A stretch of DNA of 63,844 nucleotides, filler included, from Rhabdomonas costata (taxonomy: Eukaryota), in the NCBI GenBank assembly GCA_019059605.1. It is 14 parts of 14 records of this genome, joined end to end, with 100 filler letters (N's around TTAATTAATTAA, not from the genome) between each part and the next. Parts side by side here need not be neighbours in the genome. Positions count along the whole stretch, not along the records: positions 22,909 to 27,381 come from JAHMHO010000239.1; positions 27,482 to 31,929 come from JAHMHO010000240.1; positions 32,030 to 36,515 come from JAHMHO010000241.1; 11 more parts are not named here. One strand, written 5' to 3'. The first letter of the stretch is position 1; each line of letters starts with the position of its first letter. The translations under genes and the position numbers were made by a program. Below the pieces are notes generated by a model, which had not been told where the DNA came from, did no database searches, and saw nothing but the letters and a program-made list of their open reading frames with translations. Below, one piece after another: positions 1 through 63,844 of the stretch.

Positions 1-65
1 GGTTTTTGGTAGCCACGATTATTCACAGCCTCAACCCGGGTGGGTGGGTGATCTGTGGTCTGAGT

Positions 66-2108
<2,043 letters not shown>

Positions 2109-2649
2109 TCATAATAAGTGGTAAAAACCCTTAGATTTCCCGCCCCAGAAAACTGAAGTACCGGGTTGGGAGGAAATATTTGACCAAGAACACCAGCAAA
2201 GCGTCCTCCAGGGAGTGCGTTGTTCGCTGCATATCCCCCACCTCCGCGAAGAAGCTGGTTCCGCGCCTTCGCTGGAGATCCTGACAAGCCCATAGAAAAC
2301 GACGAAACATTGGAAAGCAATTGGAAAGGTGGAAAGAGCAGACTCCGCGCGTGATCGATCGTAGAAGCCGTTATTTCTTTTACCTACTGAAGAGGGCTAC
2401 GCCAAAGCACAAAGCAGGGGGTCTTTTGTCAAAAACGGCCTCCCGAACCGCAGCGTGGAGAGTCGTTGGACCTCAGGTCTTGTCTCTCATTGAATCTATC
2501 TCTGAGTCCATACATCCCACCGCAAAACTTAATAGAGCCCAAAAACTTTCCTGCACACTTCCGCGGGGTCCCACCAACCTCACCCGAGACCAAAGTCAAA
2601 TTCGTCATCTGTCAACCTTTTTTACGCTCTTTCTTTCTTTTCTTTTCTT

Positions 2650-2695
2650 TACTTTACTTTACTTTACTTTACTTTACTTTACTTTACTTTACTTT
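2650..2695. repeat. (TTTAC)n microsatellite
   Basis: About 9 tandem TTTAC units inside a T/C-rich tract. Confidence 0.9.
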
Positions 2696-4471
2696 TCTTT
2701 TCTTTTCTGTTTTTGACTTTCGGGGGGATTTTACGTTTTTTTAAAAGCAAAACTAAGAACGGCTTAGCCGAAGCAGGCCTCATGCAGTCGTTTGTGTACA
2801 GCGCAGGCCTCCCGAAACGCTGCGTGTGGCCGGTCCTTGGGGTCACAATTTTCTGACCTTTCACCCTCGGCTCCTTGGTATCCTCTTTGCGCTGCTTCTT
2901 GCCCCACGCCGCCCAGGCAGCGGAGGGTTTACGATGGTACACCGTATTTACAAGTAATATTTTGCATTGCTTTTATGTTTTTAAAATCTGAACAATCGTG
3001 ACCAGACCCAACTCTTCACGTGTTGCGAAGAGATGTGAGTAACGTGAGAAGCCGCAGGCGAACCTCCATCCTGCGAAGCCTCTGCATCTCGTCCACCAAG
3101 TGGCTCAGGGGGTGAGTCAGAAGCCTCACCACCATGAACATCACCAGGCACGTGCTGAAAACACAACGTAAACACGTTCACCGGATAATAGAACTGCTGG
3201 GCATGTTCGCAACGGCCTCATCAATGCAGGTGTGTCAGGCGGGCTGAAGGCAGCCACGACTACATACCAATTAAATGATGCACTCGCCGTGAATCCCACT
3301 GCGGAATTGGTGGTGTGTATGTTCCCTTCCAGCAACCAACAACCGACGTACATATGATGGGCGGATCGAAGAGAAGGCGCACATCTGGTGACTTACAGGC
3401 GACTCACAGATCGACCACGATGGAGGTAATCATCACCATAGCCGAAACCGAAACCGAAACCTTGTGAGTTGAGGTGGCTTCCTTATGAGATTCCTGCCGG
3501 TGACGTCACTGAACCAGCAACCAGCACCGAAGCCCCTTCTCCCCCACTCGCCCCCACCAATAAAAGCAAAGCGAAAAAATCATATCATACGCCATGGCTA
3601 CATTGCAGAACGACCGCATATGGCAGAAGCAGCAAGGGAGCGGGGCTGTGCTTCCGTTCAGGAGCGGTGTGCACAGCAATGAGCGCCGCAAATATTCCAG
3701 AAGAGCTCTTCCTAGAGGCGGGGGTGGGGGGTAAAAATGCACACCCAACAATGCACAGGGCTACCATGCCCACAGTGAAGGGCAGTGCGGCGTTGATCTT
3801 CTCCAGCCACTTCGATGAGCTAGTGGCCACGACAAGAGCCCATTCCAAGCCCTGCGGCACAGCACAGCGCACGAGAAGGAGGGGATGAGGCGTCCTCTAC
3901 TCCAAACAGCTCAGCCGGCCATTCACAAGGCACACACCATTCAGGAGGTTCTGCCAGCCGGTTTTCAATTTCCATTTCAGGTTGTTTGACCTGGAGCAAG
4001 GTGGTGGTCCGAGACCTGGTTGTGACTGGGGACAGTGAAGCACTTCGGAATGGACTTTTCCAACAAAGCCTGTTTGCAACGCTTCCGGACACAGCCTAAT
4101 GGTGGGTTTGGTGATGGACTGCGCGCTCATGCAGTTGAGCCTTGCGAACCAATAGTCGCTTACAATATGCCTTCGTTTTGCACAGGTGAAGCTTATGATC
4201 ATGCGTGAGTGGCGACCCACACATGGTAGGCAACTACCTGATTGACTTGTGGTTAAAAACCTGGCTAATACCTCCAACGTAGTGCCATTCTTGGGTAAGT
4301 AGAAACTCAACACAATGCAATAAAGCTAATTTTCCAGCTCATCACAGCACATCACCACCAAACCGGGACGTTGATCCGCCGCACGTTGACGAAGTACCCG
4401 GACACAAACAACGTCGAGTCCTCCTGCGCACCGTTCTCCCGGAACGCCGCCCACCCAACGCTCCCCAACCC

Positions 4472-4571
4472 NNNNNNNNNNNNNNNNNNNNNNNNNNNNN
4501 NNNNNNNNNNNNNNNTTAATTAATTAANNNNNNNNNNNNNNNNNNNNNNNNNNNNNNNNNNNNNNNNNNNN
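4472..4571. other. Artificial contig-joining spacer (N44-TTAATTAATTAA-N44), first of 13
   Basis: Identical 100-nt spacers with stops in all six frames also occur at 9039-9138, 13709-13808, 18263-18362, 22809-22908, 27382-27481, 31930-32029, 36516-36615, 41055-41154, 45592-45691, 50126-50225, 54648-54747 and 59330-59429. Sequences on either side of a spacer are not physically linked. Confidence 0.99.
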
Positions 4572-5039
4572 GGGCCGTTCTCTTCATTCTGACTATCCTT
4601 TAACGGGGTTTTGTGGACGACTGGGAAAGCATAGTTTCGTGGCAAGGCCAGGGGCAAGATGCGGGGCAGGCACCGAGAACGTCAAAGGAAAAGCACGGTA
4701 CAAAATTGTCAAAAAAAACGATATAGAATTTGTGTTTCCTGCCTCATCCCAACACTTCTGGCAGAGGCCCGCTCTAATGTCTGCCTACCGGAATTCTGTA
4801 CCACGAGTATGTCGCAAGCGACGCGCAGGCCAAACACGAGCAAGTACTTGCATTAACGTTTTCGACAGAAACCGAAATGTGCTTGTGACGACGGGGGGAG
4901 CACAGAGCGCTGAAAGCACTCCTGCGCTCTTCACCGGCATAGCTGAAATCCAAGAGAAGTAACTATAATACAGCACTGAAAACTTTCAATCACAGCAAAG
5001 TGTTCCCCGGAAACGGCCAGAGGCTCCAGCTGTACCCCC

Positions 5040-8000
5040 TCAGAGGGCTTTTCTCCACGCCGGTACAGCCTTGCCGGTGTGTCGGATGGGTGCAGGAGAA
5101 GCGGGGTGGTGGCCTCGCAGAAGAACGGCGTCCTTGGAACTGCAGGTGGGGTCTGGGCAGCGAAACTTCACACACTCCTCGCGGCGGTTGGAGACCTGAG
5201 AAAACAGCGCCCTCCTCCGGCAAACTGTGAGGGACAAATCAATGCAAACGTTTGCGCGATCTATGGGAGGACTCGTAGGGAAGAAAGAAACCAGGTCGAA
5301 ATTACATCATCCCAAGAATTTCCTCTCCCTCGCTGACACCTTCAAAAAAAGGTCCAACTGCCCGTGGAAAAGTTTTGCCGTATCATGGAAAACGAAGGAC
5401 GATGCATAATCTTGGTGCATTCATCTCCAATACACAAAGGCGGATTTAATTTGTCGCTGCTCCCAAGGTGTCTATGAAAACATTGAAAACATGGGGAATT
5501 ACGAGAAACCCGCAGAGTGAGAAAAAAGTTATGCCTGCGTGCCACTCAGCACTCGGTCAAAGTTCCGGGCCACTAGCGGGCGAGTGGGCACCTGCTGGGC
5601 CAACCTGTGGGTAAAAACGCAGGGGTGCACATTGTCATACTCACCCAAAAGAAATGTACACCACACACACACACACACATTTGCGCGATTTCTGGAGCTC
5701 GAGAAGGGAAAAAGCAAACCGGGTGAGCCTCTTGTGGGGCTCCACGGCAGCTGCCTTCCAGTCCCTTTGCCGAACCCGCTCCAGCCGCCTCTGCACTGCT
5801 GCAATGTCCTGTGCATGGCTGTGCATCACTTCCTCTTGGCTCATCATCCGCGGGGTCGGGGTGCTGGCGCGGCGTGCCTGCACCTCGGCCAGCTTGGCCT
5901 GCTGCCGCGCCTCTCGGTACTGCTGCACCGCTCCCCTTTGGGCCTCAACCCGCCGCTGCATGGCTTCTGTTTGGCTCTGCTGGGCCTGCAGCTCTTGCTC
6001 ACGGTGCTGCTGCTCGGCCTCCAGCTGCCGCTGTCGCTGAAGCTCTTTCCACTCAGCGATTTCCTGCCACCAGTAAAAACCACCGGGGGGTACAAAAGTG
6101 GAACTTGAAAATGAGCGCTGGACCGACTGTGCACTCAGCAGTAGTAATAGGCGCACTGCATTTGAATCACAGCCCAAAGGAGTTCGCACCGTTTCTTTAT
6201 AAAGCGGAAGAGGAATTCAAGCTCCACAGCTTTCCACAGCAGCGCCTATTTAAGTGTGATAGACGAACAAGAACACAGAAACAAATTTCACCAGCAGGTG
6301 GTGTAGAGAGGCCAACAATAGTTTCAATAGAAACTATTGTACCACTACGAACTCCACCTCACAGTGGCCAAAGACCCTTTTCTGCTGCTTCATATGTTCT
6401 TTCACCATATGACCCCTCACAAACCCGTCAGCTTCGCCAGTTCCGCCAATTTTGCCAATGATGAGTCAACGCCTCTTATCAACGGCCGAAAAGAACAGAA
6501 AACTGGCCTTCCCTGTCAAATATCTCAGCTAGCTTTTGGGGCAGACCACTCACCTGCCTCAGCTTCTCCCTGTTCTCCTTCTCCCGCTGCTGCTTTTCCC
6601 GCTGCTGCTGCAGCACAGTCTTCTCAGGCTTCTGCCGCTGCTGCTGCCGCTCCGCCTCATTGGCTTGGTCCGCGGCCCGCGCCGCACGCCACGCCTGCAC
6701 CGCGTCTCGCTGGCGTTGCTGAAGGCTAAGGTACTGACCACACCAACGCAGGCATTGCAGAACACGACGAAAACATCACAGCGGAATTAAAAAATGACAC
6801 CTTGACGTGTGCCCCTAGCCGCACCGAGCAACCGTGTCCAAAAAAGTGGACAAAGAGACGAGCACCCACTGTTCAACCTGCTCGACACACCGACAGATTT
6901 AAAAAGGTTGTCCGACACAAGGGCGCCACCACATTCACACCAAATATTGGTTTGTTGTCAACATTTTTCTTTTCACACGTACACTGCTCTGGAGCAACAA
7001 AAAATAAACCAACATTTGGAGCACAACAAGAAGGACCCTCTGCTCTTGCTTATCACAGTCAACCCGCATAGAGCACAAGCTAATTGTGAGACACTTGCAA
7101 CAGCGGAGTTTACCTCCTCGTGCCACAGCACGTGCTGCAGCGCAGTGCGCTCGTCTTGAAGCGGAACTTCCTGGACCACCCGCCGGAGGAGCTCTTCCCT
7201 GTTTGTAGCCTGGGAAAAATCCATGATAGAACATAACTCGGAAAAACAGCGCGCGTAGTGTTCAGCAAGGAAACGGCAAACAAAAAATGAGGGGTGAGGG
7301 GTGAGGCAGCGTGGACACGGCATTCAAGCGAGATTTTGAGGACTTCTTCATTTTCCTTTTTTACGCTCCGGATATTTTGCTTGCCTCTCCATTGCAGCTG
7401 TGGTTGTGCACCATTTCCAATCTGCTGCATGCCATTTTCATTTTTTGCCCATTCTCTCCACCATTCTGTTTGTTCCTTCCTCTTCTCCCACTCCAAGCCT
7501 CCTTAGGTCCCCCAACCTGACTGATCGCAATCAACAGGGTGGAGGCCACTCCTCCCGTGGCAGCTGATAATACAGGATGTAAAACAAGAAACACGCCACC
7601 GAGAAAAAAGCCACCTGAGCCTTGAGTCTCAAAAAGTGAGCATGGTCTTCCGCAGACCACCCTCCGTTTAACCCGCCGCTCCTGTGCAGAAAGGTCTGCC
7701 ACGCCACCACCTCCGCAGGCAGTCCCACGGACGCCGAGACCCCGTTGCCTGCTCGAGGTGTCCCCCCGACCAAAGAGGAGCGGCGGCCTGCTGAGCTGCC
7801 TCGGAACGGCGTCGATGCTGCCACAACAGGGGCTGCAGGAGACGCAAGAGTTCTGCAGAAAGGGGCTCTGCATGAAGTGGAGGGCTCGGCCTCCCACCCC
7901 TCGAAGTGGGAGGAGAGAAGAGAGAGCTCGCGAGACAACGACCGCTCCTCAAGATCAAGCTGTGAAGGAGAGAGTATGCGCTCCATCATAGACATTTAGT

Positions 8001-8790
8001 TCAGTTAAAAAAGCAAAGAAGAGAAGGCATCTCAGACAGGAAGCATGCAACTGAGCTAATCTCGCAAAACGAGACTCTTTCCTCACCAAAACCAACCAAG
8101 AGAAACCAAGAAACCAAGAAACCAAGAAACCAAGAAAGAGCTTTGATAGGAGAACCGCCTGCAAAACGTTTGTAAATATTTCATCGGAAAAACACACCCA
8201 CCCAGATCACGTCGACGCATGAGGCCAAGGTACTCAACCGCGGCCAGAGTTTGACGAAACGTTTAGATGACAGGCACACACAAAGACGCTCCCAAGTATT
8301 ACCTCCTGAAACTGAAGTTGGACGCCCTGTTTCTGGGAGTGCAGCTCTTCTTCGATGGCGGAGCTGAGCTTGCCAACGTTCTGCAGCAGAAACTCATGGC
8401 AGCCCTGAGCTGAGGCAACGGGAGATACATACTCGCAAAAAAGAAAGAAGAGTGAAAGTGAGAGTGCGCACACAACCTCTCCTGTTGCGAACTCACTCTC
8501 CAACGCAAATTGTCAGCCTTTCCAGTAACGTTGTGCGTGCCTTCCCGCCCATTGCATCCCGTGGGGTTTTGCAGTTCGCTTCTCTTGTCTTACGGGTTGG
8601 AAGAAATACGAAGGTCTCTGCAGTGAAATTAATAACCTTGTCGTCGTATGGGACCCAACAGGACAACATAAACAAGCGCGGCACAACAGGGCACTTGATT
8701 ACACACAACAGCACTAACCTCCTCGAGCCTCTTGAACAAGGGTGACGAGTTGGGCCACCTTTGTCCGCAACTTGCTGATGCTGGACAGCA
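5040..8790 (-). CDS. CCDC112-like coiled-coil protein, 5'-truncated (8 exons)
   Basis: Exons 8790-8719, 8409-8303, 7959-7615, 7209-7114, 6733-6554, 6063-5720, 5604-5535 and 5195-5040 are phase-consistent; the last intron is GC-AG. Motifs GGLNGGWSAEDHAHFL, QHVLWHEEYLSLQQRQRDAVQAWR and C-terminal KAVPAWRKAL* resemble the CCDC112 family as I recall it. Confidence 0.75.
8096..8137. repeat. Intronic (AAGAAACC)n tandem repeat
   Basis: 4-5 tandem 8-mers, one imperfect. Confidence 0.8.
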
Positions 8791-9172
8791 CTGAGGCTCG
8801 GTGCGCAGCAGTTGCGCTCTGGAGGAAGACGAAGGAAAAGAGATAGCAAGAATGTTTAACTCTTCAGCATCTCGAACTGCTGCTGTGAATCTAATGCTTA
8901 CAGAAAACTCTCACTACAAAAAAGCTCTGTCTGTGATGGCTGGGGCAGTCATCACTCATTTTCCCCTGTGCAACACCCGCCCTTTTCATCGAGGCAAAAT
9001 ACTGTTCGAGACACCTTGTGAAGCTTCTCAACCACACCNNNNNNNNNNNNNNNNNNNNNNNNNNNNNNNNNNNNNNNNNNNNTTAATTAATTAANNNNNN
9101 NNNNNNNNNNNNNNNNNNNNNNNNNNNNNNNNNNNNNNGAGAGAAGGTGGAACAAGGGGATTCTGCGTCGAC

Positions 9173-11050
9173 CTCGTCCAGATCGCAAAGGGTGACGGAT
9201 TCCACAGAGCTGTGCTTCAGAACCTGAAAAACAAGCAGAAAAGGCTTGGGATTCACACCATTCTCACCACACAACTATTCCCCAGGATTTCTGATCAAAC
9301 TCTCTCTTCAACGCTTTCCCCACATCACCATCTTCAATCTGAAAAGCAGTTGCATGTGTACGGCTATTAAGTTGGGGCGGTGTTGGGGGCGAACATCTCC
9401 ACAGCCACCCCAAACAAAAGGAACTCACAACCGGAGATCAAAAAGACCATGAAATTTCCGCATCTACGAGTCTTCAGGGCTCCCGAAAACGCCCCGTTGC
9501 CGAGCGACAAGCTGATGCACACCTCTCGCAAAATTCCACCGTCACCTCCACCCACAATAAGCACCTAAAAAAGCACACAAGGCCGTGCCACACAGACTGC
9601 AATCCAACGAATCAAAGTCAAGCAACCCAAGAGTCGCAGTGCGTAGCCAGTCCTATGCGAATCTGTACTTGGAAGGCTCACAGAGACCACGAGTACGCTA
9701 ACGTCCCCACAAACGTTCGTTACGTAAGAAAGCCACATTCATGGGGTCAACACCCCAACAACGGCTGAAATGCTCCACAAGGTTGCCAGGGTGGCAGCTT
9801 AAACATGTGGTCACCCAACGCTACCATCAATCGGGATGTCGTTTTGTACATCGGTACGTCCAACCAACCTGCCGTGGTACGAGGGAAACAGTCTTTTTTT
9901 TACCTTGTGCCGCTTCTTTCCCCACCGCACCGGTGGGTTTTGACGTCAATGGGAACCGTCTTCTGCATCAAACCTCGGAAGCAGGCACAGTGCAAACCCT
10001 CGGAGACCATATACTACTGAGAGGAATGCAAACCCTCTTGTCGTGGGGTACTTACCCCAGGGAATCAAAATCAGCAAGGACGCAACATAAGATTCTCCTC
10101 GATAATGCATCGAAGTTTCTTCGCGGAACGCAAGCAAGGTGAACATCCACACGTCTTTGGGACTGCTGTGGCAGAACATGGGAATGTGGGCTAAGGTCTC
10201 GTGGTAGGCGGCCTCGTTGGCCTCTGAAAGCTGAGAAATCACGGGATGCCCTTCCCACAACGAAAACGAAGGCAACGGCAAACCCTCACCTCGAGAAAGC
10301 AGAACCCTCCATCCCCAGGCATGGCGGATCGCAAGACCTAAACCACGAAGGGCCAAACACACGAATCCCTTTGCAACCAATATGCAGCTCGTGCATAACC
10401 AAGAGAGGGACTTCGGTGGCGCAGCACCTGAATGCAACCGTCCAGGCAAAAGACGTTTCCCCAGCACTTCGACTTGAAGACAAGCGCATCCTAAGCGGGA
10501 AAAAAAGCGAAACGGAAGCTCGAAAAAGGAACAAAATAAAGCTGAAAGGCGAAAAACGTCATCCTCAGCCAGCAAACCGAGCGTGGGGAGACATGCCTGA
10601 AATTTCGACTTCTGGTGGAACAACACCTCCTCAGCTTGAACACTGGTGGCCTGACCTGTGAATCGTTGTGTTCATCACACAGATGTATTCGCAGGAAAAT
10701 GTGCGGAAAGTTCTGAGACAGAATCAGTCGAGCCAGAAGCGCCAACGGAAACGGGTCGCCACGCCAAGGGAGAATGAGATACCTGTTAGCGTGGTGACAC
10801 GGCAAGACTCGGGGGCAGGGCTCGATCAGTGCAGCAGCTGACAGCGTGCTCACATTATCCCAAAGGACTCAGCAAGCGATTCCTAAAATATGGCTCGACA
10901 GATCTACTCCCCGATGGCAGCGTAAATCTCCGCGCAGTGACAGTGCGCACACTCACACAAAGCATGGAAACCTCGCCAAACCAAGGAGGGGCGAATACCT
11001 GGCCACATCGAACTGATCTCCGAAAACCATCCGTTGGCAATCATGTCCAT
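9173..11050 (-). CDS. Spermidine synthase (aminopropyltransferase), N-terminal half (6 exons)
   Basis: Exons 11050-10999, 10655-10597 (GC donor), 10490-10428, 10230-10153, 9564-9523 and 9223-9173 give MDMIANGWFSEISSMWPGQATSVQAEEVLFHQKSKFQDALVFKSKCWGNVFCLDGCIQLSEANEAAYHETLAHIPMFCHSSPKDVLIVGGGDGGILREVLKHSSVESVTLCDLDE, including the GGGDGG motif. Confidence 0.95.
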
Positions 11051-11529
11051 TGTCCGAGAGAAGAAGAAATGACAACCAAACAAACACAGAAACAGAGAAA
11101 CAGAGGAACAGAGAAATGCACTGCCGCTGTACAGAAAGACATTCCACACGCGTGTTGCCTTCTGGTACAAACAATCCCATTTTCCTGCTCACGTTCGTCT
11201 GGATAAAGAAGCCGAAAAAATGAAGTCACTGAGCAAGCCAACAAAACGCTTCTGGACGTTTCGTTTTTTGATGCGTGATAAGCGTGGACAGTCAGCAGCT
11301 AATGCAAAGGCATCGGAGCCAGCAGCTTTCCACTCGCATCGTTTTCGACACACCTTGAACTTCACACTGCGTATCTTTCGTCCTGCACAGCGACCTCCGC
11401 ATCCCCCAAAAAAGAAGGCACAACAATCCACCACACAAAAAGGGTCTTCTTCAGCAGCACAGAATGCAACACCCTACCAAGCTGCAACAGCCCCCCGCCC
11501 ATCCCACGCGCACTGCAGTGCTGCCGAGC

Positions 11530-12148
11530 TCAAACCGTCACCGTCACTTCGTGCAGAAGTCGCAGCACCCCGCACTCCTCCTCCACCATCGCAAGCTGCT
11601 GAGGGTTTTTCACCAGCACGCTCCCCGCAAACGTCGCCGCATTCAGCGCTAGCGCTCCTCCCCTGGCGGCCTCCGCAGACCTCCGCAACACCATTATCCA
11701 CGCCTTCGTAAGAAGGAACGTTGTACGACAGCCTCGGGAGTGGCGGATTGCCCGGAGAGGAAGGGAAGTGGAATGATCTGTAGAGAAAAACAGCCGCATC
11801 CTGCTGGATACAAACTCAACGAGGTGCCACCCCCGGTTCAATGAAAACGCCTCCTCACGGCCTGACTTACACGACTCCGTCACTCCACCTTTCGGGAGCA
11901 ACTTCTTAGATCCTCCGAGTCCTGTGAGAGAGGATATCATGTCATCGGTTGTCCCAACTTTTCCTTCTGGAATTCCTTCTCCTCAACTCACAAGAAGCTA
12001 CGCAGCGCACCTGGGTGTGCTTGCGGGGCTGGCTTCGGCCCGAGTGGATGACGATGTTAATGAAGCCATGCCCGTTCAGCTCCACCACAAATCTCCACGT
12101 GGCACACAGATTCGCCTCCTTCAGAGAAGGGACCAAATCCCTTCCCAT
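11530..12148 (-). pseudogene. ATP adenylyltransferase / Ap4A phosphorylase pseudogene
   Basis: An exon ending at 12011 (...GFINIVIHSGRSQPRKHTQ) splices GT-AG to 11777 (IIPLPF), a decayed SGASQxHxHxQxxPLP motif with the first His changed to Arg. An apparent internal deletion and two +1 frameshifts follow, then SYNV/LLTKAWIMVLRRS...LNAATFAGSVLVKN...*, the family C-terminal domain. Confidence 0.75.
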
Positions 12149-12954
12149 CGGCGCCGGGATTGGCGAAGTGGGCAGCGGTCAACAGCGTGGTGACGGTCTG
12201 GGTGTGGAGAATCGGCCAGACCCGGAACCCGCTCCTCGAGGACCAGCTCGGCAACCCTCAGGCTGACCTCGTTCAGGCACACCGAGCCCTGGCCACGGTC
12301 ACCCAAAAACTGGGCAAGCCCGACGGCCTNNTGGGGAATCGGCCAGACCCGGAACCCGCTCCTCGGGGACCAGCTCGGCAACCCTCAGGCTGACCTCGTT
12401 CAGGCACACCGAGCCCTGGCCACGGTCACCCAAAAACTGGGCAAGCCCGACGGCCTGCACGAGCCCCGTGAACATCGTGAAACCCGCCGAGTACCAACCG
12501 GCAACGACCTCTGCTCACCACTGCACAACCACAAAGCTAAGCAAAAGAAACAATGGCTACTGAAGAGAAAAGACCGAGACCGCGCTTTTTCATCCGCTGG
12601 TACACCATCACTAACACAGTGCTTGAGTTGAAGCGGTCAAGCAAACACGAAAGAAGAGACAAATCCTTTTACCCTTCCAACACAACAATACAAATTCCTC
12701 ACTCATGATCTATGCTGCGAAAAAGGCTTCAAAATTTTTTTAGGGAAGCGTGTGTACCACTTGTTTTGGTTAAACATTCCGCCGCAGTTCCCACCAAAAA
12801 TTCCTGAGCATCAAGCCACGCCGAAAAAGAAACCCGCGAAAAAATTTCGCTACAAGCCGTTCAACAAAACACAAAAACAAAAACCCCCAATGTGACAGTG
12901 AAATGGAACCAGGGGACGATCGATGCTGCAAACAGTTAGCAGCCCTTCGCCGCT

Positions 12955-13602
12955 TCAGCAATTAAGCCTGGCCTTCACAAAGCGGGGAACTACAAAAGCG
13001 GCAGAGTGAAGCTCTTCGTCGTAAACAGCCAGGGAGGACAGCAACTCAGGGGGAATCTTCCGGACAGGAGTCTTGCACGACCTGAAAATCAGAAACATAC
13101 TCTCGAGGAAAATGCCCAACCAGGCCCGGGGTCTTTTCTCGTTCAGGGGGCCTCCCCAAACGCTGCTTGAATGGTGCTTACTCCCTCAGGCCGCTACCCG
13201 CTAATTTCTTTCCTCTCAACCATTTGCCGGTGCAGCCCCATTCATCACCTTCTCTTTGTAAGCACTCCAAAAGCTAAAATGAAGAGATGACCGCCGGGCA
13301 TCTCTGCACGAAACACTTTATCACTTCGAAACTGAAGGGTATTGGTGCCGAGCCGTTGGAGGAGCGTGGTTCGAGGGGGTGAGAAAAGAGGGGTGGCGTG
13401 TGAGTGTACTTCTGCTTGGTGATGTAGCACCACCGCGGGTCGAAACCAACGCGCCTCCCAAACACGCACAAAAAAAACACGCACACATGCATGCACACAT
13501 ACACACAAACACACCGGCCGGAAAGATCGCACAGCAAGTACCCGATGCCCCCGGACGGGTAGAACGGCACCTGAACACTCGCGTACTCGGCTGCTGGGAA
13601 TC
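12955..13602 (-). CDS. Spermidine synthase, last two exons of a second (upstream) copy
   Basis: Exons 13602-13515 and 13081-12955 (GT-AG, phase 2) give FPAAEYASVQVPFYPSGGIGYLLCDLSGRSCKTPVRK...YDEELHSAAFVVPRFVKARLNC*, matching the PxYPSG and YxxxxHxAAFxxP motifs. Confidence 0.9.
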
Positions 13603-13931
13603 CTGTCAGACATATGTAAAAGTCCTCCGACTCGGATTTGAACCAGTTCGCAAACTTGTGATAATGAAGAGCAAATATCAAACTCAACACACAAACCACC
13701 GATAAGGANNNNNNNNNNNNNNNNNNNNNNNNNNNNNNNNNNNNNNNNNNNNTTAATTAATTAANNNNNNNNNNNNNNNNNNNNNNNNNNNNNNNNNNNN
13801 NNNNNNNNTTGTTTTTGTAAACTTCCATAAAAACTAACATTGATTCAAAACCATTATTCCCATGCTTGAGCCCGCCTCTCTCCGGTTGAGTCAATGTTAG
13901 TTTTTATGGAAGTTTACCAAAAGTGCCTTAA

Positions 13932-14001
13932 CCTTGGGGTTGATGAGGAGTGTGTTTGTACGTTTGCCTTGGGGTTGATGAGGAGTGTGTTTGTACGTTT
14001 G
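13932..14001. repeat. 35-bp direct tandem duplication
   Basis: CCTTGGGGTTGATGAGGAGTGTGTTTGTACGTTTG occurs twice in tandem. Confidence 0.9.
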
Positions 14002-14145
14002 TGTGAATTATATGAACTGATTGTGGACCGTTAACCGAGATGGGAGTGGGGATGGTGCGATAGTGAGCTGCGGGTAGGTGTGAATCCCAAGCGGCAGACA
14101 TGCGTAAGTGCGAGTTTGTTGTTTTGTTGTTCGTCGGGCAAACAG

Positions 14146-15447
14146 TTGGGGTATACCGCGAGCTGCTCCCACCTGGCGATCCGCAGCCGCACATACTCCA
14201 CCAGCTATCTCAGGGTGATGGTGCAGTCGGGCAACTACTCCGCGGCCTACCTGGACTCTCGGGCGATGAAATTCTTCAACGACTATGTCGCCGAGCTTTC
14301 GGCGATGTCGGACAAGGTTTAGGAATTTCTTCCCTTCCGGAATTGCACGGTTTCAATGCTGTGGCCGCTCCGCCGCATCCGCTTTTATTTATTTTCTTTG
14401 TGTTTGACAAAGGCATCCGTCGTGCAACGTCAGTCTGATAGTGAGCTGTCCGACTTCTGAAACGTGTGGCCATCCCGTTGTGTCAAGCATATACCGAGAC
14501 CATAAAAATCTCGAAGAAGATCCCGCGGTGGCGTGGAGCATGAAGAAGGCTTCCTCTCCAGGCCCTGTGATGCTTTCCCGCGTCTTTCCTACGCTGTTAA
14601 TGGACATGAGGAAACCTTTTTCTGCAGTGGCAGGTGAATCAGTCTCACCAAATAACCGCAAGAGCAAAGCTACAAAGCTCGCAGCTATATGCGACAAAAT
14701 CCGCACATAGCAGACCATATAAACCAAGAGCACTCCAACCCCCCCCCCCTCTTTTTTTTGCGATTGGGGTGGCGGATATGCGGGGATATGATGTGGAGGA
14801 GGAGGAGGTGGTGGTGGTGGTTTCCACACAGACTTTCATGACTCGCCGCAAGTCCCTTGTGACGACTACTCTGAAGAAGCCCACCACTCTTTCCTCGGAA
14901 GCCTCGAAGATTTGGACAGAGATCTCGGAGCACACCTATTCCTTTAACATCAGCCGTGCCAAGGCCGAGGCCCTGCAGAGTGTCACCAAACAGGAGGTGC
15001 AGGAGATGCTGCAGCAGACCGTTCTGGGCTCTGGTATGGATCATCGAGAGGATGAACGCAGCTTTAACCCTCGACTCCATCTGTCAATTGACTGCTTAGT
15101 TTGCCGATGTTTTAAATTTTCAGTGGATTTTGATTTTGTGCGTTGGATTCGCTCTTTGCGCTCATGGTGCAATAGTCCGAAAATTCGGAGCGTGGTAACA
15201 CTACTATTTCAACTATCACGACCATTTAATTATCATAACCACCAAGAGAGCATTCACCATGCGTCGCATGCTCAAGCCATTTTATATGCCTTTCTTTGCC
15301 ACAGGGCGGAGGCGGGCCAGCATGTGGTACATCGGTGGGAACAAGCCCATGCCCACCGCCCCGGAGCCCAATCAGATCGACCCCCCGCAGGTCATTTTGC
15401 CAATCACCGAGCTGCAGGGCTGGAAGGCCGAGCGGCCCACCCTTTGA
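14146..15447 (+). CDS. IDE: Insulysin-like M16A metallopeptidase, C-terminal 3 exons
   Basis: Exons 14146-14316, 14832-15033 and 15305-15447 (GT-AG) give LGYTASC...LRVMVQS...YLDSRAMKF...KKPTTLSSEASKIWTEISEHTYSFN...LQSVTKQEV...RRRASMW, collinear with the insulin-degrading enzyme C-terminus. Confidence 0.88.
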
Positions 15448-16653
15448 AGATTGGGTCGAAAGTGGGAGGGCAAACAAAGGCTGATTTGTCTTGCTAGCCT
15501 GTTGTGAAGTTTGGCGAGAGGGTGGAAGTGACTGTGTATGCTTAGCGACAACTGGGCTCCTGTCATCCCTCCATTTAGCTGGGTACGGCAACACCGGAGC
15601 AATTCCTAAATTATTATCTGAACTCGTACAATAGCGACACAAGAGCTTCGGAAGTTTTGCAGCACGCTTGCCAGCACAACGTGTTCAGAACCTTATTTTA
15701 CCACCTTTTCAAAGCGAAATGGGGAACAAGATAGTAGTTACTGCCTTCTTTACAAATTGGGGTTTACCTTTCATGCGGCATTGGATGGTGGTTGGCTCTC
15801 CAGTTCGATTAAACGTCGTTGGACGTGGTCGTATACATTGCACGAACCCCCTTTTCAGACAATTCCTACCTGCACAATCACACTGGGGCCAACCTCGTCG
15901 TCTTCAAACCTGGTTAGCAGACCACCCAAACCTGGTTAGCTGACCATCCTACGACTATAGTTGAACGTTAGTTTTCTTTCTACAATGCGCCTCATTCCGC
16001 TTAGATTAGCGCAGTAGGTCTTCTCGCCTTATTTCCCAAGCGCTTGTGCGTGCGGGTTGGAACTTCCAGAGAGGGAGAGAGTTAGAAAAGTTCCTGCTTT
16101 GGGTGTGTGGATCAACGGCGCGTGTATATGCGGCTTGTGCTCTGCCAACCTCAAGGTTGATTGCGCTCTGCACGCCAATTTCTTGCGGCTGCAGTTGCGG
16201 CTGCTACCAAAATAGTTTCAGTCAAACGCAATGCACTTTCAGTACACTTTCTTTTACTGGATGGTGCTGCTTGCGGCTTCTTTGGGCTGAGGTAGAGGTT
16301 ATGGGTTACTTTCCAAAGTCATCGGTGTCTCGGTAAGAGTGGTGTGTCCGGGAAACATTGCATCATCTTCCCTCTGTCTTGAAATCCTTTTTGGTGTTGT
16401 TTTTGCTTTCAATGTTGAACACTGTTCAACATTGAGCGCCCATGCTTCGCCTGGATGTGTTTTATTGTGGTGAATATGTTGAATGTATAGGGGGCTGAGG
16501 GAATGAAACGTACCTCCTCCGTCAATTTCTTTCATTGAGGCGCATCGTTTGCGCAGATCGTCGAGGGGTTGTTTTTCGGCAGGTAGGACAACTCGGATTT
16601 CTGGTGGAATCCTAGATCTCACGATAATCACGTGGCTCCAACACTCTCCTTTC

Positions 16654-16687
16654 TGGTGGTGGTGGGTGGTGGTGGTGGTGGTGGTGG
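16654..16687. repeat. (GGT)n microsatellite
   Basis: Near-perfect GGT run. Confidence 0.85.
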
Positions 16688-17164
16688 GAGTGGAAGATCA
16701 CCTTCCAATCCATCGTACTGGCACCCCAGAGATGATGGCAGGTGGGAGGTGACAATGCTGGTTATGCTGTTTGCCGTGCACCTGGAGTGTGAGTCGGAAT
16801 TATGTGGTGCTGTGTTGGTGGCCTTGTGGCAATGTCGTTGCTTGTATGGTAATGCTGGAGTGGAAGTGAAGTGTTATGACCGATGTTCCTCAGCTTGTTG
16901 CCGGTAAGGGCAGGTTGTCTTGCCTTTCTGTTGGTGTTCATTGCCAGCACTCCTGGGTGGTCGCAGTTTCAGCGATCATGGATGGCAGCGTGACCCTGCT
17001 CTCCCACCTCAAGCAGACCATCGTGAACCAGCACAGTTTGGGCACTGCCTGTGTCACGTACATGCCACCCCCGTTCCGTTGAACCCGATGGGCAACGACC
17101 GATGCGTGATCTTGAGACCGGCTTTTTCTTGCAGCGTTTTGTGAGCTCTTTTTCTAATGATTAA

Positions 17165-18071
17165 ATGAAGCGTTCACGTCCAACCGAGGAAGCCGAGGAA
17201 TCCAACGATTGGAATTTGGACGTCAAGGATGAGGAGTTGTTCGTTCCTCTCTCCAAGCGGCGGGTCGCTGCCCACACGTGTGTGCCGTTAGCTTTGCCTC
17301 GTGCACAAGGTCGCAACAAAGTTTTAGTATTTTTGTTTTGGTTTTTTTACAGCCCTGCCGCCGCAGCCGAGTCCAGCAACGGCAATGTGCTCAGTGTTAA
17401 GGCACAAAAGAGTCTGTTCGAGTTGGCCGTGGAGCTGAAAAGAAAGGTGCGAAAAGACTGAAATGCACTGCCGTTTTTGTCAGTTTTGTCCCTTCTGATT
17501 AAGACCGGTTCGCCTCTGTTCGGACGTTTTTCCTTTCGTTTGATTGTCAATCTTCACCGCCTTTTTTCTCTGTCTTTTTTTAATTTCCCACATCGAACTC
17601 AAGCCAGGTCACACCGAAACACAACATGATCACATAATGGGAATCCCTCTGAAGTTCATCAGGTTTATCAAAATGGCAGCTTCATCACTTGCTAGACAGC
17701 TGATTGATGTTTCTTTTCCGCTAGAAAGAAGGCGAGGACTCGACGGTGCAGCGGAACAAGGAACAACGCGCTAAAGGTTAGTGTTGCATTTCCAATCTGC
17801 TCAAGATCGAGCTGCTTGAAAAATTAGACAGATGTGTCTGAGCTTTGCGGCAGTAAGGGAACAAGTCAAACAGTGAGCTGGAATTTAGTCCCTCGTTGAT
17901 GTTTGTGAGTTGATACTGTGCTTTCCTGTGATCTATGGTGTATGCAGAGGAGCAGCTGCTACTGGAGGCAGTATCTGAGTCAAAACCGCTGATGGCCGTC
18001 CAGGAAATTGCTAAGGGAGTGAAGTACGCGGAAAGCATCAAGGTGACTTGGACCCCGCCTCGGGCGCTAAG
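17165..18071 (+). CDS. DDX41: DEAD-box helicase Abstrakt/DDX41, N-terminal 4 exons
   Basis: Exons 17165-17277, 17353-17446, 17725-17776 and 17948-18071 are phase-consistent GT-AG. They encode FVPLSKRR, SLFELAVELKRK and EEQLLLEAVSESKPLMAVQEIAKGVKYAESIKVTWTPP, the characteristic DDX41 pre-helicase segment. Confidence 0.88.
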
Positions 18072-20423
18072 GTGCAGCCGTCCTGATCTCTTTCTTTTGG
18101 ACCCTTTAAATGTTTCAAGGTTTAAGCTCCATTCGACACCAAGTAATTCCGTCCAACTGTATTCACACGTTTGGGAAGTTGAAAGACCCAGTTGTGGCTG
18201 ATGTGCTTGCTGTGGTTAATCCGTGCAAATTGGACGAAGAAATTGTTTATACCCCCAAAACCNNNNNNNNNNNNNNNNNNNNNNNNNNNNNNNNNNNNNN
18301 NNNNNNTTAATTAATTAANNNNNNNNNNNNNNNNNNNNNNNNNNNNNNNNNNNNNNNNNNNNGGGGTGTTCTCTTGGGGCTTACTGGCTCAGCTTTTCTG
18401 TCTCAACCATTTTGCCACGAGTGATCATAGAGGTTAGAGACAGAAAAGCTGAGCCAGTAAGCCCCAAGAGAACACCCGCAGGACGGCAACCAACCGCAGA
18501 GCCGTAAAAAGTCGGCTAATAGCTCTTCGTGTCTTTGACCGCGCCGCGTTGCGCTGCGGAGTACTGTCCACAGCAGCGGGCTATACACTGGAGCATTCGT
18601 TTGCAATTTAGGTATCCAGCCCCGCCCGAGCAGACTCTCCAATCAGCTCCCGACATTTTCACACAAAAGTCCATGTGTGTGGAATGGGAACATGCGGATA
18701 CGGACCTTCCGAGTACGCACTAAATTCTGGCGCTGTGGTACGATGACAGGATACAAGTACGCGCGGATAATTTATTTTCTTAGGCAGAGAATGGTGATTG
18801 AATGTTTTTTGTTGCAAACCTATTTCTGAAAAATGCTTGTAAGCACAACCTCGACAATCGGCAGAGAAATCGTAAATGCGACATTATAGCTGTAGGACGT
18901 GAGTTTTACAATCGTTTCAACAATTTCGAGACGCGGTTCATATTTTTAAAGAAAAACGAACAAAAAAGAACAGTCTAACAGCCACAGCAACCGGGGTTCG
19001 GTTCGGAGAAAGAAAGCGCACCCGCCACCCATCTGCCAGAGCGTGAGAAACCAACGAAAAGTGGAAATTCAAGGTGCTGTGGCATCCTCGACCAGTGGGC
19101 TAACGTTAACGCCAGTCGAGGTGCACACGAACGCGAACATTCCACTCACATCCTGGCTTACACAAAGGTGCATAAAGCCGCTCGTTGCTAGACCTCGAGA
19201 TTCCAGTAAAATTGCCCACAATGCTCAACCAACTATCAATTCACTGAACACCCCAACGTCTTGCAGCTCAACTGTATTAATTGCACATGCCCCAAAATCC
19301 AATCCAGCAGAAACCAACGCAGAGGCACAAAGAAGAATGGGGGGGGGGAAATGGAATATCTAAGAAGGTTCAAAGGCCCCCCCAAAATTGCTGAAATCAA
19401 GAGTGGACCGAAGACAACAAAAAATGAAAATCGGCAAGCCAAAATGAAAAAAAAGGCAAGCCCGGGAAGGGAACAAGTCAAGAACCCGATTCTGACACTC
19501 GGACATTGAACAGATTCCCAAGCTCAGAAATCCAGATGGAAAATGCCAATGAAAACCAATGACTCTCTGGTAATCCAGGTTGTCGAAAGTCCCCTTCTCG
19601 TTTACGCACGCATGTGCGTCGGTGAGGAGGAAGTGCAGAGTCCGGAACTTATTCGGAAGAAGGGCGAATGGATGTAGCTTCAGAATTGAAGAACAGCACA
19701 CATTCATTCCCCATTCAGGCGGAGTCTTCACAGCACGAAGGGTGGGAAATGCTAGTAGGTACTGAGTGAGGCAAAAAAAAGGTGCGAATCAAAGAGGAGG
19801 ATAGAAACGTCAATCCCGGTAACAAACAAATACTTACACAGGTTTACAAGCTTGCTAGCAAAGTCACGTGGCACAGCAAAAGAGAACACAATCGTTGTGG
19901 AAACGTTCTCTGCGTGTGTGTGCAGGTGCTTGGAAGGCAACAAGTGCGTTCGAATTGCCGTAGGTGAAGGGGATGACAGTCCGGGGGGGGGGCCACCCCC
20001 CTACCGGCGAAACGTGCTCGCATCATACTGCGCCAAGAAGTGGATTCCAACCAAAAAGGACAAATCTACTACTCACGGAGCGGAGCGGCCCTGCCCAAGT
20101 GAATGGGGTGAAGGGTCTGGAAAGGGTCTCATGGATCTGTAAAGGGTAGCACCGCGATCACACAATAATTTGGAAGTTGGGATGCTTGATGCTTCCAGGG
20201 ACGGGGGAAGGGGAGGGGATGCACCACTTGCAATGTAGCGACTGTTCTGGTGATCTGACACAGCGCACCAACAAAATGAGTATCATGGACCACCATGGAT
20301 CCCATATCTCAATGTCGCAGCGCGGGGCAAATGGTCGCGTCATGTGTGGAAAGCGAACCCACACATACGCGCGCACACATACACACAAGTTCGCACACCG
20401 AGAGGAGAGAGCGGCTGCCACCC

Positions 20424-22644
20424 TTAAATATCAATGGGGGTGCTGGAAACCGCAGCCAAGGGGTCAGAAAGGATTCCGTGGGGGAAAGGGCTTGCCTGAG
20501 GCTGGGCACTCGTTACTTGCACAATGGTCTCTCTGGATTCCGTTCTGTCGCCAAGTCGGGAGCCCGAGCCCGAGGTGCTTCGGGGACGCCCGTGGGGGCT
20601 GCCACGGAGCATAAGAGTGGTCACCAGAGCTGTCGGGGCACGGGCACGGAACGCATCATCGGCATCGCACCGGGGGCACGTTGCGGGGCCCTTGCAGCGG
20701 TTGCACAGCAATACCAGGGCCTCTTTGGGAAATTGTCGGTACCTCAGAGCCTGCGACCACGGAGGATGGAGGATGTGAAGTTCTTGCCGCATTTGCCGCG
20801 TTCAGAGCGTTCAATTCAGAATTTTCCGTCAAAGAGACCCGTATTCTTCTTAAGTTGCCACACATTTGGAAATTGGGCATATCCTGCACCCTAAGTATTG
20901 CAGAATGGAGGAACACATGGCCGAAGCTTTTTGCTGAGCGTGAGAAAGTTTAGGTTCTGTTTCGAAAATATGCGCCAAAGTATGATGGCCGCTCGACGCT
21001 GACGCTTCAGTCCAGAAGCCAGTGAACGACCGGTGAGGGCCACAAGGGAATTATGAACAGTTTCTAGGAACCGCCTATTTCAAGGTACTTCAAGGTGAAG
21101 AGTGCTCTCATCAGTGAATCACACATCCTGGGATCAGCACCGCATGGGAGAATAGACTGCACAAACCCACCCGTTGTCCAACCCAGGGCTGGGTGCGCTG
21201 AAAAATTTTTGCAGTCGCCCCTCACCGCCTGAGTTCCCCCCACATACGGGAAGGCAGACGGTGAACAGTTCCTGGGAAAGAGCAATCCCCTTGAAGGTGT
21301 GGGACCCGGCACTCCCTACGACCATCTCGGAGTGCATCTCCTCCATAACTCGCTCCAGCAGCGGCTGGCTGAGCAGCACCTGCCCTCCAAGGGCCTTGGA
21401 CTCCACTCGCGCCGCGAAGTTCACCGTGGGTCCGAAGTAGTCCGCCTGCAAAGAATTTCCGCGAGGAATACGAACTTTCTCACCAAGCATCATCGGACAG
21501 CATCGTATTGTTGAACTGAGTGTGGGGATTGAAAATGTTAGTTTATGAATGGCTTCTGTCAATCAAACGAAACCTGAATGACAGTTGAGTTGAAAACTGG
21601 GTGTCGTAGGACTCAGGTCCCAGCAAAAGCTCTTCCATGGGCTGCAAGACCGGGGCCAAAAAGTCACACCGCACACATCACACGTAGTATATTAGATTCT
21701 ACCTACCGACATACATAAGCACGCGAACTCCCCTTTCTCATTTGCTCACGTCTCAAATTTCCCTTCTTGAACTTGTGACTGCTGGGCACTGAAAAATGGT
21801 TTGTTGCTGCCGACCCCATAAATTCTGCTTGACTGGCAGATGTCAGGCGGTGGGCCTCTCAGCATAGCACACCCTGAGGGTTTCGCGGTCAACTTCCACC
21901 TTAGCCTCCCCGAGATGGATGCCCACCCGCACACGCAGCCCTCTCCACAAGAAGACGCCGTTCGGGGCCGTCTCCTGCAGGCCATCGGGCAGCCTCAACA
22001 GGCTGCGACAAGCCCAAACAGAAATCAAGAAAGATTATGCAAGAAATGGCTGATTATTCTCCCGGTTCGAAATCCACATGAACCTCAGTGGGAAAACAAC
22101 GAAACATTCACAACACTGAATTCTATGTTGTCACAATGGTCAACAAATTGAAATGGTAACAAAAAAACCCGTCGACTCCCATTCAGAACGTTCTCTTAAA
22201 CAAATGTTCTCTTAAACAAAAGCCGAGCATCAAGATATGTCCCGATGAGGCCGAGAAGGGTGGAGTTGCGTGGGGCTACCCTTTGCTTCCCACACGACCT
22301 CGACGACATGGGCATCTGAGTACCTACATTGCCCACATGCGACCGCCACAAACCAGAAAAAATACCAGCATACAGCCAACCCAAATCCGGACTGTCAGGG
22401 GCAGAAAAGGCGTGGGCAAAAATTTTTGGATTCGAAAACAACTGAATTCGCCCTTTCAAGAGGAAATGAGTACTTTTCGATATGGTGCTCCCCCCTCCAG
22501 GAGATTTTGCACCAAGAGCAAACCTCTCAGGCCACGGCGCATCGATGAGCTCAAGCTGTAGCTGAAGGGCAAACCGCACCGCTTCGGCAGCGTGAGAAAA
22601 GGCAACGAAGAAGCTGTCACCTATGGTCTTCACTTCGTATCCTC
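20424..22644 (-). CDS. Class III adenylate cyclase, euglenozoan receptor-type catalytic domain (partial)
   Basis: Exons 22644-22524, 22002-21873, 21445-21248 and 20750-(20517 or stop at 20424) give GGYEVKTIGDSFFVAF...LWRGLRVRVGIHLGE...ADYFGPTVNFAARVESKALGGQVLLS...FKGI...CLPALRYRQFP. The 3' end is uncertain. Confidence 0.92.
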
Positions 22645-24420
22645 CTGTGAAAAACAACATTCTCTAGAGACAGCTAAAAGCAACCACAAAGTCCATTTTC
22701 AAAGCCTCCACCATATGACCTGCCCCCCTGTGGGATCCAAGGTCGTGACGAAATTTCGGTCACCATTTTTATCATTCAAAGCTTCCAAATTGTGCGAAAC
22801 CAAACACCNNNNNNNNNNNNNNNNNNNNNNNNNNNNNNNNNNNNNNNNNNNNTTAATTAATTAANNNNNNNNNNNNNNNNNNNNNNNNNNNNNNNNNNNN
22901 NNNNNNNNCGGGACAGTCGGGGCAGGGCGACAGAATTTCACATTTTGAGATCCGAATTGTTTTCCTTTAACTAAGGAGCATATTTCTGCGCTTGTTTGCT
23001 TCTGTACACAGTGCCACGGATTAACCCTCACTTCTCTTCGCTCTATTGTTTGTTCAGATCCCAACATCCTTGTCCTTGTGATAAATGGCATGGAAAGCTC
23101 AAATCATGTGTGCAAATACATATGACGACATGTTGGTCTCGGCGCCTGGATCACACCGTCGGTAACTTTTGCGAACGAAAAATTCTGGCGGGCCGCGGAG
23201 GGGGGGAGGGCACACTTTTGAATGGATGTTAGACTCCGAGCAGTGTCAGAGGGCAGAAGTTGCTAGCAGAGCATCAGACGCCGGTTGGATATTTCAGTAG
23301 AACTGTGCGGGGGTCAGAGAATTTTGAGGGTACAGATCTGCCACTGGTGCGCAGGAATACTTCCCGGAGGGCAGTTTCTGTCAGCTCACCTCAGGCAAGC
23401 GTTGCCTGCAACCTCAACTTCAGGGAGACTTCCGGGCGTTTTCCTGGCCACATAATTGTTGCACACAATAGTTCAAAGCTCGCAAATTGTCAGGCAATGA
23501 AGGCCGGCAGCGATGCGCACCCAAAGAAAGCGCACACAAAGAATGTGCAAGGAAAGAAAGCAAAGCCCCTCCCTCCCTCAGAAGCCCACCTCCTCGCTCG
23601 AATCCTTCATCGAGCGAGGACAAAGTACGCAAGGAATCAAATCAACGCTCCGGCCCCCTGGAACCTCGGGTCGTGGACACGTTTTTGCCTTGACTGCTGG
23701 GGCGCGGCAAAGGGAATGATTCCGTGGTGAACATAAGCACCAAAACCTGGATGAGATTGACTGTCATCACATCGCATCGCCTCCATACAACAGTGAAACA
23801 CCAAATACTTCAATTCTCCCTTCAGCAGGGGTGGGCGGCGGGGTGGGGGACGGGAAAGACGCAGTGAGTTTGCAAATGCAATCCTTCCACACAACAGCAC
23901 AGGGAATGAGCAATTGGCAGCACCATTCTGTCTCCCTTTGGGGTAATGCGGTACCTTTTGTGCATAATTGAAGCAAACAAAACTGGGAGGTCGACCTTGC
24001 ACGCAGGTGACGGAGAGCCTTTTGGCGGCTCTTCTTTTCTCCTACTACAACACCGAAAGCATGCTGACAGGGAGGGCATGACTTCATGAAAGAAAATTTG
24101 GGTGGAATCTTGAGTGAAAAATGAGCGCAGGTGGAGGACACGGAAAAGAGAAGTGGGACTTAAAACTTAAAAAAACCGAGGCACATAAAAAAGAAGGCAC
24201 ATAAATAAACGCGTGAAGGCGCCAGAAACGTGGCAACCTGCTCAGGCGGGAAATTGTCTCAAGCGCTGGTGCGTAAACGTGAGGGAGGTGCTCGCTCGCG
24301 TTTGTATTGGTAGGGTTTCGCAAGTGTTCACATGATACAGAACCTTCGCCGCCCTGTTGCATTCATTCCCCGCGTTGCCCATAAAACCATCTCGCTGCTT
24401 CCTGCTTTCCCCTCTCCTTC

Positions 24421-26985
24421 TCACTTGTTAAGGACACGGAGGATCCCATCCCGAACCGGGGCGCTCGCGGGTCCTGGGGTGCAGTGTTCCAACATCACCC
24501 GAGAGGGCCCGTCCGAGGGCACCTGCCGGGAAGCCTCCATGAAATACGGCCGCGCAGCCTCCAGCCTACCTTCCAGGAACAACGATAGTCCCTGAGGCCC
24601 CCAGAAAAACACGAGCAAACGTCACAACATTTTCCTCAACAGAAAAAGTGAAACTGGAATGATCAAGGAAAACAAGCCCAAGGCTCCCAAAAATGAAAAA
24701 GACGAGCAGCTAAATTTTCCTTGCCGTCGCTGAAGCGACTCGGAAGCCGATCGGACAGCCATTTTTCCAACGAGAGGGGCTGTAATATGCACGCAACCAC
24801 AGTGAACAAGAACGGCTCACATATCAGCACCCTTACCCGAAAAATCCAAAATGTTGAGTGGTGAACAAAGTGAAAAAAAAAAAGGATTTCAGAACAAGAA
24901 CTGAGGAAGAGGACAGGGTTGGTATGAAGTGTGGGGAAGGTTGTAAACCTGTTCGTAGGCACGCCTCATCATCGCCACGCTTTCCGTCGCCACCCACTCC
25001 CAATGCAGAAGGGTACAGCGTGGCGAGGGCACAGGGGGCTCGCTATGCAGGGTGCTCGGGAGGTCGGGTGGTGTCACCGGAGCAGAAGGAGCCCTCGGCG
25101 GCACTGTGCGAGAAGTCAGCCAAGCTCCAAACCAAATCGGTTCCGCTATAAGAAAGCCTTGGTTCGTCTAAACAGCAGCCAACTTTACATCTTCTTTTTT
25201 GCCCTTGCAGACCTCGGTCGCCCCGTTTCTCTTAAACTAAGGGATGACAAAGCGTAGTTGAGAAACTAATCACAGAAAACACATACCTACATCGGAGGAC
25301 CCATTTGTCCGCATCCGGCAAAACGGCCCACTCCCACAGGGGGCCATCTCTTCAGCCGCTTCGGCAAGCAGCGGCTCGTACACCGTCACCACCTCAGACT
25401 TGCCCGGCACTGCCAGGCGCCCCAGCTTCCGGAACTCCACAACCTCCTCGTCCCCCGCACAGCGCCCGTCGGAGGCGCTGGCGCCCTGGAAGGTGCTCTC
25501 GGAGACCAGAGCCACCGTGCGGAATGCCTGAGCCAAGCATCAAAAGGGGGTGCCTGGCGTGGTGTAAATGAGGGTAACGGATGCCGACAGGTCACTACTT
25601 CCGTCCAACTGGTTAAGCACGGGACAAATAAGCGAGACACCCAAGGACACCGATCCTAGCCCTGCTCTCTCAGCGCTTGTTCAGATAGCCCCAAACATGT
25701 TCAGCCCAAGAAAAGCAAACGTGGAGTTACAGCTCCCGATGACATGACATACCATCGAGCCATTGCCAAGCACCAGCTAATACCAAGTAGACCAATAACC
25801 AGACAACGGCATCGTCCTTGCAACAAAAACATCATTCCAAAGCACAGCGCATGCGAAAAGCTTGTACATCTGCGTAAATGAGGCTTTGCGGGTGTGCGTT
25901 ATTGAGAAGCTGGGGCATGCCTTGTTCGCGGCTTCTAGACGGCTGGCCAGGTTGACACCATCCCCTGTGACAAAAGGGACGCCTTCCTTTCTATCTACAA
26001 AACCAACTAATAAAACACCCGTCAACGGGTGCATGACGGATTTGAANNNNNNNNGCGGCTTCTAGACGGCTGGCCAGGTTGACACCATCCCCTGTGACAA
26101 CAGGGACGCCTTCCTTTCTATCTACAAAGCCAACTAATAAAACACCCGTCAACGGGTGCATGACGGATTTGAACCGCCTCCATGAAGAAAATCAAACGAA
26201 ACTCCACAGAGGGGCCCGCAAAATGCATCTTCCACATGGTGCCCACCAGAACCAATCTACACAGAAAGCCCACTCCATTTTCTGGAAAGCTGAAATGTGA
26301 AGGCTAAACATAGGATATACTTGTTACAATCGCTTCCTTTTTTCAACCTCCACCCTTAGGCCCATCACCAAAAACGACAATCCCACACTTTAATCCCCTG
26401 CCTCAGCGGGTTGGGTTGGTGTCCCGCCCGGGCGCTACGACCGATGGTTCACGCGGTTCCTTCGGAACCCCCGCTGACGCGTTTGGAGTACGCTTCATAG
26501 GCGCCCAAGCGCCCGCGCTCGTGCAGGCCTTCTTTCTGTCTGTGTGCTTCCCTTCGCTTACCAACACTCCACACAGACGCACAGACGCACACACATACCC
26601 ATCACGGTATAGGAGATGCGGTAGTCACAGCCGAAGTTGCCAACCATCACCCGCGCCGTGTTGACGCCACAGCGGAACCTGAGTTCGTTAAAATAGACAC
26701 GCTGATCGCAAGCAGCATGCAATAGAAGCAGGCCACTGAGCATGTGGGAATGTCACCTGCATTCTTCTCAATTACAGTTGGAGAGAGTAAGTAAGGGGTC
26801 GGTGGTGTGCATATAGAGGAAAAGGATGCGCACCGAAGGATGGGCACCCCCGGCTCGTTGGCAAGGCTGGCACACAGCCGCAACAGCTCGGCCTGCATCT
26901 TCAGTGCCGCGCGGCACGCCGCCAGCTGGTGGCCCGGTAAAGTGCGCGGGGCATTCCACAGCGCCATGATGCAATCCCCAATGAA
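24421..26985 (-). CDS. Class III nucleotide cyclase of bacterial-like type with a C-terminal TPR-like segment (6 exons, 5'-truncated)
   Basis: Exons 26985-26834, 26678-26599, 25964-25921 (GC donor), 25527-25338, 25103-24949 and 24591-24421 give FIGDCIMALWNAP...RFRCGVNTARVMVGNFGCDYRISYTVMGDGVNLASRLEAANKAFRTVALVSESTF...LGRLAVPGKSEVVTVYEPL...AYEQGLSLFLEGRLEAARPYF...DGPS...*. Confidence 0.93.
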
Positions 26986-28041
26986 CTGGGTGAGGCACCC
27001 GCACAAAAATCAACACTTACCGCCCTGGTGGCCTGCCAACTAATCGAAATTCTCTTTTTGTGTGGCCAGCAAGATCCCAAGGCCCTCCAAAGGGCCCAAA
27101 ACGGGACTAAACCACCGGCAACTCCAGGAGTACTCAGGTACTTCCGTATGCTAACTAGCCTCGACAGAAAGAGGGACCGAGTTTGCAGATCAAGTGTATA
27201 CAACGCCCCAAAAGAGAAGGACTCTTCCGGATGATAGAAGAAGGCTCAGAGATGCAGCCAGTGCCTAGCTAGTGTAGTAAACAACAAAAATACCCGTGCC
27301 AGATCCTCCAGCTCTGTTCCCTTGGGGTGCATCCCTTGGGTCAGTCTCAAGGGGGGGGGGGGGTGGATTTGTTGGAATACTNNNNNNNNNNNNNNNNNNN
27401 NNNNNNNNNNNNNNNNNNNNNNNNNTTAATTAATTAANNNNNNNNNNNNNNNNNNNNNNNNNNNNNNNNNNNNNNNNNNNNTTTGTTGGTTACCATTTTT
27501 TGATTGATGGTAAAATAGAAGATTGTTGATTTCCACTGGCTAGATAGTTATATCTAAACATTAACATAAAAACTAGATTGTGAAAATCAGATAACCATTC
27601 GTCACGAAATGAATCATAACTATTAAAATTACGTATAGAATACATTTTTTGTAAATGTTTGTATACTGAAATTTGAACAGAAAAAGATATTACTTTTTTG
27701 TATCATGTGTAATTATTTTTTATACATTATTATGTTTTTTATTGTACAATAATTTTGTACAAATTGGATGAAGATATTTTCTTTCTCGTTTTGCGATTCG
27801 GGTTCTTGTGTATTTTTTTGTGTAACAATCATATTATAACCAAAATCACCTATATTTTCATTAAATGGTTCTCATTTTATCATTATATACAATCACATTA
27901 TTTTTTGGTTTTCAATATTGTTGTTTTCATTATTCTCGTGATTTGAAATATTCTGTGTTTGAGTTACATTATCTGTATTTTTATTTTTATTATCTGATTC
28001 ATTTTCTTTCAAAGTTTCTGCATAACGTTGTGTTAAGCATG

Positions 28042-29143
28042 TTATATTGTTATAAATACTTGTGATTCAATTTCAATTGCAATATTACGTAATATACCAT
28101 CAACTATTGTATTTTGTTGTTCAATTGTATATTTGTCACGATTATTTATAAAATTATATAGATTATCTAAAATATATTGAATAATAAAATATATTGATAG
28201 TATACCGATACGGATGTCGTTGATCGGACAAGTCTCGGAAACACCGACAAGCCTTGCGATGTCAGAAAGATGAGAGAGAGTTGTTCGAGACGTAAACACC
28301 GGTTTGTACGAAACACGTTGATTGTTCGTGTAGTTGTGGTTAAGAAACTGAAGCAACACACAACCAATAGCCCACACATCAGATGCGGATGTGATCACAC
28401 GACTGTACAGTTGCTTTTGCGCAATGTACCGATAGTCGTGGAATTCTTCGCTAATGAAGGCTCTTCATTCATTGTGTGAAATCCTCCAAGTTTCACAGTC
28501 CCATTTCGGAGAATAAAAATGTTCTCCGGTTTGATATTTCGCAACACCAAACCTGCACGATGGATGTAGAGCAACACATAAAGAAGCTGGTATATGATGT
28601 TCATTACCACCCAACCTCTTCTTGAAGCTCTCGACCTTCTGCAAAAAAAAGATTCACTAAAGTGTGCCCATAGTCACAAACCATGACCAACCGAGGCGAA
28701 AGAAGCACATTGTGAACAGACACAATGTTTGGATGTGTACCCAAATGAATCATCATCTCAATGATTCGAAGATTTCGGTTGTTTTGGCGAAGAGACGCAT
28801 CATCGAACAAGATTGCGCATTTTTCGTCTGTCAACTTGCATGTATTGCAGTGTGGGTCTTGTCCGATCTGATGGAGAACGGGAAATCCCAAAGTATGCAA
28901 CACAATTTGATCGTCGGACCAATTCGCACGTCTCTGAACGGTTGTCTGCTCGTTAGCCATCTCGATGAGCCTTTTTGATTGCGAAGGAGCAAATTGCAGT
29001 AAGAAGTTTTCTTGCCTGTAGTATCCAGTAATTATGTCATAAATCATACTCTGTAAATTAGACAATATCCTATGAGTTCTTTTTGTTCTATATTCATTAA
29101 ATATTCTTTTGAAATATGTTGAACCTACAACAGCTTTTTCCAT
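28042..29143 (-). pseudogene. Intronless, frameshifted Ser/Thr kinase (CMGC/MAPK-like) embedded in an AT-rich ORF
   Basis: Three consecutive frames give HPNIVSVHNVLL...MVCDY / IIYQLLYVLLYIHRAGLVLRNIKPENIFI...VKLGGF / AQKQLYSRVITSASDVWAIGCVL. HRD is replaced by LRN, DFG by GGF and APE by AQK, with frameshifts near 28610 and 28425. Confidence 0.85.
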
Positions 29144-29365
29144 GTGATTAATTCTTTATTTAATTTATATTCTTGTATTTCAATGTCATTGTCATTAAGT
29201 GAAGAATGAAAATAATCTGAATCAAATTCAGAATCACTGCAGAAGCCCCAGAAGATATCCTAAGAACAATGAAATTTGTTGCATATTGAAAATTCATTGT
29301 TCTAAAATATTTTTATACATGTTTGTTTATATATTAAATAATGTTAACTGTATTTTCTTTTTTAT

Positions 29366-29373
29366 AAAATTGA
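29366..29373 (+). promoter_or_regulatory. AAAATTGA motif (mimivirus-type early promoter candidate)
   Basis: Exact AAAATTGA in the AT-rich intergenic region, 30 nt before the ATG at 29404. It could also occur by chance in AT-rich DNA. Confidence 0.35.
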
Positions 29374-29555
29374 TTTCACAAACAAGAAAAAAGCAGTTTG
29401 CCAATGGCACACGCACTATTCTATTTAGCAAAGCACACGAGCAGTTTGCGTGCGCAGTACACCAGCGATGAAGAAGAGGAAGTAAAGGAGAAGGAAAGAG
29501 GCGCAACCATGGTCTGCGCTCAATGTCGGCCTTACCACAGATTGCTTACAGGCCT

Positions 29556-29948
29556 TCAAGCGACTTGTGTCTTGACGACAACGGATGTCGGTCGCTTGCC
29601 ATTATAAAACTGTTGCGTCGTCGAACCTTCCTTCGACTGCCAAGTGGCCAACGGGTCTTCTTTGTCTTCGATTTCGACTGCCCACGTCTCATCGTTGGTT
29701 TGGGCGATAAGACATTCGCGCAATTTGTAAGCCTTCTCTTGATCGGACATGTAAATTTCAATCTGCCAGAAAGGAAAGCTGGCTCTCATCCAAGACTCCG
29801 TATTGGACGTTACGTGCACTGCATTTCGGCACGGCAGATTACCAGTACAGAACTTCGCAATCCTCGTATTCGTATCGATCTTTGTCAATTCGACTTGCAT
29901 CGGTGTGTGGTGAGCAGGAAAGATGACAGAAATCACACAGCTCGTCAT
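29556..29948 (-). CDS. Hypothetical protein (130 aa) in a GC-richer islet
   Basis: ATG-initiated intronless ORF with protein-like composition; no family recognised. Confidence 0.4.
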   Translation of the reverse strand: MTSCVISVIFPAHHTPMQVELTKIDTNTRIAKFCTGNLPCRNAVHVTSNTESWMRASFPFWQIEIYMSDQEKAYKLRECLIAQTNDETWAVEIEDKEDPLATWQSKEGSTTQQFYNGKRPTSVVVKTQVA

Positions 29949-30067
29949 GGCTCTTGGTTTGTTAATGTAAAGAAAAGCGTTAGACGATTGATAGTTTTCT
30001 AATGATTAAAATAAGTTATATAGATTTTACAATTCATTATATTTTCAAGTTTTATAAATAGATCATT

Positions 30068-30114
30068 TAAATAGATCACATATTAACTTATACAGTTAAT
30101 ATGTGATCTATTTA
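30068..30114 (-). terminator. Perfect palindromic hairpin (21-bp stem, 5-nt loop)
   Basis: TAAATAGATCACATATTAACT-tatac-AGTTAATATGTGATCTATTTA, 14 nt downstream of the stop of ORF 30129-30560(-). Its geometry fits Mimiviridae hairpin-directed 3' end formation. Confidence 0.7.
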
Positions 30115-30128
30115 TTTAATATCTACAA

Positions 30129-30560
30129 TCATGAATGTATTATCTTAAAAATTTCAATCCAATTCTTATATTTATTAGCAATGAAACTGTGATTACTTTT
30201 ACAATTTTCTGTCATTATGATATTTTCTTTTCTTTTGGCATTACATAATTTAACCATAATTGACATTGATATAGGATCATAATGTTCTTTATTTATTGAA
30301 TGTAAATAGGTAAAGTCACCTCCTCCTACAGAATAAAAACAATTATAATATATGTTGTTTATATTTGCTGTTGTACAATAAGTATAATTTTTATACTTAT
30401 TGAGATATGTCTTATTCAATATTTTTTCATAATTTGATAAAAGTTTATTATAATCTCTTAGTGTACATACAATATTAGCATTACAATAAAACCAATTCTG
30501 TTGTTCTTTAATTCCATATTTTTTTATTTTCATATGGTATACTTTCATCTTTATGTTCAT
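30129..30560 (-). CDS. AT-rich hypothetical protein (virus-like ORFan, possibly truncated)
   Basis: 143-codon open frame in very AT-rich DNA, K/N/Y/I-rich, followed by the hairpin. Confidence 0.5.
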   Translation of the reverse strand: MNIKMKVYHMKIKKYGIKEQQNWFYCNANIVCTLRDYNKLLSNYEKILNKTYLNKYKNYTYCTTANINNIYYNCFYSVGGGDFTYLHSINKEHYDPISMSIMVKLCNAKRKENIIMTENCKSNHSFIANKYKNWIEIFKIIHS

Positions 30561-31056
30561 CCGATTGAAAACTTGAATTTTTCATACCTAACATGTTAAA
30601 AATATATTTTCTTATAAACTCATCTGTTTTCATACCACTTACAATATGTAATTATAATATGCATTTTTAATGGAATAAATGATGGTTTTCTTTTATTTGT
30701 TTTTTGTATCATTGTTTCAAAATCTAAAAATATCGTTTCATTTTTGTTTACTATTTTATTAAATAATTTTATTGGATTTAATCTAAAATATAATTCAGAT
30801 GCAAAATCATATATACCAGATGAATATACAAAATTTATCTTGTGTGTCTGTTAATTTTTTTGTGCTAAAATAAAAATTGCTAATGCAGTTATTGGTTTTG
30901 AACAAGAAAATATTCTAAATCTGGTTTGTTGTATAACTTTCATATCTTTCAAATTTTTTCCCTATATTTACTATTTACACCATCTACAATTTTTGTTATT
31001 TTTCCATTTAGATTGTGTTTATTTTCCAGTTATTTGAATATAAATTCATATATCAT

Positions 31057-31451
31057 ATGAATTATGATATAAATGAGTATATATCAGAATTATTAGAATT
31101 TACAGTGAGATTAGATTTACATGGAAATACAACAACAAGAACAAAAATAAGAAACAGTAGAGAAAGAGTAGAGACAATAAGTGTATATGAGAATTTTGTT
31201 GTAAATACGGCATTTAAACAAGCGATATGTGATGTGTCAGGATATAGAAAATGTGATATATTTTTACAGGATGAAGGATTCGGACTATTTGATATGAAAA
31301 ATTTTAGTAATATAAATAAGATATTTGAATGTTACAGACGGAATTCCAAATATACATTTATAGCATCACATGAAGAACAATTAAAAACAATTGTGGTGAT
31401 GAGATAACTGTTATAAAAGATGCGGATGGATTTTCAAGAGCAATTTTTTAA
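31057..31451 (+). pseudogene. SbcC/Rad50-type ABC ATPase C-terminal fragment, frameshifted
   Basis: ISVYENFVVNTAFKQAI (decayed LSG signature), DIFLQDEGFGLFD (Walker B / D-loop) and FIASHEEQLK (H-loop). After a frameshift near 31387 it continues NCGDEITVIKDADGFSRAIF*. The N-terminal part is missing. Confidence 0.8.
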
Positions 31452-32420
31452 ATAGCAAAATTATTATTTTATTAAAACAATAAAATATTTATAAAAAATA
31501 TTTTACATTCACAGAATGTAATTCTTTAAAATCACATTCATAGAATATAATTGTAAATACAAGAGAATGATATATAGATTAAAAGCTAATAATATGTTGT
31601 TTACCATAAGTATCAAAGAGACCAGTACCTTTAGAAACAGATGAGTAAGAAAATATTCAATGAAGCAACATTATTTATTAAAATTTGTATCCATTAAATG
31701 TTTTATAAAATCAGAAATTAAATTATATTTTTGTGAATGTTGAAAATCCTGGATTTTTCGGAATTTTAGACGTTATTTTTGGATTCGATTTTGTCCATGA
31801 ATATAAACCATATCAATAACAATTTATTTGTTTTACTATTTAAGACCTATTTTTACATTTTGAAGGATAAAATCGAATCCAAAAATAACGTCTAAAATTC
31901 CGAAAAATCCAGGATTTTCAACACCCACANNNNNNNNNNNNNNNNNNNNNNNNNNNNNNNNNNNNNNNNNNNNTTAATTAATTAANNNNNNNNNNNNNNN
32001 NNNNNNNNNNNNNNNNNNNNNNNNNNNNNGGTGGGGTGGTGCTGGCACGGCGACGCCTGTAGATACCGGTGCTGCCCTTTCCGAAGAAAAGCTCCAAGGG
32101 GCGTTCCCATGAGAAAAGGTTCCAGCCCCCCAAGGAAGGAGTGTGGAATCGCAGAGACCTGAGACGCAATGGAACAATTCAGGTAGCCGCTGGAAATGAG
32201 CAGCTGCGCGACAAAGGCCCGGGACCCGTGAGGCTGAAGGGAGGTTACCAGATGTGGAACGTTCGGTGGTGAGCCGGTTTCGGTTCCCCACGACCGTTCG
32301 CTCCAACGGCACCTCTCGCGAGCACCCTTGGCCAACAGCGCGTGCCAACCAAGTAACCAGGCAACCAGGCAACAGCCAGTGCGCAACACACTCACACTCT
32401 TTCTTTTTCTCACGATTCAG

Positions 32421-35400
32421 ATTCTCCGCGAGAGTCCCCTTCTCCCCCCGAAGAAGTACCTCACCCCCTCGTTCTCCAGCGCAGAGCTTCTGCTCGGCCT
32501 CTCCTCGTCCAGCACCCCACAACCCGCGGCCCCGGCCACCGCGCCAGCCCGATCGCCGCCCCGCAGTGGCTCGGGAAAGCCTCGTTGGTGAGGAGCTCAG
32601 CGGTGAGGAGCGCCTGGGTTGGTTTTCCTCCGCGCCTGTGTGTACATGGCTGTGCAGTTTGTGCAGGTTTGCAAGTGGAGAGTGGTGGTGGTGGTGGGGA
32701 CGCGCCGTTGTTGCCCGTTTCCCCAAAAGTATGTGCATGGAGGACGGAATGTTTGCGTGTGTGTTTCTGTATTCTTCGGATTCTGATATTTGGGATCTGG
32801 AAGAAGTGGGGGGTCAGCTGTCAGCCATTGCTTGTTGGAACAAGCGCATCAGCTCCAAGCCGCCTCTTTTGATTTAAGTAATGGCACTATTGACGCCGTG
32901 ATAGCAGCGTGTTCACCACGCAAAATTTCAGGGAGGGAAAACGGTGGTATGCTATGCTTGAACCGTGGGTTAGTAGTTTATTTTCGCGCGAAGGCCCGCT
33001 CTGGCGCGGCGCCAGGGGACCTCCTGAGCATGTCGAAAGTCGGATTTGCTAGTTTTCGCCCCAGAGTTCTTATTGTGGCAGTCGTGGGGCGAGGTGTTAT
33101 ACCTTGCACCGATCTTTGCGGTTTCGAGCAAGCGCATACGTGTCACAAACATTTTTTATGTTTCTCGTTGGGATTTTCGAGGTGAACTTTGATCTCTATT
33201 GGTGCCATTGGGTTCCTAATTTAATGTTCAATGTGTTTGAGGGTTAATCAAGCGGGTAGCGGTCTCAACACTTTGAGCAACTTTGTGATGTGGGCAACCC
33301 AACATATACGTCGGCGGACAAAACTGAGTGCACGAAGTGCCTCTGATGCGTTTGACTCTCATCAGTCACAGCCCTCCGTCCTCCTTTTACTGTTCTGTGG
33401 CTGTGAGTGTGGGTGACCTTTTGGTTGGAGAAGAGAGAGCCTTTCCGCCCCCGAGCTCTAGAGAGAGATGCCCGTGACAGAGTCCATGGTGGCCGCGGAC
33501 AAGGAGCGCCGCGCGGCGAAGGTGGAGAGGAGGGCCCCGAAGCTGCCCAACAAACACAACGGCACTCCCGTTCCCCCAGAGCTACCCCCAGGTGCTGCTG
33601 CTGCTGCGTAGTGGGTGGTGGGCCCAGTGAAGGACTCATATGTGTGTGGGTGGGGGAATAAAAACATATCATTAGATAAAAACATCCCACTGCGAAAGGA
33701 TGCCAATCCTTCACACAATTCTGTGCGTGCGGGTGGGTGGTTGAGAGAGAGAAGACCTTTCTCAGTCATCATCTTAAGTCTTAAGTCTCGCAACTGCTCG
33801 AGACTGCGTCATCTCCAGGCAACTTATGTCCCCAACCAGGCACCTGCTGGCCCTCGTGTTTCACAGGGGAAGTCCTGGTTGGGTGGGGCCAGATTTGCCT
33901 TCATCCCTACGCCTAATCGAGACCAGCGTGTTAGACCGTGATATGGATTCGAGCCGACCGGTGCCTGACAGTATCCGTACCAGTCTCCCTTCTCGCCCAG
34001 ATCAGTGGGTTGGGTGGGTGGGCGACACAAAACGAAGCTTAGATGAATCACAATTGAAGGGAGCCAGGGGCACGCAACTTGAGATGTCGCCCGTTGCGTT
34101 TCGGTCACCGCTCCACCCACCCACGTTGGTAGTCGACCTGTTTCCCAGGAGATTCCCGCAACACTTCAGTGGGCTCAACTCTTTGACAAGCTGGGTGGCT
34201 GTGGCCGGGGCAGAAGACTCCTCTGAGATGCATCAGGGAGCGTTTACCATCACGTAGCTGCTGCTCATGCCCAGGGCGCAGAGAACATTTGGACCAATTT
34301 AGACTGTTTCCTTTTTCAATTGCTTTATGGCAGTTCTTCACGGGTAAGAGCATGCTTGAATCCAAATTTCCCTAAGGGCTGCTGCAATCTCTTTGTCGGC
34401 GACCAAGGACCCGTTCAGCCGTTCACGCAGCTCACTGGCTCCGACCGACTTGGGCGGGCTTATCGGGACGCTGCCTTTTTTGTAGGGATTCCTCAAGAGG
34501 AGCCGCCCGTGCTACCAGAGCTGAACGGGCGGTGGCCCAACAGCCACGATTTGGGGGTGGCCGAAGTCCGTGCCCTCAAAATGGTTTTCCGGAGGTGCGG
34601 CCTGAGCCCTTCTCCACCCCGCTCCTCCGATCCTCACGCGCATAAATTTAAGAACGCTTGTAACTCATTTTCTGTGGGGTCAACAATTGGAAACCGAAGG
34701 CACCTCAAAAGGGCCTGTGGGCGATTCATTGCCGGAAATAATTGTAAGAAACGCCTCTTTTTTCTGGCGTGACCTCCCTTCTTGCAGGATGTGAAATTCA
34801 GCTCCACTCACTCTCAGAAGCGAAGGCCAAACTCGTCGATGTACGGGCATGAAACAAGCTTGGACACCGCCGTAAAGTGTTCGCGTTTCAGATGCAATCT
34901 GCCGATCAGGCGGTGCAAGCCATACTAACGCACTCTGAAGGCACAGGCACAGGCAAAGGATTTTCAGTGGGGGCACTTTCCGGCTTCTCTGCGGAACAGG
35001 CTGCTGAGTGAGGACCAGCTCTGCGCGGGGTGCCCATCACAGCTGCGGAAGTCCATGGCTCCGGCTGTGGTGCTGCCCTCGTGGGAAGACCACGACGTGC
35101 ACTGCAAGTTCGACCTCTCGCGGGTGGCGTGCGCGTCGGACTCGGTATGGGTTTGAAAAAGGCTTTCGTTGGGCCTGCAGAGGAGCTCCTCACCCCACCC
35201 GCCCCCCTTGTGTGCGCAGCAGGTGTTGCGAAGTGTGTTTCTGTTCACTGTCATTTCTGATCTTGCCCCTGCATTGTTGGCGCTGTTGCTCTGCTCTCTG
35301 CCTTTGTCGGGTTTGAACGATACTTGGGGTGTCTGCGATTCTAAGCCAAAAAGGTTAGAGTGAGGTGGTGGTGGGAGATGGGGTCTTTGTATATGCTTTT

Positions 35401-35919
35401 GTGATTTTTATGTGGGGGTTGACCTGCCTTTCCGTCCGATGGTTTTCCACAGCTCCCAAAAAGTTGAACTGATTTCGGACATTCATCATTCCTGGCTTCA
35501 TACTTGCGCCCGAGTGAGTTTTCTGTGCCTTCGATTTCCTGTTCTGCAGAAGTTTGCCGCCAAGCTGGCCTTAGTGGCGTCGTTCCCCCCGGATCTGGAC
35601 CACAGCAGAGAGCTGTGGACCCACCTCACCGAGGCCTTGCTCTCGCTGCGGTGCGAGGCGGTGCTGCCACCCCGTGGCGAGACCCCCGCGCCCTCCTCCC
35701 CCACGGGTGTTGGCCCCAGCAGTGGGAGCTAGATTGTCTCGTGTGCGGACCCCCCGACCCTGGTGGAGCTCAACTTGGAACTTGGGGTTCCGGTACGCCA
35801 GCCAACCCACGGTGAGATACAGCCGCGGCGGGCTGGCCCGGGTGGTGGTGCAGGCCGTGGATGCCCCGAGGCGCCCGCTGGGGTTCGCGGCCCATGCCAA
35901 GCAGAAGGGTTACTGCGAG
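32421..35919 (+). CDS. Multi-exon gene of unknown function (exon chain unresolved)
   Basis: Several GC-rich blocks bounded by YAG and GT (about 32421-32588, 33466-33591, 34150-34194, 35000-35144, 35550-35919) read as protein-like, for example MPVTESMVAADKERRAAKVERRAPK and KFAAKLALVASFPPDLDHSRELWTHLTEALL. No domain recognised. Confidence 0.4.
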
Positions 35920-36834
35920 GTATTTACTGTGGCCCTTTGTCGTCGCTGTTGTTTTGTGTCTCGGAGTCGTTGTCGCTGCTGTGAAAGTAAAGTGCTTTTG
36001 GTTTCTGCGTTCCTGCCTACAGGCCCTGAACATGCTCCAGGACTTTATCCTTTGAGGTTCTCACCTTTCGCGTGAACGCTCCGACACTGTCTATTACCCA
36101 AAACGCTTTGATGCACTCATCCCCTTGGCGCTGCTTGTCCTTTTCCCTGGGGATTTTCTCCACTGCCTGCAGCAAAGGCGAACGAGGGTCTTGTGGGCTT
36201 CGAAGAGCAGTTGCCGAGGTGTGCCCGGTCCGAAGATGCCCCAGCATGGCCATCAGAGTTTTGGCGTCGCCCACAAGGACACCGTCGGCTTGGTACCAAA
36301 CATCCGAGTCGACGCCTTGGAGACTTTGGGGTGTTGGGTGCTGGGACTTGGCTCACCGTGGGGCTGTGTTGGACTGTCTTCGTCGTGTGCTTTGTCTGTC
36401 TTCTGCTGCGATCCTGTATGACCCCGGTGTGATCCATGATGTTACCCGCTCACTTGGTTTTCCATTGGCGATCCTTCCTCCTATCGAGAGATGTGTAACT
36501 GTAGAAGCCCCACACNNNNNNNNNNNNNNNNNNNNNNNNNNNNNNNNNNNNNNNNNNNNTTAATTAATTAANNNNNNNNNNNNNNNNNNNNNNNNNNNNN
36601 NNNNNNNNNNNNNNNGGTTGTGTGTGGTGTGTTTGGGGGGTGTGGGCAGGAATGCCTTTACCATCTAATCATCATCCGACAGCTATCTGGAAGAGGACTG
36701 TTTTGCTTCCTTCTTCTGCTTCTTTTCCACAAGAACACCCACCTTTTTGGGACACATTGTGTGTTGAATGGGACGTCTCATTTCCATTCATAAGCAGCAG
36801 TGATACCCATTGTTCTCACTTTTTCTTCTCTCAC

Positions 36835-37857
36835 CTGGATCTGTTCTGAAGAAATCTCACGATCTGCGATCCAGTCCCACGACACACGTGTATAGTGCTG
36901 TGCAGTGTTCAGTCTTGCCCCATCAGCCACTCAAAAAGAACGTCTAAGACACAGTGTTTCGCACCCGCAAGCCCCTCCAGCTTGACAATGATGTCGTTCT
37001 TCTTGCGGATGCGGTTCTCCAGGTCCTTGATTTTGGCACTGGACTCCACCGGGGACAGCGGCCTCGACGGAGTGCGCGAGGTGGGCAACGAGGGCTTCCT
37101 CGCTTCTGCAGCAGACCCCACCGCCCTCCCGTTCCTTTCCTTCCCGAAAGTCAATCCACCCGTGTGCTGTGACGCTGCCACCTCAGATATCGCTCTGAAA
37201 ATAGTTCCGCAGCATAAAACCGCGCTGGCTGGCTTATCCAAAACAATGAAAAGTAACAGCGCAGAAAAATACCCCCCAGAAAAAAAAATGCGGAAGAAGA
37301 GGGCAGAGAGGGACATGTTACGTTTGCTCAGGCGCTGTCACACCACCAGAAAAGGCAGAACCACAGCAAAGTAAAGGCGCCCACCCCCCAAAAAGACGTC
37401 CGGTTCTGCCCAGCTCACGGTCCTCTGAACCTCGAACGTCGGGTATTGTGGGTGATTGTGGGGATGGGGCTGCACGAGGAGAGAGCAGTAGAGACCCAAG
37501 CGCACCTGTTTCCCAGGCGAGGTCTGCGGCGATTCTCCTGCGGGTCGCGGGGTCTCCCATGGCCAGGAACTCGCGGTGGCCCTGGAGCCGGCGCTTCTCA
37601 TGAATTCCCAGGTTACACTCCGCACACAGGCACAGGCGGCAGCCTGTGCAGTACAGCAGTGCTTGGGAGGTCTCACACCACTCGCAGGGCCCGGCGGTTG
37701 TGGGCCCGAGGGGCGGGGAGACACTCCCATCCGTGGGGGAAGGCAAGCCCTCCAGCGGGGTAGTCAGCGCGGCCGAGGCTGTAGGGGTGGTGGAGGGGGC
37801 AGGGAGCTCGCCCCCGGTGGGCATGCTGGGAGCGGTCTCCACAATGCTCACCGCAGA
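36835..37857 (-). CDS. B-box zinc finger plus coiled-coil protein (partial, 3 exons)
   Basis: Exons 37857-37419, 37105-36965 and 36863-36835 are phase-consistent. They encode CEWCETSQALLYCTGCRLCLCAECNLGIHEKRRLQGH (B-box pattern) and KIKDLENRIRKKNDIIVKLE. Confidence 0.8.
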
Positions 37858-38061
37858 CTATACAGGAACGTATGCAGAAGGGAGGAGGGCCGAACCTGAC
37901 GCGTGTTGGTCAGATCACACCAGCCCCCCATGGCAGTAATTAAGGGATGAGAGTGGGGGATGAGAGTGTTGGGTGAAAGGGATAAATTGTGATTTAAAAT
38001 ATATAATGCCTTGCTGGAGTGAGTTTCGAAGTAATTGAAGGGATGAGAGGGAGAAGAAAGA

Positions 38062-38095
38062 AGGTAGGTAGGTAGGTAGGTAGGTAGGTAGGTAA
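38062..38095. repeat. (AGGT)n microsatellite
   Basis: About 8 tandem AGGT units. Confidence 0.9.
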
Positions 38096-39349
38096 GGAAG
38101 ACAAGCATCATCTCGAGGAAACGAAGCGATGGCCGTGCATCCTCGCTGCTGCGGGGGGAGGGGTGACGAGAGAGCTTCGAGTTTCACCCGCTTGGCCGAA
38201 TTGCAAAGCTTGCTGGTCTCGTATATCCCATGGCAAAGATTGTTTGCGTTTTTTTCAACACATTTGTTGTGCGGATGTGTGATAAAGGGTCCCGATGAAG
38301 TTCGTAAGAAATGAACTTCTTTTTGCAGGACCAACGTTTTGCCCGTTCCCACAGGTTTTTGGGTATTTTCTACAGCCGTTTTTTATCATCACATTCTCAG
38401 ACAATACACGCACACACACCTCCACCGTACTACCTGCCAGAGGTGCCTCATCGAAACCCTATGAGAACTGCCCTTCGGCTGTGTGCTGCTCATTGGTGCC
38501 TGTGGTTGCTTCTTCCTTGTCCTCGGGGAAAACAGAAGTCTTCGGAGAAAACCAAAACACCCCATGCCGTGAATCATCGTTCGGACAAGAAAGCGGAGCT
38601 ACCGAACCGATTCTCAACTCACTCCGCGAGTTGCGGAGGGAAGAACGGTACGGTAAGAAAGATGGTGGGCACACGAGCGTCCATCGAAGCAGGCGTGCCA
38701 ACGCTCTGCACCCCACCCATGTGCAAAACCTTGAAGGCCTGCAGCAGGGACATTTCTTCTCGCGAGGAGGTCGGCAAGAGAGTCGCACCGCCGCTTGGTC
38801 GCGTGCTCTACGCACTACAGGGGGGATGACACCAAGGCAAGCCTGCCAGAGCGCCGCACAAAAGACATCACAGTATCGAATCAAACCAAAAACGAACAAG
38901 CCATCTGAGCAACGGGAAAAAGTAGAAAACCCACCAACGTAACCCTGGAATCTCTTTTGTTTGTCTGTACCACGTGTCTGCTCGCCCGCCCATCTGCTTA
39001 GAAATCGTGCGTCCCTCAGCGCCACTGCTACCTGACAATGTGTAGACATGTGTAGACAATGTTATTCTTGGCGGTTGTGTTGTTTCCGTTTCCATCTGGA
39101 AAAACAAGTTCTTGCGTCTCTTTTTCAAGTGAACAAGTGGCATTGCCATCCAACACACGAAAAAGAACACAAGAAAAAGAACGCATATGAAACAATACTG
39201 GCAATCAGCGGAGACAATATAGGCTCTCCGGCGTTGTGAAATCCCGCTCCCTTTTTTGTTACCGTGGATCAAAAACCGTACCCAACATACAGCACTTCGT
39301 CACATGCACACGTACAATACAGCATTGCTCTCCAGGCAGAAAGTTTTCT

Positions 39350-40819
39350 CTACTTGCGGACTGCGGTGCTGGGCTCACCACCGGTTTTGGCGGCCCTCAA
39401 CCGGGAGATTTCCTTCTCCAGGACCTGAATGAGAAAAACAAGCAGAGAGAACACAGACAGTGTAAAAAAAATCACCTTCAATGACTTCACGGTCGGCGAA
39501 ACGCACAGATAACGTCTTGCCTTAACCTCAATGCAACGTTAAGTCATGCCGTGAGCCTGAAAGGAAGGCGAATAAACAAGGTGCTCGATTGAGGGCAGCG
39601 ATGAGAATGACATACATATTCACCCAAGAGCAGGCTCCATCCTGTGTTGGGGTAATGACAGAGTGGAGAAATGGTAGCTAAGGCACCTTTGGATCAACGC
39701 CAAGACTCTTTCCAGCAAACCGATTAGTAAAACCGATGGCGACTATCCGATGCCTTGCATGCGCCAAAGTCACAGCCTCAGCACTCCCAGCACTACGGTT
39801 TCGGCTCAGACGCCATCAGACATGGAAAACAAAGGGATACGCCACCGCGACCCCGTCCCCGTATCGTCTTCCCACCTTTGATGGCCCCAGCGGCACTCCC
39901 AGGCTTCGAAGGTCATCTGGGGTAAGCTCCAGCAGCGCGACCTCGTCCACGCGTTCCTTGAAAAAAAGCATGACACCACACGGTTCGCGTGCGCAATCGA
40001 ACGAGACGAAAAGCCGGCTTCCAAGATTCGGTTGATCAAACAGAACATTTTTCGTTGCACATCGGAAACCTCATCGACAAGAACAGAGCACTCCCTCACC
40101 TTGAGCAGGAGCTCACGAATATCATCTTCAATACGAAGGTCTAGAAGCCACTTCGGAGCCTTCGAAGACCCTAAGGAAGCCACGAGCCACACAGTTACCA
40201 TGGAGCGCACAAGGGTTTCAGCAGCGCGTTTGTAGCATAATCAGCAATAATCTCCGAACCATAAACCATCGCCCCAGTCTGGCGGAGATCAAAATTGAGA
40301 ACAGAAGCGAGAAAAAGAAAGAATCGGCCATCATACCGCGCCACACAAAAACTTTAGCACTAAAGAGAGAATTCAAGGCCCAAAGCAGCGGCCAGAGCAT
40401 TAGTATAGTGAGGTCGGGAATCAGAGGGAAATGTTTCTTGTCTGACTGCAGGCTCCCAGTCGTCCGCGGTTTTCGACATCGGACAGAGAAGAGAAGTGGA
40501 TTTAGAGGATACTTTTGGAGGAGATCCAGGAGATCAATTGGATTACTTTGCAATGTTCAGGCTGGGACAAAATGAAACCGGAGTCCGCTTCGTTGCGCAC
40601 ATAATACCACTCAAAATGTTTGCTCTTTCTTTGTCGCTTGGTGTCCCACAACACCAATACGATGTTTATCAGACCTGTCGTGAGGGAGGTTGCACCAAGG
40701 CTGCTCAAGGCGTCAGCCTGGGGATGTGCAGGCAGCCGGACCGGGACCCCGTCCCCCACGGGGGTTCTCCGCAGGCAGCGACCCTCCTCGTACTGCACGT
40801 CGAACCGCTGCCCAGTTTT
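39350..40819 (-). CDS. SAM (sterile alpha motif) domain protein, 4 exons
   Basis: Exons 40819-40675, 40170-40100, 39956-39876 and 39424-39350 give KWLLDLRIEDDIRELLLKERVDEVALLELTPDDLRSLGVPLGPSKVLEKEISRLR, a SAM consensus split over three exons. The gene may stop at the TAG at 39350 or splice on toward the B-box exons. Confidence 0.8.
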
Positions 40820-43800
40820 CTGGGGCAACCACAGGCGTAAACGCCAGTTCAACTCACCAGAGTTGGATACAGAGAAAGGTTGCACAAACACAAAGTTCAA
40901 TGTGGATCAGAAAAAAGTTCGATTCAATTCATAGTTACCCAGCTCAACGTTCAGTTTATTTTCCTTCGGGCAAAGAGATAAAAAATCCATGTTAACAGTC
41001 TTCACAGTGCATCTGGCCTCATCGTCCCCCACACCCCCCAAACACACCCACCACNNNNNNNNNNNNNNNNNNNNNNNNNNNNNNNNNNNNNNNNNNNNTT
41101 AATTAATTAANNNNNNNNNNNNNNNNNNNNNNNNNNNNNNNNNNNNNNNNNNNNGCAAGCTGTTTAACAGCGCTAACCGCTAAACGGTTAAAAAATGTCA
41201 CTTTTTGAACGGGAATTTTCGTTCAGTGCGGATAGGGAAACTGTGTCGGCACTCGCACCGTTTGGGGAAGTACCGCAAATTCGCAGGGGGGGGGGGTCCC
41301 TGAAATGGTAGGCAGGAACGACGGGAGAGCGTCATGAAACAAATTCGTGAATCAGCACCACTCTCGGGTCACTTCGCCTCCTTTTTTCCACTGCATCATG
41401 CCTACTAACCACACAACAACACTGAGCACAGAACAGGTGGGGTACTGCTTTAGAAAAAGCTCCTAAACCAAATGATTCGATCGAAAAATTAAAAAAAAAT
41501 TCAATGATATTTGTTTTGATTCAAAATATAAATGTATCGAATGATTCTATTTATCGTGAAGCATGTACACAACACGATATTATATAAGGTGAAATGATTG
41601 ATTTCAAGCCGGATAATATACCAAATGATTACATAAACAATAATAACATTGGATTTGTTTTAGAAATTGATAAAATAATAAACGCTGAGCATCTGACATC
41701 TTATGGTGGAGTTCTGAGTTTACGTTGTAACGTACTTTATGTATCAGTTATGTGCAGTTTGGCATGATTTCGCAATATCCATTTATAATTTCGGCCGTTG
41801 TTGTTTTAGGAGGTTTTGTTCCGATGCCTCGTCGGAGGAAGAGGCTGTGCGCGAACAAACCGTAATACGTATTCAGACCAAAACACGCTATCACTTGCTC
41901 ACATACCAGCCCTGCAGCAGCCCCGACAAGCTTTTGCGGATGAATAGGTTTAGGTGTGTTTCGCGGAACAGAACGCCACGGATGCTTTCAAACCCCATCT
42001 CTGAAAGGCGTCATAAATCTGCTGACGAAGCGGGCAAATAAAGAAGACGCGGCCAGAAAAGCCTCCTGCCCCCCCCCTACGCTGTCAAATTTGCACCTCC
42101 CATGTATGAGCCTCCGAACGGGAGCTGAAAATCTCGCAATATTCATTCATCCCCGTTCACTTTAAGAGGATCACGGGGGAGTCCATAACAGTGGAACAGG
42201 TGTTCGAAAGAGTGGAGAAGGAAGACGGAAGACAGAGTTTGCGTTCAAACACCACAATTGTCGTATGCGTGCCAAGTTACGAACTGAACCTGCTCTTTCC
42301 CGAAGAACTGCCGTTGCTATAATTTCCCTCCAAACCCTGGCAAAGATGGGGCTCGACGGTATCCTTTGCAAAAGGAAGCCTTGATTCTGTGCTTGCACTG
42401 ATCCCACGGCATTGTCTCCTTTCTCAGCCGGTTAATTGCGGAACATGCTCGCGCCGTTCTTCTGTGCTCTCCTGATCTCTTTGACGCAAGGCTGGAGTAC
42501 CACGGTCTTCAGCGGCCTCATCGAAAGAGAGACGAGAGCAATGATCGTCCAATGGTTTTTAGCCGAAAAAAACAAGGAAAACGTCTCCTCCCTTGAAAGC
42601 ATTCGAAATACGGATCAAAAGTCTCCAGGACTATCTGCTTTTCAAGATTTTCTCTGAGGATGTATTCTGGTATGTATGTCTTTCATTCTGTCCGAAATTA
42701 AGAACGAAATCCAGGAATGGGGAAACAGGGCACTGTGGTTGTTTGGGATGAGTTTTTGTTCGGACAGAGTAAATACAACAGAAGGAGGTTTTTCGTAGTA
42801 AATCGTGGGTGGCAAGAGGGATAGAAATGAGGCAGACCACTTCTGTCAAGCGGTGCACGAAGAGAGCGAGAGAGAAGAAGAGAAAATTATATCACACCAA
42901 GAGGAAACATACTCGCAAATGTTTTGTGAAGCGAACAATTTTCTATTTGCTTCCTCCTGGAGCTAGCCGAACCCTGCAACAGAGTGCAGAAGCTGCTGAA
43001 AAAGCTTTCTGCTGACGTTTACGCAGACGAGTTTATCATTATCTGGTGAAAAGTATGCCCACCCTTTTGTGAACCACCCGACCTCCAAACGACAGTTTGT
43101 GTCAAAAACGAGTTGCACCACCGGCTCACCTCAAAGGGACTCGACGATAAAAATGGGGCAGGTTCCTCAGAGGAGTCAGAGGAGTCATTGTCGGTTTCAA
43201 CAACTTTTTGTTTCTCAGAACGGATACATCCAGGACTGCACCGTTCAAGGGGCACCTGTGTGGATCTTGGCCCTTCAGTGGTCGGCACCAGAATCGCCTT
43301 ACGCCACCAACGCCAACCTCCAGGAGAGGTTCCCCATCGGTGCCAATTTGACCCTGTGTGTGGGTAAAGTTCAAGGAGATCGATGGTCTGAAGGCCCTGG
43401 AAAACCCCTGCATTCACGTCAACCTTTTTCGCCCCTCCAGGGACACAGCGCGGTCAATTCCCTAAACAGCCGTTCAGATTTCAGCTCCCCGTCCCCTGCA
43501 GAGCATGTACAACCTACACACCCGAAGAACATGGACGACCACAACCAGAACTGAGGTCTGAACGCCTTCCTGCAAGCAATTGCTACTTGCAAACCTGCTC
43601 GCTAGCCTCACAAGCGACAAAGCTCAGGAAAAGTCGCCCGTGGCAGAGAAATTTCCACCAGATGGGCTCCCTGTGTTGCCATCAGCTATGAAGGAAGCGC
43701 ACACCACTCTTAAAAGCTTGGGCCCTTTGAAGACAAGCAAGCTGCCCAATCGGATGTCCGGCACTTTTGGAACGCGCTCAGCGAAGCAGCGAAAGAGGAC

Positions 43801-45747
43801 ATCTGCAAGTTGGTGCAAGAAACCAAATCAAATTGTGTCCGAAAAATGACCTCCGTCATCCGCCGTTCCGCGACAGAGCATGGAGTTCATGCATTAGTGA
43901 CACCCTCAAAACTACAAAAACTGGCAACTACCGCTCACGTCGCCCTCCTCGAACTGTGACTGGGTTAAGGTTGCCAAAAGAGAGTCAACTTGAATGGTTG
44001 GAGCTATTCCACGTACAGTTCCACCAGTTCAATTCATGAACCCCTTGAAAGGGAGGGTTTTCCACCTCCAGGCAACAGTTCCGCGAGACAAAGCCGTCAC
44101 GGCCTCTGGCCTCTCTAGGCTTTTTTCCTCGCAGTGCTGACCCTGGCGAACGAGAGCTGCGCTGTAAGTGCGAGTGGTTGAGCATCCAGAAAAAAGAGTC
44201 GTGAGAGACGCTTTAGGGTAGCTGATGGGAAGGGTGAGGTGCGCTTCTGTTGTGTCTCTTCCTGTGCACTGACTCTGTACTCTGTGTGAGATTAGAGAGA
44301 AATGTTTTTCTGACATCTTTGGCTGTGGGTGAATTTCAATGTGAGGGTGAAGTTTGACGCGGGTGAATGTTGACGTGGGGGTGAATCTTGACGTTTTCTG
44401 GTGGTTTTCAATGTAGGGGTCATTACGAGGGAATTTGCTCATTTCCAAGCTTGTCGGAGAATACCGTACTGCCACTACTCTGGTGAAAAAAGAAATGCCC
44501 AAAACTGCAAATTGATAAGTCCAAAGTTTAAAGCTGCAAACTGCAAATTCCCAAAGGTGCAATTGCGCAAGTCTGCAAGCCAACCCAAGTCCATTTCTTT
44601 CATTTCAGTCGTAGCACAGTCGGCTTTGTCACACAACAGGTACATAATTAGTCTGGTGCAAACTTCGCTCGAGTACGAGACTTTTCCGTAAAAACTCTAT
44701 CAACACTGTTGGTTCGGAACAAGACCACCCAAGAAACAGGGGCTTCACGCTATACATTCGTGTACGTGTACGTGTGGCTCTGATACAAAGGTCCCTTTCA
44801 TTCCATTACAGACTATTTCACGTTGGATATCCCACTCCGACTTCTCCAAATTGGACGAGACCCATCAATGACATCTTCTATTCATGCAAAACCCTCTCTA
44901 TATCCTCTATTCACTTCAAGAAACTAGCCTCAAGGAGTGGTATGTTCCATATGTTTGTTTTGTGAATTTCCGAAAGTACACATCCAGTTGCCAATTTATT
45001 GACAGCTGCTCCCAGCCTCCGCCCCCATCACATACTCTTCCTCTCATTCTCAGAAGGACATTACACTTGACCCGATACATGCCTCATTGCACAATGGAGG
45101 GAGATCTGAAAACTCCGATCTTTCGTGAACACCTGTAGAAGCTCGGAGATCGCTAACGACCGGCCTCTTTGGAAGGCATCCGAAACACGAAACATGGGGC
45201 CGCAGCATCCAATTGATAATCCAAAGCTCCTTGTCCCAAAGGCAGTGGCCAACGCGATTGGACGTCGCTCCCTTTGCGCCAATTGCCAGCCGTCCTCGGC
45301 GGACAGCAAATGAGAAGGTTAAAATGTTTTAAACAGTGTGCAGCCTGAGTGCTTTTTTAAACTGCACAGCGAGCCAAGGGAGTTCCTGGCACAGAAAAAA
45401 GGAGTGTGTCTTTGCGGTCAATAGGAGACCCAAGACAATGAGTCTAAGACGATCCTGAATTACAAACCGCTTTTGTGAGGGAAAGAAAGTACTAGCTTCG
45501 TCATGCATCATCTATTCTCGTTGCCATTTTCGAGGATTTCTTATCGTTCTCCTAACCACCCTTGCTCGCTGTGCAGTTTAAAAAACCACCCNNNNNNNNN
45601 NNNNNNNNNNNNNNNNNNNNNNNNNNNNNNNNNNNTTAATTAATTAANNNNNNNNNNNNNNNNNNNNNNNNNNNNNNNNNNNNNNNNNNNNGTTTTTGTT
45701 GGAGAAATGTCGGAGGCATCTCTGACTCCAATGGACGAGCGCGGGCT

Positions 45748-45865
45748 ATGACAAAAAAATTGGCACTGTAAAATGGTGGGATCCTGGTAAAGGGTTTGGT
45801 TTTATCAAGCCTATAGACAAGAACCAAGATGTGTTTCTATATTGGAAAGAGCTAGCCCAAATTAG
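45748..45865 (+). pseudogene. Cold-shock domain, N-terminal half only
   Basis: KIGTVKWWDPGKGFGFIKPIDKNQDVFLYWKEL carries RNP1/RNP2-like motifs. The ATG at 45748 is out of frame by one base in an A7 run, and the second half of the domain is not evident. Confidence 0.7.
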
Positions 45866-47131
45866 CCCATGCATACCATGTCGTGGTGCTGCAGAATCCT
45901 GCCACTGATGAAAGTCGCAGGTGGCTTCCCTCTGGTATTGAGCCGGACCTGTGCACAGCGAACTTCCGCGAGTGCCCAAATGAGCGAGTGCTTCGGTGCT
46001 TATGTGTATTTGTGTTTGTGGGCGTGTTAGGAGCTTCTGGGGCACCACTGCGCCGTTCTGGACCTCGCGGTTAGCCCGAGCCGGCGGTGGGCCGTGTCGT
46101 GCTCCGATGACCACACCCTTCGGGCCTTCGCGTTGCCCTTCCCTTCATGAGGCCAGGCTCAGGGGGAAGGGATACTGCCCGACCCGCACTTATTGGTTCA
46201 CATTGGCATTCGCACCTGAATCATTTGGGGTGATTTTGGGGACCTTTGGTGAGCGCCCAAATATGCGGGCAAGAGGAGCTGTGGGTGTTCCTTTGTCATG
46301 TGGGATGCTTGCCGGGGTAGGGGTAGTGGGTGATCGGTTGAGGAGTTGCGTTGTGTAGGGTGCACCACTCTGCAGCATAGTAATAGGGGACAATTGATAA
46401 TTGGTATCTGGGGGCTGGGGGCGAGGGCGTTAAGCGTTCAGCAGTGAACGTTGTTGAACGTTGACACGATTAAGCATCAGCTTTTGGCATCCCCCCCTTT
46501 TTGCCGAACGACGCTAGCGGGTTTCAACCAGAAGAAATTTTCAGGAGCTTCCTTTTCTGTTGAAATCTCGCTTGGTATCTCGGCAAATCAATCCGTTCAA
46601 CGGCTGGGGTAGAGCACCAAACCGGCACGAACGAACGCAAGAAACACAGAGGATAATGTGCAAAAGGCAAAATCCGGTTTAAACAGGGCTAGGGTACGAA
46701 GGAGCCGGGGGAGGGGGAGGGGCCAGAGAAAAGAGATCTAACTTTGCTGTTGTGTACAAGGTGGTGCCTTCACTCCCTCCACATCCCCACCCCTTGCGCT
46801 GATGGCGGCTAACTACTATTGCACTGACATTCTCTTCAAACCGTTCCCTCTCTCACCAGACCTTTGCCCTGGGCAAATTCCTGGAACGCAAATCTCATCT
46901 CCACCTTCCAGTCCGTTTTTTTGGCCCGCCACCTCTCCTCCGTACTCCAGCATTTTTTGTTCACCCGGTAGTCTCTCTCCGCTTTGGTTTCGGGCTTCCC
47001 TGTACCGTCCCACTCTCTCCTGCCCTCCGCAGCTTCTTTCCTCCGCCTCAAAACCGCAACCCTCAGCTCCCCGCACACCCTCACCCTCCCTTTTCCCTTT
47101 TCCTGTACTAACAACAACCCCTCGGGAAGCA

Positions 47132-49159
47132 ATGAAGTGGGTGGTGGGCGTCGACGGCTCTTCGGCGTCGCAAAAGGCGATCGCCCGGCTGGCAACCCTG
47201 GCCCGCGACGGCGACGAGGTGTCCATGTTCCACTGCTTTACCAGCCCCAGCGCAAGCCTGGGTATGGCGCACATGTGCATGTACGAGCATGGTTTGTGTT
47301 TCCTTCTTGGCGCCATCCACATGCACACCTTCGCGTTGTTCACCTGGCTTTTAGTTGTTGTCGTTGTTTTTGCATTTTAGCGCACGCAATTGCGTCTGGG
47401 AATGGTGCCACCTGACCCAAGGTGCCAATCCGGGTAGTAAAGTGTACTTAGCTTGCTCCCTGGGAAGTTACGTTTTGGACAATTTATCTTGAAGGGCTTT
47501 TGATGACCGTGATTGCCGATATGAACTACCGAGGCCGTGAGCGATTGGGGGTCGCGCATGTAGCTCTGAGCGATGCATCCGGACGTCCTCTGCTATGTTG
47601 TGTTTGAGTATATTGGGAAGTGTCCATTGCGCATGTGTTGGTGGGTCTTTCAGCCCAAGTGTCTGACCAGCAGTCCCGGAAAGACCTGGTGACCCACGAC
47701 CTCAGCAAGCTGGACACAGCGGCCTCCGAGCAGGCCAAGGACGTGCTTCGGGAGGCCAAGGAAACCTACTCCATCCTGGTGCGTGGCTCCAGTTTTGTGT
47801 CCTTATTGTGACTCTCTGCTGTCGTTAAAATTTCAAAGAAAAGGGCTGAGGAACAAGCAGAAATGCCTCCGACCAATCACGCACTGGGTGAAGGCCACAT
47901 ACATTGAAGTCCTTCCTTTTTAGGTTCGGCCATCACTGCCAGCTCGAAATGGGTGCTAAGAATTAGCTGCGATGCAGCAGCGATGTAGATGCGCCGTGCC
48001 ACTTCTTTTCGTGTGCACATGTTCTCGTTTTGCCTGCCCCGTGGACGCGAAACCCCGTTTCCTGGGGCATACCTGGAGTGTTCTGCACTTGTGGACGTTG
48101 GCTTAATGCATTCCGCCCTATCCTATCTCTCTCTGCACTGACCCTTCCACCACTCCGATGTGCACTGCTTCGTGCTCCGCGCCGGATTTTGAACCGGATT
48201 TTGAACCGGATTTTTTTTTCCGGATGTTTCGGATTTAGGCCCACCCCACATGCCGCCGCTCAAACTGTGCTGTTCTCCCGTACTCTTCCGTCTCCTCTTC
48301 TCTTTGTATCTGTGCGGCTGTTGTGTGCGCCGGACTTTGACCCCTTCTTTTGAGTTTGCTGCGGGACCGTGGGTACGGGCCTGAAGAGAAATAAGTATGT
48401 TTCATGAATCGTGATTTGTGTGCAGCACGGCCGAGGCAAGGTGCAGACAGTCTTGGAGCAGAGCGCTGACTGCAAGAGCAAAATCGTGGACTGGTGCGAT
48501 AACCACAAGATCGACAGCATCGTATGCTCGCCCCCCCTCCCCAGTCTGCCCCTTCCTTTTCGCTGATGGACAGCAATGAAGAGAAGAAAAGGACGAGGAG
48601 GAGATGGTTCGGTCTTTCATCAGATTACTTTTCTTTGGATAGGCTACCTTCAGTTTTCCTTCCCACGTGCCCGCTGTGTGCTGCGTTGTCCCGCGTTGGC
48701 GCAGGTCCTGGGAAACCGAAGCCTCAGCCAAATGGAGAGGTGTGGTGATGCTATCTGATTCTCCGGGGCCGTGCTCTTGGTGCTCTCTTTCAACACCACC
48801 ATACGGCATCATTCATTTTTGGAGGGGTTGTTCTCAATCTTGAAAACTCCAAGTCCATTTATCTGGTCATTGGTCACCACAAAACCCGATTCCTGTGGAC
48901 CTCGGCTGCGTTTCAGACCTTCTGCTTCATTGCAGCATCGGAGCCAAGTACAAAAACGGACATTAGGACTTAGCCTTTATCGCGGGCGTGAGCTTTCTGA
49001 ATTGGCTTTGCATTGTGGTGGTGCATGCTCATTGCGCTGTGCCAGTGGTGTGTATGGCTCTTTGGGTGGTGGTGGGGTGACCTCAGGTGGCTGATGGGCT
49101 CTGTCAGCCGCTTCGTCGTGCTGCATTCTCAGTACTCTTCGGTGTTTGTGGTGAAATAA
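47132..49159 (+). CDS. Universal stress protein (UspA family), complete, 5 exons
   Basis: Exons 47132-47261, 47654-47778, 48426-48521, 48705-48739 and 49087-49159 give MKWVVGVDGSSASQKAI...DCKSKIVDWCDNHKIDSIVLGNRSLSQMERWLMGSVSRFVVLHSQYSSVFVVK*. Confidence 0.93.
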
Positions 49160-51035
49160 GCTGCGGCCCGCTGGCAGCAGCTGTTCACACCCCAATCCCT
49201 TCTGCTTGCTCCGTCTTTTTTTTAGACATTCACGGGACTTCTTTTTTCTCGTCTTCTCCTGCCCCACATCCACGTCATCTCGTCTTCCATTGCGCCTGCC
49301 GAAGACACCTTATATAGGTATGGCAGCCTGGCCTGTTGTCCGCAGTGCGCCTGGCTGCTACTGCCACAATCGGCTTTTTGAGTGGGTGACTCATGGCTGA
49401 GTGAGTGGTTGTGCGTTGTTGTGTCTACCCTCCTCCAATAGTGGGAGAGATCGTGGATATGCCTTTCCGAGCCAGTCGCTTCAGAAACAAAGGCTCTAAT
49501 GGGACCACTGCTTCCTCACCAAAGGAGCCTCTTCACTCAGCATTCTTTTTTTAGAAAGAAAGGGAGAAAAAGTCACAGAGATGGACATTTTGGACATTTT
49601 TGTCGCCCAAAAACGGGCACCGACAACGCGGAAAAGGAAACCTTAACAGTGGTCAAGGACTATGTGGAAAAGTTATGTGGGGGAAGGGAATGGGAAGGTG
49701 CAGAAGGAGGGTTGTGACATAATTGGGTTGAAAAATGCAAAGAAGTCAACCGTAATCATTCTTGGTGTATGAGGATGTCTAGCACCACTGCTTGCAGGGG
49801 AACCCCCGTAAAGGCCTCATACATGCCGCAACGTCGCAACATAACCGATGACATCCTTTTCCAGGATGCCACACACAGGCTTCCCACAGGCTTCGATCTG
49901 CTTCCTTTTTTTTGCAGACACACTAATCCTTTCCTTGCTGTGTTTGGGATCCTCCCTCTGTCTGTGTTGTTTTGCATGCTCATGGTTCCTGCCGGGGGCT
50001 GAATGGGGTCCCTGACCCACTCTTGTGGCTTCACCCCCGTTCCCATTACCAACAACAACAACAACCACTACCAACCCAACACATGATTTAAGCGCGTGTG
50101 AGTGGTCCTGTGAACTGCCTCACTCNNNNNNNNNNNNNNNNNNNNNNNNNNNNNNNNNNNNNNNNNNNNTTAATTAATTAANNNNNNNNNNNNNNNNNNN
50201 NNNNNNNNNNNNNNNNNNNNNNNNNGTGCTCATTGTGTCTTGCGGTGCCACCACTCATCCTACTCCCGATGGGTGGCCTGATGGGTTGGATCAGACTTTT
50301 CAGCCGGTTGTCGATGTCCCTGAGCAGCAACTGGAAAACTACACTCGGAGAAGAGGTGAAGTGTGCGCATCATAATAAAAAGAGCACGCCAGCAAATTTT
50401 GGGCTTTCAGGAGATTGGATTCCGGGAGCATCCACCATTTGAAGGTCCCCTGCGCACGCTACCAGAAGGGCCGAAAACACCCCATCGTCAGATAGAATGT
50501 TGGCTGCCAGATTGCCTTGCCCACAAGTTCTCTCAGTGATAATTACGCCGGCAAGATCCGGAAAACTGGCCCTAATTCCTCTGTTGCATCTGTTGCATGA
50601 AGATCTGAATCCCCGGCTCTCAAGTCGCCAAAGGACACCGAAAGGGAATCGTACCGGGGACCAAGGGTGAACCAACGGTAAAAAGTGCAATGCCACCGAC
50701 TGCAGTTGAACTTATTGAACAAGGCGCGGGGATGGAACAAGAACATAAAAGCGCACAAGCAGAACAGTGCACAAGAGTGCGAAACAGCCCATTCGGCACA
50801 AGAGAAAACCTTCCGGAACCTTCCGCACCCAGGACTGAACATAAACAGGTTGTAATTGAAAGGCAGTGAGCACCCTCTCATTTGGAGACAGCAGATCGAG
50901 GGATGGGAGTGAGCGCCAGCGAGATCACAGGATGGCCCTTTGCTTTGCTGATTCTAACGCCCGGAATAGAGCAAAACACATCCAGCGACTTGCGTGAGCC
51001 ATCTGCTTGCTTCAACCAGGCATTTTGTATTTCAG

Positions 51036-51565
51036 GGTACTTTCTTGGGGTCGACGGAATCCTGCGGAAGCTTGCCCGGGACTCCGAGAACGTCGACGCC
51101 GGATGGATGAACAATCCAGAGATAAGCAATTTTGAGACCATTCGCCACAAGATGGAGCGGTGCGAGAGTTTCTTCAGCGACTACAAGGCGGTGCTCTCTC
51201 TGGACCTCTCCTGGCTGCCCGTGGCTTTGCTCCAGACCCCGGAGCGGTTTCCTCAGTTTGTACCGGAGCCTGTCCGGCACCACCTGGAGCTCTGCCGCAA
51301 CAAGTCCAGCAAGGGAGTGCTTCACCGCCTGCCCACACTCCGCGCTCACCGTATTTTGTGCTGCCGCGGCTCTGTGATCCGAGTGGACTCCATTCAGTGG
51401 GGGCAGAGCCCCGCCTCGCCCTGCCTGCCCATCCCCACACAGGCTCTGCGCTCGGCGTGCGAGGGGAAGCCTCAGTGTGAGTTTGAGCTGAACGAAGCCT
51501 TCGGAGGAAGCTTCGCAGTCACCTCGCCAGCGTTTGAGACAAAATTAGCGTGTGTTTTTCCATGA
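51036..51565 (+). CDS. GT17 glycosyltransferase, last exon of the upstream copy, with a Cys-rich lectin-like C-terminus
   Basis: The exon begins in phase 1 (G|GG TAC TTT), complementing the GWHLG| donor seen in the downstream paralogue. It reads YFLGVDGILRKL...LPVALLQTPERFPQF, then a C...IRVDSIQWG...C...ACEGKPQC...FG...C module. Confidence 0.7.
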
Positions 51566-52832
51566 GCTGCTTGCAAACACTCACAAATCTCTCTTCGCTA
51601 CGAACTCGTGTTTTCGGAGCAGCCCTCGTTGTGATCTCGGGTTTGCACTCTTTGACTTCCTTCGGGTTTTGCGGAGGTTTGGACCACTTGAATAAGTCCG
51701 TACTCTGCTCAGAGAGCAAGCGCTTCTTGGCAGGAGAGTTACAATAAGGGAAGTCTGTGAAGCGGAATGTTTCCTCACAAATCTGGTATCACGGAGAGCA
51801 CTCTTTCTCGATCTTGTACCTCTCCGGCTCTCCTTCCTTTCCTCTACTCAGTTGGTTGCTGTATCTTTTCATTGTATAACGACCTTCTATGCATTCCTAT
51901 CACTGACCTCCTTTCTGTTTCCTCTTTCAATGACAGGCATCGCTGTGGACACGTTATTTGGATAACTGCGGGGTGTGTGAAACACGTGCCGAAACTGGGA
52001 TGATTTTTCGTGAATAGTAATTTTTCCGGGGGGGGTCAGACTTTTGCATTTCCTTTTTTTTCTTTTGCTTTTGTTTTCCATTTTCGTCTTTGGCAACCGC
52101 GTCATCCCACACCAAATCGATAGGTTCTCAAGTTTCTTTGAGCAAACTGTGCAAATGAAAACCTTCGTCCTTTTCTGTCAAGATAGAATGAGCAACTTTC
52201 TGGTTCTGGTTATTCAGTTTTAAGTCTTCACGGGCAATAACAGGTTTCAGTGGCAGCGTCGTTGCCTTCCGGCTTGACAGAAGAAGACAAGCAAAGTGGA
52301 ATAATCACACAAAGTGGTTACTGGGATTTGCAACAAACTCCGTTGCCACGAAGAATCCGGTCCCATTACCAGTCACATTAAGCGAGATTCGGTTATGCCC
52401 CGAGAGAGATTCCGCTTCATGCGAACATATTTTCCTTTTTTATCGACTATAGAATCAAAAAAAAGTGCCCAAAAGTTTCTTCTGTGTGCGTTTGTGTTTG
52501 GGGTTAAAATGTGCCATTGAGGTTCCCAAGAACCTCCGCCCAGGAGCAAAGGGGTTGTTTGTACGCCCAGAAGCGGTCAGGCAATGGGAGAGTATTCGAA
52601 ATCCCGGTTGTGGCAGAAAAGATCTCCACGAAAAAATGCCTTCTGCTCGAAGTGTGTGTTGTGTGTATGTTTCTACCCAGCGTGCTTCTTGCCTCTCTTT
52701 GAATTTCCCTTGACCTGTTCACACTTCAGCTCAGTACTTTTTTCTTCCTTGTTTGAACCTTATTTGTGGAGGATTTTGCATGCCTCTTTGTTTTGTCTTG
52801 CTTTAGCCCACCACTCTCCTCTCTTTCTGGGA

Positions 52833-54090
52833 ATGTCGAAGGTGGCCGTGTATGTGTGCGCCGTAACAATTGTTACCATCGCGGTTCTCTTTCTTTTCCC
52901 ACTGATCCAAACCAGACCGACCTCTGAAAGTTCTTCGGCAACCGAGACCACGACAACCAATGAAATAATTTCTCCGACCTCCCCAACCTCCCCGATCTCC
53001 CCACCCACTGAAACAGCACCGGACGAGCCCGCTGAACGCGGCCCACCACCGGTCAAGCGCAATCATCCCAACATGAAGATCCCTGCAGACATCGGCACGC
53101 TGTGCGAGATGCTGCCAGGAGGTAAGCCCAGGGGATCCCCTCGCAACTTGTACGACGCCTTCCCTTTCAACGATGAATTCGATGTTCTTCGGATTCGGCT
53201 GGAGGAGCTGAAGACAGAGGTGCACACGCACATCCTGGGGGAGTCCACGATGACGTACGCGGAGCGTCGCAAACCGCTGCGGTTCAAGGCGGTGCAGAGC
53301 AACTTCTCCGAGTATAGAATTCGGCGGGTGGAGCCCGACCTGAGTCAGTTCCCCTCTGGAGACTTCTGGGCTCGTGAGAGCGGCCAGAGGCAGCTCACGG
53401 CCGCCGCGGGCCTGGATGACGCCGATCCCACCGACGTGGTAATAATGTCCTGATTGTTTTTTTCCCTGAGCTGGGACTACAATTTGAACAATCGGGAACT
53501 TTGCAATGGTGATAACTGCTTGGCAACGCACGAAGTCCCGACCGCGTGCTCGACCTTTGTGAACTTTCCAGACATAGCAGCATTATTCCCCAGTGTGAAC
53601 CTCACGAACCCTCTGTTTTCTTGCATGCGTCTTTGCCGAACGGCCGTCAATCATAAAGAAAATGCCATTGTCCAACTTATGGGACAACATCTGCTCCTCA
53701 CCACCTGTATCACCTTTTACTTCCCCTATTGTCACATGACATGCGGAAACCCACGGAGCCTCTTGATTCCTCCTTTACATTGGTTGTTTGTCTTTCTCTT
53801 CACCTCCGCCAAGCTCTCGTACATTGACCCTTTCCTTCAGGTCATTGTATCTGATGTTGACGAGATCCCGTCGCGGCGCTTCGCCTCTGCCCTGCGGTGG
53901 TGCCAATTCTACAAGCGTGGCCTGATCAGCCTGGACATGCCGATGTACCATTACCACATGGGGTGTTTTGCGCACCCAGTCCACTTTGCGGTGGCTGCGA
54001 CGGTGGGGGAGTTCCGACGCCGCCCCGGCAACCTCCGCGATGGCTTCGACGCGTTTCCTCGCTCGGTTTATCCCTCTGGGTGGCACCTTG
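52833..54090 (+). CDS. Family 17 glycosyltransferase (MGAT3/GnT-III-like), type II membrane protein, first 2 exons
   Basis: Exons 52833-53438 and 53841-54090 give an N-terminal signal anchor, an S/T/P-rich stem, YDAFPFNDEFDVLRIRLEEL, ESTMTYAERRKPLRF, WARESGQR, DVVIVSDVDEIPS (DxD motif) and GWHLG. Confidence 0.92.
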
Positions 54091-54752
54091 GTATGAGTTG
54101 ATGACCATCCCCTCTGTTTGAACACGATCCAAATGGGCCGCCTTCGTGATGCGACGCAAGTCGCGGCTAAATATGCAATGTGAAATGGTTTTATAGCTGC
54201 ATCAGTGTGGTTTTTTCTGGACGCCTAGCAAAGCATTCTGCTGATACTACGGATGTGTTGGTGCCTCTCGTAGACCTCAGGGGTGCATCTGGTAAATCCT
54301 GATACTTGCACCGAGACGCTACGACAGCACGAATTGGAGAAACCAAATGCTTCACTTCCGTTATAAAGGAGTGCTGAGTTGATTCGTGGTGTTGTCTATG
54401 TAGACACTTTGTTCTCGTTCTTTTTGCAAACGGCTTTAACGAGAGAAACTTGTTCTCTGTCCCTCTGGTTGCACCACGCACACATATGCTGTCGGCACAC
54501 TTTTGGGTGCTTCCAGCAAACACGGCCAGCAACGTACAACAGTGGTCAGAATTGGTATCTAGGGCATTCCAGCCCACTCCGCAGCCTGTATGCAATATTC
54601 ATTGAGTATGCAACCCTGAAAATTCTGAAGTGGGTACCCCACCCACANNNNNNNNNNNNNNNNNNNNNNNNNNNNNNNNNNNNNNNNNNNNTTAATTAAT
54701 TAANNNNNNNNNNNNNNNNNNNNNNNNNNNNNNNNNNNNNNNNNNNNGGGGG

Positions 54753-57700
54753 GATGTGGTGGGCTGGCTGCGGGCTGGCGTGACCCGACTGCGTCTCGCC
54801 CTTAGGGAAAAGTGTCGCCAGGCATCCGCCCTATATACATCCACACACGTGACACTTAAACAAATCGGTTGACGTCGCAGAGTCACAGAGGTAGAGGTGG
54901 TGAGCCGGAACCCCGTGGCACTCCGGCTTTAATCGATATTTCTTGATCGCGAAAACTCATTGTAGCTATGGGACCCAACCCCTCCCCTCCCCACGCACAT
55001 TCCGGTCTTTTCTTTTCAGTGAATACCTTCCTTATAAATGCCTGGTTTTGGTTTCAGGATTGTAAAAACCACTCAAACGCCCTCCCCCCCGGAGAGGGGA
55101 GTCGAGTGAAGCTGCGCCTCTCCCATGGCCACACATATCGTCTTTATTGTTCAAGTGTCTGCTGCGGGTCTCAACCTCGGCTTTTCCTCTCGCCCCCCTA
55201 CAGGTTCTTCTGGCGATCCATCGTGGATGCTCCGCGTTGCAGCATGCCGCGAAGTCCAGCATACCTCATATTCTTTTGGTGTGAGGGCTCAGAAAGAGGG
55301 GGTACTCTCCTTCCTTTGTCCTGTGCGTGCGCTTATTTCCTGTGTTGTTTCTGTGGCCAATGCAAGGGACTGCTTTTGCTTGCGACACAAGTGCCCAAGA
55401 GTTGGAAATTCCATTGGTCGCTGTGATTTTCTCGACATTCTTTTGGGTTCTTGCTTTTCCTTGCAGCATCCCTTCCCTTTTTGCCTTTCACTGGCTTTTC
55501 ATCAGTTTCTTCGGATGTCCACTCTGCTGGTGACCCTCGGCGGGATCTTGCCGTATCTCATCGGTGTGCCCCTTCCTCCGTCTTTTCATGCAACGCTCGT
55601 TGTGCCTCTCACACTTATTACTTCGAGCGAAACTTGGCATCCATTGTGGTGCGGTTGCCTGTGTTCACAGGGGTGGCGATGGAGCTCTGCTTATCTGTGG
55701 TCACCAAGACAGCGGTCTCGTACCAGTGCCCGTGCTTCCCCCTCCTGGAGGTGTGACACGTACACGTGCACGTCACCCCTTCGCTGGCATTGCACGTAAG
55801 CACAGTGGTGGTTGACCAGCGGAGAACTGATGAATGGCCTCTGCCCCAGAGACTGCAACCGAAAAGATAGAGGCAAGACTTGGATTGCTGTCTGGTATTC
55901 CTGCTGTTTTTCTTATTTTTCAATCTTTATCGGATTGAAATCTGTGCATAAACAAGTGGGGAAATTATACTTCAAAAAGAAATCAAAGAATCAAATCCCT
56001 GGCCAACTGAAAAGTTTTCCTTCGTTCTTGGGCAGTCAAGTACTTCTCTCGACTACTGTGAGCAGTGAAGGTGAGTTGGTATTGTTGGGGAATCGGTTGC
56101 GGCAATTGCGGCACAAATGCGGCCTTCGTTCCTCCCAATATTACTTAGAGGCTGTCCAATCGCCGCCAGCTCGAAGGACTTGCAAGGTTGAACGCTCTAA
56201 TTTCCACAGTTTGCGGCACATTGTTGCTGTGTTGTTTTTGCGCCCACAGACGTGGATGGTCGGAGTTGTGTATTTCAAGGTGTGTCAGGATCTCTTCTTC
56301 TTCAGTGAGGCTGTCGCGCATTAGCTTGAGGCGCTGTGTGCTAAACGTTGCATTTAGCCTATTTGCGCTGAAGCTGCGGAGGACCTGTTGAAGAATTCAT
56401 TGTGAGGGCCTCCCGCGAACGCGATTGGTTGGATGGTACTGTTCCTGTTTGTTTCGCATTTAAGATTTGGATCCGGGTGACGATCATGCTGCCGGGATTA
56501 TTCCAAACCCCATGGAATGTGTACTGGGCCAAAGTATGCTTCCACGCCTTCTCTCACTTGGGTGTATTGTGAGCCCCCTCCTCAACCCCCTCCACACACA
56601 AACCGTACTTCCTGCACTTTCACCTGCACTTCTCTTAGCTGTGATATTCATTGTAATCACTGATCAATGTGAATGGAGTCTTGTAAAATCTGGAGGGTTC
56701 CCGTTACCAATGGTACCCTGGTAAAACTGATTCCCGTCTGAAGCCCAAGAATAGTAAATAGCTCGGGTTTCAAATGCCTGGGATCTCGGGGCCCCGCTAT
56801 TTCAGTGGTCCCAGGGGACACGTGCATCGCTGGTTTGGGTGTCGCGTTGGTTTGAATAGGAAACGTATTCTTGAGACAGCAGAGCTTCCTTCTCACCCCC
56901 GTCCATTAAAAGTGCCATTACCCCTCCCCAAGTCAAGCGCTCAGCTGTTGTCCCCACAGCCTGAATGGTATTGCTCACCCGTTTGCGACTATGGACTTGG
57001 TGTTGATGTTACCTGATTGTGTGTGCTGTGCAGCTTTGTAAACAACATATTAACAGGGAGTCACATAGTTCAAAGATGGCGCTCACTGNNNNNNNNNNNN
57101 NNNNNNNNNNNNNNNNNNNNNNNNNNNNNNNNNNNNNNNNNNNNNNNNNNNNNNNNNNNNNNNNNNNNNNNNNNNNNNNNNNNNNNNNNNNNNNNNNNNN
57201 NNNNNNNNNNNNNNNNNNNNNNNNNNNNNNNNNNNNNNNNNNNNNNNNNNNNNNNNNNNNNNNNNNNNNNNNNNNNNNNNNNNNNNNNNNNNNNNNNNNN
57301 NNNNNNNNNNNNNNNNNNNNNNNNNNNNNNNNNNNNNNNNNNNNNNNNNNNNNNNNNNNNNNNNNNNNNNNNNNNNNNNNNNNNNNNNNNNNNNNNNNNN
57401 NNNNNNNNNNNNNNNNNNNNNNNNNNNNNNNNNNNNNNNNNNNNNNNNNNNNNNNNNNNNNNNNNNNNNNNNNNNNNNNNNNNNNNNNNNNNNNNNNNNN
57501 NNNNNNNNNNNNNNNNNNNNNNNNNNNNNNNNNNNNNNNNNNNNNNNNNNNNNNNNNNNNNNNNNNNNNNNNNNNNNNNNNNNNNNNNNNNNNNNNNNNN
57601 NNNNNNNNNNNNNNNNNNNNNNNNNNNNNNNNNNNNNNNNNNNNNNNNNNNNNNNNNNGTGCAGACTGGCACCAGGCAAGCTGCTTGATTATGAAGTATG

Positions 57701-59281
57701 TGAAAGAGCCAAAGCTTTCCATCCGATGCAAGAGTTCACCGTTTGCACGTGAATATTTTGTGATTCCGAGGAGAACATTGTTGCCCAATGTGACACCCTG
57801 TACCATCCCCGATGGGCTGTACATGGTCTCGTGGTCATCGACTGAAGAGTGGCACCTTTCACGCAACTTTTGCCGCTGACTGGCCGGAGTTGATAGTACA
57901 GCTTCATCGGTTCCAGGGGACTGCTGGATGCTCACAGGTGGTGTTCCCGATTGCTGCCACCACGCTTTGCTTCCTAAGCGTACCTTACTTCGTGTACAAG
58001 ATCGTTCTCCCGAACGTGGGTGTGCATCTTGAGGAAGGAGGAAGGAAGGAAAGAGGGGCGATCGGGATTGTGAAACCGTTGCCGTTGCCAGGCAAAAAGT
58101 GGGGTGGCATCACTACGGCACGCAGAAGGGCAGCGGAACGAGGAAAGGGCAGATGTCGTGTCCGCTGTAGTGCAGGTGAAGCAGGCCAAAGAAAAAAAGA
58201 GTAGTGCAGTGAATGCATCTTCGTGCTGGCGTTTTACGTGTGCCCACTTTGCGAGCGAACTTGCTGTTGGATTATTCTCAAATTCGGGCCAAGAGATAAT
58301 TTCTCAAGGCTTGGCTTCGTCACGGGCTTTCACTGAGTAGCCACACTCGCCCGCCTGCTTTGGAAAAGAGCCTTCTCATCTTTTTGTGCCTTCAGTGGAC
58401 CTGCCTGTCGGCGAGGCCAGCGTGCTGCATCATCTGAGCTACCCCGCCATAATGGCAGGATACTTCCTCGTTCGAGGTGTGTGTGTGTGTGTGTGTGTGT
58501 GCGTGGTGTGTGTGCTTACTTGAGTTGCAGATCTGCCTGGGGAGAAAGCGAAAATGCCGTTTGCCTTGATTCATGAGGCTCATATGGTGAAAACTTGTTT
58601 TGGGTTGTGACTTTTTGAGATGGCATGGGCAGACACTTGTGTGTGTTCTGAAACCAGTGATACATCACAGTATGCTGACCTTCGACTTCCATTTTCCGCA
58701 GAAATGTGGCAGTTTGTTTTTTTGGGGGAGACTCATCAGGTTCAGATTTCATCAAGTGTCGTCTTGGTCCGCGGGCATCATAAACGCACTCATCGAAACG
58801 TTTTCCCAATGAAGTTCAAGCCTTCTGAGCCCCCTCTGACTGTAAGGTAGGGGAGTTTATTTTTCACCGACCCACACTCCCGCATCCGTTCATTAGCTCG
58901 CATGTTATCAAGGGGTGTCCACAAGAAGTACACGCTCCTAGGGCAGGACTGCTCTGAGAAGGAAATTTCCAACTCACTAGGAAAAAATTCAGAAACGACA
59001 ACATCAACAGGTCAAGTCGCGACCTGTGACGCACGTATAATATGGGTTCGGTTCTTCAGTCGGCTTCCTTTTTCTCGATCCCGCCGCTCTTGGCAATGTC
59101 AGTGAGGAATGGGGTAGTCTCCGAGGTCTCCCTCTCTTTGCCTCTTCATCTTGCTTTCTCCTCCTCTGCAGTGTGTGTCCTGCTAGCCAACTCTGTGTCC
59201 CCAGCGATGGACGGGTTCTGCCGGAGGCTCCGTGATCAGCTGTATCTCACCGAGATCAAGCTGCAGAACTCCTCCGTTTAA
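54753..59281 (+). CDS. MARCHF6: ER membrane E3 ubiquitin ligase MARCH6/Doa10, C-terminal exons
   Basis: Exons 54753-54821 (GC donor), 55204-55278, 55506-55563, 55671-55750, 56250-56279, 56465-~56518, (assembly gap), 57938-58019, 58396-58476 and 59172-59281. They give GILPYLIGVAMEL...PCFPLLETWMVGVVYFK...FPIAATTLCFLSVPY...YPAI...RRLRDQLYLTEIKLQN, matching the Doa10 C-terminal element. Confidence 0.82.
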
Positions 59282-60309
59282 CATATTTGCCCAGGGCAAC
59301 ACCACACACAACCACACACACCCACCACANNNNNNNNNNNNNNNNNNNNNNNNNNNNNNNNNNNNNNNNNNNNTTAATTAATTAANNNNNNNNNNNNNNN
59401 NNNNNNNNNNNNNNNNNNNNNNNNNNNNNTTTTTGGTTGCTTTTTACTCCTCTTCTCTTCTCTCCCTCGCTTTGGGATCTCTATGCCTTCCTGCGTGTGG
59501 TGTGCAGCTGGTCTTTCCTCGATTTCTGCTGCTGCTGTTGATGCGGAGTGATTGTCCAGTATTCTATAGGGAAGCTGCATTAAGGTTCAATCCCATGGGA
59601 TCCTCCTTGTGCTCCTGCCACGGCTGGTGCAGCCAGCTGTTTTTGGTTACCGGTGAAAATTCGGTGATCTTTTTGTTAGACACTGGCTGCAGTGAACGCG
59701 AGCTGATTTAGGATGAATCACCTTGGATGGTTGATTCGGGTTGACTTTCCTTCCGTCGTGTGCTTCAGGCATCTCCCACAACACCACACTTGGTAACTGC
59801 ATCGCATCGGCTGGTGCGCTGGAACGGACGACAAAACGGCAACATGTGGCTCACTGTATGGGGGCAGCCATTTCTATGCGACCTCGTGACAACACCACGT
59901 AAAAGTTCTCCCTGAAGTGATGCAATTTTGTGCACCTTCTTCTCGCAGGTCTTCTCGCATGGCAGCTGCAACCGTGGGAGCCCCCTCTTTTTACGATCGG
60001 TGAACATGGGCGATCTTTTGGTTAGGATGTTTCCTGTAGTGACCAAGTGAGCACAGTTAGACCGAGCCCACTTTGCAAACTTGGTGCTCCTTGATGATTT
60101 TCCTTGATGATTTCTTCTCTGCACCCACTTCAACATCCGGTGAGCTCCCTTCAGCACAGCACCGCTTTTGGCAACCTGCATCGCATCGGCACTCGAAAGG
60201 ACATCACAGATTGGGGGGGGGGGGGGGGCGAAGTCTTTTGCCAACATCCTCTTGGCGTCACCGTGTTAACTTCCTCCGGTGATCCAAGCACGTGCACGTT
60301 TGCTCGCAG

Positions 60310-62454
60310 GTTGACCTTCTCCGGGAGCTGTACAGTCCTCCCATTATCCCGAATTTGGTGCCCTATTATGGCTATGGTGAGCGGGCTGTGGATTCAGACC
60401 GTCACTATTTTTTCGTGTTCGAGAGAATGGAGTGTTCCTTGAGGCAAGTCCTGGACAACCACCGTGCCGCAATTTCGCCATTTTGGATTGAGCAATGGGC
60501 GGAGAATCTTCTTCTTGCGCTTCAGGCGCTGGCCGCGAAAGGTTCGGGGTGGGTTTGGGGATTGTTTTTGCGAGGAGAGGGTGGGTTGCGTTATTCGTTT
60601 TGCGTGCACCACCTTTGAACGATTGAAGGCGCCAGTATTTGTTTTTGATTTAACTTTTAGCACCGCTTAACGGTCATGAACTGCCACCAACTAAAGTAAA
60701 CTAAAAAAAAGTGAACTAAACGTGTCAGTATAGGGAGCTGAAAAACCTTGTACCACTTCATTTTGCTAAAAAGCATTCAGAGGTACTTGACACGGTTTAC
60801 CTAATCCCCCAATGTGTGTGATTCGGACGTTTAGCAGTGCTAAATGGAGATGGCCCACACGAAGGCCCCGCCAAGGACTGGCCTCCGATGCGCTGGCCTT
60901 CCTATCTTCATAATCGAATCCCTTTTGAATTGCCATCTCCTCGGAATAGTTCACCGCCCTTGGATTCTGACCCAAACGTTGAATGCCACCCCCCACAAGA
61001 AAAAATACAGTTGTCCCACAGGAACACCAAAAGGACGGAAATTTGCAGAGAACTGGCTGGTATGCGTATGCTTAATATGTCACTGGCTTAGGCTACCTCC
61101 ACGGTGATCTCAAGCCCGAAAACCTGGCGCTCTCCAAAGCAGGGGTACTGACTATCATCGACGTTGATACGGCGGTTCGCATTGGAGATCCCTTCGTGTG
61201 CTGCACTCCTATCTACGCGGCGCCAGAGCAGCTCCAGGGTGCCCCGAGGGCGAGCTCCAAAGCCGACGTCTGGGCCGCCGCCGTCGTTCTTCTGGAGTGC
61301 TGTCTTCTGAACATCCCCCGTTCCGTCTTCCTGCTGGAATTCCCCTGGCAGGTGTGGCTTAACCCTGCCCTATCGGAAGCGAATCCTGAGGACCCTGTGC
61401 GGAGGCCGGAGCTGAGCGCTTTCATTCCGGCTCTGCGGGAATGCCTGAAGGAGAAGGAGAGCGAGAGGCCCTCGGTGGAGGACTTGCTCCGGGCGCGGTG
61501 GCCACGAGGTCTGCCCCCGGCTCAGCAGGTCTGTGATGTCCTTGCCCTGGGTCTCTTCCTTTGCGTTGGGCAGGGACAAGGCAAGATACTTTTCTTTGGA
61601 TCGCTCTGGTGGTTGTGTGTGTGAAAGAACCGTGAATTTGAAAGCGACCGCCAGAGCCTAACCGAAACCAGTTCCCATCGGCCTAAAATAGTTAACCAGA
61701 AGTACGTACGTCATGGCATCCTCCCTGTCTGATGACAACATCCGCATTGACTCTGTGTGCAGCTCACATGCGATGGATTGGTCTGGTCCAGGTAGACCGT
61801 TGGCCCGACCCACTGGACGAGGTCGTGCTGCGGAAAGTTGCTGCTCTTAAGGCCTCCTCCTAGCTTTACGCTTTATGTTTGAAAGATGTTCCAAAGCACT
61901 GAGGGCTTTCAAAGTCGAGTGCTGTTGCGGGTTACTTTGAGGGATTTTAAACTCGACCTTTCCGGAAACTATTTTTCAGACGGATCCTGTGGCTCCCGTG
62001 GTTTTTGGCCGCCGTTGGGTGGGCTCCGATGCCTCCCCAGGGGTCCGCCGGATGCGGCATCTTTTGCACAGTGACGCGGAAGTGTACCAAGTGCTGGCCG
62101 TGGAGGCTGGAGCTGGAGCCTGGGGGTGGGTATACAGCCACAGGGACCCGGATATGACGACATTGCGGGCATGCTGATTCCCACGCATCCCCTCCCCCAC
62201 TCCCTTTATGCCCCAATTTGCTTTGGATTCTCGAATTCTCCCTCCTCATTCTGTTTCGAATCTGCTTCCCATGGTGGAGTATTCGTTTAAAATTATTCAT
62301 GTGTATCCTCGTTGCTCAGGTAGACCAACGGGTTGGTATTTGGGCCTACAGTCCGGCTTCCACGAGCCCGCTGGGTCGGCACTCGCCACGTCGGTACTAT
62401 GTCGTGACCCCACCCCCGGAGCACGGAGCTCCTCCCAGCCCAGTCGGAGGCTGA
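60310..62454 (+). CDS. Divergent Ser/Thr protein kinase (partial)
   Basis: Exons 60310-60541 and 61092-61528 give PNLVPYYG...FVFERMECSL...GYLHGDLKPEN...IIDVD...TPIYAAPEQL...KADVWAAAVVLLE...RPSVEDLL. Putative further exons are 61792-61836, 61980-62168 and 62320-62454 (less certain). Confidence 0.88.
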
Positions 62455-63018
62455 GGCGCCCACTATCCCCGTTTTCCCGAGAGGTTTTTTCACCAGAGCT
62501 GCTACCAGGACAGCGCCCTGTCTGAAAGTGAAAGTGTTCATGAGCGATATTGCGGCTCGGATACAGAAGAAGGCGTGTGCTCGCGGGCGGGCGAACCTTT
62601 GCAGACTACCTAACAAATGCCCTCGAAGGCATTACTTTGCAACCATGCAGAGACTACCTCCAAGGAAGGCGAGCCCTGCCCCGGTCCTAGAACCTGGGTG
62701 TACTGTGTGCGGTCTCGGAACCGTAAGAGACCCAAGGCGGTTCACAACCGCTCGACCTACACAGACTACCCAGCATATCCACCAGGGCGTGTACTCCGCC
62801 AACCTAACCAGCGGAGACTTCCCTAAGGGCAGGCGTCGTGAGACTGGCCGGTTAGGCCATTGCCACCTCCCCCATTACGAGGCTCCATCCGACTTCGGAC
62901 TGAGGACTCAACCACGACCCAACCAGGTGCCGTCACCATGACTTGATATGACTCATATATTTCGTAAACGTGGACCGCATCCTGTCTGGTCCGACAAATG
63001 AATGTTTTTATTTCGCAG

Positions 63019-63199
63019 ACTGCCTTTGGGGGCACCCTATTGTCCTCCGCTCTGGATGGGCTCCACGTGCTGCACACCGGGCTGGAGTGCACCCTGGCCC
63101 ACTTTCTGACGCATTACTTCCTCGTTCCCATTCCCCGACCAACACTGCAACACTGGGCACGCTGTTTGGTCAACGCGGTGACGTTTTTGGAGCTTCAGG
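63019..63199 (+). CDS. Exon of a degenerate kinase-like paralogue
   Basis: LECTLAHFLTHYFLVPIPRPTLQHWARCLVNAVTFLELQG aligns by eye to MECSLRQVLDNHRAAISPFWIEQWAENLLLALQALAAKG of the upstream kinase, and ends at the same phase-1 donor position. Confidence 0.45.
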
Positions 63200-63844
63200 G
63201 TCTGTGCGCTTTTCTGAGCATAACCGCGCCGGCAAGCATTTCGCCCATTATATGCCGACTGGGCTGTGAGTGTCCTTTTTAATTTACATGGGCAGAAAGA
63301 GCAGCCTCCCTCCAGGGCTAAAAAAAAACCTTTCGCTACTCAGCCGTAGCCGTGAGTAGGGAACGCTATTCACGAGCAGTAAAAACTTGAAGGGGTTCTG
63401 CGATCGCATGGAGGAGTTGTAAGCCAATTGCTGGGTGACCGCCGCACGTGCACCGCCTCCTAACTCTGTTGCAATTCCAGGGGTACGTGTATGGGGCTCA
63501 CGTGTTTGGCTCAGGCCGCCGAAGCCAGCCGCGGCGCTGGCCTTCGCGAGGAATTAATCTCTCCCAGGGGTCCTTGATTGCATGGAGGCGTTTTACGCCT
63601 TGTTCTGGGTGCATTTCTCATGCACTCATGCTGTATGTCGAATTGCTCTCATTTGAGCAATGCTTCGCCTACGAAAGGGTTCTGTGAGAGAAAGGTGAAG
63701 GTGAACATTTTTGTGCAGTAAGGAAATATTTTTGTGTGGTGAAGTTGCGATGAATAGCGAACGCTACTCACGGTGTGAATAGCGCCGCTACAAAAGAGTT
63801 CACAGCCCGGAATGTTACTGACTATGAATGTTCCTGACTCAGGC

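What the first reader, a model, noticed from the sequence alone, without database searches (positions are those of the whole stretch)
27482..31929. Decayed giant-virus-like contig in a euglenozoan-type assembly (candidate endogenous viral element)
Seen: a sharp compositional outlier, intronless, with a frameshifted SbcC/Rad50 C-terminus, K/N-rich ORFans, a perfect 21-bp/5-nt-loop hairpin just 3' of an ORF and an AAAATTGA motif. Established: Mimiviridae form mRNA 3' ends at such hairpins, use AAAATTGA early promoters, and several encode SbcC-like ATPases. Inference: both recognisable genes are broken, which fits an integrated, decaying relic of an Imitervirales-like virus better than an active infection.
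Basis: partly seen in the sequence, partly recalled or inferred. Interest (0 to 1): 0.75.

Follow-up and report, generated by a model that had tools for sequence, protein, structure and literature searches.

The report
Decayed giant-virus DNA fragment, linkage unproven
One short, very AT-rich contig in this assembly is a graveyard of broken genes whose closest intact relatives sit on giant-virus-like DNA, so it is most likely a dead remnant of a giant virus rather than a live infection, but its attachment to the host genome could not be tested.

Summary
The window is 14 separate contigs of about 4.4 kb joined by N/TTAATTAATTAA spacers. The finding is one whole contig (27482-31929) with 30% GC, against 47-56% for the other 13.

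The observation largely holds. The C-terminal SbcC/Rad50 remnant, its frameshift and the perfect 21-bp hairpin are real. AAAATTGA occurs once, which is no more than chance. The "ORFan" at 30129-30560 is not an ORFan. It is the tail of a shattered class-C beta-lactamase-family gene.

The beta-lactamase relic falls inside a tight family found only on AT-rich, gene-dense, giant-virus-like contigs (99% support). Its end branch is about seven times the median. The SbcC piece is the last ~130 residues of a ~1200-residue Mre11/Rad50 fusion protein of the Mimivirus R555 type.

A third relic is a protein kinase that lacks all three catalytic residues and is read in three frames. It lies in one of two GC-rich islands (44-48% GC) set in a 23% GC background.

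Viral origin and decay are well supported. Integration into the host is plausible but unproven, because no genome or reads were available. Giant-virus relics of this kind are already known, including in Euglena gracilis. Interest is moderate to low.

The parts
27482..31929 (.). The whole contig (4448 nt), bounded on both sides by assembly spacers. It has an AT-rich background (22.6% GC) with two GC-rich islands.
27490..28066 (-). K/N/E-rich ORF debris on the minus strand (27490-27702, 27713-27871, 27893-28066) with no recognisable family. The leftmost piece runs off the contig end.
   Evidence: Only a weak PCIF1_WW hit (E 0.016, below cut-off) and no PDB match.
28042..29155 (-). Protein-kinase relic read in three frames (28604-29155, 28395-28673, 28042-28464). 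The beta3 Lys, HRD Asp and DFG Asp are all replaced (AILF, LRN, GFH). The domain is cut short after subdomain IX/X.
   Evidence: Pfam Pkinase E 3.3e-8 and 3.1e-4; PDB alignments; frames; no close relative found.
28205..29010 (.). GC island 1 (44% GC), which holds the kinase core. Its edges are sharp, within about 50 nt. In the same open frame, GC3 falls from 0.51 to 0.02 at about 28206.
29366..29373 (+). Single AAAATTGA, about 30 nt upstream of a 67-codon ATG ORF. It is not above chance.
29385..29960 (.). GC island 2 (48% GC).
29556..29951 (-). Open frame of 131 codons from ATG inside island 2. It has no relatives and no confident fold, so whether it is a real gene is open.
   Evidence: pLDDT 37.6
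30068..30114 (.). Perfect hairpin with 21-nt arms and a 5-nt loop, 15 nt downstream of the stop of the beta-lactamase-family relic.
30129..30956 (-). Class-C beta-lactamase-family (PF00144) pseudogene. Its pieces lie in three frames: 30813-30956, 30650-30931 (with an in-frame stop and a 21-residue gap), 30520-30651 and 30129-30581. SxxK is present (SCSK). The stretch carrying the family's YNN motif is deleted, and the family's HEGGG reads SVGGG.
31012..31451 (+). Remnant of a fused Mre11/Rad50 (SbcDC) gene. Only the last ~130 of ~1200 residues remain. Five residues are missing at the signature motif (SGYE reads SVYE region). Walker B (DEGFG) and the H-loop (ASH) are kept. The last 18 residues lie in another frame (31395-31451).
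31732..31929 (.). Inverted repeat with 73-nt arms (92% complementary, core of 51 nt perfect) and a 52-nt spacer. The outer end of the right arm is the contig end.
   Evidence: z = -15.7. No exact match in IMG/VR.

Best explanation
The contig is dead DNA derived from an AT-rich giant virus (Nucleocytoviricota, most likely Imitervirales/Mimiviridae-like). It carries what is left of at least two viral genes: a class-C beta-lactamase-family serine hydrolase and a fused Mre11/Rad50 nuclease-ATPase. One transcript-end-type hairpin also survives. No gene on it can work.

The hydrolase has lost frame, a catalytic-motif stretch and its start region. The Mre11/Rad50 gene has lost about 90% of its length. 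A kinase on the contig lacks every catalytic residue.

The most likely history (inferred) runs as follows. Viral DNA entered a cellular genome. It was no longer under selection. It then eroded by deletions, small indels and rearrangements, and became interleaved with two fragments of GC-richer DNA, one of which is a kinase fragment.

Shown: the virus-type relatives, the breakage, the mosaic composition and the hairpin. Inferred: endogenisation, the identity of the host and the order of events.
For: Beta-lactamase-family relic:
- It matched 15 proteins at E<=1e-3; the best had 57% identity and E 5.5e-31.
- All four frame pieces line up along the family.
- In a tree of 63 rows, the relic and 33 close relatives form one side of a branch with 99% SH-aLRT, away from 29 distant beta-lactamases. 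The relic's end branch is 1.08 against a median of 0.15.
- The 22 close-relative loci have 18-34% GC.
- One close relative is an IMG/VR contig of 41.6 kb that CheckV rates 6% complete.
- Flanks of relatives encode IleRS (822 bits), Erv1/Alr, EsV-1-7 repeats, UCH, DnaJ, thioredoxin, NifU, RING, T5orf172 and DEAD helicases. The genes are densely packed and intron-free.
- In one genome each of 185,579 prokaryote species, the nearest relatives reach only 22-35% identity (23 loci).

SbcC fragment:
- 367 hits at E<=1e-3.
- 81 of the 152 hit proteins examined carry the N-terminal Mre11-like domain, and only 6 long ones lack it. Metallophos was found in 14 of the 30 top hits scanned.
- The family has 450 confirmed loci in IMG/VR from one query and 27 from another, including a contig labelled GVMAG.
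- The fusion was described from Mimivirus R555 (PMC3175470).

Decay:
-.

Mosaic:
-.
Against: - No physical link to GC-rich host DNA was shown. No genome or reads were available, and there is no sequence shared with the other 13 contigs.
- The dinucleotide signature of island 1 lies outside all 1000 host fragments sampled. Island 2 lies within the host range (22% of fragments at least as far). So the islands are not demonstrably host DNA.
- No hallmark giant-virus gene (capsid, PolB, A32) is on the contig.
- Capsid_NCLDV was not found in the 5 relative records searched. That search rang nowhere, including in its controls.
- The SbcC fragment pairs only with an unlabelled metagenome protein (P0001, 97% local support). 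No IMG/VR row lies among its nearest 67 leaves.
- The window fragment itself found no IMG/VR relative, and neither did P0001 or P0071.
- Only 7 of 107 viral loci matched the fragment by tblastn, at 24-35% identity.
- Fused Mre11/Rad50 genes also occur sporadically in eukaryotes, including AT-rich Dictyostelium, and on bacterial plasmids (PMC3175470, section 6).
Confidence: 0.6

Rival explanations
1. The contig comes from a free or episomal giant virus that was sampled together with the organism. It would be a degenerate, gene-poor stretch, for example near a genome end, where giant viruses carry pseudogenes and captured host DNA.
For: - There is no demonstrated link to host DNA.
- The AT background (22.6% GC) equals that of the free-virus-like relatives.
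- The contig ends in a long inverted repeat. That could in principle belong to a terminal repeat or hairpin end.
- GC islands could be host DNA captured by the virus.
Against: - All three recognisable genes in 4.4 kb are dead. By contrast, relatives' contigs are packed with intact ORFs: 18 ORFs of 90 aa or more in 21 kb of L108.
- The beta-lactamase relic's end branch is about seven times the family median, which points to long neutral decay.
Confidence: 0.15
2. The relic is endogenous, but it sits in the genome of another organism in the sample (prey, contaminant or symbiont) and not in that of the main organism.
For: - The islands have 44-48% GC against a host median of 52%.
- Island 1 has a dinucleotide signature outside the host range.
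- Only 1 of the 14 contigs in the window is of this kind.
Against: - Island 2 is within the host range.
- Coding sequence is expected to differ from the mostly non-coding host contigs used as the yardstick.
- Nothing else in the window points to a second organism.
Confidence: 0.12
3. The sequence is ordinary cellular DNA of an AT-rich eukaryote or bacterium and has no viral history.
For: - Fused Mre11/Rad50 genes exist in some eukaryotes and on plasmids (PMC3175470, section 6).
- The closest SbcC relatives carry no label.
Against: - Prokaryote genomes hold nothing close to either relic.
- The beta-lactamase family's neighbours are eukaryote-type genes without introns at virus-like density. One contig is classed viral by IMG/VR.
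Confidence: 0.06
4. The breaks and the mosaic are artefacts. The breaks would be sequencing indel errors and the mosaic a chimeric assembly of unrelated reads.
For: - The assembly is highly fragmented and contains N gaps.
- The composition changes are abrupt.
Against: - The damage includes a missing ~1050-residue N-terminus, a 21-residue and a ~16-residue internal deletion, a 5-residue deletion at the ATPase signature motif and replaced catalytic residues. Indel errors cannot produce these.
- An open frame runs across both edges of island 1, with strong codon periodicity on the AT side (GC3 0.02).
Confidence: 0.05

Closest known systems
Giant endogenous viral elements (GEVEs) and smaller nucleocytovirus-derived relics in protist genomes, e.g. 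the eight GEVEs of Euglena gracilis (PMC12455990; abstract and Results read, supplements not seen)
   Same: - AT-rich DNA (there 25-37% GC) in a ~51% GC genome.
- Signs of erosion: truncation, deletion and invasion by other DNA.
- Many ORFs without known relatives.
   Different: - Those elements are 86-311 kb, carry hallmark genes, have >90% coding density and belong to Asfuvirales.
- This is a 4.4-kb fragment with no hallmark gene and no intact recognisable gene.
- Its relatives look Mimiviridae-like (IleRS neighbour, R555-type fusion).
- Its host and its linkage to host DNA are not established.
Mimivirus R555-type Mre11/Rad50 (SbcD/SbcC) fusion proteins (PMC3175470)
   Same: - The C-terminal ATPase lobe aligns over ~115 residues. 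Walker B (DEGFG) and the H-loop are present.
- Most full-length relatives carry the N-terminal Mre11-like phosphoesterase.
   Different: - Only the last ~130 residues remain.
- The signature motif is partly deleted and the tail is frameshifted.
- The nearest relative (P0001, 46%) is an unlabelled metagenome fragment.
AT-rich clade of class-C beta-lactamase-family (PF00144, 'CubicO group peptidase') genes on giant-virus-like metagenome contigs (L108-L129, P0153-P0167)
   Same: - 47-57% identity over every part of the protein that survives.
- The relic nests in the clade with 99% support.
   Different: - Members of the clade are intact and 61-88% identical to the reference member P0153.
- This copy is in four frame pieces, with a stop, two deletions and a long branch.
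Mimivirus 'hairpin rule' for mRNA 3' ends and the AAAATTGA early promoter (recalled from the literature, not read here)
   Same: One perfect 21-bp hairpin sits 15 nt after a stop codon.
   Different: - Only one of about five gene relics has such a hairpin.
- The one relative contig examined has none comparable.
- The promoter motif is at chance frequency.

Membership tests
Mre11/Rad50 (SbcDC) fusion protein, R555 type | C-terminal Rad50/SbcC ATPase lobe (signature motif, Walker B, H-loop) | tested here: inconclusive
   Walker B (DEGFG) and ASH are present. The signature region has lost 5 residues relative to P0001. Homology is clear (E 1.3e-20).
Mre11/Rad50 (SbcDC) fusion protein, R555 type | N-terminal Mre11-like phosphoesterase, N-terminal ATPase lobe and coiled coil in one intact ORF | tested here: not met
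   tblastn with the full-length P0002 and P0005 finds only residues ~1046-1160 / 1080-1199 on the contig.
Class-C beta-lactamase / PF00144 serine hydrolase | SxxK active-site motif | tested here: met
   FSCSKP aligns with the family's invariant FSCSKP.
Class-C beta-lactamase / PF00144 serine hydrolase | Second (Y-x-N type) and third motif, and an uninterrupted reading frame | tested here: not met
   The stretch with the family's YNNT is deleted. The family's HEGGG reads SVGGG. There are three frame changes and one in-frame stop.
Active eukaryotic-type protein kinase | beta3 Lys, HRD Asp, DFG Asp, and a single frame | tested here: not met
   The residues read AILF, LRN and GFH at the aligned positions. 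The domain is spread over three frames. The N-lobe alignment is weak (E 0.46).
Endogenous giant-virus element (GEVE/EVE) | Genes of nucleocytovirus descent | tested here: met
   The beta-lactamase relic lies inside a clade found on giant-virus-like contigs. The SbcC relic belongs to the R555-type family. The label rests on gene content and IMG/VR/CheckV classing, not on named reference viruses.
Endogenous giant-virus element (GEVE/EVE) | Physical continuity with host chromosomal DNA | not testable with these tools
The GC islands are suggestive only.
Endogenous giant-virus element (GEVE/EVE) | Hallmark genes (capsid, PolB, A32, VLTF3) on the element | tested here: not met
   None of the 11 ORFs scanned matches such a family. 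The contig is only 4.4 kb.
Mimiviridae regulatory signals | Hairpins at most gene 3' ends; AAAATTGA enriched upstream of genes | tested here: inconclusive
   There is one strong hairpin. The motif is at chance. Relative L108 has no comparable hairpin.

The most novel reading that the evidence does not exclude
The contig is a true host-virus chimera in a euglenozoan nuclear genome. On this reading it is a relic of a Mimiviridae-like virus, a lineage different from the Asfuvirales elements already reported in Euglena. Fragments of host genes (a kinase and an unknown ORF) were spliced into viral reading frames, which leaves a GC3 jump from 0.51 to 0.02 within one open frame. This would record a second, independent giant-virus lineage that infected and endogenised in Euglenozoa. 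It would also preserve junctions that show how host DNA fills breaks in a decaying viral insert.
Probability: 0.25. Interest if true: 0.55.

Novelty: new member of a known kind. Interest (0 to 1): 0.35.

Why it matters
Relics like this are the only trace of past giant-virus infections in lineages for which few or no viruses have been isolated.

Suppose the contig is nuclear and the organism is a euglenozoan. Then a Mimiviridae-like relic would stand beside the Asfuvirales-type elements described in Euglena gracilis and the single isolated virus of the group, Bodo saltans virus (named in PMC12455990, Introduction).

For annotation, the lesson is to flag such contigs as viral debris. They should not be treated as contamination or as host genes.

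The sharp GC/AT junctions inside open frames are a small, concrete place to study how viral inserts are patched and eroded.

Tried and rejected
Tools not available or without result:
- The whole genome and sequencing runs were not available.
- Rfam over the whole window gave no match at gathering score, so there is no RNA marker for the host.

Searches that found no close relative:
- IMG/VR held no close relative of the two window fragments, of P0001 or of P0071.
- Kinase N-terminal piece: no relative at E<=0.01 among longer proteins. The Atlas gave only generic kinase or unnamed clusters.
- 131-residue ORF of island 2: no word-sharing relative, no Pfam or NCBIfam hit, only a weak Nudix-type PDB hit (E 0.079), no Atlas hit, and a fold at pLDDT 37.6. 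That is too poor to search with.
- tblastx of the contig against all fetched loci found nothing outside the two known relics except low-complexity matches.

Tests that were uninformative:
- Capsid_NCLDV search in 5 relative records found nothing, and the tool's controls did not ring either.
- The SbcC tree (206 rows, 148 columns, FastTree) was too poorly resolved to place the fragment beyond its pairing with P0001.
- Short direct repeats at the island edges were looked at by eye in the sequence. They were judged no longer than expected by chance and were not pursued.

Other:
- The exact core of the contig-end inverted repeat was not found in IMG/VR.
- Reading the breaks as another genetic code was rejected. 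The relatives' alignment continues in a different frame after each break.

Full report
WHAT THE WINDOW IS

The window is not one piece of DNA. It is 14 contigs of 4415-4582 nt joined by spacers of N...TTAATTAATTAA...N. The finding covers exactly one contig, 27482-31929 (4448 nt).

Its GC content is 0.299. The other 13 contigs have 0.473-0.564. They are mostly free of recognisable genes: 3 of 16 long ORFs scanned had any Pfam hit at E<=0.01 (two GT17 pieces and a weak Usp). One tRNA was found, and there was no Rfam match at gathering score.

COMPOSITION

The contig is a mosaic, not uniformly AT-rich.
- The background has 22.6% GC.
- Island 1 (28205-29010) has 44% GC.
- Island 2 (29385-29960) has 48% GC.
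- The island edges are sharp, within about 50 nt.
- Host 700-nt windows range from 40% to 62% GC, with a median of 52%.

The dinucleotide signature does not settle where the islands came from. Island 1 is farther from the pooled host contigs than all 1000 size-matched host fragments. Island 2 is within range, with 22% of fragments at least as far. The yardstick is mostly non-coding DNA, so this test is weak either way.

GENE RELIC 1: BETA-LACTAMASE FAMILY (minus strand, about 30129-30956)

In fact it matches PF00144 proteins strongly: 15 hits at E<=1e-3, best 57% identity and E 5.5e-31.

Aligned with 11 full-length relatives, four window pieces in three frames tile the whole protein (tblastn map).
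- The SxxK motif is kept (FSCSKP).
- An in-frame stop and a 21-residue gap follow it.
- The stretch that carries the family's YNNT is missing.
- The family's HEGGG reads SVGGG.
- The first ~55 residues are barely recognisable.

In a tree of 63 rows, the relic and 33 close relatives sit on one side of a branch with 99% SH-aLRT, away from 29 distant beta-lactamase-family sequences. The relic's end branch is 1.08 against a median of 0.15. This is the pattern expected for a copy that has drifted without selection.

WHAT THE RELATIVES OF RELIC 1 ARE

- The 22 close loci (L108-L129) have 18-34% GC.
- One (L108) is an IMG/VR contig of 41.6 kb that CheckV rates 6% complete, which implies a very large genome.
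- L108 carries 18 ORFs of 90 aa or more in 21 kb. They include DEAD and ResIII helicases, UCH, DnaJ, thioredoxin, NifU and an S33 hydrolase.
- I scanned 64 flanking ORFs chosen from 10 of the longer of the 21 close metagenome loci. They include Erv1/Alr, a protein with 14 EsV-1-7 repeats, RING, T5orf172/MUG113, Nudix, DDE_3 and TnpB-like transposases, LRR proteins and an isoleucyl-tRNA synthetase (TIGR00392, 822 bits).
- Dense, intron-free, eukaryote-flavoured genes at ~20% GC, with a tRNA synthetase, are what Mimiviridae-like viruses look like. That last link is recalled knowledge, not a test.
- I found no capsid gene in 5 records, but that search rang nowhere, controls included, so it says nothing.
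- In one genome each of 185,579 prokaryote species, the nearest relatives reach only 22-35% identity (23 loci, mostly Bacteroidota).

GENE RELIC 2: MRE11/RAD50 FUSION (plus strand, 31012-31451)

Pfam gave nothing. PDB and NCBIfam gave weak but concordant SbcC C-terminal hits (E 0.03 and 0.0012).

The exhaustive HMMER search gave 367 proteins at E<=1e-3. The best were P0001 (205 aa, 46% identity, E 1.3e-20) and P0002 (1182 aa, 39%). The match always lay at the extreme C-terminus of proteins of ~1000-1200 residues.

Most relatives are fused forms.
- 14 of the 30 top hits scanned carry an N-terminal Metallophos domain.
- By an iterated search, 81 of 152 hits carry the Mre11-like N-terminus, 65 are short fragments and only 6 long ones lack it.
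- This is the fused Mre11/Rad50 family first noticed in Mimivirus R555 (PMC3175470; abstract and section 6 read).
- That paper also lists sporadic members in eukaryotes (moss, Dictyostelium, Polysphondylium, a diatom, Micromonas), Firmicutes plasmids and a Bacillus phage.
- The family is common in IMG/VR: 450 of 453 pattern matches were confirmed with P0005, and 27 of 30 with P0002. Many lie on contigs of 50-320 kb, and one contig is labelled GVMAG.

On the contig only the last ~130 residues exist. Five residues are missing at the signature motif. Walker B and the H-loop are intact.

The final 18 residues continue in another frame. Their likeness to relatives' tails is modest. The score was reached by 2 of 500 shuffles for P0002 and P0003, by 16 for P0010 and by 22 for P0001. 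It was not significant for four others.

Upstream, where ~1050 residues should be, lies the start region of relic 1 on the other strand.

LIMITS OF THE SBCC EVIDENCE

- The fragment's own nearest neighbours carry no viral label.
- In a 206-row FastTree of 148 columns, it pairs with P0001 (97% local support).
- No IMG/VR row lies among its nearest 67 leaves. The first enclosing group with IMG/VR rows holds 162 of 206 rows.
- Only 7 of 107 viral loci match the fragment by tblastn, at 24-35% identity.
- P0001 and P0071 have no close IMG/VR relative.
- P0001 has none in prokaryote genomes either.
The beta-lactamase relic carries that argument.

GENE RELIC 3: KINASE (minus strand, 28042-29155)

Three overlapping frames carry consecutive parts of a protein-kinase domain (Pfam Pkinase E 3.3e-8 and 3.1e-4; frames).

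At the aligned positions the catalytic residues are replaced.
- HRD reads LRN and DFG reads GFH.
- The beta3 lysine reads L in a weak alignment (E 0.46).
- The domain stops after subdomain IX/X.
- No close relative was found.

The kinase core fills GC island 1, but the open frames run on into AT-rich DNA at both ends. On the 3' side, GC at third codon positions drops from 0.51 to 0.02 within one open frame. The same third positions are shared with an antisense frame.

I read this as a fragment of a GC-richer gene sitting inside what was an AT-rich coding region. The direction of the event is not known. Possibilities are host DNA filling a break in viral DNA, capture by the virus, or gene conversion.

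ISLAND 2

Island 2 holds a 131-codon ATG ORF on the minus strand and an overlapping 176-codon frame on the plus strand. The minus-strand ORF has no relatives and no confident fold. Whether it is a gene is open.

HAIRPIN AND MOTIF

The 21-bp/5-nt hairpin is perfect and far beyond chance. It sits 15 nt after the stop of relic 1, which fits the Mimivirus 'hairpin rule' (recalled). It is the only one of its kind on the contig. The 21 kb of relative L108 show nothing comparable, the best being 18 nt at 89% in low-complexity AT. AAAATTGA is at chance. These signals add little.

CONTIG END

A 73-nt inverted repeat (92% complementary, core of 51 nt perfect, 52-nt spacer; z = -15.7) ends exactly at the last base of the contig. 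So the repeat may be longer in reality. It has no other copy in the window and no exact match in IMG/VR. It could be a foldback or MITE-like element at which the assembler stopped, or a larger palindrome. This is unexplained.

INTERPRETATION

Viral descent of the AT-rich part is well supported, mainly by relic 1. I put it at about 0.85.

Non-functionality is about as certain as sequence can make it. The damage includes large deletions and lost catalytic residues, so sequencing error cannot explain it.

Such a density of dead genes is unlike the intact, packed relatives. Together with the interleaved GC-richer fragments, it makes a relic inside a cellular genome the best reading. The alternative of a degenerate stretch of a free virus, or a relic in a co-sampled organism, cannot be excluded without reads. 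The overall confidence in 'endogenous, decayed, giant-virus-derived' is 0.6.

COMPARISON AND NOVELTY

Endogenous giant-virus DNA in protists is a known phenomenon. In Euglena gracilis, eight elements of 86-311 kb are described, with 25-37% GC against a ~51% GC genome. All were placed in Asfuvirales, and one 25%-GC outlier may come from a distinct lineage (PMC12455990; abstract and Results read, supplements not seen).

The present fragment would at most be a further, small, hallmark-free member of this kind, possibly from a Mimiviridae-like lineage. That would be of some interest if the organism is a euglenozoan, which I did not establish.

The scan's earlier notes held nothing on this genome or on similar sequence.

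Noticed in passing
window 31732-31929: A 73-nt-arm inverted repeat (core of 51 nt perfect) ends exactly at the contig end. It could be a foldback or MITE-like element or part of a larger palindrome. It has no second copy in the window and no exact match in IMG/VR.
   Followed up: partly
window 28042-28206 versus 28207-28464 (minus strand): Within one open frame, third-position GC jumps from 0.51 to 0.02. This looks like a recombination or insertion junction inside a reading frame.
   Followed up: partly
window 52521-54101 (+): Two adjacent same-frame ORFs on a GC-rich contig both match glycosyltransferase family 17 (profile positions 56-179, then 176-214). This suggests one gene interrupted by a single in-frame stop.
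   Followed up: no
window 57089-57669: A 581-N gap lies inside a contig, so the contigs are scaffolds. The low GC value for 57001-58000 in the profile is an artefact of the Ns.
   Followed up: yes
window 62700-62775 (-): This is the only tRNA in the window, tRNA-His (GTG).
   Followed up: no
L109:8732-11062: In one relative the beta-lactamase-family gene is a 777-residue protein with two PF00144 stretches (a tandem fusion). P0154 is 982 residues.
   Followed up: no
L112:3131-4102, L122:4040-5062, L122:1046-3028: DDE_3 transposases and a TnpB/Cas12f-like ORF lie next to the beta-lactamase-family gene on giant-virus-like contigs.
   Followed up: no
window 30056-30113: The decamer AAATAGATCA occurs three times around the hairpin: once just upstream and once in each arm.
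   Followed up: no
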